64,000 nucleotides of DNA from a bacterium (GTDB taxonomy: Bacteria; Patescibacteriota; Minisyncoccia; Phycocordibacterales; UBA5272). The stretch lies in the NCBI GenBank assembly GCA_043771335.1, contig JAYVHM010000001.1:92901-156900 (forward strand). Direction: 5' to 3'. Below, piece after piece: positions 1-64,000 of the stretch; position 1 is the first letter of the stretch, and each line of letters starts with the position of its first letter. The notes under the pieces are model-generated. The model had not been told where the DNA came from. It was given only the letters and a program-made list of their open reading frames with translations, and did not search any database. Position numbers and translations under genes: made by a program.

Positions 1-82
1 AATACCAATTATTATTAGTATTTAATAAATAAAAATACACACAGAAAAAAACCCAAATTTAAAATTTAGGTTTTTTCTATGT

Positions 83-88
83 TATAAT
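83..88 (+). promoter_or_regulatory. Extended -10 element (TGtTATAAT) upstream of the 106 ORF
   Basis: tatgTTATAATtat lies 17 nt before the ATG at 106. Confidence 0.35.
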
Positions 89-105
89 TATAAAAGAATA
101 AAAAT

Positions 106-1278
106 ATGTTAGACAAAAATAAAAAGAAACATTTACTAATGATTAGTTTTATAATATCCATACTCTATGCCCTACACTTTGCGATACCGTTATATGTTAC
201 CTCTACTTATTTAGCTAATTTTATACAGACTTCTTATATTGGTATTGTCTACAGCTTTATGGGACTGTTTTCATTTTTGTTAAGTATGTATTTGGGTAGA
301 TTTGTAAAGAAATATCATAGCTATAACACGTCACTATTAATTTTGCTTATTGGCTTCGTCTCTACCCTTAGCCTATCTTTTCTTACAGAAACCTGGATGA
401 TTGTTGTAGCTTTTGTGCTCAGTAATACTTGTAGTTTTTTATTCTTTTCTATACTTAACTTTTTTATCGAGGAGTTCGACAGTGATGGTGAGACTGGTGA
501 GACGCGTGGTATATTTTTAACACTTATGAATGTAGGTATCTTATTTGCAGCCTTATCTGCTGGACAGATATTATCACTATATTCTTTTTCTGTATTATGG
601 ACCATAAGTGCTGCATGTCTTATTCCTATCATGTTCCTAATAAGACACAACTATGCACATATTCCTGATCCAAAATTTAGAAATCCAAGCATGTTATCAG
701 CAGTTAAGCATGTGATGCATAACAAAAATATTTTTGCTGTTTTCTTAGCTCTACTATCTTTAGAATGTTTTTTTGTAACAATGTCCATATATGCACCTAC
801 AGTATTAAAGAATAACTTAGACATAAGTTTAGAGACATACTTATCTTTTATATTACCTTTTGCTCTTATTCCTTTTGTTGTCTTTCCTTATCAGCTCGGA
901 GTAATAGCAGATAAAAGATATGGAGAAAAAGAGATGCTAGTTATCGGTATTATAATGTTAATTATAATAGGTATAGTTTTTCCAAATATAAGTAATGTCA
1001 GCATGCTTACCGTTGCTCTATTTTTATTTATTTCTCGTATAGCTGCATCTCTAGTTGAGAGTATGTGCACTATTTATTTTTATAAAAAAGTAAATGCGGG
1101 GGAGATTTCTATTATCGCTCTTTTTAGCAGCATCAGAGTTATAGCATACATCATAATGCCACTCTTTTCTTCTGTTATATTATATTCCGGATTATCTATT
1201 GCTTATATATTTTACTTTCTAGCCTTAATGATGATCTACTCACTATACAAATTAAAAAACTTAGTAGATACAAAATAA
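106..1278 (+). CDS. Polytopic membrane transporter, MFS-like (about 12 TM)
   Basis: 390 aa with alternating hydrophobic helices and no soluble domain. Confidence 0.45.
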   Translation: MLDKNKKKHLLMISFIISILYALHFAIPLYVTSTYLANFIQTSYIGIVYSFMGLFSFLLSMYLGRFVKKYHSYNTSLLILLIGFVSTLSLSFLTETWMIVVAFVLSNTCSFLFFSILNFFIEEFDSDGETGETRGIFLTLMNVGILFAALSAGQILSLYSFSVLWTISAACLIPIMFLIRHNYAHIPDPKFRNPSMLSAVKHVMHNKNIFAVFLALLSLECFFVTMSIYAPTVLKNNLDISLETYLSFILPFALIPFVVFPYQLGVIADKRYGEKEMLVIGIIMLIIIGIVFPNISNVSMLTVALFLFISRIAASLVESMCTIYFYKKVNAGEISIIALFSSIRVIAYIIMPLFSSVILYSGLSIAYIFYFLALMMIYSLYKLKNLVDTK

Positions 1279-1315
1279 GCTTGCCAAATAGTATATTTTA
1301 TGATATTATATACAG

Positions 1316-1987
1316 ATGAAAATAACAATCACGAAAGAAAATAGAATCAACAAAGCTCTGCAAGAAACAGGCTTTTATTCTCGTCGTGAAGCCGACCGTC
1401 TTGTCGAATCAAGGAAAGTTCATATTAATGGAGAAAGAGCTGTCCTGGGTCAAATATTAAAGATTGGAGACGAGCTAGAGGTGCGTGCTGGCTCAGACTA
1501 TATAACAAAAGAACTTCGCTATGCCCTGTATAATAAACCAATAGGTGAAGTTACCGAAGTTAAAAATTCTGAAGGATTAAAAGATTTACATCCAGTAGGA
1601 AGATTAGATAAGGAGTCAGAAGGACTCTTGATGTATACTAATGACCCGACTTTAACAGAAGAGATGCTAAACCCTGAAAATAAAATAGAAAAAGAATACA
1701 GAGTAAAGACTAGAGAGAAAATGACACCGCGAGTAGAGAAAATAATGCTTAGTGGTATGTATACCCAAGAAGCGCAATATGCTCCGGCTAAAAAAGTAAC
1801 TATTGAAGATGGTGGTCACTACGTTAATGTAACATTAATAGAAGGTAAAAAGCATGAGATACGCAGAATGTTAAACGCTTTGAATATAACCATTGTAAGT
1901 CTTCGCAGAATCAGAATACATAATATGAGATTAGGTGCGATGAAGCCTGGATCATTTAAGAAAATAGAAAGGCCTGATCTAAGTTAA
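1316..1987 (+). CDS. Pseudouridine synthase, RsuA/RluB family
   Basis: N-terminal S4 domain (RINKALQETGFYSRREADRLV) and catalytic HPVGRLDKESEGLL motif. Confidence 0.8.
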   Translation: MKITITKENRINKALQETGFYSRREADRLVESRKVHINGERAVLGQILKIGDELEVRAGSDYITKELRYALYNKPIGEVTEVKNSEGLKDLHPVGRLDKESEGLLMYTNDPTLTEEMLNPENKIEKEYRVKTREKMTPRVEKIMLSGMYTQEAQYAPAKKVTIEDGGHYVNVTLIEGKKHEIRRMLNALNITIVSLRRIRIHNMRLGAMKPGSFKKIERPDLS

Positions 1988-2000
1988 AAATAAAATAATA

Positions 2001-2037
2001 GGCGACACCAAAGGTGTCGCCTATTATTTTATTTTTA
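2001..2037. terminator. Rho-independent terminator hairpin (GGCGACACC-aaa-GGTGTCGCC) between convergent genes
   Basis: Perfect 9-bp GC-rich stem with A- and T-runs on both sides, so it could act bidirectionally. Confidence 0.6.
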
Positions 2038-2038
2038 A

Positions 2039-2110
2039 CTATTTCTTAGCTACTACTTTCTTTGCTTTTTTAGTTTCTTTTCTGTGTAAATCTCTTCCTT
2101 GTTTTGACAT
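2039..2110 (-). CDS. Tiny basic ORF (MSKQGRDLHRKETKKAKKVVAKK, 23 aa)
   Basis: ATG to stop, ending directly at the terminator hairpin; no recognisable SD; below the ORF-track size cutoff. Confidence 0.2.
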   Translation of the reverse strand: MSKQGRDLHRKETKKAKKVVAKK

Positions 2111-2157
2111 ATTTTATTTTTTAATATTCTTTTTCTTTTAATACTTTTATACATTAA

Positions 2158-3252
2158 TTATATTATATTTTTTATCTTAAAAATAATCTTATCCACAATA
2201 GAAAGAACAATACTTTTCTTTCTTCTTTTTACATTTATAGCTTTTCCATTTTTATCTAAATTATTCTTTATGTAATCTAAAACTTTTGTCTCGACTTCAG
2301 AATAAGTATTAGTATCAAAAAGTTTTTCACGTAATTCTTTTGCCCCATCAAAGCCATTTACATATGCTTTGTAATGCTTCTTCATAATAGAAAAACTTTT
2401 AATGTCACTTAATTTTTCTTCAAAGAGTTTTGTATGTTCTAACATAATTTCTAATTTTTCTTTTAAATTATATTCTAAATTATTTTTATATCTCTCTACA
2501 TTGAATAACCACGGGGTTCCAAAAACTCCTCGACCTATCATTGCTCCATCGAAATTATATTTTTCATATAATTCATTACTTTGTTTTAAACTTTTAATAT
2601 CACCATTAATAATTAAAATAGTTTCTGGAGAAAGTTTTCTTACTAACTCTTGTATCTCATTTATAAGTTCAAAATGTGCTGGGACGAGTGACATTTCTTT
2701 TTTAGTTCTAAGATGTACTGTGAGAACTGGAATGTTACATTCTAATATTTTTGGTAGCCATTCTGTATACTCTATTTTATTAAAACCTATTCTTGTCTTT
2801 ACTGAAACTGGTATTTTACCTTCTACCCCTCTCTGTGCTGCACGTATAATTTCTTGTGCTAAGTCTGGAGTAGTTATTAGCTTTGCTCCTGCACCCTGAT
2901 TACCGATGGTCACAACTGGACATCCCATGTTAATATCTACTCCATCAAATCCTAACTCTAGGCACAGCTTTGCAGCACCTTCCATATTTTCTGGAACACT
3001 AGTGAAAAGCTGCGCTACCACTGGGCGCTCTGCTTCATTATACTCGAGGTCCCTCTTTAACACTTCGCGCCCAGCACTCATGAGCCCATTACAAGACACA
3101 AACTCAGTCCAGGTTACGTCAGGCTTACCATATTTTGCTATCATATAACGAAATGCCACGTCAGTTACATCCGCCATAGGAGCTAATGTATATATTGGTC
3201 TATTTTCTTTTTTGGCTTTTTCATATACCTCTGCCCAAAATCCTTTTATCAT
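2158..3252 (-). CDS. dus: tRNA-dihydrouridine synthase
   Basis: LAPMADVTD and DINMGCP motifs of the Dus TIM barrel. Confidence 0.85.
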   Translation of the reverse strand: MIKGFWAEVYEKAKKENRPIYTLAPMADVTDVAFRYMIAKYGKPDVTWTEFVSCNGLMSAGREVLKRDLEYNEAERPVVAQLFTSVPENMEGAAKLCLELGFDGVDINMGCPVVTIGNQGAGAKLITTPDLAQEIIRAAQRGVEGKIPVSVKTRIGFNKIEYTEWLPKILECNIPVLTVHLRTKKEMSLVPAHFELINEIQELVRKLSPETILIINGDIKSLKQSNELYEKYNFDGAMIGRGVFGTPWLFNVERYKNNLEYNLKEKLEIMLEHTKLFEEKLSDIKSFSIMKKHYKAYVNGFDGAKELREKLFDTNTYSEVETKVLDYIKNNLDKNGKAINVKRRKKSIVLSIVDKIIFKIKNII

Positions 3253-3257
3253 ATTTT

Positions 3258-4505
3258 TTAATTCTTAATTTTAAAAGATTTTCTAATCAGGGTTAGACCA
3301 ACCATCGCAACCATCGCAAGAAAAATCAAATTACCCCTGTACTGGACCTGAACTCCAAAAGATGAAAGCAGGAAGAATATAACTATCCAAATAATAGGTC
3401 CAAAAATAGTTGCAGCTCTTTCAAAAATTATGAACGCACTAAAATACATGGCCTGTGAATCTTTTGGTATTATACTAGAATATATAGACCTAGCGAGTGG
3501 GAAGAATAGTCCATATGCAATTCCGGCAAAGATAAGTGTAGTAAATACAAAATAGATATTAGTTGGAGATAGCGCGAAACATAAAAAAGCAAAGACATAT
3601 ACAACTCCTCCAATCAGTAATAATTTATTTTTGTTCTCAAATTTATTAACATATCTCCCAAGAAACATGCAAGTAGAAAAAAGTGCCAGCAAGCTGATTG
3701 CTCCACCTATACTCGTCATTTTATCTGTAAACCCAAAAACATTTTTCATATATAATGATAAGTAAACCTGAAGCGTAGATATAGAATCTGCTACTAGCAT
3801 ATACCCTATTAAAAAATACAAAACTTTTTTATTTTCTTTTATCTTTAATAAAAACTTTTTATAAGAAAAAAATTCTAAATTTTTATTAATTAATCCCCCT
3901 TTGTAGTTAAAAGAACTAGAAAATAGAAATGGATACGCTAAAAATAAAAATATAAAGGCTCCTAAAAATATTGCAAGGCTTTTATCGAAAAGCCCAAACA
4001 GTGTGACACCAGAACCAATAATAAGTGCACCCATCAATCCTATACTAATGGCATTGCCCAGCTGACCTATACCTAATCCAAAACTAGAGACTTTATTTTT
4101 GTCTGATCCTTCATTTTCAAAATCTTGCATCATAGCTGAATAAAAAACATAAGAACCCTGAAAAGATATTTGAAATATTATATACAAAACCGAAAGTATG
4201 GCAAGTGTTGTAAAACTAAATACTTCATTAGTATTTGAGATAAATGCTAATAATAACAAAGAGAGAGACATTACAAAAGAAGATATCTTAATATATAAAA
4301 TTCTTTTAGACTTAGAAATGTCTGCACTATTCCCTAGTTTTGGATAAAAACTTAAAAGTATAATAGTTGAAATGACGACAGAGATTCCAATCCATGTGTC
4401 ACTAGCCCCTTTTTCAGAAAGTAAAAGTGGAAAGAAGAATACTATAACAGATGATGCAAAAGAATTTGCAAAATCATACAGATACCACAGTTTTATTTTG
4501 GACAT
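3258..4505 (-). CDS. Polytopic membrane transporter, MFS-like
   Basis: About 12 TM helices. Start moved to MSKIKLW because the ORF-track N-terminus (LCYN) reads through a TGTGTTATAAT promoter at 4521..4531. Confidence 0.45.
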   Translation of the reverse strand: MSKIKLWYLYDFANSFASSVIVFFFPLLLSEKGASDTWIGISVVISTIILLSFYPKLGNSADISKSKRILYIKISSFVMSLSLLLLAFISNTNEVFSFTTLAILSVLYIIFQISFQGSYVFYSAMMQDFENEGSDKNKVSSFGLGIGQLGNAISIGLMGALIIGSGVTLFGLFDKSLAIFLGAFIFLFLAYPFLFSSSFNYKGGLINKNLEFFSYKKFLLKIKENKKVLYFLIGYMLVADSISTLQVYLSLYMKNVFGFTDKMTSIGGAISLLALFSTCMFLGRYVNKFENKNKLLLIGGVVYVFAFLCFALSPTNIYFVFTTLIFAGIAYGLFFPLARSIYSSIIPKDSQAMYFSAFIIFERAATIFGPIIWIVIFFLLSSFGVQVQYRGNLIFLAMVAMVGLTLIRKSFKIKN

Positions 4506-4520
4506 ATTTTTATTAGGACA

Positions 4521-4531
4521 ATTATAACACA
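4521..4531 (-). promoter_or_regulatory. Extended -10 promoter TGTGTTATAAT
   Basis: Reverse complement of attataacaca; ATG at 4505, 15 nt downstream. Confidence 0.4.
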
Positions 4532-4540
4532 AAAACGACA

Positions 4541-5134
4541 TTAAATCGCTTCTGTGCTAGTTGCGGCTACCGCTGAATAATCTTCTTTTAGCTTATAAAA
4601 AACTTTTGCATCAAATCGAAGATCTATGTATTCTAATTTTTTACCTTTTTTAATTAGAGATTCTAATTCATTACTCATATATACACTAACAAAATTAACC
4701 CAGGCATTCTCTAAATTATCTTTGATTTTTAATTTTATATCAAAATTAGACATCTTTTGTATATTTACTCTTGCCTTACTTTTAACGTCTTGAGATACAT
4801 TAAAAATAATTTGATTGCTTGTAGTTGAGGTTTTTATTTCTAAAGTTTCCAAATCTATTTTTTTTAATTTATTCACAAAAAGACTTAGCCATAATTTATC
4901 TTCGTAACTTAGAACCCTCCCCCCTATTGTAGTTGGTAATATTATTTCTTCTTTTTTGTTAACATACTCTACATAATTCTTATTAAAAATCTCTCCCCAT
5001 TTTATTATTTTAAATACACCATAAATTATAACCAAAACCATAAATACCCACATAGAGACTTTTAAAAAGTATTTTAATTTGATTTTAAAATTTTCTATTA
5101 TGTCGCTAATATCATGATTGCTCTTTATTTTCAT
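4541..5134 (-). CDS. Hypothetical N-terminally membrane-anchored protein
   Basis: 197 aa with a single TM (VSMWVFMVLVIIYGVF) and no recognisable motif. Confidence 0.35.
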   Translation of the reverse strand: MKIKSNHDISDIIENFKIKLKYFLKVSMWVFMVLVIIYGVFKIIKWGEIFNKNYVEYVNKKEEIILPTTIGGRVLSYEDKLWLSLFVNKLKKIDLETLEIKTSTTSNQIIFNVSQDVKSKARVNIQKMSNFDIKLKIKDNLENAWVNFVSVYMSNELESLIKKGKKLEYIDLRFDAKVFYKLKEDYSAVAATSTEAI

Positions 5135-5193
5135 TTGTTTTTAATTATTTTTTATACAACATTTTTATGTTATAATGCTATTAATATAATAAC

Positions 5194-6735
5194 ATGAAAT
5201 TAAAGATTTTTAACACTCAAAGTAGACAAGAAGAGGATTTTATACCTATCAATGAAAAAGAAATCCAATTATATTCTTGTGGCCCTACTGTCTATCATTA
5301 TCAGCATCTTGGGAATATGCGCTCTTTTGTCTTTGCAGATATTTTGAATAATACCCTATCTGCCCTGTATCCAGAATCTGAGATTACTCATGTTATAAAT
5401 ATAACAGATGTTGGTCACTTAGTCGGTGATGGCAATGACGGTGAGGACAAGATGGAAAAAGGAAGCAAGAGAACAGGTAAAACTACTTGGGAAATATCAA
5501 AATATTACACTGAAGACTTTTTACAATGCCTCAACGCATTAAATATTGGAGACAATGAATACATAAAATCAAAAGTAAAAGATGGAGAGATTTACACAGT
5601 AGAGAATTATAAAAAAGAAAAAATAATTAGTGACAAATATACTTTTGTACGTGCCACTGATTATATAAAAGAACAAATAGACCTCATTAAAAAATTAGAA
5701 GAAAAAGGTTACACTTATGCAACTAGTGATGGTATTTATTTTGATACTAGTAAATATGCTAAGTATGCGGATTTTGCAAAATTAAATGTAAAAGGATTAG
5801 AAAGTGGAAAGAGAGTTGAGGATGTTAATGGTGAAAAGAAAAATATTACAGACTTTGCCTTGTGGAAATTTTCTCCAAAGGATGAGACAAGACAAATGGA
5901 GTGGGAGTCGCCATGGGGAATAGGATTTCCAGGTTGGCACATAGAATGCTCTGCCATGAGTGAGGCGATACTAGGTAAGAATTTTGATATACACACAGGT
6001 GGTATAGACCATATACCGGTGCATCATACAAATGAGATAGCTCAGAGTGTCTGCGCTCATAGTGGTGAGAATACAGAAAATAAATTTGTAAATTATTGGA
6101 TGCATAATAACTTTTTAAATGATGCAAGTGGCAAGATGGCTAAGAGCAACGATGATTTTTTGAGACTGGAAACTTTAACTGACAAAGATTATGACCCTTC
6201 AGCTTATAGATATTTATTATTAACTACTAATTACAGAAAAGAATTAGAATTCTCTTATGAATCTCTTGATGCTGCGAGTAATGCATTAAAGAAGTTACAA
6301 AAGTATATGCATGAAGCAGCAAAAAATGTAGATAATATTATTGACGCTACAAAATATAGAATAAATGAAGATTGGTATAATAAATTTCTAGAGGCAATGT
6401 GTGAGGATTTGAACACTAGTCGCGCACTTGCTGTTATGTGGGAGCTGATAAATCTTGAAAAAGAAAATAATAAATTAGTAGAAAGTTCAGAAAAAAATGA
6501 AAACAAAAACAAATCAGAGTCTCTACATGTCTACTCTACCATACTTAAAATGAACAAAGTTCTGGGTCTTAATTTATCTTTTTCAAAAGATGTAAATGAG
6601 TTAAGTCATGAAGACCAAGAGATAGTCGATGATTTATTTGCAAAAAGAAAAGCCGCCCGTGAGTCAAAAGACTGGGCGACTAGTGATGACCTCCGCGAAC
6701 AAATCAAAGCCTTTGGTGTGGAGGTGGTGGATTAA
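5194..6735 (+). CDS. cysS: Cysteine--tRNA ligase
   Basis: CGPTVY..HLGN (HIGH-type), KMAKS (KMSKS-type) and Zn-binding Cys/His; contains an acidic insertion. Confidence 0.9.
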   Translation: MKLKIFNTQSRQEEDFIPINEKEIQLYSCGPTVYHYQHLGNMRSFVFADILNNTLSALYPESEITHVINITDVGHLVGDGNDGEDKMEKGSKRTGKTTWEISKYYTEDFLQCLNALNIGDNEYIKSKVKDGEIYTVENYKKEKIISDKYTFVRATDYIKEQIDLIKKLEEKGYTYATSDGIYFDTSKYAKYADFAKLNVKGLESGKRVEDVNGEKKNITDFALWKFSPKDETRQMEWESPWGIGFPGWHIECSAMSEAILGKNFDIHTGGIDHIPVHHTNEIAQSVCAHSGENTENKFVNYWMHNNFLNDASGKMAKSNDDFLRLETLTDKDYDPSAYRYLLLTTNYRKELEFSYESLDAASNALKKLQKYMHEAAKNVDNIIDATKYRINEDWYNKFLEAMCEDLNTSRALAVMWELINLEKENNKLVESSEKNENKNKSESLHVYSTILKMNKVLGLNLSFSKDVNELSHEDQEIVDDLFAKRKAARESKDWATSDDLREQIKAFGVEVVD

Positions 6736-6737
6736 AA

Positions 6738-9332
6738 TTATTTATTTTTCAAGACTTTCTTCAAATACTTTCCAGTATGCGAGTTTTTATTATTAGCTAC
6801 GTCCTCTGGAGTGCCGTGAGCTACCAAGTTACCACCACCGACTCCACCCTCTGGTCCTATGTCCATGATATAGTCTGCGTTTTTTATAATATCAAGATTA
6901 TGCTCGATAAGCACTACAGTATTACCTTTGTCTACTAATTTATTTAAAATCTCTATAAGCTTTGCAATATCATCATAATGCAGTCCTATAGACGGCTCAT
7001 CTAAAAGATATATAGTTTTTTCTACGTGTGGTCTGTAAAGTTCTGAAGAAATTTTAACTCTTTGAGCCTCTCCTCCTGATAATGTGGTCGCACTTTGGCC
7101 AAGTTTTAAATATCCAAGACCTACGTCATTCATACTTTTAATACGATCATGTATCGCTGGTATATCCTCAAAAAAAGTTAAGGCCTCTTCTACTGTTAGC
7201 TCTAATATTTCATAAATATTTTTCCCTTTCCATTTTACTTCGAGAGTCTCCTTCATGAATCTCTTACCATTACAAACATCACAAGTCACATATACTGTTG
7301 GCAGGAAATGCATCTCCACAGCTATCTCACCATTACCGTCACATGCCTCACAGCGACCACCAGGAACATTAAAAGAGAATCGGCCAGCTTTCCACCCACG
7401 TAGTCTCGCCTCCTCTGTCTCACAGAAAATATCACGTATATGACCCCATGCTCCGGTATAAGTTGCTGGATTAGACCTTGGTGTTCTACCTATTGCAGAC
7501 TGATCTATTAAAACTAAACGTGATAAATATTCAGAGCCGGTAAAACTTTCACAGTTAAATGTCTTTGCACTTCTCTGTCTTTTTTCTAATCTAGCTTCTA
7601 GATTTCTATTTATTACTTCATACATAAGAGTAGACTTTCCAGATCCAGAGACACCAGTAATCACACTCATAACTTTTAGTGGGACTTTTACATCCATATT
7701 TTTAATATTAAAAGCATTCGCACCTTTTATTATTAATTCACCATGTTTTTCACGTCTATTTTTGCTATAAGGTATAGACACCTCACCACGAAGATAAGCA
7801 AGTGTTCTTGATTTTGATTTATTAGTTTTTGCAGTGAGCAAGTCTTCTAGATAATCAGCAACTATAACCTGACCACCATGCACTCCTGCCGCTGGACCAA
7901 TCTCAACCATAAAATCGCTGGCAAAAATAGTGTCTTCATCATGCTCAACCACGATAATAGTATTACCCATATCACGTAGCTCAGTTAAAGTTTTTATCAA
8001 TCTATCATTGTCTCTCTGATGTAAGCCAATAGTCGGCTCATCCAATACATATAATGCACCCACTAACTTACTTCCGAGTTGTGAAGCGAGTCTTATTCTC
8101 TGTGCTTCACCACCCGATAGGGTGTCGGCACGCCTGTTAAGTTGCAAATAATTAAGTCCCACATTCAACATAAAAACTAATCTACTTTGTATCTCAGAAA
8201 TTACCACTTTTGCTATTTCTTTTTCTTTGTCAGTTAGATTTAAATTATCAAAATATTTTCTAGCATCCTCAATAGACAAGTCAGTAACATCTACTATATT
8301 TATCTTGTTCTCATCATCAAGAAAAACATTGAGCGCTTCTTTTCTTAGTCTCTTTCCATTACAATCTTCACATGGGTCCAGTGCTCCCATGTACTTTACA
8401 CCGAGACCATTACAAGACACACATGCCCCATAAGGTGAGTTAAAAGAAAATAATCTCGGCTCTATCTCAGGAAAAGAAAATCCACAATTAGCACAAGAAA
8501 ACTTATTGCTCATAATATTTTTCTCACCAAGTATGTCGAACTCTACCAGACCGTCACTCTCTGTTACTGCGCGCTCTACTGCTTCATTTAACCTCATTAA
8601 GGCATCTTTGTTCTTATCTTTTAACTTAAACTCATCTATTGCTATCTCATCTACTATTAGTGATATTTCATGTTTTTTATTTTTATCCATTTCTATTCTC
8701 TCACGCAGACTTTTTCTCTCACCATCAATCATAATCTCAGTGTAACCTTTTCCTAAAAAGTCGTACAACATCTGATAATGCTCACCTTTTCTGCCACGTA
8801 TTATAGGAGAAAGTATCACTACATTTTTATGAGAAAACTCTACCCCCATCACAGACTTTTTTATATCTTCGTATTTTACTTTTTTGATTTTCTCTAATAC
8901 AAAGTTGATAATCTCTTCATTACTTAATCTCTGTATTTTACTTCCACAGTCCACACAGTATGGCTTGCCGACACGAGCATACAAAACTCTCAAGTAGTCA
9001 TATATCTCAGTGATGGTCGCAACTGTCGAGCGGGGATTTCTGCCTGCTGATTTCTGATCTATTGATATTGCTGGTGACAGGCCGACTATCTCATCTACGT
9101 CAGGCTTTTGCATTTGATTTAAAAATTGTCTAGCATAAGCGCTCAGACTCTCTACATACCTCCTCTGACCTTCAGCAAAAATAGTATCAAAAGCAAGTGA
9201 AGATTTTCCGCTACCAGAAAGGCCAGTAAAAACAATCATTTTATTCCTTGGCAATTCTACTGTTATATTTTTTAGATTATGTGTGCGGGCACCACGAACT
9301 ATTATCTTTTCTATTTCTTTACTCTTACTCAT
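6738..9332 (-). CDS. uvrA: Excinuclease ABC subunit A
   Basis: Two ABC modules ([23 protein letters not shown] x2) and Zn-finger Cys pairs. Start at MSKSKEIEK; the MLYNLY N-terminus in the track comes from reading through the promoter -10. Confidence 0.9.
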
Positions 9333-9405
9333 ATTTAGCTTTTTCTTATATAGATTATACAACAAAAAAGACTAATTCACAATACAAAAAATGAGTACAA
9401 ATAAT

Positions 9406-9433
9406 TTGCTTTATTCTATATTATTGCTATAAT
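9406..9433 (+). promoter_or_regulatory. Sigma70-like promoter (TTGCTT-16-TATAAT); ATG 7 nt downstream, so a leaderless transcript
   Basis: TTGCTT at 9406..9411 and TATAAT at 9428..9433; ATG at 9441. Confidence 0.45.
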
Positions 9434-9440
9434 TAGTATT

Positions 9441-9728
9441 ATGTCATTAGAAAAAATAGGTGCATTCACTGAAAACTTAGCAAAATCAATATTTGGAAAG
9501 ACTTTGGAGAGAAAAGATATCTATGAAGCTGGTAATAGCTTTGTAAATAATACGACTAAGAAAAGATTCGTAGTAACTGGAACATTTAATGGTGTAGTAG
9601 AATATGTAGAATTAGACTTAAAAGATCACTTTGAATTTAAAGCCATGGATTTTGTAAGCATAGAAAAAAATAAAACTCCTATGGAGAATTTTGAAAAAAC
9701 GCTCTTAGATCTTGGTTATCAATTATAA
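9441..9728 (+). CDS. Hypothetical small protein (95 aa)
   Basis: Clean ORF with its own promoter and terminator. Confidence 0.4.
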   Translation: MSLEKIGAFTENLAKSIFGKTLERKDIYEAGNSFVNNTTKKRFVVTGTFNGVVEYVELDLKDHFEFKAMDFVSIEKNKTPMENFEKTLLDLGYQL

Positions 9729-9738
9729 TCACTAAAAT

Positions 9739-9780
9739 AAAATAGCGGCGCCTTCGGCGCCGCTATTTTATTTTGTTTTA
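9739..9780 (+). terminator. Rho-independent terminator (AAAATAGCGGCGCC-ttcg-GGCGCCGCTATTTT plus T-run)
   Basis: 14-bp stem, ttcg tetraloop, followed by tttattttg. Confidence 0.75.
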
Positions 9781-9834
9781 AAAGCCTATATAATTACTAA
9801 AGCTGAAACAAAATAATCCTAAAAAATATTTAGA

Positions 9835-10491
9835 TTATTTTACATCAACTGATTTTAATATATCAGATACTTCAGCATTATTTACTGTCGCACTTTCTAC
9901 ATATATTAACCAATCTTTGTTAGTGGCAGTTTTAAGATGCCATTCTGTAGCACCGCTCTCTGCTCTGGTCCATACAGATGATCCGTAATCAGCATTAGCA
10001 GGTGCACTGATATTTGGCACTGATTTTTTAATAGTCTCAGTAACATACTCCTCAGGAGTAGCACCACGTGCACCATTAAAATAAAAATACACAGTCGCAA
10101 CTTTTTCTCCTTTTGCATTATTTACAGTATAAAGATTTGCAGTTTTAGCAGAAGTCGTGACACTGTTCACATCGCTGTAATCAAAAGTAGCTTCTGCATT
10201 ATTATCTCCTTCAAAATTATGTTTTAAAGAAGTGTCAAAAGTCGTAAGGACAGCATTAGTGGTCGTGCTCATGCTATTTTCTATTTTTATGTTAGACATT
10301 TTAGATCTTTTCATAAGGTGCAATGCTCCCTTAGCAATAGCATAACCAAGAGCGAGCCCAAGGACAGCATATAATGCAAGTGATGCATACATTTTCAAAT
10401 TTTTCTTTTCTAAAAGATTCTTAGAATTAGAATTATTATTGTTATTATTATTATTGTTGTTATTATTTGACATATGTTTTAGTGTGTACAC
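9835..10491 (-). CDS. Membrane-anchored or secreted hypothetical protein with an N-terminal poly-Asn tract
   Basis: N13 run followed by TM/signal helix MYASLALYAVLGLALGYAIA. The true start may be the internal Met at about 10392. Confidence 0.4.
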   Translation of the reverse strand: MYTLKHMSNNNNNNNNNNNNSNSKNLLEKKNLKMYASLALYAVLGLALGYAIAKGALHLMKRSKMSNIKIENSMSTTTNAVLTTFDTSLKHNFEGDNNAEATFDYSDVNSVTTSAKTANLYTVNNAKGEKVATVYFYFNGARGATPEEYVTETIKKSVPNISAPANADYGSSVWTRAESGATEWHLKTATNKDWLIYVESATVNNAEVSDILKSVDVK

Positions 10492-10602
10492 ACTGATCAG
10501 ATTACTATGGCTGATCTAATACATATTATATCAAATATTTACTTCAGTTAGTATATTGACAAAGTTTATTTTTATATCAAATATAATAATTATATAAAAT
10601 AA

Positions 10603-10632
10603 AAACACTAGATTTAATTAAAAGTCTAGTGT
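10603..10632 (-). terminator. Hairpin terminator downstream of the ndk-like gene
   Basis: AACACTAGA-12nt-TCTAGTGTT followed by a T-run on the minus strand. Confidence 0.5.
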
Positions 10633-10668
10633 TGATTTCACTTTTTATTTAGAAGTAATCCCTTTAAA

Positions 10669-11436
10669 TTACTTTGTTTTACTCATTTCTTTCATTAATC
10701 GTTTTAAAGAGTCTTGTTTTTCTGGAAAAAACTTATCAGCGATTTTACGGCCTAGGAATACAGATATTTCACGATGTACTTCATCTGGACTGTCGCTGCA
10801 GTGACATACATTACGTATCGCTCGTGGTCCACCATCTTCTGTCCAGGCTAACTCAAAAGAATCTATCGAATATTTCCCTCGCACACTCTCTGAGGCTGCG
10901 TATTCTGGCTCAATATTTCCTAAAAATTTTCTAGCCAAAGTAAAAGTAAGATCCTCTGAAGAGTTAACGGAAAAAATAATAGCATACATGTCACCGCTAC
11001 TCATATATTCTACGAGTGCTTCTGGTATGTTATTTTTTATTTGTAAACCAATCCAGTCAGGAACGTCTTCTGGCTTAACAGATCCTAACGTAGGACGAAG
11101 GTCTCCACGTTTTTTATTGATACATGTAGCGACTATCTTCTTTCCATATTTTGTTAACCAGTCATCTGACTTGTCATAAAAACTAGCTAATCCATAAGGT
11201 TTAGTCTCGGCAGCTTTTCCTTTTTTTATGACTTTAGAAAAAAGAACTTTTACTTTTAATCCATTGTCAGTAAATCCTTTCAAAAACATTTCCTCTATTT
11301 CTTTGTGATGACGCATGCCGTCTGGTTTTACTAACACAAAGAAGAGTGTGTCTTTTTTAGGAATATTTACTGAGGCTGTTTCGGAAACTAGTCTTGTGAC
11401 TGGTTTTTTTGCTGGTGGTCTTTTTTTAGTTACCAT
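10669..11436 (-). CDS. ndk: Nucleoside diphosphate kinase with a ~90-aa internal insertion and a basic N-terminal tail
   Basis: FFVLVKPDG, LVEYMSSGDMYAIIFS and NVCHCSDSPDEVHREISVFL align with NDK motifs, including the catalytic His; 255 aa versus about 140. Confidence 0.65.
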   Translation of the reverse strand: MVTKKRPPAKKPVTRLVSETASVNIPKKDTLFFVLVKPDGMRHHKEIEEMFLKGFTDNGLKVKVLFSKVIKKGKAAETKPYGLASFYDKSDDWLTKYGKKIVATCINKKRGDLRPTLGSVKPEDVPDWIGLQIKNNIPEALVEYMSSGDMYAIIFSVNSSEDLTFTLARKFLGNIEPEYAASESVRGKYSIDSFELAWTEDGGPRAIRNVCHCSDSPDEVHREISVFLGRKIADKFFPEKQDSLKRLMKEMSKTK

Positions 11437-11518
11437 TTAACTTTCTCCTTTAAAAAAACAACGTAACAAAATAGTTACTATGCTAAAATACTAACATAAA
11501 AAATAAATCAAAGCAAAT

Positions 11519-13579
11519 CTAATCTTTTTTCTCTTCTGATAATTTATCTCTCAAATATTTTATCTCATCCCTGAGTATCGCTGCCGTCTCAAAGTCTAAT
11601 GCCTTCACAGCTTCTTTCATTTGTTTTTCTTTTAAGGTGATTAATTTATTTGGATTCTTTGCAAATATCTTTTTATCTTTTTCCAAGTCACTATTGATTA
11701 ATTTTGCTCTATCTTTTTTAATATCATCGGTAATATCATGTATTCTCTTTTTAATAGTCTCTGGGGTAATACTATGTTTTATATTATAATCTAGCTGTAT
11801 GGTCCTCCTTCTCTCTGTCTCAGCCATCGCACGCTCCATACTACCTGTAATACTATCAGCATACAGTATTACTCTACCATTAACATTACGCGCGGCACGT
11901 CCTATGGTTTGTATTAACGAAGTGTCGCTCCTAAGGAACCCCTCCTTGTCTGCATCAAGTATCCCGATGAGTGTCACCTCAGGCAGATCTAGTCCTTCAC
12001 GGAGAAGGTTAACACCAACCAGAACATCGAATTCACCTTTTCTAAGAGCTGTTAATATTTCTATACGCTCCATAGTGAGCACTCCACTGTGTACGTATTT
12101 TGCTTTCAATCCTTTTGTGATTAAATACTCTGAGAGAGATTCTGCCATTTTCTTAGTGAGTGTAGTTGCCAATACCCTACCTCCACCCTTTATTTCTTTT
12201 TCACATTCATTTATAAAATCATGAACTTGACCCGGGTAATCTTTCTTCTTTTCTTTTGTATCGTCTTTTTTAAGCTCACGCACAGGACGCACTTCTAGCA
12301 CCGGATCTATTAATCCTGTTGGTCTGATTATCTGCTCTACTATTTCTCCTCCGAATTCTCTTTCATATTTTCCTGGTGTAGCACTGACATATATTGTCTG
12401 TCCTGCCCTCTCTTCGAATTCTACATATTTGAGTGGTCTATTATCTTTTGCACTGGGTAGACGAAAACCAAAGTCAACAAGAGTCTGTTTACGACTTTGG
12501 TCACCGGCATACATAGCATTCAGCTGAGGCAGTGTAACATGTGACTCATCTATAACTGTTAAAAATTCTGGCTTACCATCTGCATCATGAGGAAAATAAC
12601 TCATCAGTGTCTCTGGCGCTTCGCCTGGCATTTTACCTGACAATATGCGTGAATAGTTCTCAATACCAGAACAAAAACCAATTTCTTTTATCATAGCCAC
12701 ATCATATGTTGTTCTTCTCTTCAATCTATCTGCTTCTAATATTTTTTTATCAGCATCAAAATCTTTTAACCTTTCTGCTAGCTCATGCTTTATCTCTTCC
12801 ACAGCCCTCTCTCTCGTATTTTCATCACTAATAAAATGTTTCGCTGGGAAAATGAAATAATCCTCTACAACTTTTATCTCACGCATAGATACTGGATCCG
12901 TCACGCTTAGTCTACTTATTTTATTATTTGCAAATTCTATTTGCAACATTACTGTCTCAGATATAGCCATAATGTCTATTCTATTTCCAACAGCACGAAA
13001 AGTTCCAGGTGATAGGTCGGCATTGGTGCGCTCATAATGTATAGCTATGAACTTTAACATTAGCTCTGTCTTATTCGTCTCATCACCTACTTGTAATCTA
13101 ATATTTACTTTTTCATATTCTTTTGGAGATCCTAAACCGTAAATACAAGATACAGAGGCACAGATTATCACGTCACTTCTAGTTAATAATGCCTGAGTAC
13201 TAGCATGTCTTAGTCTATCTATCTCTTCGTTGATACTTGCATCCTTTTCTATATATGTGTCTGTTGTTGGTATATATGCTTCTGGCTGATAATAATCATA
13301 GTAAGATACAAAATAATGCACAGCAGCATCAGGGAAAAATTCTCGAAACTCTTGAGCTAACTGAGCAGCGAGTGTCTTATTGTGAGCAATAACAAGTGTT
13401 GGCTTTTGTATTTGCTGTATAACATTTGCAATAGTAAAAGTCTTACCTGTTCCTGTGGCTCCAAGCAATGTAGTTTTTTGCTTTCCTTCATTTACATTCT
13501 TAACCAAAGCCGAAATGGCCTTTGGCTGATCTCCAGCAGGCGTAAACCCTTTTATATTGAATCTATTTTTCTGATACAT
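11519..13579 (-). CDS. uvrB: Excinuclease ABC subunit B
   Basis: GDQPKAI..LLGATGTGKTF Walker A, helicase motifs, and C-terminal UVR domain (FETAAILRDEIKYLR). Confidence 0.9.
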   Translation of the reverse strand: MYQKNRFNIKGFTPAGDQPKAISALVKNVNEGKQKTTLLGATGTGKTFTIANVIQQIQKPTLVIAHNKTLAAQLAQEFREFFPDAAVHYFVSYYDYYQPEAYIPTTDTYIEKDASINEEIDRLRHASTQALLTRSDVIICASVSCIYGLGSPKEYEKVNIRLQVGDETNKTELMLKFIAIHYERTNADLSPGTFRAVGNRIDIMAISETVMLQIEFANNKISRLSVTDPVSMREIKVVEDYFIFPAKHFISDENTRERAVEEIKHELAERLKDFDADKKILEADRLKRRTTYDVAMIKEIGFCSGIENYSRILSGKMPGEAPETLMSYFPHDADGKPEFLTVIDESHVTLPQLNAMYAGDQSRKQTLVDFGFRLPSAKDNRPLKYVEFEERAGQTIYVSATPGKYEREFGGEIVEQIIRPTGLIDPVLEVRPVRELKKDDTKEKKKDYPGQVHDFINECEKEIKGGGRVLATTLTKKMAESLSEYLITKGLKAKYVHSGVLTMERIEILTALRKGEFDVLVGVNLLREGLDLPEVTLIGILDADKEGFLRSDTSLIQTIGRAARNVNGRVILYADSITGSMERAMAETERRRTIQLDYNIKHSITPETIKKRIHDITDDIKKDRAKLINSDLEKDKKIFAKNPNKLITLKEKQMKEAVKALDFETAAILRDEIKYLRDKLSEEKKD

Positions 13580-13624
13580 AAACTTTTAAATCTAAAATTT
13601 GCAAGATAAGTTATTTAATGTCAA

Positions 13625-14725
13625 TTATAGCATATATCTCACCCCATTTCTATCAATAAAAACTTTTAATTCTTTATTTATTTTTATTTCTTTTTTGCAA
13701 GACTCTTGTTTTTCACCTTCTTCTTTTAGACTTTCTAAATTATTTTCACAGTCTTTTTTAAAAGTAATATCTAAAACTTTCCCATTTTGAACATCAGTAG
13801 AAAACCACTGATCAAAAATATAATTACCAAGTGAGTAGTAAATATTTTTATCTTTATAAATTTCTGATTCCTGCACTACATGCGGATGTGAGCCTATCAC
13901 CATGTCAGCTCCAGCATCTATCCAGGCGTGAGCCAGATCTTTTTGTTTCTGATTTGAAAGCTTATCATACTCCACCCCCCAGTGTGGCATCACGATGACA
14001 AAGTCTATAAATTTGTCTTGATTTTTTATTCTCTTTATTTCTTCATTTATGATTTCTCCGGAGACTTTCGTAGTGAACTGATTATATCCGATATATGCTA
14101 TACATATTTCTTTCTCACATACCACTTCTGAGAGACTTTCTTTTTCAAAATTATCTTTATTTATATTTAAATTGTTATTGTATGGATTACCAAAGTATTT
14201 GATGTCTCCAGCAGCCAAGAACTTTTTTGTATCTTCATACCCAGCATGAAAAAAATTATCCGTGTGATTATTTGCAAGACTTACTACTTTTATATTTAGA
14301 AATTTTAGTATCTCTACGCTACTAATGGGGAAAGTGAAAAATAGATCTTTACCATAAGTCCCATCTTCATTTAGACTTTTACTTTTGTTCTCTGTTATCG
14401 GACCTTCGAGATTTGCCATCACATAGTCATATTCATTATTTATCTCCCTTAGATTATTTAAATAATTATTAACAAAATTTTCTGCTGAGCCATATCTGTT
14501 TATCTGCTTCCTGATATATCTATCTAGCATGATGTCACCTGAAAACAAAACATTTAATTCAAATTTTTCTATTTTTCTCTCTATTTTGTTTTCGTTTATA
14601 TTATCACTTATGTATGAGATATTATTTTTACTTAAATTATACTTATAAAGTAAGACCAAAATACCTATAAACCCTAAAATTAAAACTGTAAGATATTTAT
14701 TTTTTGTTTTCATATAATATTTCAA
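13625..14725 (-). CDS. CapA/PGA_cap-family metallophosphoesterase with N-terminal TM anchor
   Basis: LANNHTDNF, MPHWGVEY and SLGNYIFDQ motifs of the calcineurin-like CapA family. Confidence 0.6.
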   Translation of the reverse strand: MKYYMKTKNKYLTVLILGFIGILVLLYKYNLSKNNISYISDNINENKIERKIEKFELNVLFSGDIMLDRYIRKQINRYGSAENFVNNYLNNLREINNEYDYVMANLEGPITENKSKSLNEDGTYGKDLFFTFPISSVEILKFLNIKVVSLANNHTDNFFHAGYEDTKKFLAAGDIKYFGNPYNNNLNINKDNFEKESLSEVVCEKEICIAYIGYNQFTTKVSGEIINEEIKRIKNQDKFIDFVIVMPHWGVEYDKLSNQKQKDLAHAWIDAGADMVIGSHPHVVQESEIYKDKNIYYSLGNYIFDQWFSTDVQNGKVLDITFKKDCENNLESLKEEGEKQESCKKEIKINKELKVFIDRNGVRYML

Positions 14726-15365
14726 GACTAATCAAGTAATGATCCATGTGTCTAATTTTGTCTTTTATTATTTTTGGATTTTTGCTTTCTAGGTCCTTAC
14801 TTATGAATATCTTATCTAGTGGTAGGAACATTCTAGTTGTATGATTCGAAAATCTAAAAGTGTCTATGAAATCTTCTAAGAATAGAAGATATGATTTTTT
14901 ATCTAATTTAGAAGAAAAATATTTATTAAAAATCCAAAGATTGGTGTCACCTAAAATTATACTTTTCTTACTAGTGAAATCTTTTAATAAACTTTTAATT
15001 TCTAACAATCTCCTTCGTGGTGAAAAAGCATCCAAGTGTATAGGCAAGAAGTTAATACTATTGATAATAAAATAATTATTGAGAGGGTGCTCTACTTCTA
15101 CAAATGGGTATTTACTTAGTAATAATATTTTAGATATTCTATTTTCTGTGTTGATGATTCTGTGGTAAATTAGTTCTGGAAATGCATTTATAATTTTTCC
15201 TATGTCTTCTGTCATTAACTCTTGCAGAAATATAATATCTGCATTTTCTTTTTTTATTATCTCTTGGATTTTATCTAGATTCTCAACTTGAAAACACTGG
15301 TGCTTTCTACCAGGAAAATGTTTTAACCATATAAAGCTACCAATATTCCAAGAGATTATTTTCAT
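14697..15365 (-). CDS. Endonuclease/exonuclease/phosphatase (EEP) family protein
   Basis: SWNIGS, IIFLQEL, GDTN and HMDHYLISLE motifs; overlaps the CapA gene by 29 nt. Confidence 0.55.
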   Translation of the reverse strand: MKIISWNIGSFIWLKHFPGRKHQCFQVENLDKIQEIIKKENADIIFLQELMTEDIGKIINAFPELIYHRIINTENRISKILLLSKYPFVEVEHPLNNYFIINSINFLPIHLDAFSPRRRLLEIKSLLKDFTSKKSIILGDTNLWIFNKYFSSKLDKKSYLLFLEDFIDTFRFSNHTTRMFLPLDKIFISKDLESKNPKIIKDKIRHMDHYLISLEILYENKK

Positions 15366-15396
15366 GCTTCTAATTATTTACTTCTTTATTTTTATA

Positions 15397-15738
15397 TTAT
15401 AGCACCTCCACCTTTATCTCTAAAATTTCTTCTGGCCAGATGTTGGCTTTGTTTCTAATTTGTTTTTTAATTGGCAATATATAATTCTCATCTTTTTTAT
15501 TCCTAAAAAGTGAAGTATCCCAAATCACTGACTCCTCTTTTTTATTTTTCTTATTTATTATAAAAACTTTTTCTCCATTAGCATGAATTATATTAACTCT
15601 AACTTTTACCATTGCAGATTTTGGATAACTCTCTCTTATTATTTTTGACAGCTCCTTATCGAGACTAACAAAATGCCATCCCATATCCCCCGGCCACACC
15701 CACATCTTTGCTTTAAAAGTAATACTTTTATTTTGCAT
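15397..15738 (-). CDS. DUF1905-like small protein
   Basis: FKAKMWVWPGDMGWHFVSLDKELS N-terminal pattern typical of DUF1905/YdeI-like proteins. Confidence 0.45.
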   Translation of the reverse strand: MQNKSITFKAKMWVWPGDMGWHFVSLDKELSKIIRESYPKSAMVKVRVNIIHANGEKVFIINKKNKKEESVIWDTSLFRNKKDENYILPIKKQIRNKANIWPEEILEIKVEVL

Positions 15739-16354
15739 AAATTAGTCGACTACCCCAATTACTCTTTAGATTTTCTTTAGAAAAAATAGCCTCAGCTTTG
15801 GTGTCAAAATATTGCTTTAGTTCAACCTCTAATTGTGAATAATCATAGTGACTTTGCCACTTCTTAAGAGCTATTTCATTTCTTACGCTATAAAAATCCT
15901 CGAGCAGTTCATTAAAGTCAACCATACAACATCTGCCGTCTTTAGCTAGTCCACAGTTAATAGAAAAGTTATAGACATTGTCATGGTAGCCCAATTGCCA
16001 CAAAGTTACACACATTTCAAAATAAGAATCCAAAAAGTTTTTTGATTTCTCTATAGATAAATTTTTAAAACCATCTCCAAAAATAAGAACTTTATCCTGC
16101 TCATAGTCTGTATCATTCAGAAATATAGGATTTCCCAAAATCTCTAGTGGTATTGTTCGTAATATTTTTCCATAATACTCTTTGGCTATTTTTTTAAAAT
16201 TAAGAATCTTAATAAAAGGTTTTAAAAATTGAAAACCTTCTGATTTCGAAAGATCAAAGACTGTTTCAAAATAATTTTTTTTAAAAACTTTCAAAACCCT
16301 ATCTTCATCTATTTGATAAACTTTATAACTATACCCTTCTCCAATCTTTTTCAT
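15728..16354 (-). CDS. Small protein-kinase-like fold protein
   Basis: Gly-rich loop plus Lys (IGEGYSYKVY..VLKVFKK), HDN catalytic-loop-like and MVDFNEL (DFG-like). Start moved to MKKIGEG because the MCYNVA N-terminus is the promoter read-through. Confidence 0.4.
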   Translation of the reverse strand: MKKIGEGYSYKVYQIDEDRVLKVFKKNYFETVFDLSKSEGFQFLKPFIKILNFKKIAKEYYGKILRTIPLEILGNPIFLNDTDYEQDKVLIFGDGFKNLSIEKSKNFLDSYFEMCVTLWQLGYHDNVYNFSINCGLAKDGRCCMVDFNELLEDFYSVRNEIALKKWQSHYDYSQLEVELKQYFDTKAEAIFSKENLKSNWGSRLIYAK

Positions 16355-16360
16355 GGCTAC

Positions 16361-16371
16361 ATTATAACACA
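16361..16371 (-). promoter_or_regulatory. Extended -10 promoter TGTGTTATAAT, 6 nt before ATG (leaderless)
   Basis: Reverse complement of attataacaca, immediately after the tgt stop; ATG at 16354. Confidence 0.45.
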
Positions 16372-16372
16372 A

Positions 16373-17644
16373 TTAAATCTTTGATTTATAATACCTCTCG
16401 CAGAATTCCTTTTTGTAATTTAGGAAGTTGTCATCTAGTATAGACTGGCGGATGTTTTCTACGAGCTTGATCAAAAAGTGCAGATTGTGAGCGCTGGCGA
16501 TAGTCGCCGCTAACATCTCCTCAGCACGGAAAAGGTGACAAAGATAGGCTTTTGTGTATTTGTTTGCTGGGCAGTCTATATCATCACACACAGGACTCAT
16601 ATCGTTTTTAAATTTTGCATTAGTAATATTTAACTTACCATCATAGCTGTGCACACTACCGTGTCTCGCTATGCGAGTTGGTGACACGCAGTCAAAAGTA
16701 TCGATTCCATACTCAACACCCAAGAAAAAGTCTACTGGCTCACCGATACCGAGTAGGTGGCGTGGTTTACCTTCTGGGAGATTCTCAGTCGCACTCTTTA
16801 CGGTTTTGCCCATGTCTTCCTTTGTAAAGCTTCCTCCGATGCCAAAGCCGTCAAAATCCATCGCACCTAGAGTCTCTGCACTCTCTTTGCGCAGATCTTC
16901 AAATGCACCGCCTTGTACCACTGCAAATAATGCTTGCTGCTCAGCTGTTGCACTGCTCACCCCGAGTCTTTTGTGCTCATCTATACACCTCTTTGCCCAT
17001 CTGTGCGTACGATCCATAGCAGATATCTGATATTCACGACTAGCAAGTGGTGAAGTACACTCATCGAATGCAAAAAATATATCAGCGCCTAGATCATGCT
17101 GTATCTGCATGCTAGTCTCAGGAGTGAATCTATGGTACGAGCCATCGATAAAAGATTTGAAAGTTACTCCTTCTTCATCTATCTTTGCCATTTGGTTTTT
17201 GCTAGATTTTATTTTCACTTTTCCTTCATCGTCTGTAGTTTGTTTTTGTTTTGCACTGAGCTGAGCACTGGTGGCTATCTTTGACACACCAGTATCAAAG
17301 GCAGCTCCGAGTGAAAACACTTGGAATCCTCCCGAGTCAGTCACAGTAGGCAAAACTCGCCCACTATCGTCCACCCAGTTCATCATCTTACCAAAGCCTC
17401 CGTGATTTTTTACTAGCTCACTTCCTGGCTGAAGATATAGATGATAAGTATTTGCCAGCACTGCTTGTCCTCCGATATTTTTCACGTCTTCTACGCTGAG
17501 CGCCTTCACTGTGGCCTTTGTACCCACAGGGATAAATGCAGGAGTGAGTATATCACCATGCGGCGTATGTATCACCCCAGCTCTAGCCAAACTCACCTCA
17601 CTACTTCTCTTTTCTATTTCAAAATTAAATTTTTTATTTTGCAT
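16373..17644 (-). CDS. tgt: Queuine tRNA-ribosyltransferase
   Basis: AGVIHTPHGDILTPAFIPVGT, LLGIGEP and C-terminal Zn site (CxCxxC..H); contains a Lys-rich insertion. Confidence 0.9.
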   Translation of the reverse strand: MQNKKFNFEIEKRSSEVSLARAGVIHTPHGDILTPAFIPVGTKATVKALSVEDVKNIGGQAVLANTYHLYLQPGSELVKNHGGFGKMMNWVDDSGRVLPTVTDSGGFQVFSLGAAFDTGVSKIATSAQLSAKQKQTTDDEGKVKIKSSKNQMAKIDEEGVTFKSFIDGSYHRFTPETSMQIQHDLGADIFFAFDECTSPLASREYQISAMDRTHRWAKRCIDEHKRLGVSSATAEQQALFAVVQGGAFEDLRKESAETLGAMDFDGFGIGGSFTKEDMGKTVKSATENLPEGKPRHLLGIGEPVDFFLGVEYGIDTFDCVSPTRIARHGSVHSYDGKLNITNAKFKNDMSPVCDDIDCPANKYTKAYLCHLFRAEEMLAATIASAHNLHFLIKLVENIRQSILDDNFLNYKKEFCERYYKSKI

Positions 17645-17650
17645 ATATTT

Positions 17651-18028
17651 TTACTTCTTCTGTCCATCTTTATAATCTACCCATTCTAAAAATAAACCTT
17701 TTTCAAAACCACCCCTAATCTCTTTCTTTTTATCTCGCATTTTTAAAACTTCCTCCAGAGATATGTCATTATGAAAAAGTATGGCATCAATAACTTCTAT
17801 TAAGTCTCCCAACTCCTCTTTTAAGTGAGTCTTATCTTCTTCATCATACGCCTCCATAACTTCCTTTGTCTCTTCGAAGACTTTAGCTTTTAAACTTTCT
17901 AATATCTCTTCTTTGTTTATATATTTAAAAGAAACAGCATTGTGAACCTCTCCTTTTATTTTATCTGCATCCCAGATGTCAGTCATTTTATCCCTAACCA
18001 ATTTATTGTATATTACTTTATTTGACAT
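17651..18028 (-). CDS. MazG-like nucleotide pyrophosphohydrolase domain protein
   Basis: EETKEVMEA...EELGDLIEVIDAI helical EExxE/D motif pattern. Confidence 0.5.
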   Translation of the reverse strand: MSNKVIYNKLVRDKMTDIWDADKIKGEVHNAVSFKYINKEEILESLKAKVFEETKEVMEAYDEEDKTHLKEELGDLIEVIDAILFHNDISLEEVLKMRDKKKEIRGGFEKGLFLEWVDYKDGQKK

Positions 18029-18032
18029 ATTC

Positions 18033-18308
18033 TTATTTACTTAAAAACCAGTAATTTAAAATACCAAAAGTTATTATAGTAATTTCAAAAACTGTAGTGA
18101 CAAATCCTCCTACCTGATTTGCTTTTTTCCATCCATGATATGTTACGTACAACCAAAGAGTCTGCGCAAAAAATGCTACAACCAATCCATACTCTGGATG
18201 TTTTATAGAAGTTAAAAGCCAGCTAACAACAGCAACTATCGGCAATGCTATTTGTATAAACTTGTCAAAAAAATTATGCTTATCTTTGTGTATCTGTATA
18301 TGCTTCAT
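18033..18308 (-). CDS. Small membrane protein (2-3 TM)
   Basis: 91 aa, hydrophobic. Confidence 0.3.
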   Translation of the reverse strand: MKHIQIHKDKHNFFDKFIQIALPIVAVVSWLLTSIKHPEYGLVVAFFAQTLWLYVTYHGWKKANQVGGFVTTVFEITIITFGILNYWFLSK

Positions 18309-18381
18309 ATTTTTATTTCTTATATTATATCATAAAATACAACAGAAATCTTTTCCTATTTTATGTGATCCAAAAATAATC

Positions 18382-18672
18382 TTATAAAATTATCTTACCA
18401 TTTATTATTTCCACTCCTTCACTTTTTAATTTATTTATTTTTTCTACTGATCCACCTCTATTATAATCACCTATCTTTCCATCACTACGAACCACTCTGT
18501 GACATGGTACAGTTGTGTCATAATTGTTTTTCATTATTGTCCCCACAGCGCGGCTCGCTCCCGATACATTTACTCTCATAGCCACCTCCTTGTAGCTCAT
18601 GACTTTTCCTTTTGGTATCTCACGCACTACCTGTAAGACCTTCTCTCTAAAATTAATCATTCTTGTCTTCAT
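18382..18672 (-). CDS. Short methylated-DNA--protein-cysteine methyltransferase (C-terminal domain only)
   Basis: VPCHRVVRSDGKIGDYNRGG active-site PCHRV motif with the Cys retained. Confidence 0.6.
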   Translation of the reverse strand: MKTRMINFREKVLQVVREIPKGKVMSYKEVAMRVNVSGASRAVGTIMKNNYDTTVPCHRVVRSDGKIGDYNRGGSVEKINKLKSEGVEIINGKIIL

Positions 18673-18680
18673 TTTATTTT

Positions 18681-19196
18681 TTAAAGGATATCACTTAATA
18701 TTTCTTTTGATATTTTCTCTGCCGACTGTAGTGATGTATCAAAAGTTTTTATATTTAGATTTTTACTTTCTAGGTACTTATTATACATATTTTTATGCTT
18801 TTCTTCTGAAAAATTAATTTTGATTCCCGGCCTAGGATTAGATGTTCTTAAGCGAAACCTACTTAACAAAATCTCATATGGAGCTTCGATATTATATTCA
18901 TATACAGCATATTTTTTTTCTTTGGCATAATCTAACACTTCAGTATTTTTATAATCAGAGACAGAATTATGATCTTCCAGGAGAATATCTTCATCTTTAT
19001 CTATTCTATTTTTACCCATAACAACAAAAAGTTCTGTAACTTTTTGCTTATCTGAAGAAGAATCATAGTCAATAAAAAATCTTTTAATAGCATCAAACTT
19101 TAACCAAAATATATCTCGCTTAGTTTCAAAAATTTTATCTATTATCGTACTCTTGCCTGCGCATGATGGGCCGTTTATAATTATTAATTTTCTCAT
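18681..19196 (-). CDS. P-loop kinase (chloramphenicol-phosphotransferase/AAA_33-like)
   Basis: LIIINGPSCAGKST Walker A at the N-terminus; 171 aa. Confidence 0.45.
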   Translation of the reverse strand: MRKLIIINGPSCAGKSTIIDKIFETKRDIFWLKFDAIKRFFIDYDSSSDKQKVTELFVVMGKNRIDKDEDILLEDHNSVSDYKNTEVLDYAKEKKYAVYEYNIEAPYEILLSRFRLRTSNPRPGIKINFSEEKHKNMYNKYLESKNLNIKTFDTSLQSAEKISKEILSDIL

Positions 19197-19200
19197 ATTT

Positions 19201-19665
19201 TTATTTTCTCATGTCCTCAACAACTTCATCTCTATGTTCTTTTGCTTTTACGCTTTCGTATACTTTCTCTATCTTACCATCAGTACCTATCAATACACTC
19301 ATGCGCTCTATGCCCATATACTCTCTGCCCATGAATTTTTTGAGTCTCCATGCTCCATAATTTTTTATCATGTCAGTACTCTCATCACTGAGTATAGGGA
19401 AATTTAGATCATACTTGTCGGCAAATTTCTTATGACTCTTAACACTATCCTTACTAACTCCAAGTATGACTAGGCTTGATTTTTCTAGGTCTTCCTTACT
19501 ATCTCTAAAATTACAAGCCTCAGTAGTACATCCTGGCGTATCATCTTTTGGATAAAAATATATCAAAACTTTTTTCTTTTGATCTGTATATTGTTTTAAA
19601 GTTTTCTCTTCTCCGTTTTGGTCTAGTAATTTAAAATCTGGGGCTTTGTCTCCTATTTTTAGCAT
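19201..19665 (-). CDS. bcp: Peroxiredoxin Bcp/PrxQ
   Basis: YFYPKDDTPGCTTEAC peroxidatic-Cys motif. Confidence 0.8.
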   Translation of the reverse strand: MLKIGDKAPDFKLLDQNGEEKTLKQYTDQKKKVLIYFYPKDDTPGCTTEACNFRDSKEDLEKSSLVILGVSKDSVKSHKKFADKYDLNFPILSDESTDMIKNYGAWRLKKFMGREYMGIERMSVLIGTDGKIEKVYESVKAKEHRDEVVEDMRK

Positions 19666-19671
19666 ATACTA

Positions 19672-19680
19672 ATTATAACA
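19672..19680 (-). promoter_or_regulatory. Extended -10 promoter TGTTATAAT, 6 nt before the bcp ATG (leaderless)
   Basis: Reverse complement of attataaca at 19672..19680; ATG at 19665. Confidence 0.45.
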
Positions 19681-19692
19681 TAAAAATTAAAT

Positions 19693-20046
19693 CTAAACCT
19701 GATTATCTCTACGTATAAAAACTCCCGGATCACAATCACCCCATATATCTGGTTTTGATATTTCTACTTCACAAGCTGTTACATTTTTATGTATTAGTAT
19801 TTTTTTAGAAATCTCTTCTGCTAAATGTTCTAATAGCTTTTTTCCTTCGCCTTTTATAACGTCATCTATCGCAGTGCGTATATGCTCATAATTAAAAGTA
19901 TGCTTTAGATCATCGCTTTCCCCTGATTTATTACTCTCTATATCACAACTAACAGACACTACAAATCTCTGAGGTTTATAATGTTCCTCTTTGTAATAGC
20001 CATGCTTAGCTAATATTGTATAATTTTTAAGAAATATTTTATTCAT
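19693..20046 (-). CDS. Dihydroneopterin aldolase family protein (FolB/FolX-like)
   Basis: HGYYKEEHYKPQRFVVSV...DDLKHTFNYEHI matches the FolB pattern; no QueD CxxxHGH. Confidence 0.55.
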   Translation of the reverse strand: MNKIFLKNYTILAKHGYYKEEHYKPQRFVVSVSCDIESNKSGESDDLKHTFNYEHIRTAIDDVIKGEGKKLLEHLAEEISKKILIHKNVTACEVEISKPDIWGDCDPGVFIRRDNQV

Positions 20047-20058
20047 GTATTTTTATTT

Positions 20059-20787
20059 TTAATTATTATTATCAAGATCTTTCTTTTTATTACTCCTGTG
20101 GCTAATGACATAAGTCGTGACCAGTATTCCCATAATAATTATAAACTTATTCAACTCACCGATATGCATAGAAAAAATGTTTTCAAGTAAAATAACAAAT
20201 CCTATCATACCAACTATCACATACGCTGCTTTTTTAAATATTGGATGCTTATGTATAAATCTGCTAATAATCTGAGTTACAAAAAGCATGGAAATTATAC
20301 CCATTGTAACACCAACCACAACTATGTAGTAATTATGCGATAGACCCACAGCAGATACAACATTATCAATGCTAAAAATCATATCTGCAAATATAATTTG
20401 AACTACTACTCCCCAAAAAGTATAGACTTTTTTTATTTTACTTTCTTCCCCATTCTCATTTCTTTTTATATACAAGTGGTCAACAGCTAAATAAATAAGA
20501 TAAAGTCCACCAATAATTAATATCCATTTATTTTGTATTATAAGCGTAGCAAAAAATAAAGCAACTAAGCGAAGCCCTGCTCCGCCTAAAATACCTATCT
20601 TTATAGCCAATTTTCTCTCCTTTGTATTAGTCAGACCCTCAGCAAGAGAGGCATTTACGAGTGCATTGTCAATAGAAAGTAAAATTTCTATAAAAAATAA
20701 AGATACTATTACAGGTAAATAAGTAGATACAAAGTCTGCTGGTAAAAAGCTAAAAAGGTTTTGAAAAGAATTTGAAATATTATCCAT
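20059..20787 (-). CDS. TerC-family integral membrane protein
   Basis: Duplicated S-I-D-N motifs (LSIDNALV and FSIDNVVS) in a polytopic protein; start moved to MDNISNSF. Confidence 0.5.
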   Translation of the reverse strand: MDNISNSFQNLFSFLPADFVSTYLPVIVSLFFIEILLSIDNALVNASLAEGLTNTKERKLAIKIGILGGAGLRLVALFFATLIIQNKWILIIGGLYLIYLAVDHLYIKRNENGEESKIKKVYTFWGVVVQIIFADMIFSIDNVVSAVGLSHNYYIVVVGVTMGIISMLFVTQIISRFIHKHPIFKKAAYVIVGMIGFVILLENIFSMHIGELNKFIIIMGILVTTYVISHRSNKKKDLDNNN

Positions 20788-20808
20788 AAAATTAAAATTA
20801 TAAGATAT

Positions 20809-20819
20809 ATTATAACACA
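20809..20819 (-). promoter_or_regulatory. Extended -10 promoter TGTGTTATAAT between lysS and the terC-like gene
   Basis: Reverse complement of attataacaca; a second TATAAT lies 6 nt downstream. Confidence 0.4.
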
Positions 20820-20827
20820 AAAAATAA

Positions 20828-22273
20828 TTATTCTGTCTTTGGTTTTAGTAATGGGAACATCTGAGTCTCACGTATAGGTAACTCTGCAAGGAATGCAAAT
20901 AATCTATCTCCAAATCCAAATCCACATGTTGGTGGCATGCCATGCTCTAGCATCTCCACGAATTCAAAGTCTGGCATCATCGCCTCATCATCGCCGCCTT
21001 CTAATAACTTTTGTTGCTCTTCAAAATTACTTCTCTGCAATCTTGGATCATTGAGCTCACTGTAACCATTACCAACTTCTGCTCCAGCAAGTATAATTTG
21101 AAACTTTTCTACTGTATCTGGGTTTTCTTTTCTTCTTTTTGCTAGTGGTGATGTTATTGCTGGATGGTTAATGAGGAATGCTGGACCTGCAATACTTTTT
21201 CTACAATATTTCCAGAGAGTATCTAAAAGTCTCTCTCTATTACCTCCTTCGTATTTTACACTCAATTCTTTTAATTTGTCTTTTATGTCTTGCTCTGTGC
21301 TGTTCCAGACATCTATACTTGTAACTTTTTTTATCTCTTCTGCATAATCTATATATGTCCAATCAGAAGCAAGATCAAAAGTAAGACCGTTGTGAGTGAA
21401 CTCTGTTTTACCAAAAACTTCCGTCGCAATCTTTCTATATAATTCTTTTGTCAGATTCATCGCATCATTGTAATTAGCATAAGCCATGTAGAATTCACAA
21501 TTTGTAAATTCTTGCAAATGATTTGGAGATGAACCTTCATTTCTATATGCGCGACCAATCTCATAAGTCCTAGGGAATCCTGCAGCCATTAACCTCTTTT
21601 GCCATAACTCTCCTATGCTTATACGCATATAGACATCAAGATCAAAATCATTATGAAAAGTTTTAAATGGTCTAGCCTCCGCACCACCAGTAGTAGTCTC
21701 AATAGTCGGGGTCTCTACTTCTAAAAAGTTTTTTTCATCAAAATAATTTCTAACAACTTTCCAGAACTTTGCTTTTTTATAAAATAAATCCCTCTTATTT
21801 TCATCGAGAAGTATATCAAGATACCTCTTACGCATTTTCTCTTCTTCATCTACGAGGCCAGCGTATTTGTCTGGGAGAGGTAATAATGCTTTTGTTAATA
21901 ATTTTATGTCAGAAATAAGTAATGAATTCTCACCTTTTTTTGTAATATAATTATTGCCAGTAACCTGCACAAAGTCACCTCCATCAATATGTTTTTCAAA
22001 ATAATTAATACTCTCTTCGCTTTTTTCTCTTTCAAATACAATTTGCACGCTAGCTGTGCCATCAAATATCTTAGCAAAAGCTAAATTACCAAAACTTCTC
22101 GTCATCATAACTCTACCTACAAGAATATTCTGTTTGCTGTCGTCAATACTAAAATCAGTCAAAAAATCTTTTACAGTCTTTGTATATTTACTCTCACTTG
22201 GATATGCGTCTATGGCATTTTCTCCGGATATTTTATTTATTCTCTCTAATTTTAATTCGTCTATGCTTGCCAT
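20828..22273 (-). CDS. lysS: Lysine--tRNA ligase, class II
   Basis: OB anticodon-binding N-terminus and class II motifs (FLEVETP, YEIGRAYRNEG, GFGFGDRL). Confidence 0.9.
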   Translation of the reverse strand: MASIDELKLERINKISGENAIDAYPSESKYTKTVKDFLTDFSIDDSKQNILVGRVMMTRSFGNLAFAKIFDGTASVQIVFEREKSEESINYFEKHIDGGDFVQVTGNNYITKKGENSLLISDIKLLTKALLPLPDKYAGLVDEEEKMRKRYLDILLDENKRDLFYKKAKFWKVVRNYFDEKNFLEVETPTIETTTGGAEARPFKTFHNDFDLDVYMRISIGELWQKRLMAAGFPRTYEIGRAYRNEGSSPNHLQEFTNCEFYMAYANYNDAMNLTKELYRKIATEVFGKTEFTHNGLTFDLASDWTYIDYAEEIKKVTSIDVWNSTEQDIKDKLKELSVKYEGGNRERLLDTLWKYCRKSIAGPAFLINHPAITSPLAKRRKENPDTVEKFQIILAGAEVGNGYSELNDPRLQRSNFEEQQKLLEGGDDEAMMPDFEFVEMLEHGMPPTCGFGFGDRLFAFLAELPIRETQMFPLLKPKTE

Positions 22274-22350
22274 ATATTTTATATTACTATTTTAATTATT
22301 GTTTAGTTTTTCTTATTTTAATAATAACATAAATAATATAATAATAAAAA

Positions 22351-23271
22351 TTACAACTCTATGTCAAAAACAATAGGCGCATGATCTGAGCCAACAATTT
22401 TCATATCAATAAAAGCAAGGCCATCTGCCACTCCAATCAAATCTTTTTCCATAGAAGCATTTTCTATTTTATCTATTATATCCTTTGAGGCGATGGCATG
22501 GTCTAGTCTAACTTTATTGCCTCTATATACATGAGAGTAATATTCTGAGTCTTCAACTTTGAAAATATCAATCATTTCATCATCTGAATCTCTTAGTCCT
22601 CTTAAGATTTTTAATCTTTTTGAATAAGAGTCAGCATTAAAATCACCAATAGCTATTACTGATTTTTTATTATTAATGTCCTCTGAGAATATTTTTCTAA
22701 CGCCGTATGATTCAGCGAGACCAATCAATTCTCCCAGAATCTCAGAGCGTGCATATTCCACGCTATTTTTAACTTCATAATCTTCACCACTTTGTATTTT
22801 GATTCTAGAGGCTATCTGAGATTTTAAGTGCACAGCATATATATTCAAATCATTAATACTGGTTTTTATATATCCTCTTTTTTGCACTAAGTATTTGTTG
22901 ATATAAGGGGTTTCATCAATTACAAAATTAGGTATCTCCAAATCTGTTAAAAATACTTCTTCATTTTTTAATTTTTCCTTAGAGAGAATAACATTTCTTA
23001 TTCCTCTCCTGTCTGGAGTTGTTTCAAAAATACAAAACTCTGGGAAAATATTCCCATACATTTTTTTAAGTAAATCAACATCTCCAATTTCATAAAAATA
23101 AGAGATGTCTGGATTTATTTCTTTTATTTTTTTGGTAAAATAATCTAATCTTTGAGCAATAAAATTTTTACTTTCTCCTATGTCTTTTACAAAGCCTTCT
23201 TTTATAAAATAATCGTAATCATAGAAATTATAAAGATTCCAAGACAAAATTTTTATGGTTTTTGTTTTCAT
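22351..23271 (-). CDS. Endonuclease/exonuclease/phosphatase (EEP) family protein
   Basis: ILSWNLYNF, GDFNAD and GSDHAPI motifs; ATG lies 9 nt after the tRNA 3' end. Confidence 0.55.
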   Translation of the reverse strand: MKTKTIKILSWNLYNFYDYDYFIKEGFVKDIGESKNFIAQRLDYFTKKIKEINPDISYFYEIGDVDLLKKMYGNIFPEFCIFETTPDRRGIRNVILSKEKLKNEEVFLTDLEIPNFVIDETPYINKYLVQKRGYIKTSINDLNIYAVHLKSQIASRIKIQSGEDYEVKNSVEYARSEILGELIGLAESYGVRKIFSEDINNKKSVIAIGDFNADSYSKRLKILRGLRDSDDEMIDIFKVEDSEYYSHVYRGNKVRLDHAIASKDIIDKIENASMEKDLIGVADGLAFIDMKIVGSDHAPIVFDIEL

Positions 23272-23279
23272 TTTATTTG

Positions 23280-23353
23280 TGTCGATGGGTGGGATCGAAC
23301 CACCGACCTTAGCTTTATGAGTGCTATGCTCTAACCAACTGAGCTACATCGAC
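23280..23353 (-). tRNA. tRNA with CAT anticodon (Met or Ile2; elongator-like, G1-C72 paired)
   Basis: Reverse complement gives GTCGATG-TA-GCTCAGTTGGTTAGAGC-A-TAGCA-CTCATAA-AGCTA-AGGTC-GGTGGTTCGATCCCACC-CATCGAC-A. Perfect acceptor, D and T arms; the anticodon stem has one A-A mismatch; CCA not encoded. Confidence 0.7.
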
Positions 23354-23397
23354 ATAAGGTGGTGAGCAATGCAAAGCATTACCCAGACCTATCCTTG

Positions 23398-23467
23398 TTG
23401 CGGAAACTGGAATCGAACCAGTGTCCCGAGGTTATGAGCCTCGTGAGTTACCTCTACTCTATTCCGC
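23398..23467 (-). tRNA. tRNA-like gene with CAT anticodon (short D-arm; Met/fMet/Ile2 undetermined)
   Basis: Reverse complement gives GCGGAAT..GAGT-AGAGGTA-ACTC-A-CGAGG-CTCATAA-CCTCG-GGAC-ACTGGTTCGATTCCAGT-TTCCGCAA. The T-loop (TTCGATT) and anticodon arm are clean; the acceptor or D spacing is atypical and needs tRNAscan. Confidence 0.5.
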
Positions 23468-23505
23468 TATGTTTTCAAGAAAATTAATACTTTTCAAGAG
23501 CTTTC

Positions 23506-23516
23506 ATTATACCACA
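23506..23516 (-). promoter_or_regulatory. Extended -10 promoter TGTGGTATAAT for the tRNA-tRNA-EEP transcription unit
   Basis: Reverse complement of attataccaca; about 38 nt upstream of the tRNA 5' end. Confidence 0.4.
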
Positions 23517-23519
23517 AAA

Positions 23520-24830
23520 TTAAATAACTTTCAAATCCTTAAACACAGTCTCATATAATACAAAAGCTTTTCTGGCTTCTCGGCTGGTTAACTGAAAACT
23601 AAGACCTTCATGAGCTATTCTATTTCTTATTTTATGTGCCTCCCAAGCAAAATCTATAGTTTTAAAATTAGCCGATTGCAACCTCTCTCCAACACCAGAC
23701 CCTAAGTATCCAATATTTTTAAGTGCTTCATCTAAGATGTTGTCAGCCTCTATAATACCAATTCTCCATAAATCAGACACTTCGTCATTCATATATTTTG
23801 AGACGATGCCCCACCTCATATCACCTTCAAATACAAGTTCCTTAACTGTAGGCTCGAATATACCAGTGGTGCTTATGGGGTTATTATTTTCATACTTTAT
23901 ATCGTGATTAATATGATTCACCTCATCGTCTTTTGTATTATATTTTATATCTGCTTTTATATTTTTAAAATTTTCTTTATGAACTGTTTTATTATGAACA
24001 TGATCAGTGTCATGATGATTAAAACCAAAAGCGTTATGAAAAAGATGATAATAATGCTCTACATCATGATTGATCTGTGCCCACCAACGTAAAAATACAT
24101 AAGTAAAAAGAAAAAACATTATAATACTTAGCATGAGAACTATACTGGCAACAAAATCTAAAAAATTATTTTGTATAGAAAACTTTAAATCTTTACTGTT
24201 AGCATTCACTAGGGTCTGTGATTTTAATTTTGAGCTCTCTCTGTAATTAACTTTTACATTATCATCAACAGCGTCAGAAAGTCCATCATTGTCTGTATCT
24301 TTTAAGTGTGGATTAGAACCTATATAAGCCTCAAATCTGTCGCCTATGCCGTCTCCATCAGAATCTATATCATTCTCTAAAACACTACGACTACTATCTG
24401 TAGGGTAAGCATCACGACCGTCTAATACACCATCCTTGTCTTGATCTGCATTAACAGCATTCAACCCTTTGTATATTTCTTCTCCATCATAAATACCATC
24501 TTCATCTGTATCTGTGCTGTTTATATTCGTACCATGTTTTAACTCATAACTGTCTGGCACACCATCTGAATCAGTGTCAGTTGGTGATAGACCAAAAAAT
24601 TCTTTTACCTTATCAGAAAAGCTATAATCAGAACCAAAAACCTCCCTTGTCTCTGCATCTGTAAAGTTATTAAAATCTTTTGGCTTAGCGTCAAAAATAT
24701 CAAAGATACTATCTCCGTCAGAATCTTTTTTTGTATTAACACCTAAGCTAGACAAAAAATCATTTATATATTTTGTATAATCTATATTATCCACTAATAC
24801 ATTATAACAGTTGTATGTCTTTTCCGACAC
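23520..24830 (-). CDS. Membrane protein with thrombospondin-type-3-like Ca-binding repeats, a His-rich segment and a C-terminal HEPN-like domain
   Basis: Five or more DxDxDGxxD motifs (DTDSDGVPD, DTDEDGIYD, DQDKDGVLD, DIDSDGDGIGD, DTDNDGLSD). Single TM (FVASIVLMLSIIMFFLFTYVFL), His-rich HYYHLFHNAFGFNHHDTDHVHN, and C-terminal AWEAHKIRNRIAHEG (R-x4-H). Confidence 0.45.
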   Translation of the reverse strand: MSEKTYNCYNVLVDNIDYTKYINDFLSSLGVNTKKDSDGDSIFDIFDAKPKDFNNFTDAETREVFGSDYSFSDKVKEFFGLSPTDTDSDGVPDSYELKHGTNINSTDTDEDGIYDGEEIYKGLNAVNADQDKDGVLDGRDAYPTDSSRSVLENDIDSDGDGIGDRFEAYIGSNPHLKDTDNDGLSDAVDDNVKVNYRESSKLKSQTLVNANSKDLKFSIQNNFLDFVASIVLMLSIIMFFLFTYVFLRWWAQINHDVEHYYHLFHNAFGFNHHDTDHVHNKTVHKENFKNIKADIKYNTKDDEVNHINHDIKYENNNPISTTGIFEPTVKELVFEGDMRWGIVSKYMNDEVSDLWRIGIIEADNILDEALKNIGYLGSGVGERLQSANFKTIDFAWEAHKIRNRIAHEGLSFQLTSREARKAFVLYETVFKDLKVI

Positions 24831-26220
24831 TTAGTAGTTCACACTCTTGATACCAATTACCTAGAAATTGTATACCAAAACTAAGACCATCTTCTGACTT
24901 GCCTGATGGCACAGATATACCAGGAACCCCTACTATATTAGCTGGAACAGTGAATATGTCCGCCAAATACATAGAAATAGGGTCTGATTTTTCTCCGAAT
25001 CTCCAAGGAAGTATTGGGGAGGTTGGTGTTGCTACAAAATCAACATCCTTGAAAACTTTTTCAAATTCTTTTTTCAGTTGAGTTCTGGCTTGTAGAGCTT
25101 TATAATAATAAGCATCATAATAACCACTAGACAGCACATAAGTGCCGAGCAAAGATCTTCTTATTGGCTCTACTCCGAGTCCTGCACTTCTACTCTCTAC
25201 CATGTTTTCATTTGGTGTTCCAACTATTACACTTTTACCATAACGCACACCATCAAAACGGGCGAGGTTAGAGCTAACTTCTGCAAACATTAATATATAA
25301 TATACAGACAGAGCCTTTTCAATATTTTTTATTTCTATGTCTTTTGTAGCATATCCTTTTTCTTCTAATTTTTTTATAGTCTCATAAAAATTCTCTCTAA
25401 CTTTTATATCTACTCCATCACTATCTATAAATGATCTAGGGACCCCTATTACTTTTCCACTTTTTTGATTGTTTTTATTTCTAATAATTTCTTTTTCTGA
25501 TTCTTCTAATGTGGTAGCATCGTGAGCATCTTTTCCATTTATTATATTGTAAACTATTTCTACATCTTCAACGCTTTGTGCCATAGGACCCACAACATCA
25601 AGCGAAGACCCCATAGCTATCAATCCGTAACGCGAGACATCACCATAAGTTGGTTTGAGGCCTGCAACTCCACAAAAACTAGCTGGCTGCCTTATACTTC
25701 CTCCTGTATCTGTTCCTATGGATACTGGTACGCCACCATAAGCAACTACTGCAGCTGAACCTCCTGATGAACCTCCTGGAACATGATTAATGTCTAATGG
25801 GTTCATAGTTTTTTTATAAGCACTATTTTCTGTGCTGCCCCCCATTGCAAATTCGTCCATGTTCGCACGTCCGACAAGTATGGCACCTGCATCTATTAAC
25901 TTTTGCACCACTGTACTGTTGTATGTAGCTACATAGTTCTCTAACATCTTAGAACCAGCACTAGTGACTTGGCCCTTTACACACAGATTATCTTTTATTA
26001 CTATTGGCACACCGGTAATTTTTGTATAGTTACCATTAGCAAACATCTCTTCTGCTTTTTTTACTTGCTCTACAATAAATGCATTGTCATATACTTCTAA
26101 TAGAGAGTTTATTCTAGACTCATTCTCTGTTATATTTTTTAGATAGAAATCTACAACTTCTCTTATTGTAGTTTTTTTATCTAATAGATTTTGATGTATT
26201 TCTAGTATTTTTGATTTCAT
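24802..26220 (-). CDS. gatA: Glutamyl-tRNA(Gln) amidotransferase subunit A
   Basis: Amidase signature GGSSGGSAAVVA...GTDTGGSIRQPA. Confidence 0.9.
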   Translation of the reverse strand: MKSKILEIHQNLLDKKTTIREVVDFYLKNITENESRINSLLEVYDNAFIVEQVKKAEEMFANGNYTKITGVPIVIKDNLCVKGQVTSAGSKMLENYVATYNSTVVQKLIDAGAILVGRANMDEFAMGGSTENSAYKKTMNPLDINHVPGGSSGGSAAVVAYGGVPVSIGTDTGGSIRQPASFCGVAGLKPTYGDVSRYGLIAMGSSLDVVGPMAQSVEDVEIVYNIINGKDAHDATTLEESEKEIIRNKNNQKSGKVIGVPRSFIDSDGVDIKVRENFYETIKKLEEKGYATKDIEIKNIEKALSVYYILMFAEVSSNLARFDGVRYGKSVIVGTPNENMVESRSAGLGVEPIRRSLLGTYVLSSGYYDAYYYKALQARTQLKKEFEKVFKDVDFVATPTSPILPWRFGEKSDPISMYLADIFTVPANIVGVPGISVPSGKSEDGLSFGIQFLGNWYQECELLSVGKDIQLL

Positions 26221-26229
26221 ATTTTTAAT

Positions 26230-26526
26230 TTATTGTTTTATAACTTGAGCTACTTTGTAGAGATTACCTATACTGTCTGGTGCATTTTTAAGTGCGCGTG
26301 ATATATGGGAATCATCTTGATTTACAACATCCTCTCTAAAATTATTAACATGCTCTTCACGCCCATCAGTATAATCACCGAGATCAAGAGTTTGTATCTC
26401 TTGTATATAACCTAAAATACCAGATATCTCTTTTTGATATTTTTCTACTTGACCTTCTGGGATTTTGACTTTGGCTAGACCTTCGAGATACTTTATTGTT
26501 TCTGTTGTGATTTCTACTTTACTCAT
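26230..26526 (-). CDS. gatC: Glutamyl-tRNA(Gln) amidotransferase subunit C
   Basis: 98 aa, typical GatC size, sitting immediately upstream of gatA. Confidence 0.75.
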   Translation of the reverse strand: MSKVEITTETIKYLEGLAKVKIPEGQVEKYQKEISGILGYIQEIQTLDLGDYTDGREEHVNNFREDVVNQDDSHISRALKNAPDSIGNLYKVAQVIKQ

Positions 26527-26580
26527 ATTTTTAAGTTATTATTAATTATTATTTATCTATTTTTTATTATAACATAGATT

Positions 26581-28686
<2,106 letters not shown>

Positions 28687-28727
28687 TTATTTTATAAAGC
28701 TTATTCTCAGAATATTTTTATATAAAA

Positions 28728-29489
28728 TTACTGTAAATACCTAACTAAAAGTCTTTTAGTAACATACTTTCCAGTGCAAGGCACAGAAGATTCTGAAACT
28801 ATTAACTTTTTATATATATTAGATTCTAAAACAGAATATACTTTTATGTCTAAGCAGGAGCTCTTTAAATACTTTTGAAAAAAAGATAAGTTATTAGCAG
28901 CATCCAAATCCGAAACATCTTTTGCTATTTTTATCTGTGTGACTACTCCGTTATTCGCTGGCACAGCTGAATAATATCCCGCTGGTGCCGTGCTGTCATT
29001 TGCAGTGACTTTTGTAAATGAGCCGTCAGAATCTACTGCTCCAGTGGTATTATTTAATATTTTATAACCAAAACATTTTACTTGATCTATGTTAAAGAAT
29101 TTGTTCTTGTTATCGGTATTGGTAATAGTATAATCTTTTGATGAGTACCCAGCTGAAGGACTTGAATCATTTTGGTCTTTTGCTACTTGATAAGTATAAG
29201 CAGTAGATGTTGGAAATAATCCAGTTACATTGTTACCTTCTAAATCAAAATATCTAATACTGTCTTCGTGACCACTGATACATTCAAGACCTGACTCTGC
29301 CAAATTATAAGCTATAGAGTTCAAAGTATTAGAAGCTGAATTCTTGATATCTCTTATTAATAATGTGCTAATAGAGATAGAAATAAGTAATGTTGCTGCT
29401 ACAATAATCAAAGCAAGGCCCAAAGTAAAACCTCGAATCTGTAAAAAGTTTTTGTATTTTCTATTAATTTGTTTGAATATTTTTTGCAT
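28728..29489 (-). CDS. Atypical pilin-like or pseudopilin protein (no Glu5)
   Basis: N-terminal RGFTLGLALIIVAATLL hydrophobic helix after a basic leader; last gene of the pilus operon. Confidence 0.4.
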   Translation of the reverse strand: MQKIFKQINRKYKNFLQIRGFTLGLALIIVAATLLISISISTLLIRDIKNSASNTLNSIAYNLAESGLECISGHEDSIRYFDLEGNNVTGLFPTSTAYTYQVAKDQNDSSPSAGYSSKDYTITNTDNKNKFFNIDQVKCFGYKILNNTTGAVDSDGSFTKVTANDSTAPAGYYSAVPANNGVVTQIKIAKDVSDLDAANNLSFFQKYLKSSCLDIKVYSVLESNIYKKLIVSESSVPCTGKYVTKRLLVRYLQ

Positions 29490-29507
29490 AGTTTATTATT
29501 TTTATTA

Positions 29508-30173
29508 CTATCTGTATATATAATACACCAAAGTAACAGCATTAGCATCACCTGTGGCACAAGCATTTTTATTTATACATACAACTGATGTTAGACGTAT
29601 AACATTATCAATTACTTCCGTTGCTGTGGTCGGAGAAAGTAAAGTTATTTGATCTAGATTATCTATATACAATCTCCTGCTAAAGGCGGTAGGTTTTGAG
29701 GTTGATGTCTGGTCACATTTGACTATGTCATCTGGCTCTTCATATATTTTACAGCTAGATTTTTTGGTGAAAATAGGGGCTAGGCTAGTATTAGAATAAT
29801 CAAAACTAGTATCATCCAAATAACATGGGGTTCCCGGTAATGGATAAGATACGCAATCAATAGAAATATCATTTACTTTTTTGACAAAGAGATCAAAACC
29901 TTCAAAATTACCATCACATTCTGACGGACTGTTAAAGCAGAATATATCCAAAGATTTTTTATAATTAATCATCAACTCTATCTGCTCCTCAGCAAGTGAA
30001 GTAGCTGTTATTTTATTTAAAGCAAATTTTGTATATTTTGCAGATTGAGACAATAATGTTAAGGGAGCCATAATAGATATTATAATTACACTCATGGCCA
30101 TCAATGACTCTACAAAGGCTATACCCTTAATTCTTTTTGATACTATTCTTTTTTTGTTTATATAGTTTTTCAT
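29508..30173 (-). CDS. Minor type IV pilin or pseudopilin
   Basis: KG-IAFVE prepilin cleavage-like motif with Glu+5 followed by a hydrophobic helix. Confidence 0.5.
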   Translation of the reverse strand: MKNYINKKRIVSKRIKGIAFVESLMAMSVIIISIMAPLTLLSQSAKYTKFALNKITATSLAEEQIELMINYKKSLDIFCFNSPSECDGNFEGFDLFVKKVNDISIDCVSYPLPGTPCYLDDTSFDYSNTSLAPIFTKKSSCKIYEEPDDIVKCDQTSTSKPTAFSRRLYIDNLDQITLLSPTTATEVIDNVIRLTSVVCINKNACATGDANAVTLVYYIYR

Positions 30174-30181
30174 ATTTTTAA

Positions 30182-30763
30182 TTAATTTGCTACTGGTCTT
30201 TGAGATATTAGACTCTCTATAGAAAAACTGGTAGATGGAAGATTTTTTGATTTTCCTTTTACTATTATCTTCATCATTGGTTGCTGTATATTACCTGTAG
30301 AAAAATTATCAGTGCCTATTAATACGAACTTAAGCTTTGTTATTTCTATGTCGTCAGAAGTTATGCTTTGAGGTAGTGTGGGGTCAGAGTATTTTTTTAT
30401 ATTACCATTCTCTAGATAATATCCAACTCTACTCGAGCTGTTGCTGTTACCTACATTAAGATAATCAAAAGAGAGACAACTATTAGTCAAGTTAGCGCCA
30501 GGGGCAGTGCTACAAACATCGCCAGTTCCTTCGAGTGTAGAATAATACAGATTTTCAAAATTAGTTCCCTGTTTTAAATCTGAGCTAATAATATCCATAG
30601 ATAAGTATACATTCTCATATATTTTCTTAGTAACTTTTAATTTGTTGTTAAATTCTTGCAGAGAGAACAAAGCAGTAACGGCAACAAACGTCACAAAAGT
30701 AAAAAGAGTTACTGCGACTAGTGTCTCTATCAAAGTAAAACCATTGACAGCAAGGACTTTCAT
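30182..30763 (-). CDS. Type IV pilin-like protein
   Basis: MKVLAVNG-FTLIETLVAV class III signal; start moved to MKVLAV. Confidence 0.6.
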   Translation of the reverse strand: MKVLAVNGFTLIETLVAVTLFTFVTFVAVTALFSLQEFNNKLKVTKKIYENVYLSMDIISSDLKQGTNFENLYYSTLEGTGDVCSTAPGANLTNSCLSFDYLNVGNSNSSSRVGYYLENGNIKKYSDPTLPQSITSDDIEITKLKFVLIGTDNFSTGNIQQPMMKIIVKGKSKNLPSTSFSIESLISQRPVAN

Positions 30764-30816
30764 TTTAGAGTTTTTTATTTTTAAAAGATTTTTAATAGTA
30801 TACATATATTTTAAGA

Positions 30817-31479
30817 TTATGGTTGAAATGAACATTCTCCTGATTTTGTTTCTACTTGACCATAATTATAAATTACAATACATTTTTTGTAATAATTACC
30901 TGGCCCTGTCTGCAATAATTCTATATAACCTTTGTCAAAAAAATTATATATACCAGACCCTAAAAAAGTCTCTGAGTAATCAGTCATATTCGCAGCGATA
31001 GAAGGTCTAACAAAAGTAACAGAAAAATTATTTACGCCATTAACTCCACATTTTTTTGATGAAGAAGTATTTTTAACACAAATATCTGAAACTTTTACGT
31101 TATTTTGTACTGTATTTATTTTAGAGATAAGATCTGAAGGGTCAGTACTAGTCGAAAAAACTCTATCACTTTTCAATGTACCTAGATAATCCAAGGTTGA
31201 GGTCGCATCCAAAAACTCTGTAAAAGTTATTCCATTTCTAGAGAAAAAAACTCCATCTCCAGAATAACTTCCTCCACGAGATGAGCCGCTTATCTGGGCT
31301 GATTTTACAATTGATACTATCTCCTGAGCAGCATTACTAAATGCTAACGCCTGAGTTAGTTTTGGATAATTATAAAAAGAAATACTCATCATAATCCCAA
31401 AAATAACCACATTAACCATTACCTCTATCAAAGTAAAACCTTGATTTTTAAACTTTTTATTTTTAACGAATAATTTCAT
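30817..31479 (-). CDS. Type IV pilin-like protein
   Basis: KNQG-FTLIEVMVNVVIFGI class III signal. Confidence 0.6.
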   Translation of the reverse strand: MKLFVKNKKFKNQGFTLIEVMVNVVIFGIMMSISFYNYPKLTQALAFSNAAQEIVSIVKSAQISGSSRGGSYSGDGVFFSRNGITFTEFLDATSTLDYLGTLKSDRVFSTSTDPSDLISKINTVQNNVKVSDICVKNTSSSKKCGVNGVNNFSVTFVRPSIAANMTDYSETFLGSGIYNFFDKGYIELLQTGPGNYYKKCIVIYNYGQVETKSGECSFQP

Positions 31480-32242
31480 ATAGACTTAGTATGTCTGACT
31501 TGGTATATAAGACAAACACAGCAGCAATTATTATAAAAGGAGTAAAGGGTATTTCGCTCTTAAGTCCATACTCTTTTTTGTGAGTCAAAATGAGAACAAG
31601 AGACACGAAAGCTCCGAGCCATATAGAGTAGAAAAAAGTAGTAACACCCATAGGTAGACCAAGAATAAAACCAAAAGCAATATATAACATCACATCTCCG
31701 AATCCAACCCATTTACCTTTTGAAAAGAAATACATAAGAGCAAAAGGTGCCGCTACTATTAATCCAGATATAGCATCTAGAAAAACAAAACCGTTCTGGA
31801 CTTGTCTATATGCAGTAAACACTACACCGATAGCTATAAGGATAGACGCCATCTCAAAAGGCACAATAGTGTGTCTCAAATCATAAATCATAATAGACAT
31901 AGAGATACATATAATCACAGACCAGATAACAAAAATAGACAACTGTTCATAAAAGTTATTAGTATAAGATAAGACTACACTAGCGAGCGCTGCTATTAAT
32001 AGACCAGAGACTATCTCACTCCAGAGATAAACCTGAGATAGTCTAGTCTTGCAGAACTTACATTTTCCTTTTTGATATAAATAGGATAATATTGGAAATA
32101 ACTCTTTCCATGATAATTTTTTAGAGCAAGTAAGACACTCACTCCTACCTCCCCATATAGATTTGACTCTAAGTCTGTCAGCTACAAGATTCGAAAAGCT
32201 TCCCAGCGCTGCCCCATAAATAAATGCAAATAATGTTATCAT
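31463..32242 (-). CDS. pilD: Prepilin peptidase (A24 family)
   Basis: N-terminal CxxC...CxxC Zn motif (CLTCSKK...CKFCKT) and polytopic membrane domain. Confidence 0.8.
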   Translation of the reverse strand: MITLFAFIYGAALGSFSNLVADRLRVKSIWGGRSECLTCSKKLSWKELFPILSYLYQKGKCKFCKTRLSQVYLWSEIVSGLLIAALASVVLSYTNNFYEQLSIFVIWSVIICISMSIMIYDLRHTIVPFEMASILIAIGVVFTAYRQVQNGFVFLDAISGLIVAAPFALMYFFSKGKWVGFGDVMLYIAFGFILGLPMGVTTFFYSIWLGAFVSLVLILTHKKEYGLKSEIPFTPFIIIAAVFVLYTKSDILSLYEIIR

Positions 32243-32335
32243 AATATATATTTCTTATTTTAATTTTAACACAAAAAAGACAAAGAAAAACTGCAGTTAT
32301 GCACTGCAGTTTTTCTTATTAAAGAGAATTCTATA

Positions 32336-32971
32336 TTATGGAACTAAATCAAATACACAATCCGCCGAAGTACTAGCATTTACTTTATTAACACAAGCTT
32401 CTGATACTCCTAATCTAGGTTTTCCTGCACCATTAAAGTCTGAGTTTACATATGTATATGTAGAACTGGCAACTAATGTATTAATGTTTACAGTCGGTCC
32501 TGTTGTTAAGGTAACAGTTGGTGTGGTAGTAGAAAGGTCAGCATCGAGGCGAAGTGCAGCATTGTCAACTTCTAGTTCTGACCAAAGCTGATAAGCTGCA
32601 CAAGTGTTAGAGTAAACAACACTAGCAACAACTGCTGGCTGATAAGTGTTACACTCAAGACCTGCATAAAAATAAACCTGGTTAGCTACGTCTGTGAATC
32701 CATTAGGTAGACGATTACCTGTAGCTGATGCCCAGGTACGAAGAGTTGCTTCGTCAGCAGGATAACGTAAACTAGTATCTATACCAGTTGTAGTTAAGAA
32801 TGTCTGCATACCTCTTAATTCTGTCATTTTTTTTGCGTCACGAGCCTTTGCGAGAGCTTGAATAAAGTTAGGTAAAACTATAACCGCTAAGATACCGATA
32901 ATAGCAATTACGATTACGAGTTCTAGTAATGTAAAACCTCTTGCTTTTTTAAATAATTTAAATAATTTCAT
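32336..32971 (-). CDS. pilA: Type IV major pilin
   Basis: KKARG-FTLLELVIVIAIIGILA canonical prepilin N-terminus; C-terminal Cys pair (D-region); locally higher GC than neighbours. Confidence 0.7.
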   Translation of the reverse strand: MKLFKLFKKARGFTLLELVIVIAIIGILAVIVLPNFIQALAKARDAKKMTELRGMQTFLTTTGIDTSLRYPADEATLRTWASATGNRLPNGFTDVANQVYFYAGLECNTYQPAVVASVVYSNTCAAYQLWSELEVDNAALRLDADLSTTTPTVTLTTGPTVNINTLVASSTYTYVNSDFNGAGKPRLGVSEACVNKVNASTSADCVFDLVP

Positions 32972-33081
32972 TTGATTTGATTTTTAATACAAATAATATA
33001 AACTTGTATAAGTATATTATACTCTTAATTAATGCTTACTAATGGCACTTATCCACAAAAGACAAAAGACGTATATTATTG

Positions 33082-34290
33082 CTATTGTATAGAGCTGGCG
33101 ATATTATACATAGGTATGAGTACCGAAGCCATGAGAAGTCCCACTCCACCACCAAGACCAACAATCATAATTGGCTCAATGAGGGCAACAGTAGAATCTA
33201 TAGTCTGATCAAGTTCACGCTTGTAAAACTTTGCTACATTTTTTAACATATAACCCAGCTTACCTGTCTCCTCACCAATACGTGTCATCTGCACCATAAT
33301 ATTTGGAATCATCGGCTCTTCTGCCAGGGCCATAGATAATACTTTACCTTCTTTTACTTTTTCTGAAACTCTTTCAAATACTTTTTTAAATACATAATTA
33401 TCAACTACATCAGCTGTGATTTGTAAGGCTTGAACTATTGGTACTCCAGAACCTATCATAGTATCTATATTATCAGCAAAACGAGAAAGATATAATTTTT
33501 TATAGAGACTACTAACAAAAGGAATCTTTAATTTGAAAGTATCAAATGCAGCTTTTCCGTCTGGAGTTTTTATATAAGCATATGTATAATAAGCAAAAGA
33601 AATAGAGGCAGGAATAAGTATGTAATAATAATGTCTTATTAGATTAGAGAATCCTAATATAATTTTTGTAAAAGTTGGAACTTCTTGACCTTGTTCGATT
33701 ATAAGATTAACCATTTTTGGTAAAACAACTAATGCCATAACCATCATAACTGCAATGAAAGTAACAATAACAAAAGCTGGGTAAGTTAAGGCTTTTTTAG
33801 TTTTTTGTATCAACTCATAATTACGCTCCATATGATCTGCTAAATATTCAAAAGTTTCTTTTAATTTTCCTGTCTCTTCACCACTACGCACCATAGATAT
33901 AAAGAATGAGTCAAAAACATCAGAATGACGAGACATTGCCTTGTATACTTGCATACCAGACTGCAAATCATCACCGATAATCTTATATCTTTCACACAAG
34001 CCAACCGAAGGAGATTCGGTAGAGAGTAATCTAAAGGCACGTAATATCTGCACTCCACCACCCACGAGAGTAGACAATTGCTTTGTGGCTAACACTATAT
34101 CTTTGTTAGTTATTTTCTTATTGAATCTGTCAAAAATGCTTCCTTCAGAAGCCACTAGTGTCTCCTCTACATTAATAACTATATTACCCTCTGCCTGCAA
34201 CTTGGTTATTACATTTTCACGACTAACATCCTCAGTGTAACCTTCTCTTATACTTGTATCTTGTGCGAAAATCTTATATTTATATTTCAT
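33082..34290 (-). CDS. pilC: Type IV pilus inner-membrane platform protein (GspF/PilC family)
   Basis: Duplicated T2SS-F domains with three TM segments. Confidence 0.85.
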   Translation of the reverse strand: MKYKYKIFAQDTSIREGYTEDVSRENVITKLQAEGNIVINVEETLVASEGSIFDRFNKKITNKDIVLATKQLSTLVGGGVQILRAFRLLSTESPSVGLCERYKIIGDDLQSGMQVYKAMSRHSDVFDSFFISMVRSGEETGKLKETFEYLADHMERNYELIQKTKKALTYPAFVIVTFIAVMMVMALVVLPKMVNLIIEQGQEVPTFTKIILGFSNLIRHYYYILIPASISFAYYTYAYIKTPDGKAAFDTFKLKIPFVSSLYKKLYLSRFADNIDTMIGSGVPIVQALQITADVVDNYVFKKVFERVSEKVKEGKVLSMALAEEPMIPNIMVQMTRIGEETGKLGYMLKNVAKFYKRELDQTIDSTVALIEPIMIVGLGGGVGLLMASVLIPMYNIASSIQ

Positions 34291-34296
34291 AATATT

Positions 34297-35367
34297 TTAA
34301 ATGAGTTGGTCAAACATTTTTGGATTCTTGGCAATACGCATAGCTTCATCCAGAGCTACATCACCACGAATAACTGCGTCAGCCAGACATCTGTCAAAAC
34401 TAATCATACCTCCAGTAGAACCAGTTTCTATTATATTATCTATCTCATGGGTTCTTTTTTCTCTGATAAGATTCTGCACCGCGCTATTAACTAACATCAG
34501 CTCGTATATTGGTATCATACCACCTCCTATTTTTGGTAAAAGTCTCTGTGAGAAAACTCCTATAAGAGAAGCGGCTAGCTGTGTCCTAACTTGATCTTGT
34601 TGATTAGCGCTAAAACTATCAATAATACGATCTACTGTCTGAGAAGCTGAGTTAGTATGTAGTGTTGAAAAAACAAGATGTCCAGTCTCAGCTGCTGTTA
34701 CTGCAGTTTTTATAGTGTCATTATCACGCATCTCACCTACTAATATAACATCAACGTCTTGTCTAAATGCTGCCTCCAGAGCAACGGTCGCCGTCGGAGC
34801 ATCTAACCCTATCTCACGCTGCATAATATAACTTTTTGCTGGTTCATGTATATATTCTATAGGGTCTTCGATGGTAGTGATCATTTTCTTTTCATTTTGA
34901 TTTATATGATTTACCATGGCAGCCAAAGTGGTAGACTTACCCTGACCTACTGGTCCCACTACTAAGAAGAACCCTTGATCACGTTTTGTTATCTCATATA
35001 TAACATCTGGAAGATTTAAATCTTTTATAGACTTAACTTTTGGTATAAGACGAAGCACCACAGCAACTGTATCCATTTGAAAAAATGCATGTCCTCTCAA
35101 TCTGTATTCATTATTATGAAAATAAGAAAAATCTATTTGCTGTTTTTCTAAAAACTCTTGATATTTTTTATCATTTATCATCTCACGTAGAATAGATACC
35201 GTGTCTGCTGATTTTAAAGCTGGAACTTTTGATATAGTGATTAGTTCACCATTAATTCTAACTGCTGGACTCATATTCACGACTAAGTGTATATCTGAAC
35301 CAGACTCTTTTACTAAAGTAAAAATTAAATTATTAAGTAGTTCTGTATAAGAAAAGTTTTCTTGCAT
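34297..35367 (-). CDS. pilT: Twitching-motility (retraction) ATPase PilT
   Basis: Walker A GPVGQGKSTT, Asp box and His box; about 350 aa, PilT-sized. Confidence 0.8.
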   Translation of the reverse strand: MQENFSYTELLNNLIFTLVKESGSDIHLVVNMSPAVRINGELITISKVPALKSADTVSILREMINDKKYQEFLEKQQIDFSYFHNNEYRLRGHAFFQMDTVAVVLRLIPKVKSIKDLNLPDVIYEITKRDQGFFLVVGPVGQGKSTTLAAMVNHINQNEKKMITTIEDPIEYIHEPAKSYIMQREIGLDAPTATVALEAAFRQDVDVILVGEMRDNDTIKTAVTAAETGHLVFSTLHTNSASQTVDRIIDSFSANQQDQVRTQLAASLIGVFSQRLLPKIGGGMIPIYELMLVNSAVQNLIREKRTHEIDNIIETGSTGGMISFDRCLADAVIRGDVALDEAMRIAKNPKMFDQLI

Positions 35368-35393
35368 ATTGTAATTATACTACAAATAACTTT

Positions 35394-37112
35394 TTATAAT
35401 CCATTGATTTCCACAAAAGGAATTATTCCTTCCATAGACTTTATCATAGCATCTTCTTTCATAAATATCATACCCTTACTTCTTGCTAATTTATATATAT
35501 CATCATCTGAAGCTTTTTGCACTATGGCATTTTGTACATCTGTATCTATGTCGAGAATCTCAAGCACAGGCACGCGACCTTTTGTTCCTGTTGGACATTC
35601 TTCAGCTGGCACGGCCTCATTAAAATCTCTATCCAGATTAATTTCCTTCTTATACACTTCTGGCAAATCAGCAAATTGTTTTTCTCTTATTGCTTTTATT
35701 ATTTCTGTGGTTTTGATTGGAGATACAGATTTTGGATATATTTGTGGTACTAAGCGCTGAGCAATAGCAAGACAAAGCGTAGGAGCTATCAAGTAAGGAT
35801 CTACGCCCATATCTGTAAGACGAGAGATAATACCAATACTATTGTTAGTGTGTATTGTAGAAAATACCAAGTGGCCAGTGAGGGCTGCCTGAATCGCTAA
35901 TTGAGCTGTCTCGGCATCACGTATCTCTCCCACCATAATAACGTCAGGGTCCTGACGTAATATAGAACGCAAACCAGAAGCAAAATCATAACCTATCTCA
36001 GGAAATATCTGAGACTGATTCATGTTTTCTACGTGATACTCTATAGGGTCCTCAAGAGACACTACATTTTTCTTCTCTCTATCTATTTCATTTATCATGG
36101 AATAGAGAGTTGTAGTCTTACCGCTACCCGTCGGACCACTTATAAGTATCATACCAAATGGCCTCTGTAATGCTTTTCTTATTTTCTCAAGATGGTCTTT
36201 ACTAAATCCTATATTTTCCAATTTCTTAACTCCACGATAACTGTCTAATATACGCATAACAATCTTCTCTCCGTAATAACCAGGCATACTGGAAACACGG
36301 AAATCTATTTTGTGTTTATTTAATTTTATAGAGAAACGCCCATCTTGAGGTTTACGCTTCTCATCTATTTTCATGTCACATAATATTTTTAACCTAGAGA
36401 TAAGATTAGCATGCATATTAGCTGGTAATAACAACTTCTCTATCAATATACCATCTATCCTATATCTTACTTTTACATTATCTCCGACATGCTCTACGTG
36501 TATATCACTGGCATTGATTTCTATCGCATCGTAAAGAATACTGTCGACTATTCTGTCTACTGAGTCATTTTTTAAGTCTATGTCTTTTACTTTTATAGCC
36601 TGAGAGATGTCATCTACCTCTTTTGAATTCAAATTCACATTAGATTTTACATCATTCAAAACAAAGCTAGTATCTTTTTGCAAATCATCTAGCTCATAAT
36701 ACTGCTTTAACCCTTCTTCGAACTCTGTATAACTAAGAAGACGTAGCTCGTACTTTACATTTTTTTCCAAACAATTTTTTTCTATAATGTTAAGCGACTG
36801 GTCTCTCTCGAAATCTAAAATACCTATAACTAGTTGATTATTCAAAAACTCAAGTGGTAAGACATGATTATCTCTTGCTATTTTTTCATCTATGTAGAAT
36901 ATGTCAGTTGCGTTGATTTGTATTTTTTTATTATACCCTAATATTCCCGATAGCTCAGATCTGATATTCTTGATTAGAACATCATCAATGCTTAATTTTC
37001 TAAGCTCATCATCAACAATAAGAGAAACACCCTCTTCTAATTTATTTTGTATATCACGAAGAGTAAGGTCATTGATTATATTTCTTTTTACTAATTCATT
37101 TAAGAGATTCAT
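35394..37112 (-). CDS. pilB: Type IV pilus assembly ATPase (GspE/PilB family)
   Basis: GSPII_E N-terminal domain plus Walker A ISGPTGSGKTTTL. Confidence 0.85.
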   Translation of the reverse strand: MNLLNELVKRNIINDLTLRDIQNKLEEGVSLIVDDELRKLSIDDVLIKNIRSELSGILGYNKKIQINATDIFYIDEKIARDNHVLPLEFLNNQLVIGILDFERDQSLNIIEKNCLEKNVKYELRLLSYTEFEEGLKQYYELDDLQKDTSFVLNDVKSNVNLNSKEVDDISQAIKVKDIDLKNDSVDRIVDSILYDAIEINASDIHVEHVGDNVKVRYRIDGILIEKLLLPANMHANLISRLKILCDMKIDEKRKPQDGRFSIKLNKHKIDFRVSSMPGYYGEKIVMRILDSYRGVKKLENIGFSKDHLEKIRKALQRPFGMILISGPTGSGKTTTLYSMINEIDREKKNVVSLEDPIEYHVENMNQSQIFPEIGYDFASGLRSILRQDPDVIMVGEIRDAETAQLAIQAALTGHLVFSTIHTNNSIGIISRLTDMGVDPYLIAPTLCLAIAQRLVPQIYPKSVSPIKTTEIIKAIREKQFADLPEVYKKEINLDRDFNEAVPAEECPTGTKGRVPVLEILDIDTDVQNAIVQKASDDDIYKLARSKGMIFMKEDAMIKSMEGIIPFVEINGL

Positions 37113-37114
37113 AC

Positions 37115-37429
37115 CTAAATAGAAAATGGATTATATCTTCCCTCATAACCTGATGGTGTGATTTTTGCATTTATATCTGTAGTATAGTTAAATATTCTCT
37201 CAAAAACAGCGTCAATTTTTGTAAAATCTATTCCTGTTTTTTTAAGATCTGCCAAAGTGTTAAACGACTTTGTAGACAAAGGATTCTCTACACTAGACTC
37301 ATAATTATTGTTCATAAAATCATATGTAAAGTATGATATGAGTATTGTTAAAATGAGGAGAGAAGAAGATAATTTAGATCTCTCTTGTGCAATATTTTTA
37401 ATTTTTTGTATATCATTTGTTAGTTTCAT
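37115..37429 (-). CDS. Small membrane-anchored hypothetical protein in the pilus operon
   Basis: 104 aa with a single TM. Confidence 0.3.
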   Translation of the reverse strand: MKLTNDIQKIKNIAQERSKLSSSLLILTILISYFTYDFMNNNYESSVENPLSTKSFNTLADLKKTGIDFTKIDAVFERIFNYTTDINAKITPSGYEGRYNPFSI

Positions 37430-37964
37430 AAGTTTCTATAGTTAAATTATAACCTAAAGTATTTTCTATTGGGTCAGTTGTTATGTTCAGGCTTTTTATG
37501 TTATAAAGCTCTAAACTAGTTTCTAATCTTTTCAAAAAATTAGAAAAAGCAAAATAATCTCCTGTCGCAGAAACGGTTAATATATGTGATTTTGTATTTT
37601 TAACTTGAACAGGCTTTGTAAATTTTATACTTGTAATTTTTAATTTATTTTCCTTTGCTAATATATCCAAATCATTAATATTTCTAATTATCTCTTTTTT
37701 TAATGGTATAGATTGCTCAAGCTTTGCTAGATAGTCTTGATTTATATTTTGATAACCAAAAACTTGTCCGTCAGTGTCTGAGCTTAGGCTCCTTGCTTTG
37801 TCAAGAGAGTCTGTAATGTTTTTGTTTTTATAATAACTCTGCACTGCCCCCTTTATTCCCAATGTTCCGTCTCCTAGACCATTATAAGCAGGTATGGCGA
37901 TAGAATAAATCATAAGCGCAGAGATAGATATCAATATCAAATTAATTAAATTTTTATTTATCAT
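37413..37964 (-). CDS. PilO-like pilus assembly protein
   Basis: N-terminal TM plus periplasmic domain; position between the pilN-like gene and pilB. Confidence 0.4.
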   Translation of the reverse strand: MINKNLINLILISISALMIYSIAIPAYNGLGDGTLGIKGAVQSYYKNKNITDSLDKARSLSSDTDGQVFGYQNINQDYLAKLEQSIPLKKEIIRNINDLDILAKENKLKITSIKFTKPVQVKNTKSHILTVSATGDYFAFSNFLKRLETSLELYNIKSLNITTDPIENTLGYNLTIETYETNK

Positions 37965-38665
37965 GGATTTTTAGTGATTACTGTAGTGCTAGAATTTAGA
38001 GTTGATGATGAATTAGTTTGAGTGCTGGTGCTGTTGGTATTTAATATTATTTTAATCGGTTTTTTAGAAGAATCATAAGATTTTTCTGATATGTCAAAAG
38101 CTAAACTTTTTACTTTTGTGTCTAATTCTATATCTAGTGAAAACTTGATACTTTCTGACCCGTCTTTTTCTGTAGAAGATAAGTCAGTAAGAGTTACTGA
38201 CTTTATAAAAGGTTTATACTTGTCAGATTTTAATCTGTCTGATTGTTTTATTATGTCTTCATAGGACTGTGCTACACCTTTTATATTTACATATCCTGAT
38301 TTAAATGTCTTATCAGAAAAATTCATATCAGTAAAATATGTATACTTTTCTATAGAGTCTGACAGTATAGCCAGCAAGACAGTTAGATTGTTCTTGTCTT
38401 TTTGAGTACCATCTACTATTGATATTCTATTAGAAAGTGCTGACATGTCGCTGAGAGGTTGTGTATTAAGCTTTTGATCTATGACACTTATCTCTTCCAG
38501 AGACTTCTGTGTCCTATACTCAAAAAAACGTCCTGCTGAGAAAAATAGTCCGGAGACCAGGAGAGATATTATCGCGAGAATTATTAGAAAAACTCTTAAA
38601 GAGTCTACTTCCACAGTCTGATTATCTAAAGTATTTACAAAGTTATTGCTTCTAATTGGTGGCAT
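37961..38665 (-). CDS. PilN-like pilus assembly protein
   Basis: Short cytoplasmic N-terminus, TM (LRVFLIILAIISLLVSGLFF), periplasmic domain; follows pilM. Confidence 0.45.
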   Translation of the reverse strand: MPPIRSNNFVNTLDNQTVEVDSLRVFLIILAIISLLVSGLFFSAGRFFEYRTQKSLEEISVIDQKLNTQPLSDMSALSNRISIVDGTQKDKNNLTVLLAILSDSIEKYTYFTDMNFSDKTFKSGYVNIKGVAQSYEDIIKQSDRLKSDKYKPFIKSVTLTDLSSTEKDGSESIKFSLDIELDTKVKSLAFDISEKSYDSSKKPIKIILNTNSTSTQTNSSSTLNSSTTVITKNP

Positions 38666-38676
38666 GTATTAAAAAA

Positions 38677-39717
38677 TTAATTAATGTCTGACATAGCAAG
38701 GCCTACAGCATTATTATATGTAGGAGAATTTTTGATAGCAAGATTTTTTATAGCTTCTGGCATAGAGAGTCTTTCAAAAGCATTTATTTTATTTATTTTT
38801 ACGCCTTCGAACTCTTTTTCTAAAAAAGCTAAAATATTATTAATCTTGGAACCTCCTCCACTAATATATATATTACTACATTTCACTTCAAATTTTATAG
38901 AAAAACTATTTTGCATGTGCATAACTTCTTCGCAAATATGATGCATGGTACTAAAAGCTATTTCAGAGGAAAGGTCTTTATTATTTAAAATATCTAAATC
39001 AAAAAACTTTTGATGAGCTTCTTTGTAATTCAGGGATAAGCCTACTTTTATATTCATAACTATTTCATTTATACCCTTTCTAAATGATTCTACTCCGGAG
39101 ATTTTATTATCCAAGATAAAAAGTATACTTGTCATACTCGCTCCAAAATCTATAACCATGCTCATGCCAGGATTATTATCTGTAATGTGTCTCATTAACC
39201 CGAATATACTTGGTTCTATTTTATAATTCTCTTTTTTAATAAAATTAGTAGCATAATTAATTCTCTCCACTTCTTTTGTTTTTACGGCGAGGACGAGGAC
39301 CCACAAAGACTCACTATTTTCTTTTATTATATTATGTGTTATAGATAATTCACTGATTGGAACTATGGTGTATCTTCTAAATTCTAATTCTATGAGATCA
39401 GCTAAAAATGTTTTAGACCTAACGGGGAACTTTATAATTTTCATCTGGCATGCTGACATGGGTATTCCTACTGTTATGTTTTTACAATCAGTTTTTGACT
39501 CATTATACATGTCTTGCATTGCGGTGCGTAGCTCATCGTCACCCAGCTTTACTGTGTCACCATTTTCTTTACCAGAATATTTACCTAGCTGTAATTCTGT
39601 GTAATTATTTAGAATGAGAGTGTCATTGTCTCTTGATATATCTACTAACTTTAAGCTAGACTCACCTATGTCTATGCCTATACTTCTTTTGTCTACTTTG
39701 TTAAATATATTAAACAT
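38677..39717 (-). CDS. pilM: Type IV pilus assembly protein PilM (actin-like ATPase fold)
   Basis: SIGIDIGESSLKLVDI N-terminal motif and actin-like fold length. Confidence 0.75.
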   Translation of the reverse strand: MFNIFNKVDKRSIGIDIGESSLKLVDISRDNDTLILNNYTELQLGKYSGKENGDTVKLGDDELRTAMQDMYNESKTDCKNITVGIPMSACQMKIIKFPVRSKTFLADLIELEFRRYTIVPISELSITHNIIKENSESLWVLVLAVKTKEVERINYATNFIKKENYKIEPSIFGLMRHITDNNPGMSMVIDFGASMTSILFILDNKISGVESFRKGINEIVMNIKVGLSLNYKEAHQKFFDLDILNNKDLSSEIAFSTMHHICEEVMHMQNSFSIKFEVKCSNIYISGGGSKINNILAFLEKEFEGVKINKINAFERLSMPEAIKNLAIKNSPTYNNAVGLAMSDIN

Positions 39718-39810
39718 ATTTTTATACTTAGAAAGATTTTCTATCTCTACTTATTTATATTATATATTATAAATAAGAAAATAATTAAAACATATACACA
39801 AACATAAAAA

Positions 39811-39842
39811 ACAAAAACAACTCGTAAGAGTTGTTTTTGTTT
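39811..39842 (-). terminator. Hairpin terminator (AAACAACTC-gtaa-GAGTTGTTT) with T-runs on both strands
   Basis: 9-bp stem with tetraloop; sits between the histone-like gene stop and the pilM start. Confidence 0.55.
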
Positions 39843-39862
39843 TAGAGTAATAATTTTTATTA

Positions 39863-40027
39863 TTATTTTCTCTTAGCCACTTTTTTAACAGCTTTTTTAG
39901 CAACTTTCTTTGCTACTGTTTTTTTAGCGACTTTCTTCACAGCTTTCTTGACTGCTTTTTTAGCAACCTTTTTTGCTGGAGCTTTTTTTGCAACTTTTTT
40001 AGCTGCTGATTTTTTTGCTACTGCCAT
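39863..40027 (-). CDS. Histone H1-like / Hc1-like basic protein (54 aa, AKK repeats)
   Basis: MAVAKKSAAKKVAKKAPAKKVAKKAVKKAVKKVAKKTVAKKVAKKAVKKVAKRK; below the ORF-track cutoff; has its own terminator. Confidence 0.6.
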   Translation of the reverse strand: MAVAKKSAAKKVAKKAPAKKVAKKAVKKAVKKVAKKTVAKKVAKKAVKKVAKRK

Positions 40028-40183
40028 AGTAATTATATAGATTTAAAACTTATGAGAGTGGGTGACTGATTGACCAAGATCATCTATCACTCTCTACTTA
40101 GTATTATTACATGTATAAAATATCTTGCAATAGTTATACACTAATTTCTCTGTGGATAACTCATAATTTTACAAAATATGTAA

Positions 40184-40206
40184 ATGCAAATGCGAAACAT
40201 TTGCAT
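40184..40206. promoter_or_regulatory. Perfect dyad ATGCAAATG-cgaaa-CATTTGCAT in the histone-like gene upstream region
   Basis: 9-bp inverted repeat with a 5-nt spacer; putative operator. Confidence 0.3.
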
Positions 40207-40244
40207 AATAAAAAAAGCATTAATATTTCTATTAATGCTTTGTT

Positions 40245-41174
40245 TTATTTTTGAGACCAGTTTTTTCCTCTTATTCCTCTTGGTTTTATATTCTTATCAA
40301 GTTGATATTCAGAATTGATACCAAAATTATTTCCAAAAACAGATCCAAATTCTTCTCTGTTCATAACTCTTACATTTTCTCTTGTATACGGTATTGAAAA
40401 ATCTTTTCTCACCAACATAAAATTTTTTCCATCTTTTAAAACTTTTAATAATGCCTCTCTCTTGCTTATGTCTGGATAATTTTTATTAACTACTTCCAAA
40501 TATATTTTTAAAAGTTCCAAAAGAGACATTTGCATAAAATAAGAATTAGAATATTCTAAGAGTTTTACATGTGTTGCGTTACGATTTATTGCAATCATTT
40601 TATCACGAAGTAAGTTAAATATTTCAGGACTTAACTTTCTTTTCATTTGAAAATAGTCATACAAAGATAATCCATTCATAAAAGCTTTTAACCTAACATT
40701 GTAGGAGCTCTCATATACTTCTTTATATCTTCTTTTAAGATCATACTTTGAAGAATCCTTTATGTACTCAAAACCATGTGATTTCAAAATGTTACAAATT
40801 GATTGTCTTGTTGCTCCTAATTTCCTAGAAACTTCAGATATCGTAGAGCCAGACTCTAGCTCCATCAAAATAAAAACTAAATCTTTATGTATTTTTGTTT
40901 CTTTAACTTCTGTAATTTTTTTTAATTTTTTACTAGAAGCCTTTTTCTTTTCAAGAGCTTTAAGGAAAACATGTTTATAATCATGGATATTTTCTGGTGA
41001 TAGATTTCTCCATTTTTGTGAGAAAAGAGAATAGCTAACCTTCAAATCTTTGCATATTTCTCGAAAATGTTTTTTACCTTTATTTTCTTCGTATATAGCT
41101 TTTGCTTTGGTTATTATCTCTAACCATCTATCTCTTGTAGTCTTCTGTTTAGAATTATCAAAATAGTCGGTCAT
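40245..41174 (-). CDS. Hypothetical protein with two HTH motifs (transposase-N / sigma-region-4-like) and no catalytic domain
   Basis: KHFREICKDLKVSYSLFSQKW and STISEVSRKLGATRQSICNILK; adjacent to tRNA-Thr. Confidence 0.4.
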   Translation of the reverse strand: MTDYFDNSKQKTTRDRWLEIITKAKAIYEENKGKKHFREICKDLKVSYSLFSQKWRNLSPENIHDYKHVFLKALEKKKASSKKLKKITEVKETKIHKDLVFILMELESGSTISEVSRKLGATRQSICNILKSHGFEYIKDSSKYDLKRRYKEVYESSYNVRLKAFMNGLSLYDYFQMKRKLSPEIFNLLRDKMIAINRNATHVKLLEYSNSYFMQMSLLELLKIYLEVVNKNYPDISKREALLKVLKDGKNFMLVRKDFSIPYTRENVRVMNREEFGSVFGNNFGINSEYQLDKNIKPRGIRGKNWSQK

Positions 41175-41290
41175 TTTTATCTCCTATAAAAAGTGCAACG
41201 TAGTTGAATTAAAAAATTATTTCTAAATAAATAATTAACCATAGACTAATATACTAACACATAGTCTTGTCTTAGTAAAGATTATTATTT

Positions 41291-41366
41291 TTTGAGAACA
41301 TGGAGCCGCCGAGCAGGATTGAACTGCCGACCTCGTCATTACCAATGACGTGCTCTACCAACTGAG
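41291..41366 (-). tRNA. tRNA-Thr (GGT), CCA encoded
   Basis: Reverse complement gives GCCGCTG-TA-GCTCAGTTGGTAGAGC-A-CGTCA-TTGGTAA-TGACG-AGGTC-GGCAGTTCAATCCTGCT-CGGCGGC-TCCA. The displayed line 41341 shows only 50 nt, so positions after 41366 in that line are uncertain. Confidence 0.85.
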
Positions 41367-41404
41367 CTACAGCGGCTAACAATTATTTATTGCTAACCAA
41401 AATA

Positions 41405-42160
41405 TTATAACATATTTTGTTCTAACTTCCACTTTTCTATTTCTTTATGATTACCACTAAGTAACACCTTTGGAACTGTATAATTTTTTACTTTTATTTT
41501 GTAAACTTTTTTATTTTTCTCTTCACTTTCTTTTTTATTTAAAGTTTTTGTTTTGTATTCATAGACTTCAGGTCTCGCATATATTTTATGTGTGCTTACT
41601 CTATTCTCTTCTAGGCTTTCTATTTTATTTAATACACCTTCTATTTGCCTGCTGATGCTGTCTATCATGACCATGGCTGGCAGTTCACCTCCAGTTAATA
41701 TGTAATCACCTATACTTATCTCCAACCCTTTATATATTTCATTTACCCTACTATCTACTCCTTCATAACGGCCACAAATAAAAATTATATCAGTATATTT
41801 TTTTGATATATCTTTTGCGATACTTGTCGTAAACTTTTCTGCGCTTGGCACAAAATGCACAAAGAGTATTTTTGACTTCTCTAATTTTTTTGTATCTTTA
41901 TTTTTATTTTTTATATCTCTCTTTTCTATATTGCTTTTTATTTTCTCTACACAGTTAACTATCGGATCTACCCACATGACCATACCAGGACCGCCCGCAA
42001 ATGGCTTACCATCTACTCTTCTGTGTTTGTCTGTTGTATAATCACGGAGAGTGTATGTGTTCACAGATATTATTTTATTCTTTATGGCACTACTAATTAT
42101 ACTCTCAGCAAAATAGGAGGTGAACATGTCTGGGAAAATAGTAATGATGTGATAATTCAT
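41405..42160 (-). CDS. trmD: tRNA (guanine37-N1)-methyltransferase
   Basis: MNYHIITIFPDMF start and GGELPAMVMIDSISRQIEGVL SPOUT motif; Lys-rich insertion. Start set by the upstream TTGTGT-17-TATAAT promoter at about 42170..42200. Confidence 0.85.
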   Translation of the reverse strand: MNYHIITIFPDMFTSYFAESIISSAIKNKIISVNTYTLRDYTTDKHRRVDGKPFAGGPGMVMWVDPIVNCVEKIKSNIEKRDIKNKNKDTKKLEKSKILFVHFVPSAEKFTTSIAKDISKKYTDIIFICGRYEGVDSRVNEIYKGLEISIGDYILTGGELPAMVMIDSISRQIEGVLNKIESLEENRVSTHKIYARPEVYEYKTKTLNKKESEEKNKKVYKIKVKNYTVPKVLLSGNHKEIEKWKLEQNML

Positions 42161-42247
42161 AATTGAGTATTTATTACTTGACATTATAGCATAAATCTTG
42201 CAGATACACAAAAGAAAAAGTGCCGAGCTAGCTCGGCACTTTTTCTT

Positions 42248-42544
42248 TTAGTGAACATCATTCATATAAGTCATGTCCTCACGAGGAGCACGCTCTACCC
42301 CGCCCGGCTCATTAATTTTAAGATTAACACGAGCATTATTCTTCATACCGACAACACGTAATAACGTGCGTATCGCTTTTGCATTATTACCCATCTTACC
42401 TATTACCTTTGGCATGTCAGCTGGTGATACTTCGAGTGTGATTAATACCCCCATCTCATCTACTTTTCTTTCTATTTTTACTGCGTCTACGTCGTCAACA
42501 ATTGATTTTACAACGTACTCTATAAATTCTTGATCTTTGTTCAT
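42248..42544 (-). CDS. KH-domain RNA-binding protein (UPF0109/YlqC-like)
   Basis: GKMGNNAKAIRTLLRVVG KH GxxG motif; conserved position between rpsP and trmD. Confidence 0.7.
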   Translation of the reverse strand: MNKDQEFIEYVVKSIVDDVDAVKIERKVDEMGVLITLEVSPADMPKVIGKMGNNAKAIRTLLRVVGMKNNARVNLKINEPGGVERAPREDMTYMNDVH

Positions 42545-42637
42545 ATATTCTTTTGGTTTTTATTTTATTTTAATTTAAACTATTACATATTTATTATATC
42601 ATACATGATATATGTAAATATATTTTTATAAACAAAA

Positions 42638-42663
42638 TACTAATTAAGATAATTAGTATTTTG
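42638..42663 (-). terminator. Hairpin (TACTAATTA-aga-TAATTAGTA) flanked by A- and T-runs, downstream of rpsP
   Basis: Perfect 9-bp stem with a 3-nt loop. Confidence 0.45.
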
Positions 42664-42670
42664 AATTAAA

Positions 42671-42967
42671 CTATTTTTTTTCTTCTTTCTTAACTGGAGT
42701 TTTCTTTGGTAAGACATTTATCTTTTTACCTTCTAATACACCTTTGCTGATTAGCAGATTATGCACCGTAGGAGAGACTTGAGCTCCAACTGATATCCAG
42801 TGCTTTACACGGTCACCTTTACATTCAAAAATACCAGCTTTTACATTGTAAGTGCCTAGTATCTCTGTGTATTGTGTAGTTTTTGGTTTTAAATAATGAG
42901 GAGTAACCACCATTCTAAAATGTGGGTCATTTTTTCTTCCGATTCTTTGTAATCTAATTTTTAACAT
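42671..42967 (-). CDS. rpsP: 30S ribosomal protein bS16
   Basis: MLKIRLQRIGRKNDPHFRMVV N-terminus. Confidence 0.9.
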   Translation of the reverse strand: MLKIRLQRIGRKNDPHFRMVVTPHYLKPKTTQYTEILGTYNVKAGIFECKGDRVKHWISVGAQVSPTVHNLLISKGVLEGKKINVLPKKTPVKKEEKK

Positions 42968-43069
42968 AAGTGTTACTATATTAACATATTTCAGAACTTT
43001 TTACAAGGCTTTATATATAATAAAACAGCAAGACAAACTTGCTGTTTTTGATTAATAATTACTTAAAAG

Positions 43070-43549
43070 TTAAAAATCATCTGCAAAAGTATTTCTGGTT
43101 ACCATCTGATCTCGAACCAGAAAGCCTTCTATCACTTTGTATATCGTAATCATCTCTATTTTTGACCCCATAAAAAAATCAGAATCCTGCACGGCAAAGT
43201 TCTCATTCGCAAGCAAGGTCCTCATATACGGATCATTTTCAAAATAATCTACTGATATAAAATTAAGTGACCTACCTGACATAGCATCCACTTCTACGCT
43301 CAGAATACTGTCCAAATAAGCACCTAGTATGCTGTGGCCCCTCCACTTTCTCTCAAAGAGAGGCCATTGTTCACCCTCCTCATCTATGCGCCACTGCTTA
43401 TCGTCGATAAATTCTAAGATAATACTTTCACCTTCTTGTGTATGATGCTCTGCTTTTTTAAGTGTCTGAGATCCACTGCCTAATAATATTGAAAAATTAT
43501 TAGCGAGTAACCACTGGACAAAAGTCTGCTGTTTTTCTGATTGATCCAT
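43070..43549 (-). CDS. Hypothetical protein, tandem paralogue A
   Basis: Shares FxxWLxxxxF, IxxxxD..IDxxG and SLNF blocks with the 43685 gene; AAGGAG SD 6 nt upstream. Confidence 0.4.
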   Translation of the reverse strand: MDQSEKQQTFVQWLLANNFSILLGSGSQTLKKAEHHTQEGESIILEFIDDKQWRIDEEGEQWPLFERKWRGHSILGAYLDSILSVEVDAMSGRSLNFISVDYFENDPYMRTLLANENFAVQDSDFFMGSKIEMITIYKVIEGFLVRDQMVTRNTFADDF

Positions 43550-43625
43550 CCTGTTCTCCTTAAAGTTAATACAAGACTTTTATACTAACATAAAAAGATA
43601 ATTACGGCAATGAGATATTTTACAA

Positions 43626-43652
43626 AAAAGAAAAAGCACATTTCTTTCTGTG
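43626..43652 (-). terminator. Hairpin terminator between the tandem paralogues
   Basis: AAGCACA-gaaagaaa-TGTGCTT followed by a T-run on the minus strand. Confidence 0.45.
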
Positions 43653-43684
43653 CTTTTGTTTTTGAGACGAGTCATTAATTACAA

Positions 43685-44269
43685 TTAGTCGTCGAGCTCT
43701 GTTAAGCCTAAATTAAGCTTTCCAGTTGCTTTATTTTTAATAAGATAAAAATAAAGAGTTTCTGATGTGTACGCATACTCATAAGAACAAATAAATAAAT
43801 CTCTACCCTCATCTAATCCTCTGTAGAAATCTTCTGGAGATCTACAACTAGAATATATGCAAAAAACTTGTATCAGGTAATCATCCAGAATAATTCCCAT
43901 ATCCTTTGTGATACCGTCTTTATTTATATCTAGAGACCAGACATGATGATATAGGTATTCTCCAACAAAATTTAAACTACTGCTACCAAAATTATATTTA
44001 ATCTTTCCAGCAGCATCAATATTAAAAGTGTGAGTAGAAAAATCTAACAAGACTTTAATTTTCGATCCATAGTCATTAGCATCTCTAGCTTCCACTCTCC
44101 TGTGTGCAGATTGTATATATTCAATATTTTTTGGCCTTAGACTTGGCACTAAGCTTAGATCGTAAAAATCTCTTGTTCTTAACCACTCCAGAAAGTTTAA
44201 TGGTTTTCTTGCTTCTGTTTTTGGTTCATATCTTGAAAGATCAACAGGTTCATCGTATCTTACTACCAT
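43685..44269 (-). CDS. Hypothetical protein, tandem paralogue B
   Basis: Paralogue of the 43070 gene; start at the second Met (MVVRYDEP) gives AAGGAG-6-ATG spacing. Confidence 0.4.
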   Translation of the reverse strand: MVVRYDEPVDLSRYEPKTEARKPLNFLEWLRTRDFYDLSLVPSLRPKNIEYIQSAHRRVEARDANDYGSKIKVLLDFSTHTFNIDAAGKIKYNFGSSSLNFVGEYLYHHVWSLDINKDGITKDMGIILDDYLIQVFCIYSSCRSPEDFYRGLDEGRDLFICSYEYAYTSETLYFYLIKNKATGKLNLGLTELDD

Positions 44270-44373
44270 AATCATCTCCTTAAAAGTTTATCGGTCGAGT
44301 AACCACAAATACACTATAACATAAAAATAGGATTATGGCAATGAGGTGATGGTTTAGCTATTTACACACTTAA

Positions 44374-46422
44374 TTACTTCACTATCTTATAATCAATCTG
44401 TTTTAATTCAAGGTCTGCTGAGATTACTTTTAATTTTACTCTATCTCCTATTTTAAACATCTCTCCACTTCTCTCACCTTTTATATAATTACCATTTTCT
44501 ATATAGTTAAAGAAGTCGTCGCCAAGATCACGAAGACGTATCATGCCCTCACATTTACTCTTTTTCTCCTCGACAAAAATACCCCACTTTGATATGCCTG
44601 ACACCACCCCATCAAAAGTCTGACCTAATCTATCCCCCATATATTCTACTTGTTTATATTTTATGCTTCCACGCTCAGCATCGGCCGCATCTTTTTCTCT
44701 GTCGCTTGCTTTTATACACAACGCACTAAGTAATATAGTCTCTTCTTCTTTTGGATTATCTTTTTCTAATATTCTTTGTAATAATCTGTGTGTTAAGACG
44801 TCAGGATATCTTCTAATCGGTGAAGTGAAGTGTGAATAGTATTGAAAAGCGAGTCCGTAGTGACCTAAATTATCGAGACTGTATATTGCTTTTGCCATTG
44901 ACCTGGTGATATGAGATTGAAGCAAATCTTTTTCTGGGCGTCCTGTCATTTTTGTTAGTAAAGCATTTAGATCTTGGGTTGGTATCGCACCGTCAATAAA
45001 GTGCACATGCTCACCTATGCCCTTTATAAATAAGTTTAGGTCATGCATTTTCTCTGGATCTGGCTTATCGTGAATACGATATATACAAATTGGTTTTTTT
45101 ATAGTTTGTGACTTTGTTATGAACTCACTTACTTTTCTATTAGCTAGTAACATATACTCCTCTATTAACTTGTGAGTATCTCCTCTAGTTTTTACATACA
45201 CATCCACCGGATGACCATCCGCATCAAGCTTGAACTTGACCTCCTCTGTCTCAAGTACTAATGCCCCAGCCTCTAACCTAGCTGCGAACATTTTCTTAGC
45301 CATGGCATTTAAGATATTTAATTCTTTTGAATGTAAGCCATTTGTATCCATACTCTCTTGAGCATTTTCATACGTGAATCTCTTTGCACTATTTATCACC
45401 GACTTTCCATACCACTCACTTAAAATATTTGCCTCACTGTCTATCTCAAATACTGCACTCATAACCAATCTGTCCTTTGCCTCTACTAGAGAACACAGAT
45501 CGTTAGATAACTCCTCGGGCAACATCGGCACACATCTGTCCACAAGGTACACAGACGTCTCACGCTCTACAGCCTCAGCATCTAGTGGAGTATTTGGGGT
45601 TACATAGTGCGACACGTCAGCAATGTGCACTCCTATCTCATAGGTGTCATTTTCTTTTCCATTGACTATGTTCTTTTTATCCAAATACTTAAAACTAATA
45701 GCATCATCAAAATCCTGAGCGTCAGCTGGGTCAATAGTAAAAGTTAAAGTATCGCGAAAATCTCTTCTGCCGGCCTTATCTTCTTCTGTTATACCTCTCC
45801 TACTTATTTCTTCGGCTTGTTTTTTACTTTCCGCAAAATGCTCGTCCGAGAATCCGCGCTCTATGGCATAAGCTAGCATCTCAGTATTATTTTTCCCTGG
45901 CACGCCGAGGTCTTTTATAATTTCAGATACAGCATTCATACTGTCTTTGAATTCAAAAATATTTACTGCGACTTTGTGACCTATTATGTCTTCTAATTTC
46001 TCTTGTCTTAACCCTGTCTTAATATCTTTTATATCTTTTTCTAAAACACCTTTTTCTATATTTATGAATATCTTTAGATATGTTTTTTTATCGCTATTCT
46101 CTAGAAAATATTTTTTATTTATATCATTTTCTTTTGTGTCCATTCTGAGTATTCCAGTGTGAGCCTTTTTGGATCTAGAATTAATCTTTATTATTTTACC
46201 ATACATCCCATCTTCATCCGTGCCCACCATCTCTACATCTACTCTATCCCCCTGCATCGCAGTATTAATATAATCATGCTTAACAAAAACACTTTCATGC
46301 TCCAGGTCAGGAACACGCACATATGCGTCTATATCCTTTGTGATACTTACAAAGCCTTGCCACACTTTATTCTCTGTTTTATTTGTTTCTGTTTTATTTT
46401 CTACTATTTTTTCTTCTGACAT
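44374..46422 (-). CDS. rnr: Ribonuclease R
   Basis: Cold-shock/OB N-terminus, RNB catalytic domain (HIADVSHYV) and C-terminal S1 domain. Confidence 0.85.
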   Translation of the reverse strand: MSEEKIVENKTETNKTENKVWQGFVSITKDIDAYVRVPDLEHESVFVKHDYINTAMQGDRVDVEMVGTDEDGMYGKIIKINSRSKKAHTGILRMDTKENDINKKYFLENSDKKTYLKIFINIEKGVLEKDIKDIKTGLRQEKLEDIIGHKVAVNIFEFKDSMNAVSEIIKDLGVPGKNNTEMLAYAIERGFSDEHFAESKKQAEEISRRGITEEDKAGRRDFRDTLTFTIDPADAQDFDDAISFKYLDKKNIVNGKENDTYEIGVHIADVSHYVTPNTPLDAEAVERETSVYLVDRCVPMLPEELSNDLCSLVEAKDRLVMSAVFEIDSEANILSEWYGKSVINSAKRFTYENAQESMDTNGLHSKELNILNAMAKKMFAARLEAGALVLETEEVKFKLDADGHPVDVYVKTRGDTHKLIEEYMLLANRKVSEFITKSQTIKKPICIYRIHDKPDPEKMHDLNLFIKGIGEHVHFIDGAIPTQDLNALLTKMTGRPEKDLLQSHITRSMAKAIYSLDNLGHYGLAFQYYSHFTSPIRRYPDVLTHRLLQRILEKDNPKEEETILLSALCIKASDREKDAADAERGSIKYKQVEYMGDRLGQTFDGVVSGISKWGIFVEEKKSKCEGMIRLRDLGDDFFNYIENGNYIKGERSGEMFKIGDRVKLKVISADLELKQIDYKIVK

Positions 46423-46448
46423 ATTTTATATATTATTTTCTTATGAAT

Positions 46449-46459
46449 ATTATAACACA
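46449..46459 (-). promoter_or_regulatory. Extended -10 promoter TGTGTTATAAT upstream of rnr
   Basis: Reverse complement of attataacaca; 26-nt leader. Confidence 0.4.
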
Positions 46460-46575
46460 AAAAGTAAAGATACTACACCTCTATTTGACTTAGAAAAATA
46501 ATTAGTGTATTATATCTTTGAAGTGAAAAAAGTTGCGTCGCGACACACTCTCCCTCTTTATACTAGGAGAAAAAC

Positions 46576-47484
46576 ATGTTCAAGCGATTAATAGGTGCCA
46601 CTAGTTTATCTTTGATAATATCTTACATATTATCCCTAATACTAATGACGTTGATGTTAAAACCTGTAATAATACCATTACTCATGTGGCTTGGAATGTT
46701 AACAACACACTTACCATTTTTTGAAGTAAAATCTGTTGAGGATTTTATAACAAGTAACGCATCCCTTGTGGGTATACTGGTTGGTGCGGTTGGATTGTAT
46801 ATATTTGCCAACTCTACTTATAGATTTTATAAACTTATCTCACTCAAAAATCATGAGAGAGTTAAAAAATCTGCTGAGGTAAATGTTTTAAAAGCGTTTA
46901 CAATTCCAATCAATTTGATTCTCTGGAATACTCTGTTTTACTTTGGACTAATTGCTGCAGTGAAGCCAGTATTGATTTATGTGGTTTTAATAGTTAACTC
47001 TACGACTGTTTTCATTGCAACTAGCTGGTTTTCTGGAATTGAAGCAGGGGCATTGATATCTGTAAATATGTTTATCTTATTCGCCATTCTTTCTATTTAT
47101 TTTTTCCTTTTCTTGTATACACACGTAAAGATAATTTCCCCATTCTTGGATAAATTAAATCTATTCGTGATGCAAAAAACAACTAAGTATGAGCCTGAAA
47201 ATGACATGAATGCTTTACTTGAAAAAGTTAACAAATACTTTGAAGGGAGACATCTTCAGCATGCATCATTACCAGCCACATATCTTCGTCGTTACGTAAT
47301 GACAGTTATAAGAATACCAGCAAGCCTTGGAAATGATATAGAGCTCACATTAAGCTATTCTTCTTTTGAAGAATTCAAAGATATTTTTGAAGAACAAGTA
47401 AGGAATGAAGCTTCTCTTTTTACAAGACAGTCAACAAAAGAAATGTTATCACAAAATGCAGGAGTAAGGGTAGAGCTCATTTAA
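46576..47484 (+). CDS. Hypothetical membrane protein (6 TM plus C-terminal soluble domain)
   Basis: GGAG SD 7 nt upstream; hydrophobic N-terminal two-thirds. Confidence 0.4.
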   Translation: MFKRLIGATSLSLIISYILSLILMTLMLKPVIIPLLMWLGMLTTHLPFFEVKSVEDFITSNASLVGILVGAVGLYIFANSTYRFYKLISLKNHERVKKSAEVNVLKAFTIPINLILWNTLFYFGLIAAVKPVLIYVVLIVNSTTVFIATSWFSGIEAGALISVNMFILFAILSIYFFLFLYTHVKIISPFLDKLNLFVMQKTTKYEPENDMNALLEKVNKYFEGRHLQHASLPATYLRRYVMTVIRIPASLGNDIELTLSYSSFEEFKDIFEEQVRNEASLFTRQSTKEMLSQNAGVRVELI

Positions 47485-47532
47485 AAAATAAAGACCATCG
47501 CAAAGTGATGGTCTTTTTATTTTTGTCTTTTT

Positions 47533-47826
47533 TTAAACCCTAACTTCATTACCTACCACTTTTCCTTCTATGTGATTATCTAAAAAGTTTATCTCGGCTG
47601 ACACTGCCTCATCCCACCCCATACCAGTATCCCTCGCTCTTCTCTTGGCCATATAGTGTATAAAAGTAGGGTATATTAGATTTTTATCCATATTAAATAT
47701 TCTAAAAAGCTCAACCTGATTCTCAACAGGTAGATTAGATATGCCATTAGAAAAAGCACTAATCTCTTGAGGTGTCATATTCATCTCTTCAAAGAGATCG
47801 ATTAATTGCTTTAATATTTTTTTCAT
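47533..47826 (-). CDS. Hypothetical small protein
   Basis: 97 aa ORF with no motif. Confidence 0.3.
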   Translation of the reverse strand: MKKILKQLIDLFEEMNMTPQEISAFSNGISNLPVENQVELFRIFNMDKNLIYPTFIHYMAKRRARDTGMGWDEAVSAEINFLDNHIEGKVVGNEVRV

Positions 47827-47886
47827 ATTTATATCTTATCATAAATAAGATTATATGTCAAGTCTATAAAAAGGTTAGAATTGCAC

Positions 47887-48186
47887 CTAATTTCTCCTTA
47901 TAATCCTAGCTTTTCCGCCGTATTCATCAAGCTGTAAAGAGACTTTATCTCCAACTAATATTCTTATCTTGTATACACGCATCTTACCTCCAAGATATGC
48001 TATCTTAACACCATCTTTTGTCTCTACTCTAAAATGAGCATTTGGTAAGGCATCTACTACTCTACCATCAACCTTAACAGCATATTCATCTTCTTCGTCT
48101 TCGGTCACATCTTTCTTAGAAGCTATATTATTTAATTTTTTATTCCTTGAATTATTAGCCCTGTTTATATTCTTATTATTATACAT
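47887..48186 (-). CDS. infA: Translation initiation factor IF-1 with a ~35-aa Asn/Lys-rich N-terminal extension
   Basis: VVDALPNAHFRVETKDGVKIAYLGGKMRVYKIRILVGDKV matches the IF-1 S1-like core. Confidence 0.75.
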   Translation of the reverse strand: MYNNKNINRANNSRNKKLNNIASKKDVTEDEEDEYAVKVDGRVVDALPNAHFRVETKDGVKIAYLGGKMRVYKIRILVGDKVSLQLDEYGGKARIIRRN

Positions 48187-48243
48187 ATTTATATCATTCT
48201 ACTACAAACTTTACAAAAATCCAAATCTCTTATCTTTTTTAAA

Positions 48244-49650
48244 TTAATTATCTTTAATAATTATATCTATTTTGTTTGTATTTTTTGGGAAAGTCTTAGA
48301 CCAAAATGGTGATATTGTTGGAACAGCTTGATTTATTTCTGTAAACTTTGATAAGACAGCGTTAAAATCTGCTTGATTATTTTTCTTATTTGCCAGCTCT
48401 GCCTTTAATGCTTCTTGATCTATGTTCATAACAATAGCCGTCTCTCCTGTTACTTTTATGCTAATCTTTTCTGTTCCCTGATTTAATGTGCTAGTAGCTA
48501 ATTCTAGTTTCAAGTTAGAAACATCTTTTAGTGTTACATTCTGCCCTGTATATTTTGTAAGATATTTATTAGCTAATTCTTTTGCTATAAAATCATCTTT
48601 TAGCAGAATTATCTTTCCGACAGCAAAAACTGTGTATTTATTATCTTTTGTTTTTGAAAGCTCTTCTTCATTATTAGTATAAGATATAAAAGATGGGTCA
48701 TAAATAGGTGAGAAGTTTTTCTTATATATAGAAGATAAATCTTTTTTTATTAATTCTCTTATCTCTGAACGTAATTGCATGTCTGTATTATCTATTTCCT
48801 CTCTAGAAAAAGAATTAGTTTTTCCATTTGCTCCGCCTGACATAGATAATTTTGATTCACCATAAAATGCAGCGTATCTGGCACTACCTTTGAAGCCAGG
48901 AATAGTAAATCTACCGCTTTGTATATTATATTCTGGACCGCTAGCATCCGCTGTTACATTTACTGTTACAGAGCCTGAGCTAGTTAAAGTTTTACCTGGC
49001 ACTGTTACAGATTCTGATATTCTAAATATTTTTCCATTCAAAGATTCAAATCTGGTATTTTTAACTAATTTTTGTGGCTTATCAGAATAGTTATTGTGTA
49101 TAGTAATGCTACCAGATGCTTTTGAGCTAATGCTTTTGGTTATGGATCTCTCTATTGGTTTTGAAACTTCTTTTTTTATTTCTATTATTTGATAGGCTTC
49201 ACTATTCTCTGTATTAGAGAAAACAAAAGTGTCATTAGCTGTTACGTCTTGAACTTTTTGAGCTACTGTAACCGTAGCACTATTAAAAATAAAAGTTAAA
49301 GCAAAAAAAATAAGAGCAGCCCCGGAAAGCAAAGCTATAAATAGACTCATTCTGGTTGAAAGCTTGAACTTTTTAGATGATTTTAAATTTCTATTTCTTA
49401 TACTGTTAAGAGATTCTTTTTTACCTTTTCTGTAAAAGCTAGATACATCATTATCCTCTTGTGTCTCATCATCATCATCATAAGAAGCAGATTCGAAAGC
49501 TTTTACTTTTCTGTTCAAGAGCCTGTTATGATTAATGTTGGCATGCTCAATACCAGAACGTATAATAGGAACACGATTTCCATCAGACTTATATCTTAAA
49601 CTTTGAGAAGACTTTTTTATGTCGTTCATGATTGTATATATCTGTTTCAA
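48244..49650 (-). CDS. Hypothetical membrane-anchored protein with a large extracytoplasmic domain
   Basis: About 100-aa polar N-terminus, TM (MSLFIALLSGAALIFFALTFIF), about 340-aa C-terminal domain; TGTTATAAT-7nt-ATG promoter at 49653..49666. Confidence 0.4.
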   Translation of the reverse strand: MKQIYTIMNDIKKSSQSLRYKSDGNRVPIIRSGIEHANINHNRLLNRKVKAFESASYDDDDETQEDNDVSSFYRKGKKESLNSIRNRNLKSSKKFKLSTRMSLFIALLSGAALIFFALTFIFNSATVTVAQKVQDVTANDTFVFSNTENSEAYQIIEIKKEVSKPIERSITKSISSKASGSITIHNNYSDKPQKLVKNTRFESLNGKIFRISESVTVPGKTLTSSGSVTVNVTADASGPEYNIQSGRFTIPGFKGSARYAAFYGESKLSMSGGANGKTNSFSREEIDNTDMQLRSEIRELIKKDLSSIYKKNFSPIYDPSFISYTNNEEELSKTKDNKYTVFAVGKIILLKDDFIAKELANKYLTKYTGQNVTLKDVSNLKLELATSTLNQGTEKISIKVTGETAIVMNIDQEALKAELANKKNNQADFNAVLSKFTEINQAVPTISPFWSKTFPKNTNKIDIIIKDN

Positions 49651-49963
49651 TTATAACATATGGTTTTTTATTTTTAATAAAAAACTGTGCATAACTGTAT
49701 CTATTTAAAACACTTTTATACCAAGTGGCATTGTCACTGACTATTAATAAAAACTCATTAGGTATGCGATCTACATAAGAGAGTGACTCTAGACACCAGA
49801 TGATGTAACCCATCCAATCATTTGCAACTTTTTCTCCAAAATTATTTTGAATTATTTTTTCTTCTCCAATATTTGAAACATATTCAAAAAGTCTGGTCCC
49901 ATTATCAATGTAAATAATATTTGTTTTGTCTTTTTGCACTTCTATGCGTAATACTGGCTTCAT
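49589..49963 (-). CDS. Hypothetical protein with weak RNase H-like motifs
   Basis: IIYIDNG and LLIVSDN resemble the RNase HI D10 and D70 regions, but Glu48 and the C-terminal Asp are not conserved; overlaps the next gene by 62 nt. Confidence 0.25.
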   Translation of the reverse strand: MKPVLRIEVQKDKTNIIYIDNGTRLFEYVSNIGEEKIIQNNFGEKVANDWMGYIIWCLESLSYVDRIPNEFLLIVSDNATWYKSVLNRYSYAQFFIKNKKPYVIIETDIYNHERHKKVFSKFKI

Positions 49964-49986
49964 GTTTATATGATAACATATAAAAT

Positions 49987-50020
49987 AAAAAGACGGCGCC
50001 GTAGGCGCCGTCTTTTTGTT
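49987..50020 (-). terminator. Rho-independent terminator downstream of dnaK (AAAGACGGCGCC-gtag-GGCGCCGTCTTT plus T-run)
   Basis: 12-bp GC-rich stem flanked by A- and T-runs. Confidence 0.75.
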
Positions 50021-50029
50021 AATAATAAT

Positions 50030-51910
50030 TTATTCTGACTTACTCTCAGGGGTTTCTCCTGTAGCACTTTCTGTTGATTCTGTATTTGTTTCCTCAGTCT
50101 TAGTATCATTCTCCTGCTTCATAGCTTCTCCTATTTTCATCATTGATGTATTTAGTTTAGCACTAGCATCGTTAAGCTTTACCATATCATTGCTTTCTTT
50201 TGCTTGTTTTAATTCTGATATGCAACTTAGTATCTCTGCTTTTAATTCGGCTGTTACTTTGTCTCCTGCATCAGTTAATGATTTTTCTGCAGTGTGAACT
50301 AGTTGATCTGCAGTATTTTTAGCGTCTGCAAATTCTTTTTTCTTAGCATCTTCAGTGGCATTCATATCAGCGTCTGCTTGCATCTTAGTTATTTCTTCTT
50401 TTGATAATCCTGAACTCGCCTCTATTCTTATTGTCTGCTCTTTGCCGCTAGTTTTATCTTTTGCTTTTACATTTAATATGCCATTAGCATCTACATCAAA
50501 AGTAACTTCTACTTGTGGCATGCCACGTGGTGCTGGTGGTATACCATCGAGGATAAATCTACCGAGAGACTTATTATCTACTGCCATTGGTCTCTCACCT
50601 TGGACAATATGAATCTCAACACTAGTTTGATTATCAGCAGCCGTTGAAAATGTCTGTGACCTACTTGTTGGTATTGTAGTATTTTTCTCTACGAGCTTAG
50701 TAGCAACGTTCCCCATAGTTTCTATACCAAGTGACAATGGTATAACATCTAATAATAATACATCCTTAACATCACCCTGCAATACCCCGGCCTGCACTGC
50801 AGCTCCGAGAGCTACTACTTCATCAGGGTTCACTGACCTATTTGGTTCTTTACCAAATAAGTTTTTAACAGCCTCAACTATCATTGGCATTCTAGTCTGA
50901 CCACCCACCATAATGATTTCATTTATATCTTCTTTTGATATACCTGAATCTTTTAGTGTCTGCTCAGTGATTTTGATTGACCTATCGACAAATGGTCTGG
51001 CGATATTTTCTAATTGCGCGCGAGTTAGCGTTACATCAAGATTCTTTGGACCCTCAGCACCAACTGAGATGTATGGTAAGAAGATTTTACTCTCTACCTG
51101 GGTAGACAATTCATGCTTTGCTTTTTCTGCTGCTTCGTCTAGTCTTTGCATTGCAAGTGAGTCAGAAGTTAAGTCTATGCCTGTTTCTTTTTTGAATTCT
51201 CCTTTTATATAACTCACAATCTCAAGGTCAATGTCACGACCACCAAGATGTGAATCTCCTCCAGTAGACTTAACCTCAACTACTCCGTCACCCATCTCAA
51301 GTATCGAGATGTCAAATGTTCCTCCTCCAAAGTCATACACAGCTAATTTTGCATGCGCTTTTTCTGTAAATCCATAAGCAAGAGCTGCTGCTGTTGGCTC
51401 ATTGATAATACGCTTAACGTCAAGACCTGCGATAGCACCGGCATCTTTTGTGGCCTGTCTTTGTGCGTCGTTAAAATATGCTGGCACTGTGATTACCGCC
51501 TCAGTTATCTTCTCACCAGTTTTCGCTTCAACGTCAGCTTTTATTTTTTGTAATATCATTGCAGATATTTCTTCTGGACGCATGTCTTTTCCTCCTATAT
51601 TAACCAGCACTCCATTATTTGGTCCGGCTTTTACTCCGTAGGTAACACGCCCTACATCATCACTCACCTCCTTGTCTGTAAATTCATGCCCCATATATCT
51701 CTTCACACCGTATATGGTATCTTTTGGATTCATTACTGCTTGACGCTTTGCTACTGCTCCGACTGTCCTGTCTCCATTTTTAGATACTGAAACTACTGAT
51801 GGAGTAGTTCTTGCACCTTCTAAATTCTCTATAATTTTTGGCACACCGCCCTCCATTATCGCTACCGCTGAGTTAGTTGTCCCCAAGTCTATTCCTATTA
51901 TTTTTGACAT
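50030..51910 (-). CDS. dnaK: Chaperone DnaK (Hsp70)
   Basis: [21 protein letters not shown] and other Hsp70 signatures. Confidence 0.95.
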
Positions 51911-52425
51911 ATATTTTTTGTTTTTTTATTTTATTTAATAATTTATAATTTTTTAATTAAAGTTTTTATGTGGTGGAGCTAACAAGTTACTGTATATTAA
52001 AAAATTAGTATTTTTAAAATTATCTTTAATTCTAGATTTTCTATTTTTTATATTAACTATAGCTAAATTATAAATATTAAATCCAAATAAAGCACGTATA
52101 AAGCTGAAGACTTTTCCAACTTTTTTTATTGTATCTTTATAAAAATTATTTAAATTTTCTTTTACTTCTAGCTTTATCTCATTTATAGAACTTACAAATA
52201 TCTCTCTAGTTTCTTCAAAAATATTAAATACATAATTAACCACAATCAAAAACACTCTAAAAATATCTTCAGAAACTTCTACCAATATTAAATATTTTTT
52301 TTGTATTGTGATTTGCATATAATTTAAATTACAACTAAGATTACTTACTTTTTTTATCAAATCTTCCTATATTATTTTTATCACAAATGATAATCTTTTG
52401 CAAGGGTAAATTAAATAATTTTATT

Positions 52426-53073
52426 TTAATTTTTGACACTCCACACCTTCACTTTTGCTGGTCTAATAACTTGCCCATTATATCTATAGCCGGACATAAT
52501 TATCTGAGCAATGGTATTTGATTTTATATTTTTTGTTGTCATTTCTTCTTCTGACAATTCTACTAATCCTAACCCTTCGTGTAGCTCTGGATTAAAAACT
52601 TCTCCTTCTGCTCCAAACTTTTCAAAACCTTGCTCAGACAATTTATTTTCAAATGTAGAGAATATATACTCTATGCCCCCACGCCAATTCATATCGACAC
52701 TCTCCCAAGCACTCTTATTGCTCTTAGCAGCATCATAAGTGTCCATAACAACAAGTAGATCCTCTGCGAATCTCTTCACCGCTAGCTTACCCCACTCTGG
52801 CTTCTCTTTGCTTATTTGCAATTCTCTGTTTTTGTAGTCAGCCTGAGAACGCATCCAGCCATCGAGATTATTTTGTTTCTCTGATTCCAAAACTTTTATT
52901 TTCTCTCTTAATTTTTTAACTACATCTTTTTTAGAAAGTTCTTCTCCATCTTCCCCCAAATCTACAAACTCTTCTATCTCATCAACGTCATTAACAGGTC
53001 CGACATTTGGAGTGTCCAGATCTTCTATATTTACTTCTACTACACCGTCTTCATTTAGGTTTTTGTTTTTCAT
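52426..53073 (-). CDS. grpE: Nucleotide exchange factor GrpE
   Basis: Acidic N-terminus, coiled coil, C-terminal GYRYNGQVIRPAKVKV. Confidence 0.85.
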   Translation of the reverse strand: MKNKNLNEDGVVEVNIEDLDTPNVGPVNDVDEIEEFVDLGEDGEELSKKDVVKKLREKIKVLESEKQNNLDGWMRSQADYKNRELQISKEKPEWGKLAVKRFAEDLLVVMDTYDAAKSNKSAWESVDMNWRGGIEYIFSTFENKLSEQGFEKFGAEGEVFNPELHEGLGLVELSEEEMTTKNIKSNTIAQIIMSGYRYNGQVIRPAKVKVWSVKN

Positions 53074-53122
53074 ATTTTTAGATTCATCCCTTACTTATTT
53101 ATAACAGAAAATATAGGAAAAA

Positions 53123-53728
53123 TCAAATTATAAGTATCAGCTTTTCCATCTCTTTTTCTGCTTCACATTTTCCATCATGATCCATAGCAATGAGGGTCAT
53201 TATTTTAAATATCAAATCATTCTTAAGGCCATCATTCATTCTACTCACCTTTATTTTATATATTAATGCTCCTGCGATACTCTCGACTGGTTCATTAGCA
53301 TTTACAAGTCTTAGAAACTCGAGCCATGCTTCTTTTTTCTTTCTCATCAAAAATAAATCTCCAAAATAAAATGCACTCTCTTTTACTTTTACTTCTCTAG
53401 CATCAAAAATAGTTTCTTTGTAACCATACTTACATAACTTTTTAAAAGTAGCATCTAATATGTCTGTCTCATCTATTATAAAAATATTCTCACTATCTCT
53501 TATTTCTTCTAAATACTTATAAAGCAAATCTCTGTAATCTTCTACATTCCAATCTTCTAAATATATTTTTGCCTTGCTTCCGAATATATCAACTTCAAAA
53601 TATTGAGGTAGCATTGATAACTCTTCTTTTCTTAAAACTTTTTCGGAAAAATTAGAAAAATTATCTCTAATATATTTATTAGCGTTCTCCCTTTCTTTTA
53701 TTTCTGTCCCAGCTTTTATTATTAACAT
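53123..53728 (-). CDS. Hypothetical protein
   Basis: 201 aa with no confident motif; adjacent to polA. Confidence 0.3.
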   Translation of the reverse strand: MLIIKAGTEIKERENANKYIRDNFSNFSEKVLRKEELSMLPQYFEVDIFGSKAKIYLEDWNVEDYRDLLYKYLEEIRDSENIFIIDETDILDATFKKLCKYGYKETIFDAREVKVKESAFYFGDLFLMRKKKEAWLEFLRLVNANEPVESIAGALIYKIKVSRMNDGLKNDLIFKIMTLIAMDHDGKCEAEKEMEKLILII

Positions 53729-53751
53729 ATATAATTAAATATTTTATATTT

Positions 53752-56226
53752 TTACAGTTCAAATAGACTTTTACCACTAACAACATTTACTTTTAATGGG
53801 ACTTTGTTTTTAAAATCATAATTGTCTAAAACATTTTGCATACTATCTGCTATTATTTTAGAATATTTTTCTACTTTATCAGCATCACACTCAAAAACTA
53901 ATTCATCATGTATCTGCAACAACATCTTAATCTCTGTATTTTGAATTCTAATACCCATCTCCTTGTCATTATGTTCTGGGTTCAAAATATTATTAACCTG
54001 TATCATGCCTAGCTTTATAATATCTGAGCTAGTTCCCTGTATCGGTGCATTGATAGCAATGCGTTCGCCCTGAGCACGCATAAAAGGCAAGTGAGACTTT
54101 AGGAGTGGCACCTGTCTACGTCTTCCAAAGAGAGTTGAAGTATAGCCATTTTTCGTAGCTTCTAATTTTACTAATTCCAAATAATCTATTAACTCATGAA
54201 AAGTATTTTTAAAATTATCATAAAAATCTTGAGCTGTTTTCCTGTCTGTATGCATAGCATCTTTGAGTGCGCTCACCCCCATACCATAAAGTATACCAAA
54301 ATTAATTGCTTTGGCTTTTCTTCTCTCTTCATCAGTCACTTCTTCTAATTTTTTCCCCAAGACTTCTGCTGCGACACCAGTGTGAATGTCTATATTATTA
54401 TTAAATATATCAATTAACTTTTTATCACCTGAAAGTATAGCTGCTGCACGCAAATCTATTTGTGAGTAATCAGCTGAAACTAATACCTTACCCTCATCTG
54501 CCACAAAGACTTTACGAAAAGCGAGACCTATCTCAGTATTGCGAGGAATATTTTGCATGTTGGGGTTTTCGCAAGAAAACCTACCTGTCGCAGCACCAGC
54601 CTGCATAAACCTTGGATGCACCCGACCGTCATCAAGTATAAAATTATGTAGTGGTTCTATGTAGGTATTAAAAACTTTTGATACTTCACGGAAATTAATT
54701 ATCTTCCCAACTATCTCATGCTCATCTTTTATGCTTTCAAGCATGTCAGCATTTGTACTTCTGGCACCGCTTGCTGTTTTTTTTATTTTAGTTCCAAGTC
54801 CTATATGATCATAGAGAATCTCTCCTAATTGCTTTGGACTAGAGATTAGAAATTCTTTTCCGGCGAGCGTATGTATTTCTTTTTCCAAATTATTTATAAT
54901 ATTTTTTACAAATATTTTTTGCTTTTCTAATTCTGTCACGTTAACAAGCACTCCATTCTCTCTCATATTTTCAAGTATGTCAAAAAGAGGTTCTTCTAAT
55001 TTTTTATAATAATTAAAAGTTCCAGCATCTTGCATTTTTTTCTCTAAAGTTTTCTTTATTATATCAAAATTATTTTGTTCTTCGTCGATATTATGTATGT
55101 TTTTAAGATCTTCTAAGCTAATATTATTTTTCTCACTCTCTATTATACTACTTATTACTTGTAACTCATTCATCTCTTTTTCTGATAATGTAACCACCAC
55201 TTTTATCTCTTCTATTTTTTCTGTATTACCAGAATCAAAATTAGAAGCACTTAATCCTCCTGTTACTATCTCTAAATTAGAATTAGTGTCTTCTTTCTTT
55301 TTAAAAATATTTTTCAAACTACGAAGCTCATATAAATCACAAAGTTTTTCATATTCAACCTTGTCATATTTTTCACCAAAATGATGTTCAAAGTTATTAA
55401 ATATATTTACGTCTATCGGAGCATCTAAGATTATTGTGGCGAGGGTCTTCGAAAACAAGGCATCCTCTTCGTTATTTTTTATATTTTCAAATATTTTTCC
55501 CTTTACTATTTTGTGTATATTAACAAAATTATTTTGCTCATCTTTTTTTATTTGTTCATAAAAATTTTCTACTGTCTTATATTCTTTTAATATTTTTATC
55601 GCTGTCTTTGGGCCTACCCCCATCACTCCTGGTATATTATCGCTGGCATCACCGGAGAATCCTTTGTAGTCTGGGATCTGTTTTGGTGACAACTCGTATT
55701 TGTCCATTACTTCTTTTTCTCCAAAAACACTTACTTCTGCGGCTTTTTTTAGGGTGCAGATTTTTACGTTATCATTTACTAATTGCAATGTGTCCATATC
55801 ACCACTAACTATAACTATGTTGTACTTATCACTATACATTTTTGATATAGTGCCCAGCATGTCATCAGCCTCAAAGCCTTCCATTTCACATATCGGTATA
55901 TTGAGAGCCTTACAAAAATCTTTTGACTGATTTATCTGCACTTTCAAATCCTCATCACTTTTTTGCCTAGTTCCTTTATATGCATCATAAGCAAGGTGGC
56001 GAAAAGTAGGCTTTGGCAAATCATAAGTAGCAACTACATAGTCAGGAGCGGCTAATTCATTCGCAGAAATAATCATTTTTAGGAATCCATAAAGGGCGCC
56101 CGTAGGGCGACCATCCCTAGTGAAAAAGTTTTGCATTGCATGATAACCACGATGTAGTAGCGCATGACTGTCTATTAACATTAGAACTTTTTTATCTTTA
56201 TTTTTACCTTTAAATATTTTTGACAT
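53752..56226 (-). CDS. polA: DNA polymerase I (5'-3' exonuclease plus polymerase; no obvious 3'-5' exonuclease motifs)
   Basis: LIDSHALLHRGYHA 5'-nuclease N-terminus; polymerase motifs DYSQIDLR (A), RRKAKAINFGILYG (B) and QIHDELVFE (C). Confidence 0.9.
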   Translation of the reverse strand: MSKIFKGKNKDKKVLMLIDSHALLHRGYHAMQNFFTRDGRPTGALYGFLKMIISANELAAPDYVVATYDLPKPTFRHLAYDAYKGTRQKSDEDLKVQINQSKDFCKALNIPICEMEGFEADDMLGTISKMYSDKYNIVIVSGDMDTLQLVNDNVKICTLKKAAEVSVFGEKEVMDKYELSPKQIPDYKGFSGDASDNIPGVMGVGPKTAIKILKEYKTVENFYEQIKKDEQNNFVNIHKIVKGKIFENIKNNEEDALFSKTLATIILDAPIDVNIFNNFEHHFGEKYDKVEYEKLCDLYELRSLKNIFKKKEDTNSNLEIVTGGLSASNFDSGNTEKIEEIKVVVTLSEKEMNELQVISSIIESEKNNISLEDLKNIHNIDEEQNNFDIIKKTLEKKMQDAGTFNYYKKLEEPLFDILENMRENGVLVNVTELEKQKIFVKNIINNLEKEIHTLAGKEFLISSPKQLGEILYDHIGLGTKIKKTASGARSTNADMLESIKDEHEIVGKIINFREVSKVFNTYIEPLHNFILDDGRVHPRFMQAGAATGRFSCENPNMQNIPRNTEIGLAFRKVFVADEGKVLVSADYSQIDLRAAAILSGDKKLIDIFNNNIDIHTGVAAEVLGKKLEEVTDEERRKAKAINFGILYGMGVSALKDAMHTDRKTAQDFYDNFKNTFHELIDYLELVKLEATKNGYTSTLFGRRRQVPLLKSHLPFMRAQGERIAINAPIQGTSSDIIKLGMIQVNNILNPEHNDKEMGIRIQNTEIKMLLQIHDELVFECDADKVEKYSKIIADSMQNVLDNYDFKNKVPLKVNVVSGKSLFEL

Positions 56227-56233
56227 GTTATTT

Positions 56234-56692
56234 TTAATATATTTCTACTTTTATATTCCTCTCTTCTTCATTTACTTTTTCTATACTTATAATCATGTCA
56301 GCATTTGGAGCATACATGTTTTTGGGCCACTCTATCAAAACTATATTCTCTTTTTTGTTATCATCCAGCCTTAAAACATGTCCTTCTTTTTTATATTCAA
56401 ATCTGTAAGCATCTATATGTAGCAACTTTTTATACTTGTTTTTATAATTATATTTTTCAAAATCTAAATCATATTCACGCATTAGGGTAAAAGTTGGTGA
56501 TTGCATGTGACCATCTATGCAAAGCTCTTTTCCTATTTTTTGAGCAAAAGTTGTTTTTCCAGCACCCATATCACCCTCTAAATAAACAACGAAAGATTCT
56601 TTCTCAGATTCCAAAAAAACTTTTACAATCTCTTTTGCTATATTTTCTAAATCTTCTATTTTTAAGTTGTTGTAACTCTTAAAACTATTCAT
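56234..56692 (-). CDS. tsaE: tRNA t6A biosynthesis protein TsaE
   Basis: YLEGDMGAGKTTF P-loop in a ~150-aa protein. Confidence 0.8.
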   Translation of the reverse strand: MNSFKSYNNLKIEDLENIAKEIVKVFLESEKESFVVYLEGDMGAGKTTFAQKIGKELCIDGHMQSPTFTLMREYDLDFEKYNYKNKYKKLLHIDAYRFEYKKEGHVLRLDDNKKENIVLIEWPKNMYAPNADMIISIEKVNEEERNIKVEIY

Positions 56693-56698
56693 AAGCTA

Positions 56699-56709
56699 AT
56701 TATAACACA
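56699..56709 (-). promoter_or_regulatory. Extended -10 promoter TGTGTTATAAT, 6 nt before the tsaE ATG (leaderless)
   Basis: Reverse complement of attataacaca; ATG at 56692. Confidence 0.45.
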
Positions 56710-56733
56710 AAAATAATAATTATAATTTTAGAA

Positions 56734-58569
56734 TTAATGATGGCCCAAAACTTGATTAGTGTGTCTCTTGTGTATCATTTTCTTGTATATATTTCTACCT
56801 AGTATATATAATATTACAAAAAGAATAATACATAATAATAGCTTGAACAGCCAACCACTCCAGAACATTGACTGACTAGAACCCTCACTTGAAGTATTAA
56901 GAGACTTGTCAGTAACTGTAGATATTATGTAAGTGCTAGATTCGTCACTTATCTCATTGTTATTTTCGTCGAGAAGATCGTAAGTTGCTAATGCTGATAC
57001 TATTAAACTTTTTCCTGTAGCCACATTTTTATCTGCTTTTAATTTTAAAATCACAACCCCTTCTTCACCTGCTTTTATTTTATTTATTTCTACAGATATG
57101 GTATTCTCGGCACCAACAGAATAATCTCTTGACGATACTGCTGTCATACCTTCTGGAACTTTTATTGTAAATAAAACATTGTTAACAGTTAACTCACTTT
57201 TATTTTTATAACTTAACTCGTATTCAGAAGTCTCACCAGCATAGACATAATTTGTTTTATTTTCTATGGCTAATAACATTAATTTATCACCCTCTTTTAA
57301 GCTTTCTGTATTACCTTCTGAATCTTTACATATTACTGTAGATTTTACAGTTTTTGTAACTTTTGTGCTTACTTTTTTCACCTGCTCTTCTCTTACTGTT
57401 GAGACGTATCTTTTTGCTTCTGATAAAGTTTTAAAACTTAATATATCACCCCTGTAGGTCCCATTGGAATTTCTAATAACAGCTCGGCAATAATATGTGG
57501 TATCTGGTTTTAAATTAGTTATAGTATTAGAAAAAGAAATAGATTCATCACCAATATCCCCAGAATTAGTAACCTTACCTAGGTCTCTGGTGCTACCATA
57601 TTCAAAATATCCATTAGTGTCTAATCCACTGTGAATATTATCTAAGGCGTTACATCTGGCACTATTCAAGCCTATTTGATTTATATTGGTAGTTATAACA
57701 CTGTCTCTATCTCTATAATTGACTGTGTATGTATTTTGAGTTGACTGAGTGCGTGTGGCATAGGTCTGCATATTGTTACTGCCCGATGGACAGTTTTCAT
57801 TTTCTGGTATATCTTTTCCATTTGCTGATCCACCCCAACAAACCTTTGTACACACTTCATAAAAATTAACCTGACTTCCATCTTTACAATTTTTCTTAAT
57901 AGGCATACAGTTTTGTCCTGAGACATTATAATTAGCTGGGCACACTACTCTTGGTGCGGTAGGTGTGTTATTATATGTTTGAGTGTAGCCATTACCTCCA
58001 CCCCAAATAGTAGGCGTTGGCGGGACATAAGCAACAGGCATTGGAGTTGGTGTATTGTAAACTACAATAGGCTTATATGTTGTAGTGTAGCCATTACCTC
58101 CACCCCAGTTAGTGACTGCAGAAGGAGTGTAAGGAGTTGAGGGTGTGGGTGTAGTATATATAGGAGAAGGTTTATATGTTGTAGTGTAGCCATTACCTCC
58201 ACCACCCCAATTAGTTACAGCAGGAGGAGAATAAGTAACATTAACACCAGTACCCCCTGTATATGTAGGAGTATTGTTATAGGTTGGACTATTCGTATAT
58301 ACTGGATTATTATTGTTTGTAGGGGATGTATACACTGGCGAATTATTAACAGGGCAAGAATAAGGCACAGTTACAAATATACCATCACCACAATCAACCT
58401 GCACAGGGTTATTTGTTGTGGGTGTTGTGTATATAGGATCTGGCTCTGGAGCTGTAACACAGCTAGGACAATCTAAATCAAAATCGTCACCAAATTCAGA
58501 ATAAGAAAAATTAAAAATTAATGTTAATAAAAGAAGGTTGAATAATATATTTTTAAGAATTTTTTTCAT
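56734..58569 (-). CDS. Cell-surface protein: signal peptide, Thr/Pro/Tyr-rich WGGGNGYTTTYKP repeats, Fn3-like domain, DUF11-like domain, C-terminal TM anchor
   Basis: Signal peptide LLLLTLIFNFSYS; three tandem repeats; Fn3-like TNGYFEYGST...TTYYCRAV; C-terminal WLFKLLLCIILFVILYILG. Confidence 0.55.
   Translation of the reverse strand: MKKILKNILFNLLLLTLIFNFSYSEFGDDFDLDCPSCVTAPEPDPIYTTPTTNNPVQVDCGDGIFVTVPYSCPVNNSPVYTSPTNNNNPVYTNSPTYNNTPTYTGGTGVNVTYSPPAVTNWGGGGNGYTTTYKPSPIYTTPTPSTPYTPSAVTNWGGGNGYTTTYKPIVVYNTPTPMPVAYVPPTPTIWGGGNGYTQTYNNTPTAPRVVCPANYNVSGQNCMPIKKNCKDGSQVNFYEVCTKVCWGGSANGKDIPENENCPSGSNNMQTYATRTQSTQNTYTVNYRDRDSVITTNINQIGLNSARCNALDNIHSGLDTNGYFEYGSTRDLGKVTNSGDIGDESISFSNTITNLKPDTTYYCRAVIRNSNGTYRGDILSFKTLSEAKRYVSTVREEQVKKVSTKVTKTVKSTVICKDSEGNTESLKEGDKLMLLAIENKTNYVYAGETSEYELSYKNKSELTVNNVLFTIKVPEGMTAVSSRDYSVGAENTISVEINKIKAGEEGVVILKLKADKNVATGKSLIVSALATYDLLDENNNEISDESSTYIISTVTDKSLNTSSEGSSQSMFWSGWLFKLLLCIILFVILYILGRNIYKKMIHKRHTNQVLGHH
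57969..58224. repeat. Tandem ~80-bp coding repeats (WGGGNGYTTTYKP units)
   Basis: ggtgtagtgtagccattacctccacccca recurs three times. Confidence 0.6.
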
Positions 58570-58571
58570 AT

Positions 58572-59288
58572 TTATTTTTTACACATACCTTCTGGACATG
58601 GTGGACACAGTGGCTCTCCAACATAAAGCCTATTAAAACATTCTGCGATATATGTCTGCTTCACTCCATTTACGTCTCTGGTATATAACTCTGTACCCTT
58701 TTTTAACACAACAAAACCCTTAGTCATAAAATCTTCTCCATTTGCACCCTGTATCTCTCCTACAGAAAGATAATCTGCTTTTAAATTAAATTTTCGCAAT
58801 CCTTCCACTTCCAAAAACTTAACTTCGTCCCCTTTATATTTTTTGATTATACTATTGATGTTGTCAAAAGATTTTGGCTTATAGTATTTTGCTTCATTTT
58901 TTTGGAACTCTCCTGCATGCCAGTCTTTTACTATTTTTTCTAAATCATTATAGACGCTAAGGTCATCTGCTTTTGGATTTTTAAGTATATGTGGGATATT
59001 TTTATTATTTAAAAATTCTTGGAATTTTCTTTTGCTTATCTGATTATTGGCAAAAGCCTGCACCTCGTCTTTTGCTTGCACTTCTTCTGACAAAAATCCA
59101 AGACTGAGGCTAGTGGCAACTACCCCTGCAGCTAACTTTCCAGCACCACCTAAAAAACCTCTTCTACTAAGAACCTCTTCTTCTCCCTCATTTACTTTTT
59201 GTGTGTCAGATAATATGCCTGCAAGAGTCGCTAGGTGTGGTGGCATTCCTAAAATTTGCTTTATATTCATAATGTAATTATCCCACAT
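58572..59288 (-). CDS. Tat-signal secreted protein with C-terminal CPPCPEGMC motif
   Basis: SRRGFLGGAG twin-arginine motif followed by a hydrophobic h-region and AKD cleavage-like site. Confidence 0.5.
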   Translation of the reverse strand: MWDNYIMNIKQILGMPPHLATLAGILSDTQKVNEGEEEVLSRRGFLGGAGKLAAGVVATSLSLGFLSEEVQAKDEVQAFANNQISKRKFQEFLNNKNIPHILKNPKADDLSVYNDLEKIVKDWHAGEFQKNEAKYYKPKSFDNINSIIKKYKGDEVKFLEVEGLRKFNLKADYLSVGEIQGANGEDFMTKGFVVLKKGTELYTRDVNGVKQTYIAECFNRLYVGEPLCPPCPEGMCKK

Positions 59289-59367
59289 TTAAGAGATATA
59301 ACAAAGCATCTTTTGCACATGATAAAATCCCCCGGCCAAAGGCCGTGGGATTTTATTCTAAAACCAA

Positions 59368-61629
59368 TTAATGAGAAGTGTTGTCATTAGAACCTAAACC
59401 CTTAACGTCTCTTAATATTACTCTACCTAACACGAACAATATCATTATTAGTGCTAAAATAGCTACCCACTCTAACAATGTGCTCGGCAATACACTTATT
59501 GATTTTGAAGATTTTTCAATATCATTAGTTTTTGTATTTGAGTCTTTGTTTGTGTCAGTTACCGTAGAAATAACATAAGCAGTTACTTCATCTTTTAAAG
59601 TTTTACCTTTTGTATCTAATACTTCGTAAGATAAGTAAGAATTAAGTACTAAGCTTTTTCCGGCTGTAGCGTTATCATCAACTTTTAATTTGATGATTTT
59701 CTCTACCGTTTCTCCTGTTCTCACTCTTGCATCCTCTATAGTAATAGAGTTTTCAATAGCATCATACTCTCCGATATTCTTATCAACAAAAGTCATATCT
59801 TTTGGAGCTGTAATTTTGGCTATCACATTAGAGAGTGTTAGCTCTGAAGTATTTTTATAAGTTACTTTATAGTCTACAACACCTCCTTTTGTGATTTGAT
59901 TAGAGATAGCCTCTATCCTTACTGTCGCTAACTTCTCACCGCTTTTGATAATATCCTTATTACCATCTACGTCTTGGCAAGTAATGTCTATACCACCTTT
60001 ATCTGATTTTGGTGCTACATAAGTTATTACTTTTTTACTTTTTACATAAGTTACTACTTGTTTTGGTTTTGGAGCTGTGACTACTGGTATGTATTTTACA
60101 TAATCACTTGCTGTTCTAAAGCTCATAAGTTCACCCTTGTAAGTACCGTTTGCATTTACTATAACTGCTCTACAATAATATAAAGTATTTGGTTTAAGAT
60201 TAGTTATAAGGCTTGAGTATTGAGTGTTCATTTGATTGCCAATATTACCAGAATTAGTATTATGTCCAAGTGATTGAGTGGCTCCATACTCAAAGTATCC
60301 ATTAGTGTTAACCCCATTAGCTATCATCGCTACACCATTACACTTTGCACTGTTTTGCATGATTTGTGTTGGTACGGTAGTAACTACTCTGTGATTAATG
60401 GTTATTATATTTCTACAATAGTTATTGTAATCATTTTGAGAATAATAAGTTCTGCTATTTACAGTACAATACCAAGTTGGTGCAGTTACAGTTTTACAGT
60501 AGTTACTGTACTCATTTTCAGTGGTATAATAATATCCATTAATAGAACAGTATTTTTTACATCCATCAGCGTATGATTGATTGGTGGAATATGTCTGACC
60601 ATTTAATGCACAATACATTGTAGTTGGAGCTTTACAGATATTATTAAATTCATTCTGAGTATTATAATAGTATCCATTGTAAGTACAGTATAATCTACAT
60701 CCTGTATTATATGAATCTTGTGTATTATAAGTAGATCCATTTAATGAACAATACCAAGTCTGAGTATTTTTACAATAAGCATCATAAGCAGATTGTGATG
60801 AGTAGTATTGACCATTAATAGAACAATATATATTCACTACTGGAGCTTTACAGTAATTATTAAAGTCTGATTGAGAGTTATAATAATATCCATTAATAGA
60901 ACAGTATTTTTTACATCCATCAGCATAAGACTGTTGAGAATTATAAGTCTGTCCATTTAACGCACAATATAAGTTAACTACATTTTTACAATTAGCATCG
61001 TAAGTTGCTTGCGAGTTATAGTATTGACCGTTAATCGCACAATATATTCTAACTTCTGGAGCTTTACAATAATTGTTAAAGTCTGACTGAGAGTGATATG
61101 TCTGTCCGTTAATAGAACAGTATAAGTTAATAACTGGTAATGATGGTGTTACTGGTGTCGGGTAAGTATATATAGGGCTTGGTGTTGTATATATGGGTGC
61201 AGGATTTGTGTATATAGGATTAGTTGGATAAGTATATATAGGGCTTGGTGTTGTATATATAGGATTAGCTGGATATGTGTACACTGGATCGTTGTATACT
61301 GGATTTGTCGGATATGTATATACTGGATCGTTGTATATAGGCTGAGTATATACTGGGTCGTTATAAATTGGATCAGTATACACTGGGTCATTAGTGTATG
61401 TATTACAACTTCCATAATATTCACAACCATAAGACACCGTATCTACATTATTATTTGTGTAGCCAGTGTAATCAGTGTTGTCATAATTGTAGTCAGTAGT
61501 GTAGTTATAATCATAGTCATACTGAGCATAAACTGATTGCACTACTACAAAGTTAGCATTGAATAAAAATGCAAAAAGCATTGATGCTGTTAATGTTTTT
61601 TTACTGATATTTATAAGGATTTTTTTCAT
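59368..61629 (-). CDS. Cell-surface protein: signal peptide, P-x-Y-T repeats, ten 2-Cys ~24-aa repeats, Fn3-like domain, DUF11-like domain, C-terminal TM anchor
   Basis: Paralogous architecture to the 56734 gene; Fn3-like block is about 55% identical (TNGYFEYGAT...TLYYCRAVIVNANGTY); C-terminal LLEWVAILALIMILFVLG. Confidence 0.55.
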   Translation of the reverse strand: MKKILINISKKTLTASMLFAFLFNANFVVVQSVYAQYDYDYNYTTDYNYDNTDYTGYTNNNVDTVSYGCEYYGSCNTYTNDPVYTDPIYNDPVYTQPIYNDPVYTYPTNPVYNDPVYTYPANPIYTTPSPIYTYPTNPIYTNPAPIYTTPSPIYTYPTPVTPSLPVINLYCSINGQTYHSQSDFNNYCKAPEVRIYCAINGQYYNSQATYDANCKNVVNLYCALNGQTYNSQQSYADGCKKYCSINGYYYNSQSDFNNYCKAPVVNIYCSINGQYYSSQSAYDAYCKNTQTWYCSLNGSTYNTQDSYNTGCRLYCTYNGYYYNTQNEFNNICKAPTTMYCALNGQTYSTNQSYADGCKKYCSINGYYYTTENEYSNYCKTVTAPTWYCTVNSRTYYSQNDYNNYCRNIITINHRVVTTVPTQIMQNSAKCNGVAMIANGVNTNGYFEYGATQSLGHNTNSGNIGNQMNTQYSSLITNLKPNTLYYCRAVIVNANGTYKGELMSFRTASDYVKYIPVVTAPKPKQVVTYVKSKKVITYVAPKSDKGGIDITCQDVDGNKDIIKSGEKLATVRIEAISNQITKGGVVDYKVTYKNTSELTLSNVIAKITAPKDMTFVDKNIGEYDAIENSITIEDARVRTGETVEKIIKLKVDDNATAGKSLVLNSYLSYEVLDTKGKTLKDEVTAYVISTVTDTNKDSNTKTNDIEKSSKSISVLPSTLLEWVAILALIMILFVLGRVILRDVKGLGSNDNTSH
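60380..61125. repeat. Tandem ~72-bp (3-unit super-period ~216 bp) coding repeats encoding YCxxNGQxYxSQxxYxxxCK units
   Basis: Near-identical DNA blocks such as aatagaacagtattttttacatccatcagc recur. Confidence 0.65.
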
Positions 61630-61800
61630 AAGTTTTGTTTTTTAAATTTTTCTATATATTTTAATAATTCTCCATTTTTAACACCTATTTTAGGGTTTTA
61701 TTATTATATCATAATACTTTACAACTTGTCAAGTGCTATGTCTTACTAAAATTACTATTTTCTATATTTTACATAACACTACCATTTTTTAAGCAAAAAG

Positions 61801-61832
61801 AAAAGCCTAACTAATTTACATTAGTTAGGCTT
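61801..61832. repeat. Perfect inverted repeat AAGCCTAACTAA-tttaca-TTAGTTAGGCTT
   Basis: 12-bp stem read directly from the sequence. Confidence 0.6.
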
Positions 61833-61837
61833 ATTAA

Positions 61838-62001
61838 AGTCTATTTATAATCCGCACGACTCATTTTTGCGGTTTAAGCATATCAGTTTTTATGCTGAGA
61901 TAACTTATTGTTGACTGGAAAGTCTATTTATAATCCGCACGACTCATTTTTGCGGTTTAAGCATATCAGTTTTTATGCTGAGATAACTTATTGTTGACTG
62001 G
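61838..62001. repeat. Perfect 81-bp direct tandem duplication (two copies separated by aa)
   Basis: agtctatttataatccgcacgactcatttttgcggtttaagcatatcagtttttatgctgagataacttattgttgactgg at 61838..61918 and 61921..62001; copy 2 contains the last 12 codons of the 61966 gene. Confidence 0.9.
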
Positions 62002-62961
62002 TTTGTACTTTTCAGCAGTTACACAACCATTAGGGAGCTTGAAATGCTTAGTCATGTCTGGCCAAGCTTTCTTCTCAATCACTTCTTGGACCTTGTCGCA
62101 ATCATTCCCAGTAACTCCACCCAGTATCATGCGTGCATAGCCAGAACCTTCACCATTGGTCCAGTCAGTAACAGTAACAAGACCTGAAGTCTTGTCATGT
62201 CCAAGCTTGAACAGGCGACCATCTGTGGTACGAATACCGCAATAATCTGCATTCACTACTCCTTGAAAAGTTGCCACTGGCCGACTGCTACAACCTTGGG
62301 TGTGGCACACTTGACCAGTTACAGAATTACTTGGACGAGCGACGGAAATGTTTGGAGTAGCCCCTGGGACTTTCATTCCTGAATCATTCCAACCTTTCCA
62401 CTGATATTGGACAGTGCCTGCTACTTCAACACCCTGAATGAGATGAATTTTTTGTCCTGGTAAGTAACATAACCACTCACCACGATCATTCATTTTATCC
62501 AAAGTGCCTGAAGCTTGATCGCAAACTTTTTTTGCTTCGCATTTAGCATCACAAACAGTTTGCATCACTGTGCCCGCATGCACACCCTGCACTACACCTG
62601 GCAGCTGAGCCGTAACTGGTTCTGACATTTGATTACCAGGTAACCAGTTAGTGTAATTGGTGCATGGCGCTGCATGCCAAGCTTTGCTTGTTGGATGTTG
62701 AGCCATTTCAAAGCCAGTAGGAAGAACTACGAATTGATAACCCTGCACTGTTTCCATCTGGATACAGGTTGAGGATGTTAACTTTTCGCGCTTCCAAGAT
62801 TTTGGAGCTGGGCGGTTCAGGCTTGGTGAGTAGAACATTGATGTTCCGTCAGCAAGAGATGACTGACATTTTCCCAAATCAGCAAAGTAGATTTTGTTCT
62901 CTCCTGCTTGTACCATAAATGGAACAAGAGAGAAAAATAAAACAAAGAACCATTTTTTCAT
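61966..62961 (-). CDS. Secreted Cys-rich hypothetical protein in the higher-GC segment
   Basis: Signal peptide MKKWFFVLFFSLVPFMVQAG and about 20 Cys; codon usage is GC-rich and unlike the rest of the window. Confidence 0.45.
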   Translation of the reverse strand: MKKWFFVLFFSLVPFMVQAGENKIYFADLGKCQSSLADGTSMFYSPSLNRPAPKSWKREKLTSSTCIQMETVQGYQFVVLPTGFEMAQHPTSKAWHAAPCTNYTNWLPGNQMSEPVTAQLPGVVQGVHAGTVMQTVCDAKCEAKKVCDQASGTLDKMNDRGEWLCYLPGQKIHLIQGVEVAGTVQYQWKGWNDSGMKVPGATPNISVARPSNSVTGQVCHTQGCSSRPVATFQGVVNADYCGIRTTDGRLFKLGHDKTSGLVTVTDWTNGEGSGYARMILGGVTGNDCDKVQEVIEKKAWPDMTKHFKLPNGCVTAEKYKPVNNKLSQHKN

Positions 62962-63134
62962 GATAATTTCCTTTAAGAATAAGTAAGTTACTGGGTGCGG
63001 AATGCACTTAATTAACCTGGATCATGTACGTTGTATATTATACTCTTTTAAAACTATTTGTCAAGTAACTTACAAGAATTAGACAAAATAAAAAGCGAAG
63101 ATTTATTTTAATTTAAATCTTCGCTTTTGGTGAC

Positions 63135-63940
63135 CTAGATATTACAAACAATCAATTGACTTCCATCGGGATTTTTAATTCCTTTAGAAATCATTCTATT
63201 TGTCTCCACTTGATCTATACCGCTAACACACATTTTTTTTAACTGCTGTGTGGCGGTTGGTTTTACTGATGGTAAAGGCTTTGCATCATCTTGTTTAGGT
63301 GATGCGGGCGATTTTACCGCAGGCGGAGGGACTGGTGCTGCTTTTGGTATCACCGGTGACGCAGGCACTACAACTGCCGGAGCAGGAGGAGTAACTTGTG
63401 GCACCGGAACTACTTTTTTACAGCGCATGGACCGTTTTGACTCAAACAGTCAAGCAATTGCTTGCTTGCAGCTAACTCAGCTTTAAGTCTCGCATTGTCA
63501 GCATCAGCCAATGTGGCTAGGGCTGAGGATGAAGACGCTGCAGCGGGTACAGCTGCTGTAGAAATAGCAGTCAATGGTTTAACACTAATGTCTTTATCTG
63601 CCCATGGACGCCACGCAAGAACAAAGAGGACAATAGCACCCACCAGCATCAAAAACCAAAGTTTATACTTATCATAAACATCAATCTTTACACCGGAGAG
63701 ATGCTTAGCCACAGCATTTTCAATGTTGGTGTTCAATGCCTGAACACCAGCAGCAACATTTCCCTGAGAAGATACCCCTGACATACCTTGATTTTGATTT
63801 AAGGCAGCAGCAACACCACTCTGAGCGGCAATGTGCGTATGAGCAGACTGAATATCCATAGGATCAAATCCTTGAGCAAGAAGTGCTTGGTGATTAAGAC
63901 CCATTCTGATATGCCCTGCTATCTGTTCGATTACATTCAT
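63135..63940 (-). pseudogene. Frameshifted or split gene: N-terminal domain, TM, Ala-rich, then Pro-rich region and C-terminal domain (TolA/TonB/FimV-like architecture)
   Basis: ORFs 63410..63940 and 63135..63428 overlap in different frames at an A6 run (gtaaaaaagtag); a 1-nt change fuses ...GPCAVKK to VVPVPQVTPP... Confidence 0.4.
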
Positions 63941-64000
63941 GATTATCTCCTTTCAAAGAGTTGCGGGATCATTAGCCCGGGGATATTATCCCTAAATAAA

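Follow-up and report, generated by a model that had tools for sequence, protein, structure and literature searches.

The window analyzed here, a 64,000-nucleotide stretch of the low-GC chromosome of an ultra-small member of the CPR/Patescibacteria, ends in a GC-rich patch of about 2 kb (61,966-63,940) that carries three open reading frames on the minus strand, each with a GC content of ~44%. ORF1 (63,410-63,940; GC 0.443, GC3 0.33) encodes a zero-frame membrane anchor of 176 amino acids; an extension of 92 codons (63,135-63,413), annotated as a 97-aa "ORF2", follows in its -1 frame; and p331 (61,966-62,961; GC 0.440, GC3 0.355) encodes a secreted protein of 331 amino acids with 12 cysteines. 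What the first-pass annotation had taken for a single protein of about 270 aa is thereby split into two overlapping ORFs in different frames, of 176 aa (63,410-63,940) and 97 aa (63,135-63,428). The cassette lies upstream of the gene for a large CLIPPER/DUF11-type surface protein (p753, start at 61,629), itself followed by tsaE and polA.

Within ORF1, a cytoplasmic Ala/Gln-rich N-terminal region precedes a single transmembrane helix (residues 94-110, window positions 63,611-63,661) and an external Ala-rich/coiled segment that carries a Cys pair (DCLSQNGPC), a topology that we derived from the charge distribution around the helix. The ORF ends with CAVKK and a TAG stop codon, as do its homologues of 160-165 aa (78-84% identical), all of which end in CAVKK, and no Pfam, NCBIfam, PHROG or PADLOC family matched it. 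The p331 protein begins with a signal peptide (MKKWFFVLFFSLVPFMVQA, followed by GE) and comprises a variable N-domain (approximately residues 23-115), a Cys-rich central region in which residues 219-241 form a C-x4-C-x16-C motif, and a C-domain (approximately 216-331) of what we call type I.

The regulatory elements of the two genes are readily delimited, all on the minus strand. The anchor gene is closed by an intrinsic terminator with a 15-bp stem and a T-run (63,091-63,128), after which p331 has a sigma-70-type promoter (63,037-63,064; TTGACA and TATAAT at a spacing of 16, matching 12 of 12 consensus positions) that precedes a conserved 5'UTR and a Shine-Dalgarno sequence (AAAGGAAAT). This promoter and 5'UTR are 79-91% conserved even where the downstream coding alleles are unrelated. 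A second intrinsic terminator, with a 13-bp stem and a T-run (61,803-61,832), ends p331; its structure is kept by compensatory changes in a related locus (L011), and it accounts for the 12-bp-stem inverted repeat earlier noted at the junction, which is indeed a hairpin but has a stem of 13 bp and a function in termination on the minus strand. With its own consensus promoter and terminator, p331 would form a second transcription unit whose product is predicted to be Sec-exported. Beyond it lies a conserved 3' flank (61,630-61,802, minus strand) that comprises the promoter and leader of p753, the promoter itself (TTGACA and TATAAT at a spacing of 18; 61,703-61,732) being conserved also in L011 and L031.

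We next consider the rise in GC that sets the patch apart, which begins at the stop codon of p331 (61,966). Mean GC is 42.7% over 61,966-64,000 compared with 32.4% over 1-61,800, and in 2-kb windows the last one reaches 0.429, against a mean of 0.325 (sd 0.024, maximum 0.385) for all others (z = 4.3). The abrupt rise reported by the first-pass annotation is therefore real and did not vanish on recalculation, but its magnitude was overstated, with ORFs at ~44% and a background of 32% rather than 45-52% and 28-30%. Past the window end GC drops to 21-39%, and the intergenic stretch inside the patch (62.85-63.3 kb) is itself ~30% GC. When host codon usage is applied to the amino-acid sequences of the patch genes, the expected GC is 0.407-0.434, close to the 0.44 observed, so that amino-acid composition accounts for 75-90% of the GC excess in this window. 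The remainder is small: GC3 of the patch genes is 0.29-0.36 compared with ~0.25 in the background, leaving a residual of +0.04 to +0.08 (z of 1.3-2.3). These values place codon usage near that of the host, contrary to the suggestion that it marks the segment as foreign, and CCG, GCG and GGC, which had been described as almost absent upstream, occur there at 2.1, 5.5 and 6.8 per 1000 codons (6.7, 11.6 and 8.3 in the segment). The raw tetranucleotide distance of the patch is the largest in the window (z = 7.0), but after normalization for GC the signature of the last 2-kb window is no outlier (z = 1.9). Collectively, these calculations show that the excess stems mainly from exported proteins rich in Ala, Gly, Pro, Val, Gln, Cys and Trp, with a small contribution from GC3. 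The balance differs in four relatives (L007, L015, L017 and L030), where cassette GC3 is strongly raised (0.55-0.61 vs. 0.34-0.43), an excess beyond amino-acid composition that points to an additional force acting on the locus.

Low-GC native genes surround the patch on both sides. The source scaffold is 211 kb long and the patch lies ~17-19 kb from its nearer end, flanked by core genes on one side (priA, def, fmt) and on the other (tsaE, polA, grpE, dnaK); the next 10 kb past the window encode small membrane proteins, a methyltransferase-like protein, DPRP, DUF2256, an MFS transporter, PriA, Def and Fmt. A 211-kb scaffold with core genes on both sides argues that the patch is not the edge of an island, a conjugative element or a chimera. 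A GC-rich cassette occupies the same slot in every related CPR genome that we recovered. Loci L004, L007-9, L011, L015, L017, L030, L031 and L065 carry an anchor gene and then a p331-family gene upstream of the surface protein, with the cassette GC-enriched in all of them, and tsaE and polA come next in every locus long enough, the L065 contig ending before them. PolA identity among these slot-bearing relatives is 52-80% where measured. More broadly, every homologue whose context was examined sits in a CPR-type locus, mostly in the same slot. The patch is thus a native, lineage-specific cell-surface cassette. Separately, the same slot in L016 and L019 is filled by unrelated small Cys proteins and is also GC-rich.

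The junction between the two anchor reading frames has the features of a programmed -1 frameshift site. A slippery heptamer, A_AAA_AAG, lies in the ORF1 frame (63,413-63,419, minus strand), with the zero-frame stop codon TAG (63,410-63,412) directly after it. The same heptamer is found in frame at the equivalent place in the window, L026, L028, L031, L007, L015, L017 and L030, and is replaced by G_GGA_AAG in L011, L004 and L065, such that all 11 distinct loci have a canonical in-frame heptamer with a stop codon 0-1 codons later. After a 5-nt spacer (63,408-63,412) follows a stem-loop (63,353-63,407, minus strand) that is a candidate frameshift stimulator. Its minimum free energy (MFE) in the window is -24.9 kcal/mol (z = -2.4, with 3 of 200 shuffled sequences folding as well), which makes it the weakest fold obtained; values for the other nine folded loci are -27.5 to -46.3 kcal/mol, and shuffle controls for nine loci including the window give z of -2.2 to -6.0. 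The hairpin starts at nucleotide 13, i.e., 5 nt past the heptamer, in 10 of the 10 loci folded (all heptamer loci except L030). Two sequence classes of basal stem occur, CCGGUG/CACCGG and GCGCCUGA/UCAGGCGC, and upper stems vary by lineage. RNAalifold on a MAFFT alignment gave neither a consensus structure nor a covariation statistic because the sequences do not align, and a search of 61,400-64,000 on both strands against Rfam, including dnaX and IS elements, returned no match at E <= 1. We scored in-frame X_XXY_YYZ sites across the window: among 183 such sites in 54 ORFs, the full combination of a stop codon within 3 codons, a -1 ORF of 92 codons and a strong downstream fold occurs only at 63,413-63,419. 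In metagenomes the same 20-mer turned up by chance 33 times, in sequences without these features.

The -1-frame extension itself consists of a Pro/Ala-rich linker and a C-terminal knob with two cysteines, here of type A (CVSGIDQVETNRMISKGIKNPDGSQLIVCNI), and ORF2 by itself lacks a Shine-Dalgarno sequence, a signal peptide and a transmembrane helix. Among the loci the -1 ORFs span 45-92 codons, with the other two frames full of stop codons, and six pairwise comparisons of the knob as read in the -1 frame give dN/dS of 0.14-0.38, which indicates purifying selection. The anchor gene thus appears to require a programmed -1 frameshift for its full-length product. Ribosomes would shift by -1 at A_AAA_AAG, stimulated by the hairpin 5 nt downstream, and so yield both a short anchor of 176 aa and a long one of 268 aa, of which roughly the last third would be made by frameshifting only; the long form would present a Pro-rich stalk tipped by a disulfide knob. 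From the signal, which is demonstrated computationally, we infer frameshifting itself.

It could instead be that ORF1 and ORF2 are separately translated overlapping genes, linked by translational coupling, or that a single gene has been broken by mutation or sequencing error. Gene callers do annotate two genes, runs of six adenines are error-prone, and a -1-frame start codon lies 19 nt before the ORF1 stop in the window and L026 (ATG) and in L028 (GTG), so that independent or coupled initiation may occur in these three loci. Against this, most loci have neither a start codon nor a Shine-Dalgarno sequence in the downstream frame (with no start codon near the junction in L031, L011, L004, L007 and L015), and the downstream product is extracytoplasmic in character, with its Pro-rich stalk and Cys pair, yet comes without an export signal. 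The split between ORF1 and ORF2 is moreover identical in independent assemblies and is kept in the 11 distinct loci with two canonical heptamers, the homopolymer in the G_GGA_AAG loci is too short for transcriptional slippage, and a strong hairpin sits at a fixed spacing of 5 nt in each of the ten loci folded. We consider both variants of this explanation unlikely.

Comparison between strains revealed how the cassette varies. When the window is compared with L026, dS is 0.18 for p331 and 0.70-1.53 for p753, p238, p611, TsaE, PolA and p518, i.e., synonymous divergence in the cassette is ~5 times lower than in the flanking genes. The reverse situation holds between L026 and L028, where dS of p518 is 0.024 but the knob has been exchanged and the p331 alleles share 27% identity. 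Allele breakpoints fall at the p331 start codon and at ~61,840, and the window, L026 and L028 share 97-99% identity in the intergenic region at ~61,641-61,840, compared with 70-90% for the adjoining coding sequence. Mosaicism extends to single domains of the p331 family, such as P0001 vs. P0008 (N-domain 26%, C-domain 80% identical) and P0014 vs. P0018 (N-domain 95%, C-domain 29%). These findings show that related CPR strains exchange both whole cassette alleles and single domains. Exchange would proceed by homologous recombination in the conserved regulatory flanks, with the promoter and 5'UTR serving as one arm and the terminator and next promoter as the other, and the 3' flank at 61,630-61,802 is likely to be such a homology arm. 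The proposal of a recent horizontal acquisition can accordingly be retained as allele exchange among related CPR strains, and not as the arrival of an island or of DNA from a distant donor.

The 3' boundary is further marked by a perfect tandem duplication of 83 bp (61,836-61,918 and 61,919-62,001), each unit comprising the last 35 nt of p331 and 48 nt of 3' flank; the first-pass annotation had correctly described it as perfect and as including the 3' end of the gene, with a length of 81 bp that falls two short. The unit spans the point at which homology with the L028 and L011 alleles resumes, and L026 has a single copy (an 83-nt alignment gap). Both copies are present in both versions of the scaffold, and contig L003, which is independent, shows 100% identity across 1,992 bp and ends 30 nt inside the repeat, as would be expected when a k = 31 graph meets a tandem repeat. 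The support of a second assembly makes the repeat biology rather than an assembly artefact, and we conclude that the sequence at the 3' recombination boundary was duplicated recently and in this strain specifically.

Variation in the two proteins appears to be linked. Knobs of type A occur with C-domains of type I (the window, L026, L031 and L065/L066) and knobs of type B with C-domains of type II (L028 and L011), a co-variation across six loci that are not independent of one another. The co-varying segments are non-adjacent, being separated by a stretch of promoter and N-domain that is 90.6% identical. We also forecast the pairing for the P0014 locus before its sequence was obtained, and the sequence agreed with the forecast. 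One exception is L004, in which a B-like knob accompanies a type-I-like C-domain. Since knob type co-varies with the p331 C-domain, the knob probably docks the 12-Cys protein at the cell surface via that domain, and the pattern suggests a surface system composed of a tether and its cognate cargo. The independently variable N-domain of p331 would then face outward, and diversifying selection most likely acts on a strain-specific role in adhering to, or recognizing, a host or partner cell. Taken as a whole, a native surface cassette with recombining alleles, an anchor predicted to depend on frameshifting and a knob that would dock the 12-Cys protein is the best explanation of the locus, and one in which we have reasonably good confidence.

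Several other origins for the patch must be weighed against a native cassette. The patch might be a recent acquisition from a distant donor of higher GC (e.g., Proteobacteria or a plasmid) at the start of an island or conjugative element, as its GC of 10 points above background, its raw tetranucleotide distance and the lack of a known family for its genes could suggest. Yet GC falls back right after 63,940 and native core genes follow; orthologous cassettes fill the same slot in genomes whose PolA proteins are as divergent as noted above; codon usage and GC-normalized oligonucleotide signature are near those of the host; and where Gammaproteobacterial or plasmid homologues were to be expected from horizontal transfer, the homologues with examined context all lie in CPR-type loci. 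No integrase, recombinase, tra or T4SS gene was found among the patch ORFs or in the next 10 kb past the window, and a 2-kb patch between native genes is not the beginning of a longer element. Searches of the patch against plasmid and phage DNA, PHROG and PADLOC likewise gave no match. We also considered the structure of an island or ICE directly and rejected it, as the patch measures 2 kb and its sole direct repeat is the tandem duplication at one end; insertion at a tRNA gene was likewise discarded, with the nearest such gene 20 kb away and relatives carrying the cassette at the same site. A distant donor is hence highly improbable. Even less credible is an assembly chimera or contaminating join with a mis-assembled 83-bp repeat. 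Perfect tandem repeats can be assembly artefacts, and an N-gap lies ~500 nt away in the ENA scaffold, within the repetitive p753 (~61,456). However, the gene order across both junctions, which the first-pass annotation had suspected of being a chimeric or contaminating join, is common to independent assemblies from other samples (L003, L026, L028, L011, L031 and L065): Logan contig L026, from a different run, runs unbroken from p518 to polA, with the cassette and p753 between them and the order unchanged, L011, L031 and L065 are unbroken across the cassette-p753 junction, and in L028, where the contig ends within the first codons of p753, the conserved intergenic flank is continuous up to that point. 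Mis-assembly of the repeat is also at odds with the two copies in both scaffold versions and with the place at which L003 breaks, which is where a k = 31 graph would break on a true tandem repeat.

A different question is what generates the variation and the GC excess of the cassette. The hypervariability might be made within the genome, by a diversity-generating retroelement or from silent donor cassettes as in pilE/pilS- or vlsE-like systems; the locus encodes variable surface proteins, and CPR genomes are known to carry diversity-generating retroelements. We regard this as very unlikely here, as there is no pair of template and variable repeats in 61.5-64 kb (the 83-bp duplication being the sole repeat), p331, ORF1 and the extension do not recur, whole or in part, in the 64-kb window or the adjoining 10 kb, and the allele differences are replacements of whole domains at <30% identity rather than adenine-targeted changes in a short tract. 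A more substantial prospect, though one we still rate as doubtful, is that the GC excess derives mainly from a bias of the locus as a recombination hot spot, be it GC-biased gene conversion or another such bias, and not from protein composition. The locus demonstrably recombines, GC3 is strongly raised in the L007, L015, L017 and L030 cassettes, and the slots with unrelated small Cys proteins are GC-rich too; recombining bacterial genes tend to have higher GC3 (Lassalle et al. 2015, PMC4450053). In the present window, by contrast, most of the excess comes from amino-acid composition and the GC3 residual is slight. Where GC rises sharply over a short stretch of a low-GC genome, the cause can therefore be native, namely the amino-acid make-up of exported proteins encoded in a slot prone to recombination, and when genomes are scanned such a step need not signal foreign DNA or mis-assembly.

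The proposed frameshift has close counterparts in known systems. The dnaX gene of E. coli undergoes a -1 frameshift at A_AAA_AAG with a nearby downstream stem-loop, producing the tau and gamma isoforms at a fixed ratio. The anchor gene shares the heptamer, a stable stem-loop a few nucleotides downstream and, as a prediction, two isoforms, and a Shine-Dalgarno-like motif (GGAG or GAGG) lies 8-13 nt upstream in several of the loci, just like in dnaX. The two differ in that the gene families are unrelated, with no Rfam match here, and in that the shift in dnaX leads to an early stop and a shorter product, whereas here the zero frame terminates immediately and the shift would add a functional extension of 92 residues. 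Such an extension is known from the tail chaperone G/GT of phage lambda, in which a shift at G_GGA_AAG near the end of the upstream ORF yields a minor, C-terminally extended isoform whose stoichiometry matters. Its heptamer is the one in L011, L004 and L065, but G/GT is a phage morphogenesis pair, unlike a chromosomal CPR membrane-anchor gene with a strong hairpin and no PHROG match. The anchor gene is thus a candidate for a cellular -1 frameshift with textbook signals, kept across deep divergence with two interchangeable heptamers, in a phylum whose translation is otherwise difficult to investigate; if true, it would be among very few cellular (non-phage, non-IS) bacterial genes of this kind, and we found no report of frameshifting in CPR in the literature searched.

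For the pairing of knob and C-domain, the nearest parallels are the docking pairs of cohesin and dockerin and the self-recognition pairs IdsD/IdsE of Proteus, in which small domains are type-specific. The likeness, by analogy, would be in type-specific pairs of small domains whose variants co-vary between strains; there is no sequence similarity or detected fold similarity, and binding in the present case is deduced from co-variation alone. The mode of variation recalls other loci. O-antigen and capsule loci have conserved flanking genes around highly divergent alleles. Loci for host-interacting lipoproteins in Borrelia undergo allelic replacement between conserved flanks (PMC11389397). The cassette resembles both in having breakpoints in the flanks and unrelated alleles in near-identical backgrounds, and departs from them in that such loci are usually GC-poor while this one is GC-rich and 2 kb in size, and in that domain-level shuffling is here combined with co-varying segments in two proteins. 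Further parallels are a hypervariable repeat gene in Gracilibacteria, in which a region of 9-mer repeats varies within a population (PMC6851277), and a hypervariable Ig-domain module in Thermococcales (PMC8416519); both concern lineage-specific, unannotated extracellular proteins with extreme local variation that is read as diversifying through conflict or recognition. Compared with the Gracilibacteria gene, the cassette swaps whole domains between strains and includes an anchor predicted to be frameshift-dependent.

Viewed in this company, the cassette is a compact surface module, conserved yet hypervariable, adjacent to the large surface proteins, and makes a good candidate for a part in the attachment and recognition of CPR episymbionts, a poorly understood step, with the cognate pairs of knob and C-domain as a concrete and testable prediction. 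We tentatively envisage a strain-specific "lock-and-key" surface system of CPR in which frameshifting would set the number of docking sites, the knob would capture the cognate p331 by its C-domain, the N-domain, shuffled freely, would serve in recognition of host or kin, and recombination would keep locus and pairing diverse; a system of this kind might possibly be one that has not been described before.

Finally, p331 belongs to a small, unannotated family, for which a set of 5.8 billion proteins yielded 21 clusters, with 124 representatives at E <= 1e-3. Neither Pfam nor NCBIfam has a family that matched it, and a fold search returned no match with query models that were poor (pLDDT 52 and 60). 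Assignment to the EsV-1-7 cysteine-rich family (PF19114) was rejected, there being no Pfam match at E <= 0.01: the repeat of that family is C-x4-C-x16-C-x2-H, and p331 has one unit (C219, C224 and C241) with x2-R in place of x2-H. The p331 family profile does weakly retrieve EsV-1-7 repeat proteins, over ~35 positions.

The end of the window is GC-rich, with 42.7% GC over 61,966-64,000 vs. 32.4% over 1-61,800, and its last 2-kb window (GC 0.429) lies above all of the other 120 windows (mean 0.325, sd 0.024, maximum 0.385; z = 4.3). The abrupt, foreign-looking switch described in the first-pass annotation is therefore real, but smaller and far more local than claimed, amounting to a patch of 2 kb. 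A protein of "about 270 aa" placed there is really two overlapping ORFs in different frames, namely ORF1 (63,410-63,940), a membrane anchor of 176 aa, and ORF2 (63,135-63,428; 97 aa), a putative extension of the anchor in the -1 frame that ends in a two-Cys "knob". The third patch ORF encodes p331 (61,966-62,961, - strand), a secreted 331-aa protein with 12 Cys residues. Each of the three has approximately 44% GC, with about 30% in the intergenic sequence between them (62.85-63.3 kb).

When the three patch amino-acid sequences are back-translated with codon usage taken from the other 52 ORFs, the expected GC is 40.7-43.4% vs. 44% observed, leaving a residual of 1-3.4 points (z 0.9-2.4) and a GC3 residual of +0.04 to +0.08 (z 1.3-2.3). 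The patch proteins are high in Ala, Gly, Pro, Val, Gln, Cys and Trp and low in Ile, Asn, Tyr, Glu and Phe, and CCG, GCG and GGC codons are enriched by only 1.2- to 3-fold. In raw tetranucleotide distance the patch ranks first in the window (z = 7.0), and it is unremarkable once normalised for base composition (z = 1.9). The patch is thus mostly not compositionally foreign. Codon usage makes tgt (tRNA-guanine transglycosylase; 16373-17644, - strand; 43.3% GC, GC3 0.39) appear more foreign than the patch itself, with a GC3 excess over the amino-acid-based expectation (+0.136) that is the window's largest and exceeds that of every patch gene; the second-highest residual (+0.073, GC3 0.36) belongs to a 159-aa ORF without an NCBIfam family (43070-43549, - strand).

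For sequence beyond the window we used a 211,255-bp metagenome scaffold (ENA ERZ28573538, BUSI22-1_SAMN19433714_METAG-scaffold_16), on which the patch lies ~17-19 kb from the nearer end. GC falls directly back to 21-39% past window position 64,000, where the genes encode small membrane proteins, a methyltransferase-like protein, a photolyase-related DPRP, DUF2256, an MFS transporter, PriA, Def and Fmt, and on the other side of the patch lie two large surface proteins, TsaE, PolA, GrpE and DnaK. With low GC and such genes on both sides, the patch is therefore 2 kb inside a normal chromosome rather than the start of an island. Neither integrase nor transfer genes were found at the patch and its surroundings, and blastn searches of plasmid and phage collections gave no DNA matches, so the proposal that an island or conjugative element starts here is rejected. 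Searches of the three ORFs and their neighbours against Pfam, NCBIfam, PHROGs and PADLOC gave no informative family (zero matches in PHROGs and PADLOC), and Rfam gave no match over 61.4-64 kb. The other original proposal, a chimeric or contaminating join, is likewise rejected: the patch is matched at 100% identity by L003, a 1,992-bp Logan contig from a different run; an independent assembly (L026) runs unbroken from the upstream membrane-protein gene via the cassette and p753, the adjacent 753-aa surface protein, to polA in identical order; and both scaffold versions hold two copies of an 83-bp tandem unit near the junction. The ENA version has an N-gap ~500 nt from the patch, within the repetitive p753 gene (window ~61,456). 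L003 stops 30 nt into the 83-bp unit, probably because a genuine tandem repeat interrupts a k=31 de Bruijn graph at that point.

The duplication itself is perfect and real, measuring 83 bp rather than the 81 bp first described (2.0 copies, 61,836-62,001), and the reported inverted repeat is present at 61,803-61,832 with a stem of 13 bp rather than 12, followed by a T-run on the - strand, so that it constitutes an intrinsic terminator. The 83-bp unit is single-copy in L026 and spans the point where homology with divergent alleles resumes, and we therefore read the duplication as recent, strain-specific and located at a recombination boundary; it could have arisen by slippage or by imprecise resolution of recombination. 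Beyond the terminator lie the p753 promoter and 5' leader (61630-61802, - strand), which are 97-99% identical in three strains vs. 70-90% for flanking coding sequence. The leader core CACTTGACAAGTTGTAAAGTATTATG.TATA.T....AAACCTTAAAA.AGGT.TTAAAAA is retained in L011 and L031 too, two further related contigs, with no Rfam match, and this stretch could act both in regulation, as a leader, and as an arm for recombination. The two large surface proteins downstream, p753 (59368-61629) and p611 (611 aa; 56734-58569), both on the - strand, are paralogues with a signal peptide, a C-terminal transmembrane helix and Tyr/Asn/Pro-rich low-complexity regions. p753 carries many YC(A/S)(I/L)NGQ.YNSQ Cys repeats, corresponding to a 216-bp tandem period at 60,625-61,125, and a weak, sub-threshold DUF11/CLIPPER match occurs in p611 only.

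Scanning genome contigs with PolA provided both taxonomic placement and syntenic loci; genome-contig and metagenome-contig scans with the p331 alignment each gave no match. The best PolA matches are stream-metagenome MAGs at 91%, 80% and 62% identity, with remoter ones in MAGs labelled Patescibacteria group (62%), Candidatus Paceibacterota (52%) and Candidatus Saccharibacteria (53%). The p331 family is small and unannotated: it accounts for 21 clusters in a set of 5.8 billion proteins, and there are 124 representatives with E<=1e-3. When 20 members are aligned, nine Cys columns do not vary at all and another five are conserved in at least 90% of the sequences. The divergent p331 allele of L011 went undetected by tblastn and was recognised by reading ORFs. 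Residues 219-241 of p331 (62238-62306, - strand) form a C-x4-C-x16-C motif like the EsV-1-7 cysteine-rich repeat PF19114, with x2-R for x2-H, which lies at the junction between the shuffled N and C halves of the protein; a p331-family profile weakly matches multi-repeat EsV-1-7 proteins over ~35 positions, and p331 alone has no Pfam match.

Nearly every p331 homologue with usable context follows a small single-pass membrane protein and precedes a large CLIPPER/DUF11-type surface protein, with TsaE and PolA next wherever the contig is long enough (L004, L007-9, L011, L015, L017, L030, L031; L065 ends earlier). Departures from this arrangement include L029, where a p331-like gene stands ahead of a 900-aa protein without an anchor gene upstream, and L023, where a different gene lies upstream. 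In every such genome (33-43% GC) the cassette is 5-18 GC points above the surrounding locus, with GC3 up to 0.61. Two loci, L016 (3567-6130) and L019 (about 4400-6180), lack the p331 family and fill the slot with other GC-rich small secreted Cys proteins (51-58% GC vs. ~40% for the genome; motifs e.g. C.(L/P).KGCNDPN). Since the slot is GC-rich in all these relatives, even these two, it is an old lineage feature. In deeper relatives the cassette has a strong GC3 excess, behind which might lie GC-biased gene conversion at a recombination hot spot (PMC4450053).

What does move is the allele within the slot. By Nei-Gojobori synonymous divergence, the window and L026 differ at dS 0.70-1.53 in flanking genes (PolA 0.93, TsaE 0.86, p611 1.10, p753 0.70, and the neighbouring proteins p238 0.90 and p518 1.53), whereas p331 has dS 0.18 at 97% amino-acid identity and the anchor ~0.48. 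Conversely, L026 and the related contig L028 are 99.3% identical in p518 (dS 0.024), yet in the cassette their anchors have dS 0.34, their extensions end in C-terminal domains of different sequence, and their p331-family genes are 27% identical. These contrasts between cassette and flanks support exchange of cassette alleles among related strains, to which narrower form the original suggestion of horizontal acquisition is reduced. In a 100-nt identity profile the swapped segment is bounded by the p331 start codon and ~61,840: the p331 promoter and 5'UTR remain 79-91% identical across the swap, and the ~200 nt after ~61,840 (terminator plus p753 promoter and leader) are 97-99% identical in the window, L026 and L028. 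Sequence comparison within the family indicates that p331 domains are also shuffled, with members P0001 and P0008 26%, 35% and 80% identical in the N-domain, middle and C-domain, and P0014 and P0018 95%, 89% and 29%. The window's anchor extension is likewise a mosaic, with a linker like that of L028 (dS 0.17) and a knob that, as p331 does, resembles that of L026. On the upstream side, window-L026 identity rises from ~58% to >90% at ~64,040-63,940 and L003 starts at 63,963, 23 nt before the ORF1 start codon; ~63,960-64,040 probably marks where recombination of the cassette ends on its 5' side, or else a position at which strains in that sample differ.

ORF1 ends in GCT GTA AAA AAG TAG, an in-frame -1 slippery heptamer (A_AAA_AAG) with the stop directly after it and ORF2 in the -1 frame. 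An identical arrangement is found in 11/11 distinct loci, with the zero-frame stop 0-1 codons on and a -1 ORF of 45-92 codons; the heptamer is A_AAA_AAG in the window, L026, L028, L031, L007, L015, L017 and L030 and G_GGA_AAG in L011, L004 and L065. In every locus folded, the 85 nt that begin with the heptamer have as their MFE structure a long hairpin starting at nucleotide 13, 5 nt past the heptamer (-24.9 to -46.3 kcal/mol; z -2.2 to -6.0 in the nine loci with shuffle controls). Stem sequences vary between lineages. The frameshift regions do not align, so that RNAalifold run on their MAFFT alignment predicted no pairs, and the structural evidence consists instead of per-sequence folds with shuffle controls. 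Among the 183 in-frame X_XXY_YYZ heptamers in the window, only that of ORF1 is directly followed by a stop and also has a 92-codon ORF in the -1 frame and a strong fold downstream. A DNA-pattern search for the frameshift 20-mer returned 33 metagenomic matches, useful only as a negative control, all of them chance matches in unrelated, mostly high-GC genomes and all without the upstream membrane-anchor ORF and Cys-tipped extension.

Features of this kind are the classical defining set for -1 programmed frameshifting, as in dnaX and lambda G/GT, and ORF1/ORF2 is accordingly a candidate case, with a predicted trans-frame product whose junction peptide would read ...NGPCAVKK/VVPVPQVTPPAPAVVVPASPVIPK. 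The extension runs from a linker rich in Pro and Ala to a two-Cys domain at its C-terminus and has no export signal of its own, so it could be outside the cell only via fusion to the ORF1 transmembrane helix, and the knob, read in the -1 frame, is under purifying selection (dN/dS 0.14-0.38). Coupled initiation of ORF2 is a minor alternative to frameshifting: an ATG or GTG occurs 19 nt upstream in the window, L026 and L028. Most loci offer the -1 frame neither a start codon nor a Shine-Dalgarno sequence close to the junction. Transcriptional slippage was rejected as a general mechanism because the G_GGA_AAG loci have no long homopolymer. The signal is alike in kind to those of dnaX and lambda G/GT but occurs here in an unrelated cellular gene with no Rfam match, and we found no report of frameshifting in Patescibacteria/CPR in the literature searched.

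The knob also co-varies with p331. Type A knobs (C..G.D..ET..MI.....NPDG..I.VCNI) occur with a type I p331 C-domain (CGIRTTDGRLFKLG...) in the window, L026 and L031, and type B knobs (CH.PPPGW.....DQC.YK) with a type II C-domain (RC.FDCI.REV...CEIR...) in L028 and L011. P0014 combines an N-domain 95% identical to that of L011 with a type I C-domain, from which we predicted a type A knob for its locus before fetching it; the prediction held, as that locus (L065) carries a type A knob. Compared with L011, L065 is homologous in the anchor (92.7% nt) and in the p331 promoter, N-domain and middle (90.6% nt), while knob and C-domain, which are not adjacent, have both been replaced. This argues for a functional pairing of knob and C-domain rather than mere linkage, across six non-independent loci, with L004 (a B-like knob with a type-I-like C-domain) as a possible exception. 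Strict co-variation of knob type with the whole p331 type was rejected, the association being with the C-domain only.

Taken as a model, one transcription unit, with its promoter beyond the window and a terminator at 63,091-63,128, would yield the short membrane anchor and, by frameshifting, a long form with stalk and knob. The second unit, with a 12/12 consensus promoter (63,037-63,064), a strong Shine-Dalgarno sequence and the terminator at 61,803-61,832, all on the - strand, would produce the Sec-exported 12-Cys p331, whose C-domain would dock on the cognate knob and whose independently shuffling N-domain would face outward. A role in strain-specific adhesion or recognition is suggested by the large surface proteins next door, by the pattern of diversification and by the lifestyle of CPR bacteria; fold searches gave no match. 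Surface loci under allelic replacement are known elsewhere (PMC11389397), as are hypervariable modules (PMC8416519, PMC6851277). Here such known kinds come together in a new combination: a conserved slot that is rich in GC, an anchor whose long form would depend on frameshifting, and co-varying segments in two proteins.

Elsewhere in the region, a 109-aa membrane-protein gene at ~7200-7700 of contig L002 (equivalent to window ~66.2-66.7 kb, beyond the window) is missing from L026 and L028, leaving a clean 500-nt alignment gap. Within the window, two neighbouring genes for tRNA-Met(CAT), separated by 43 nt (23279-23468, - strand), may represent initiator and elongator tRNAs.
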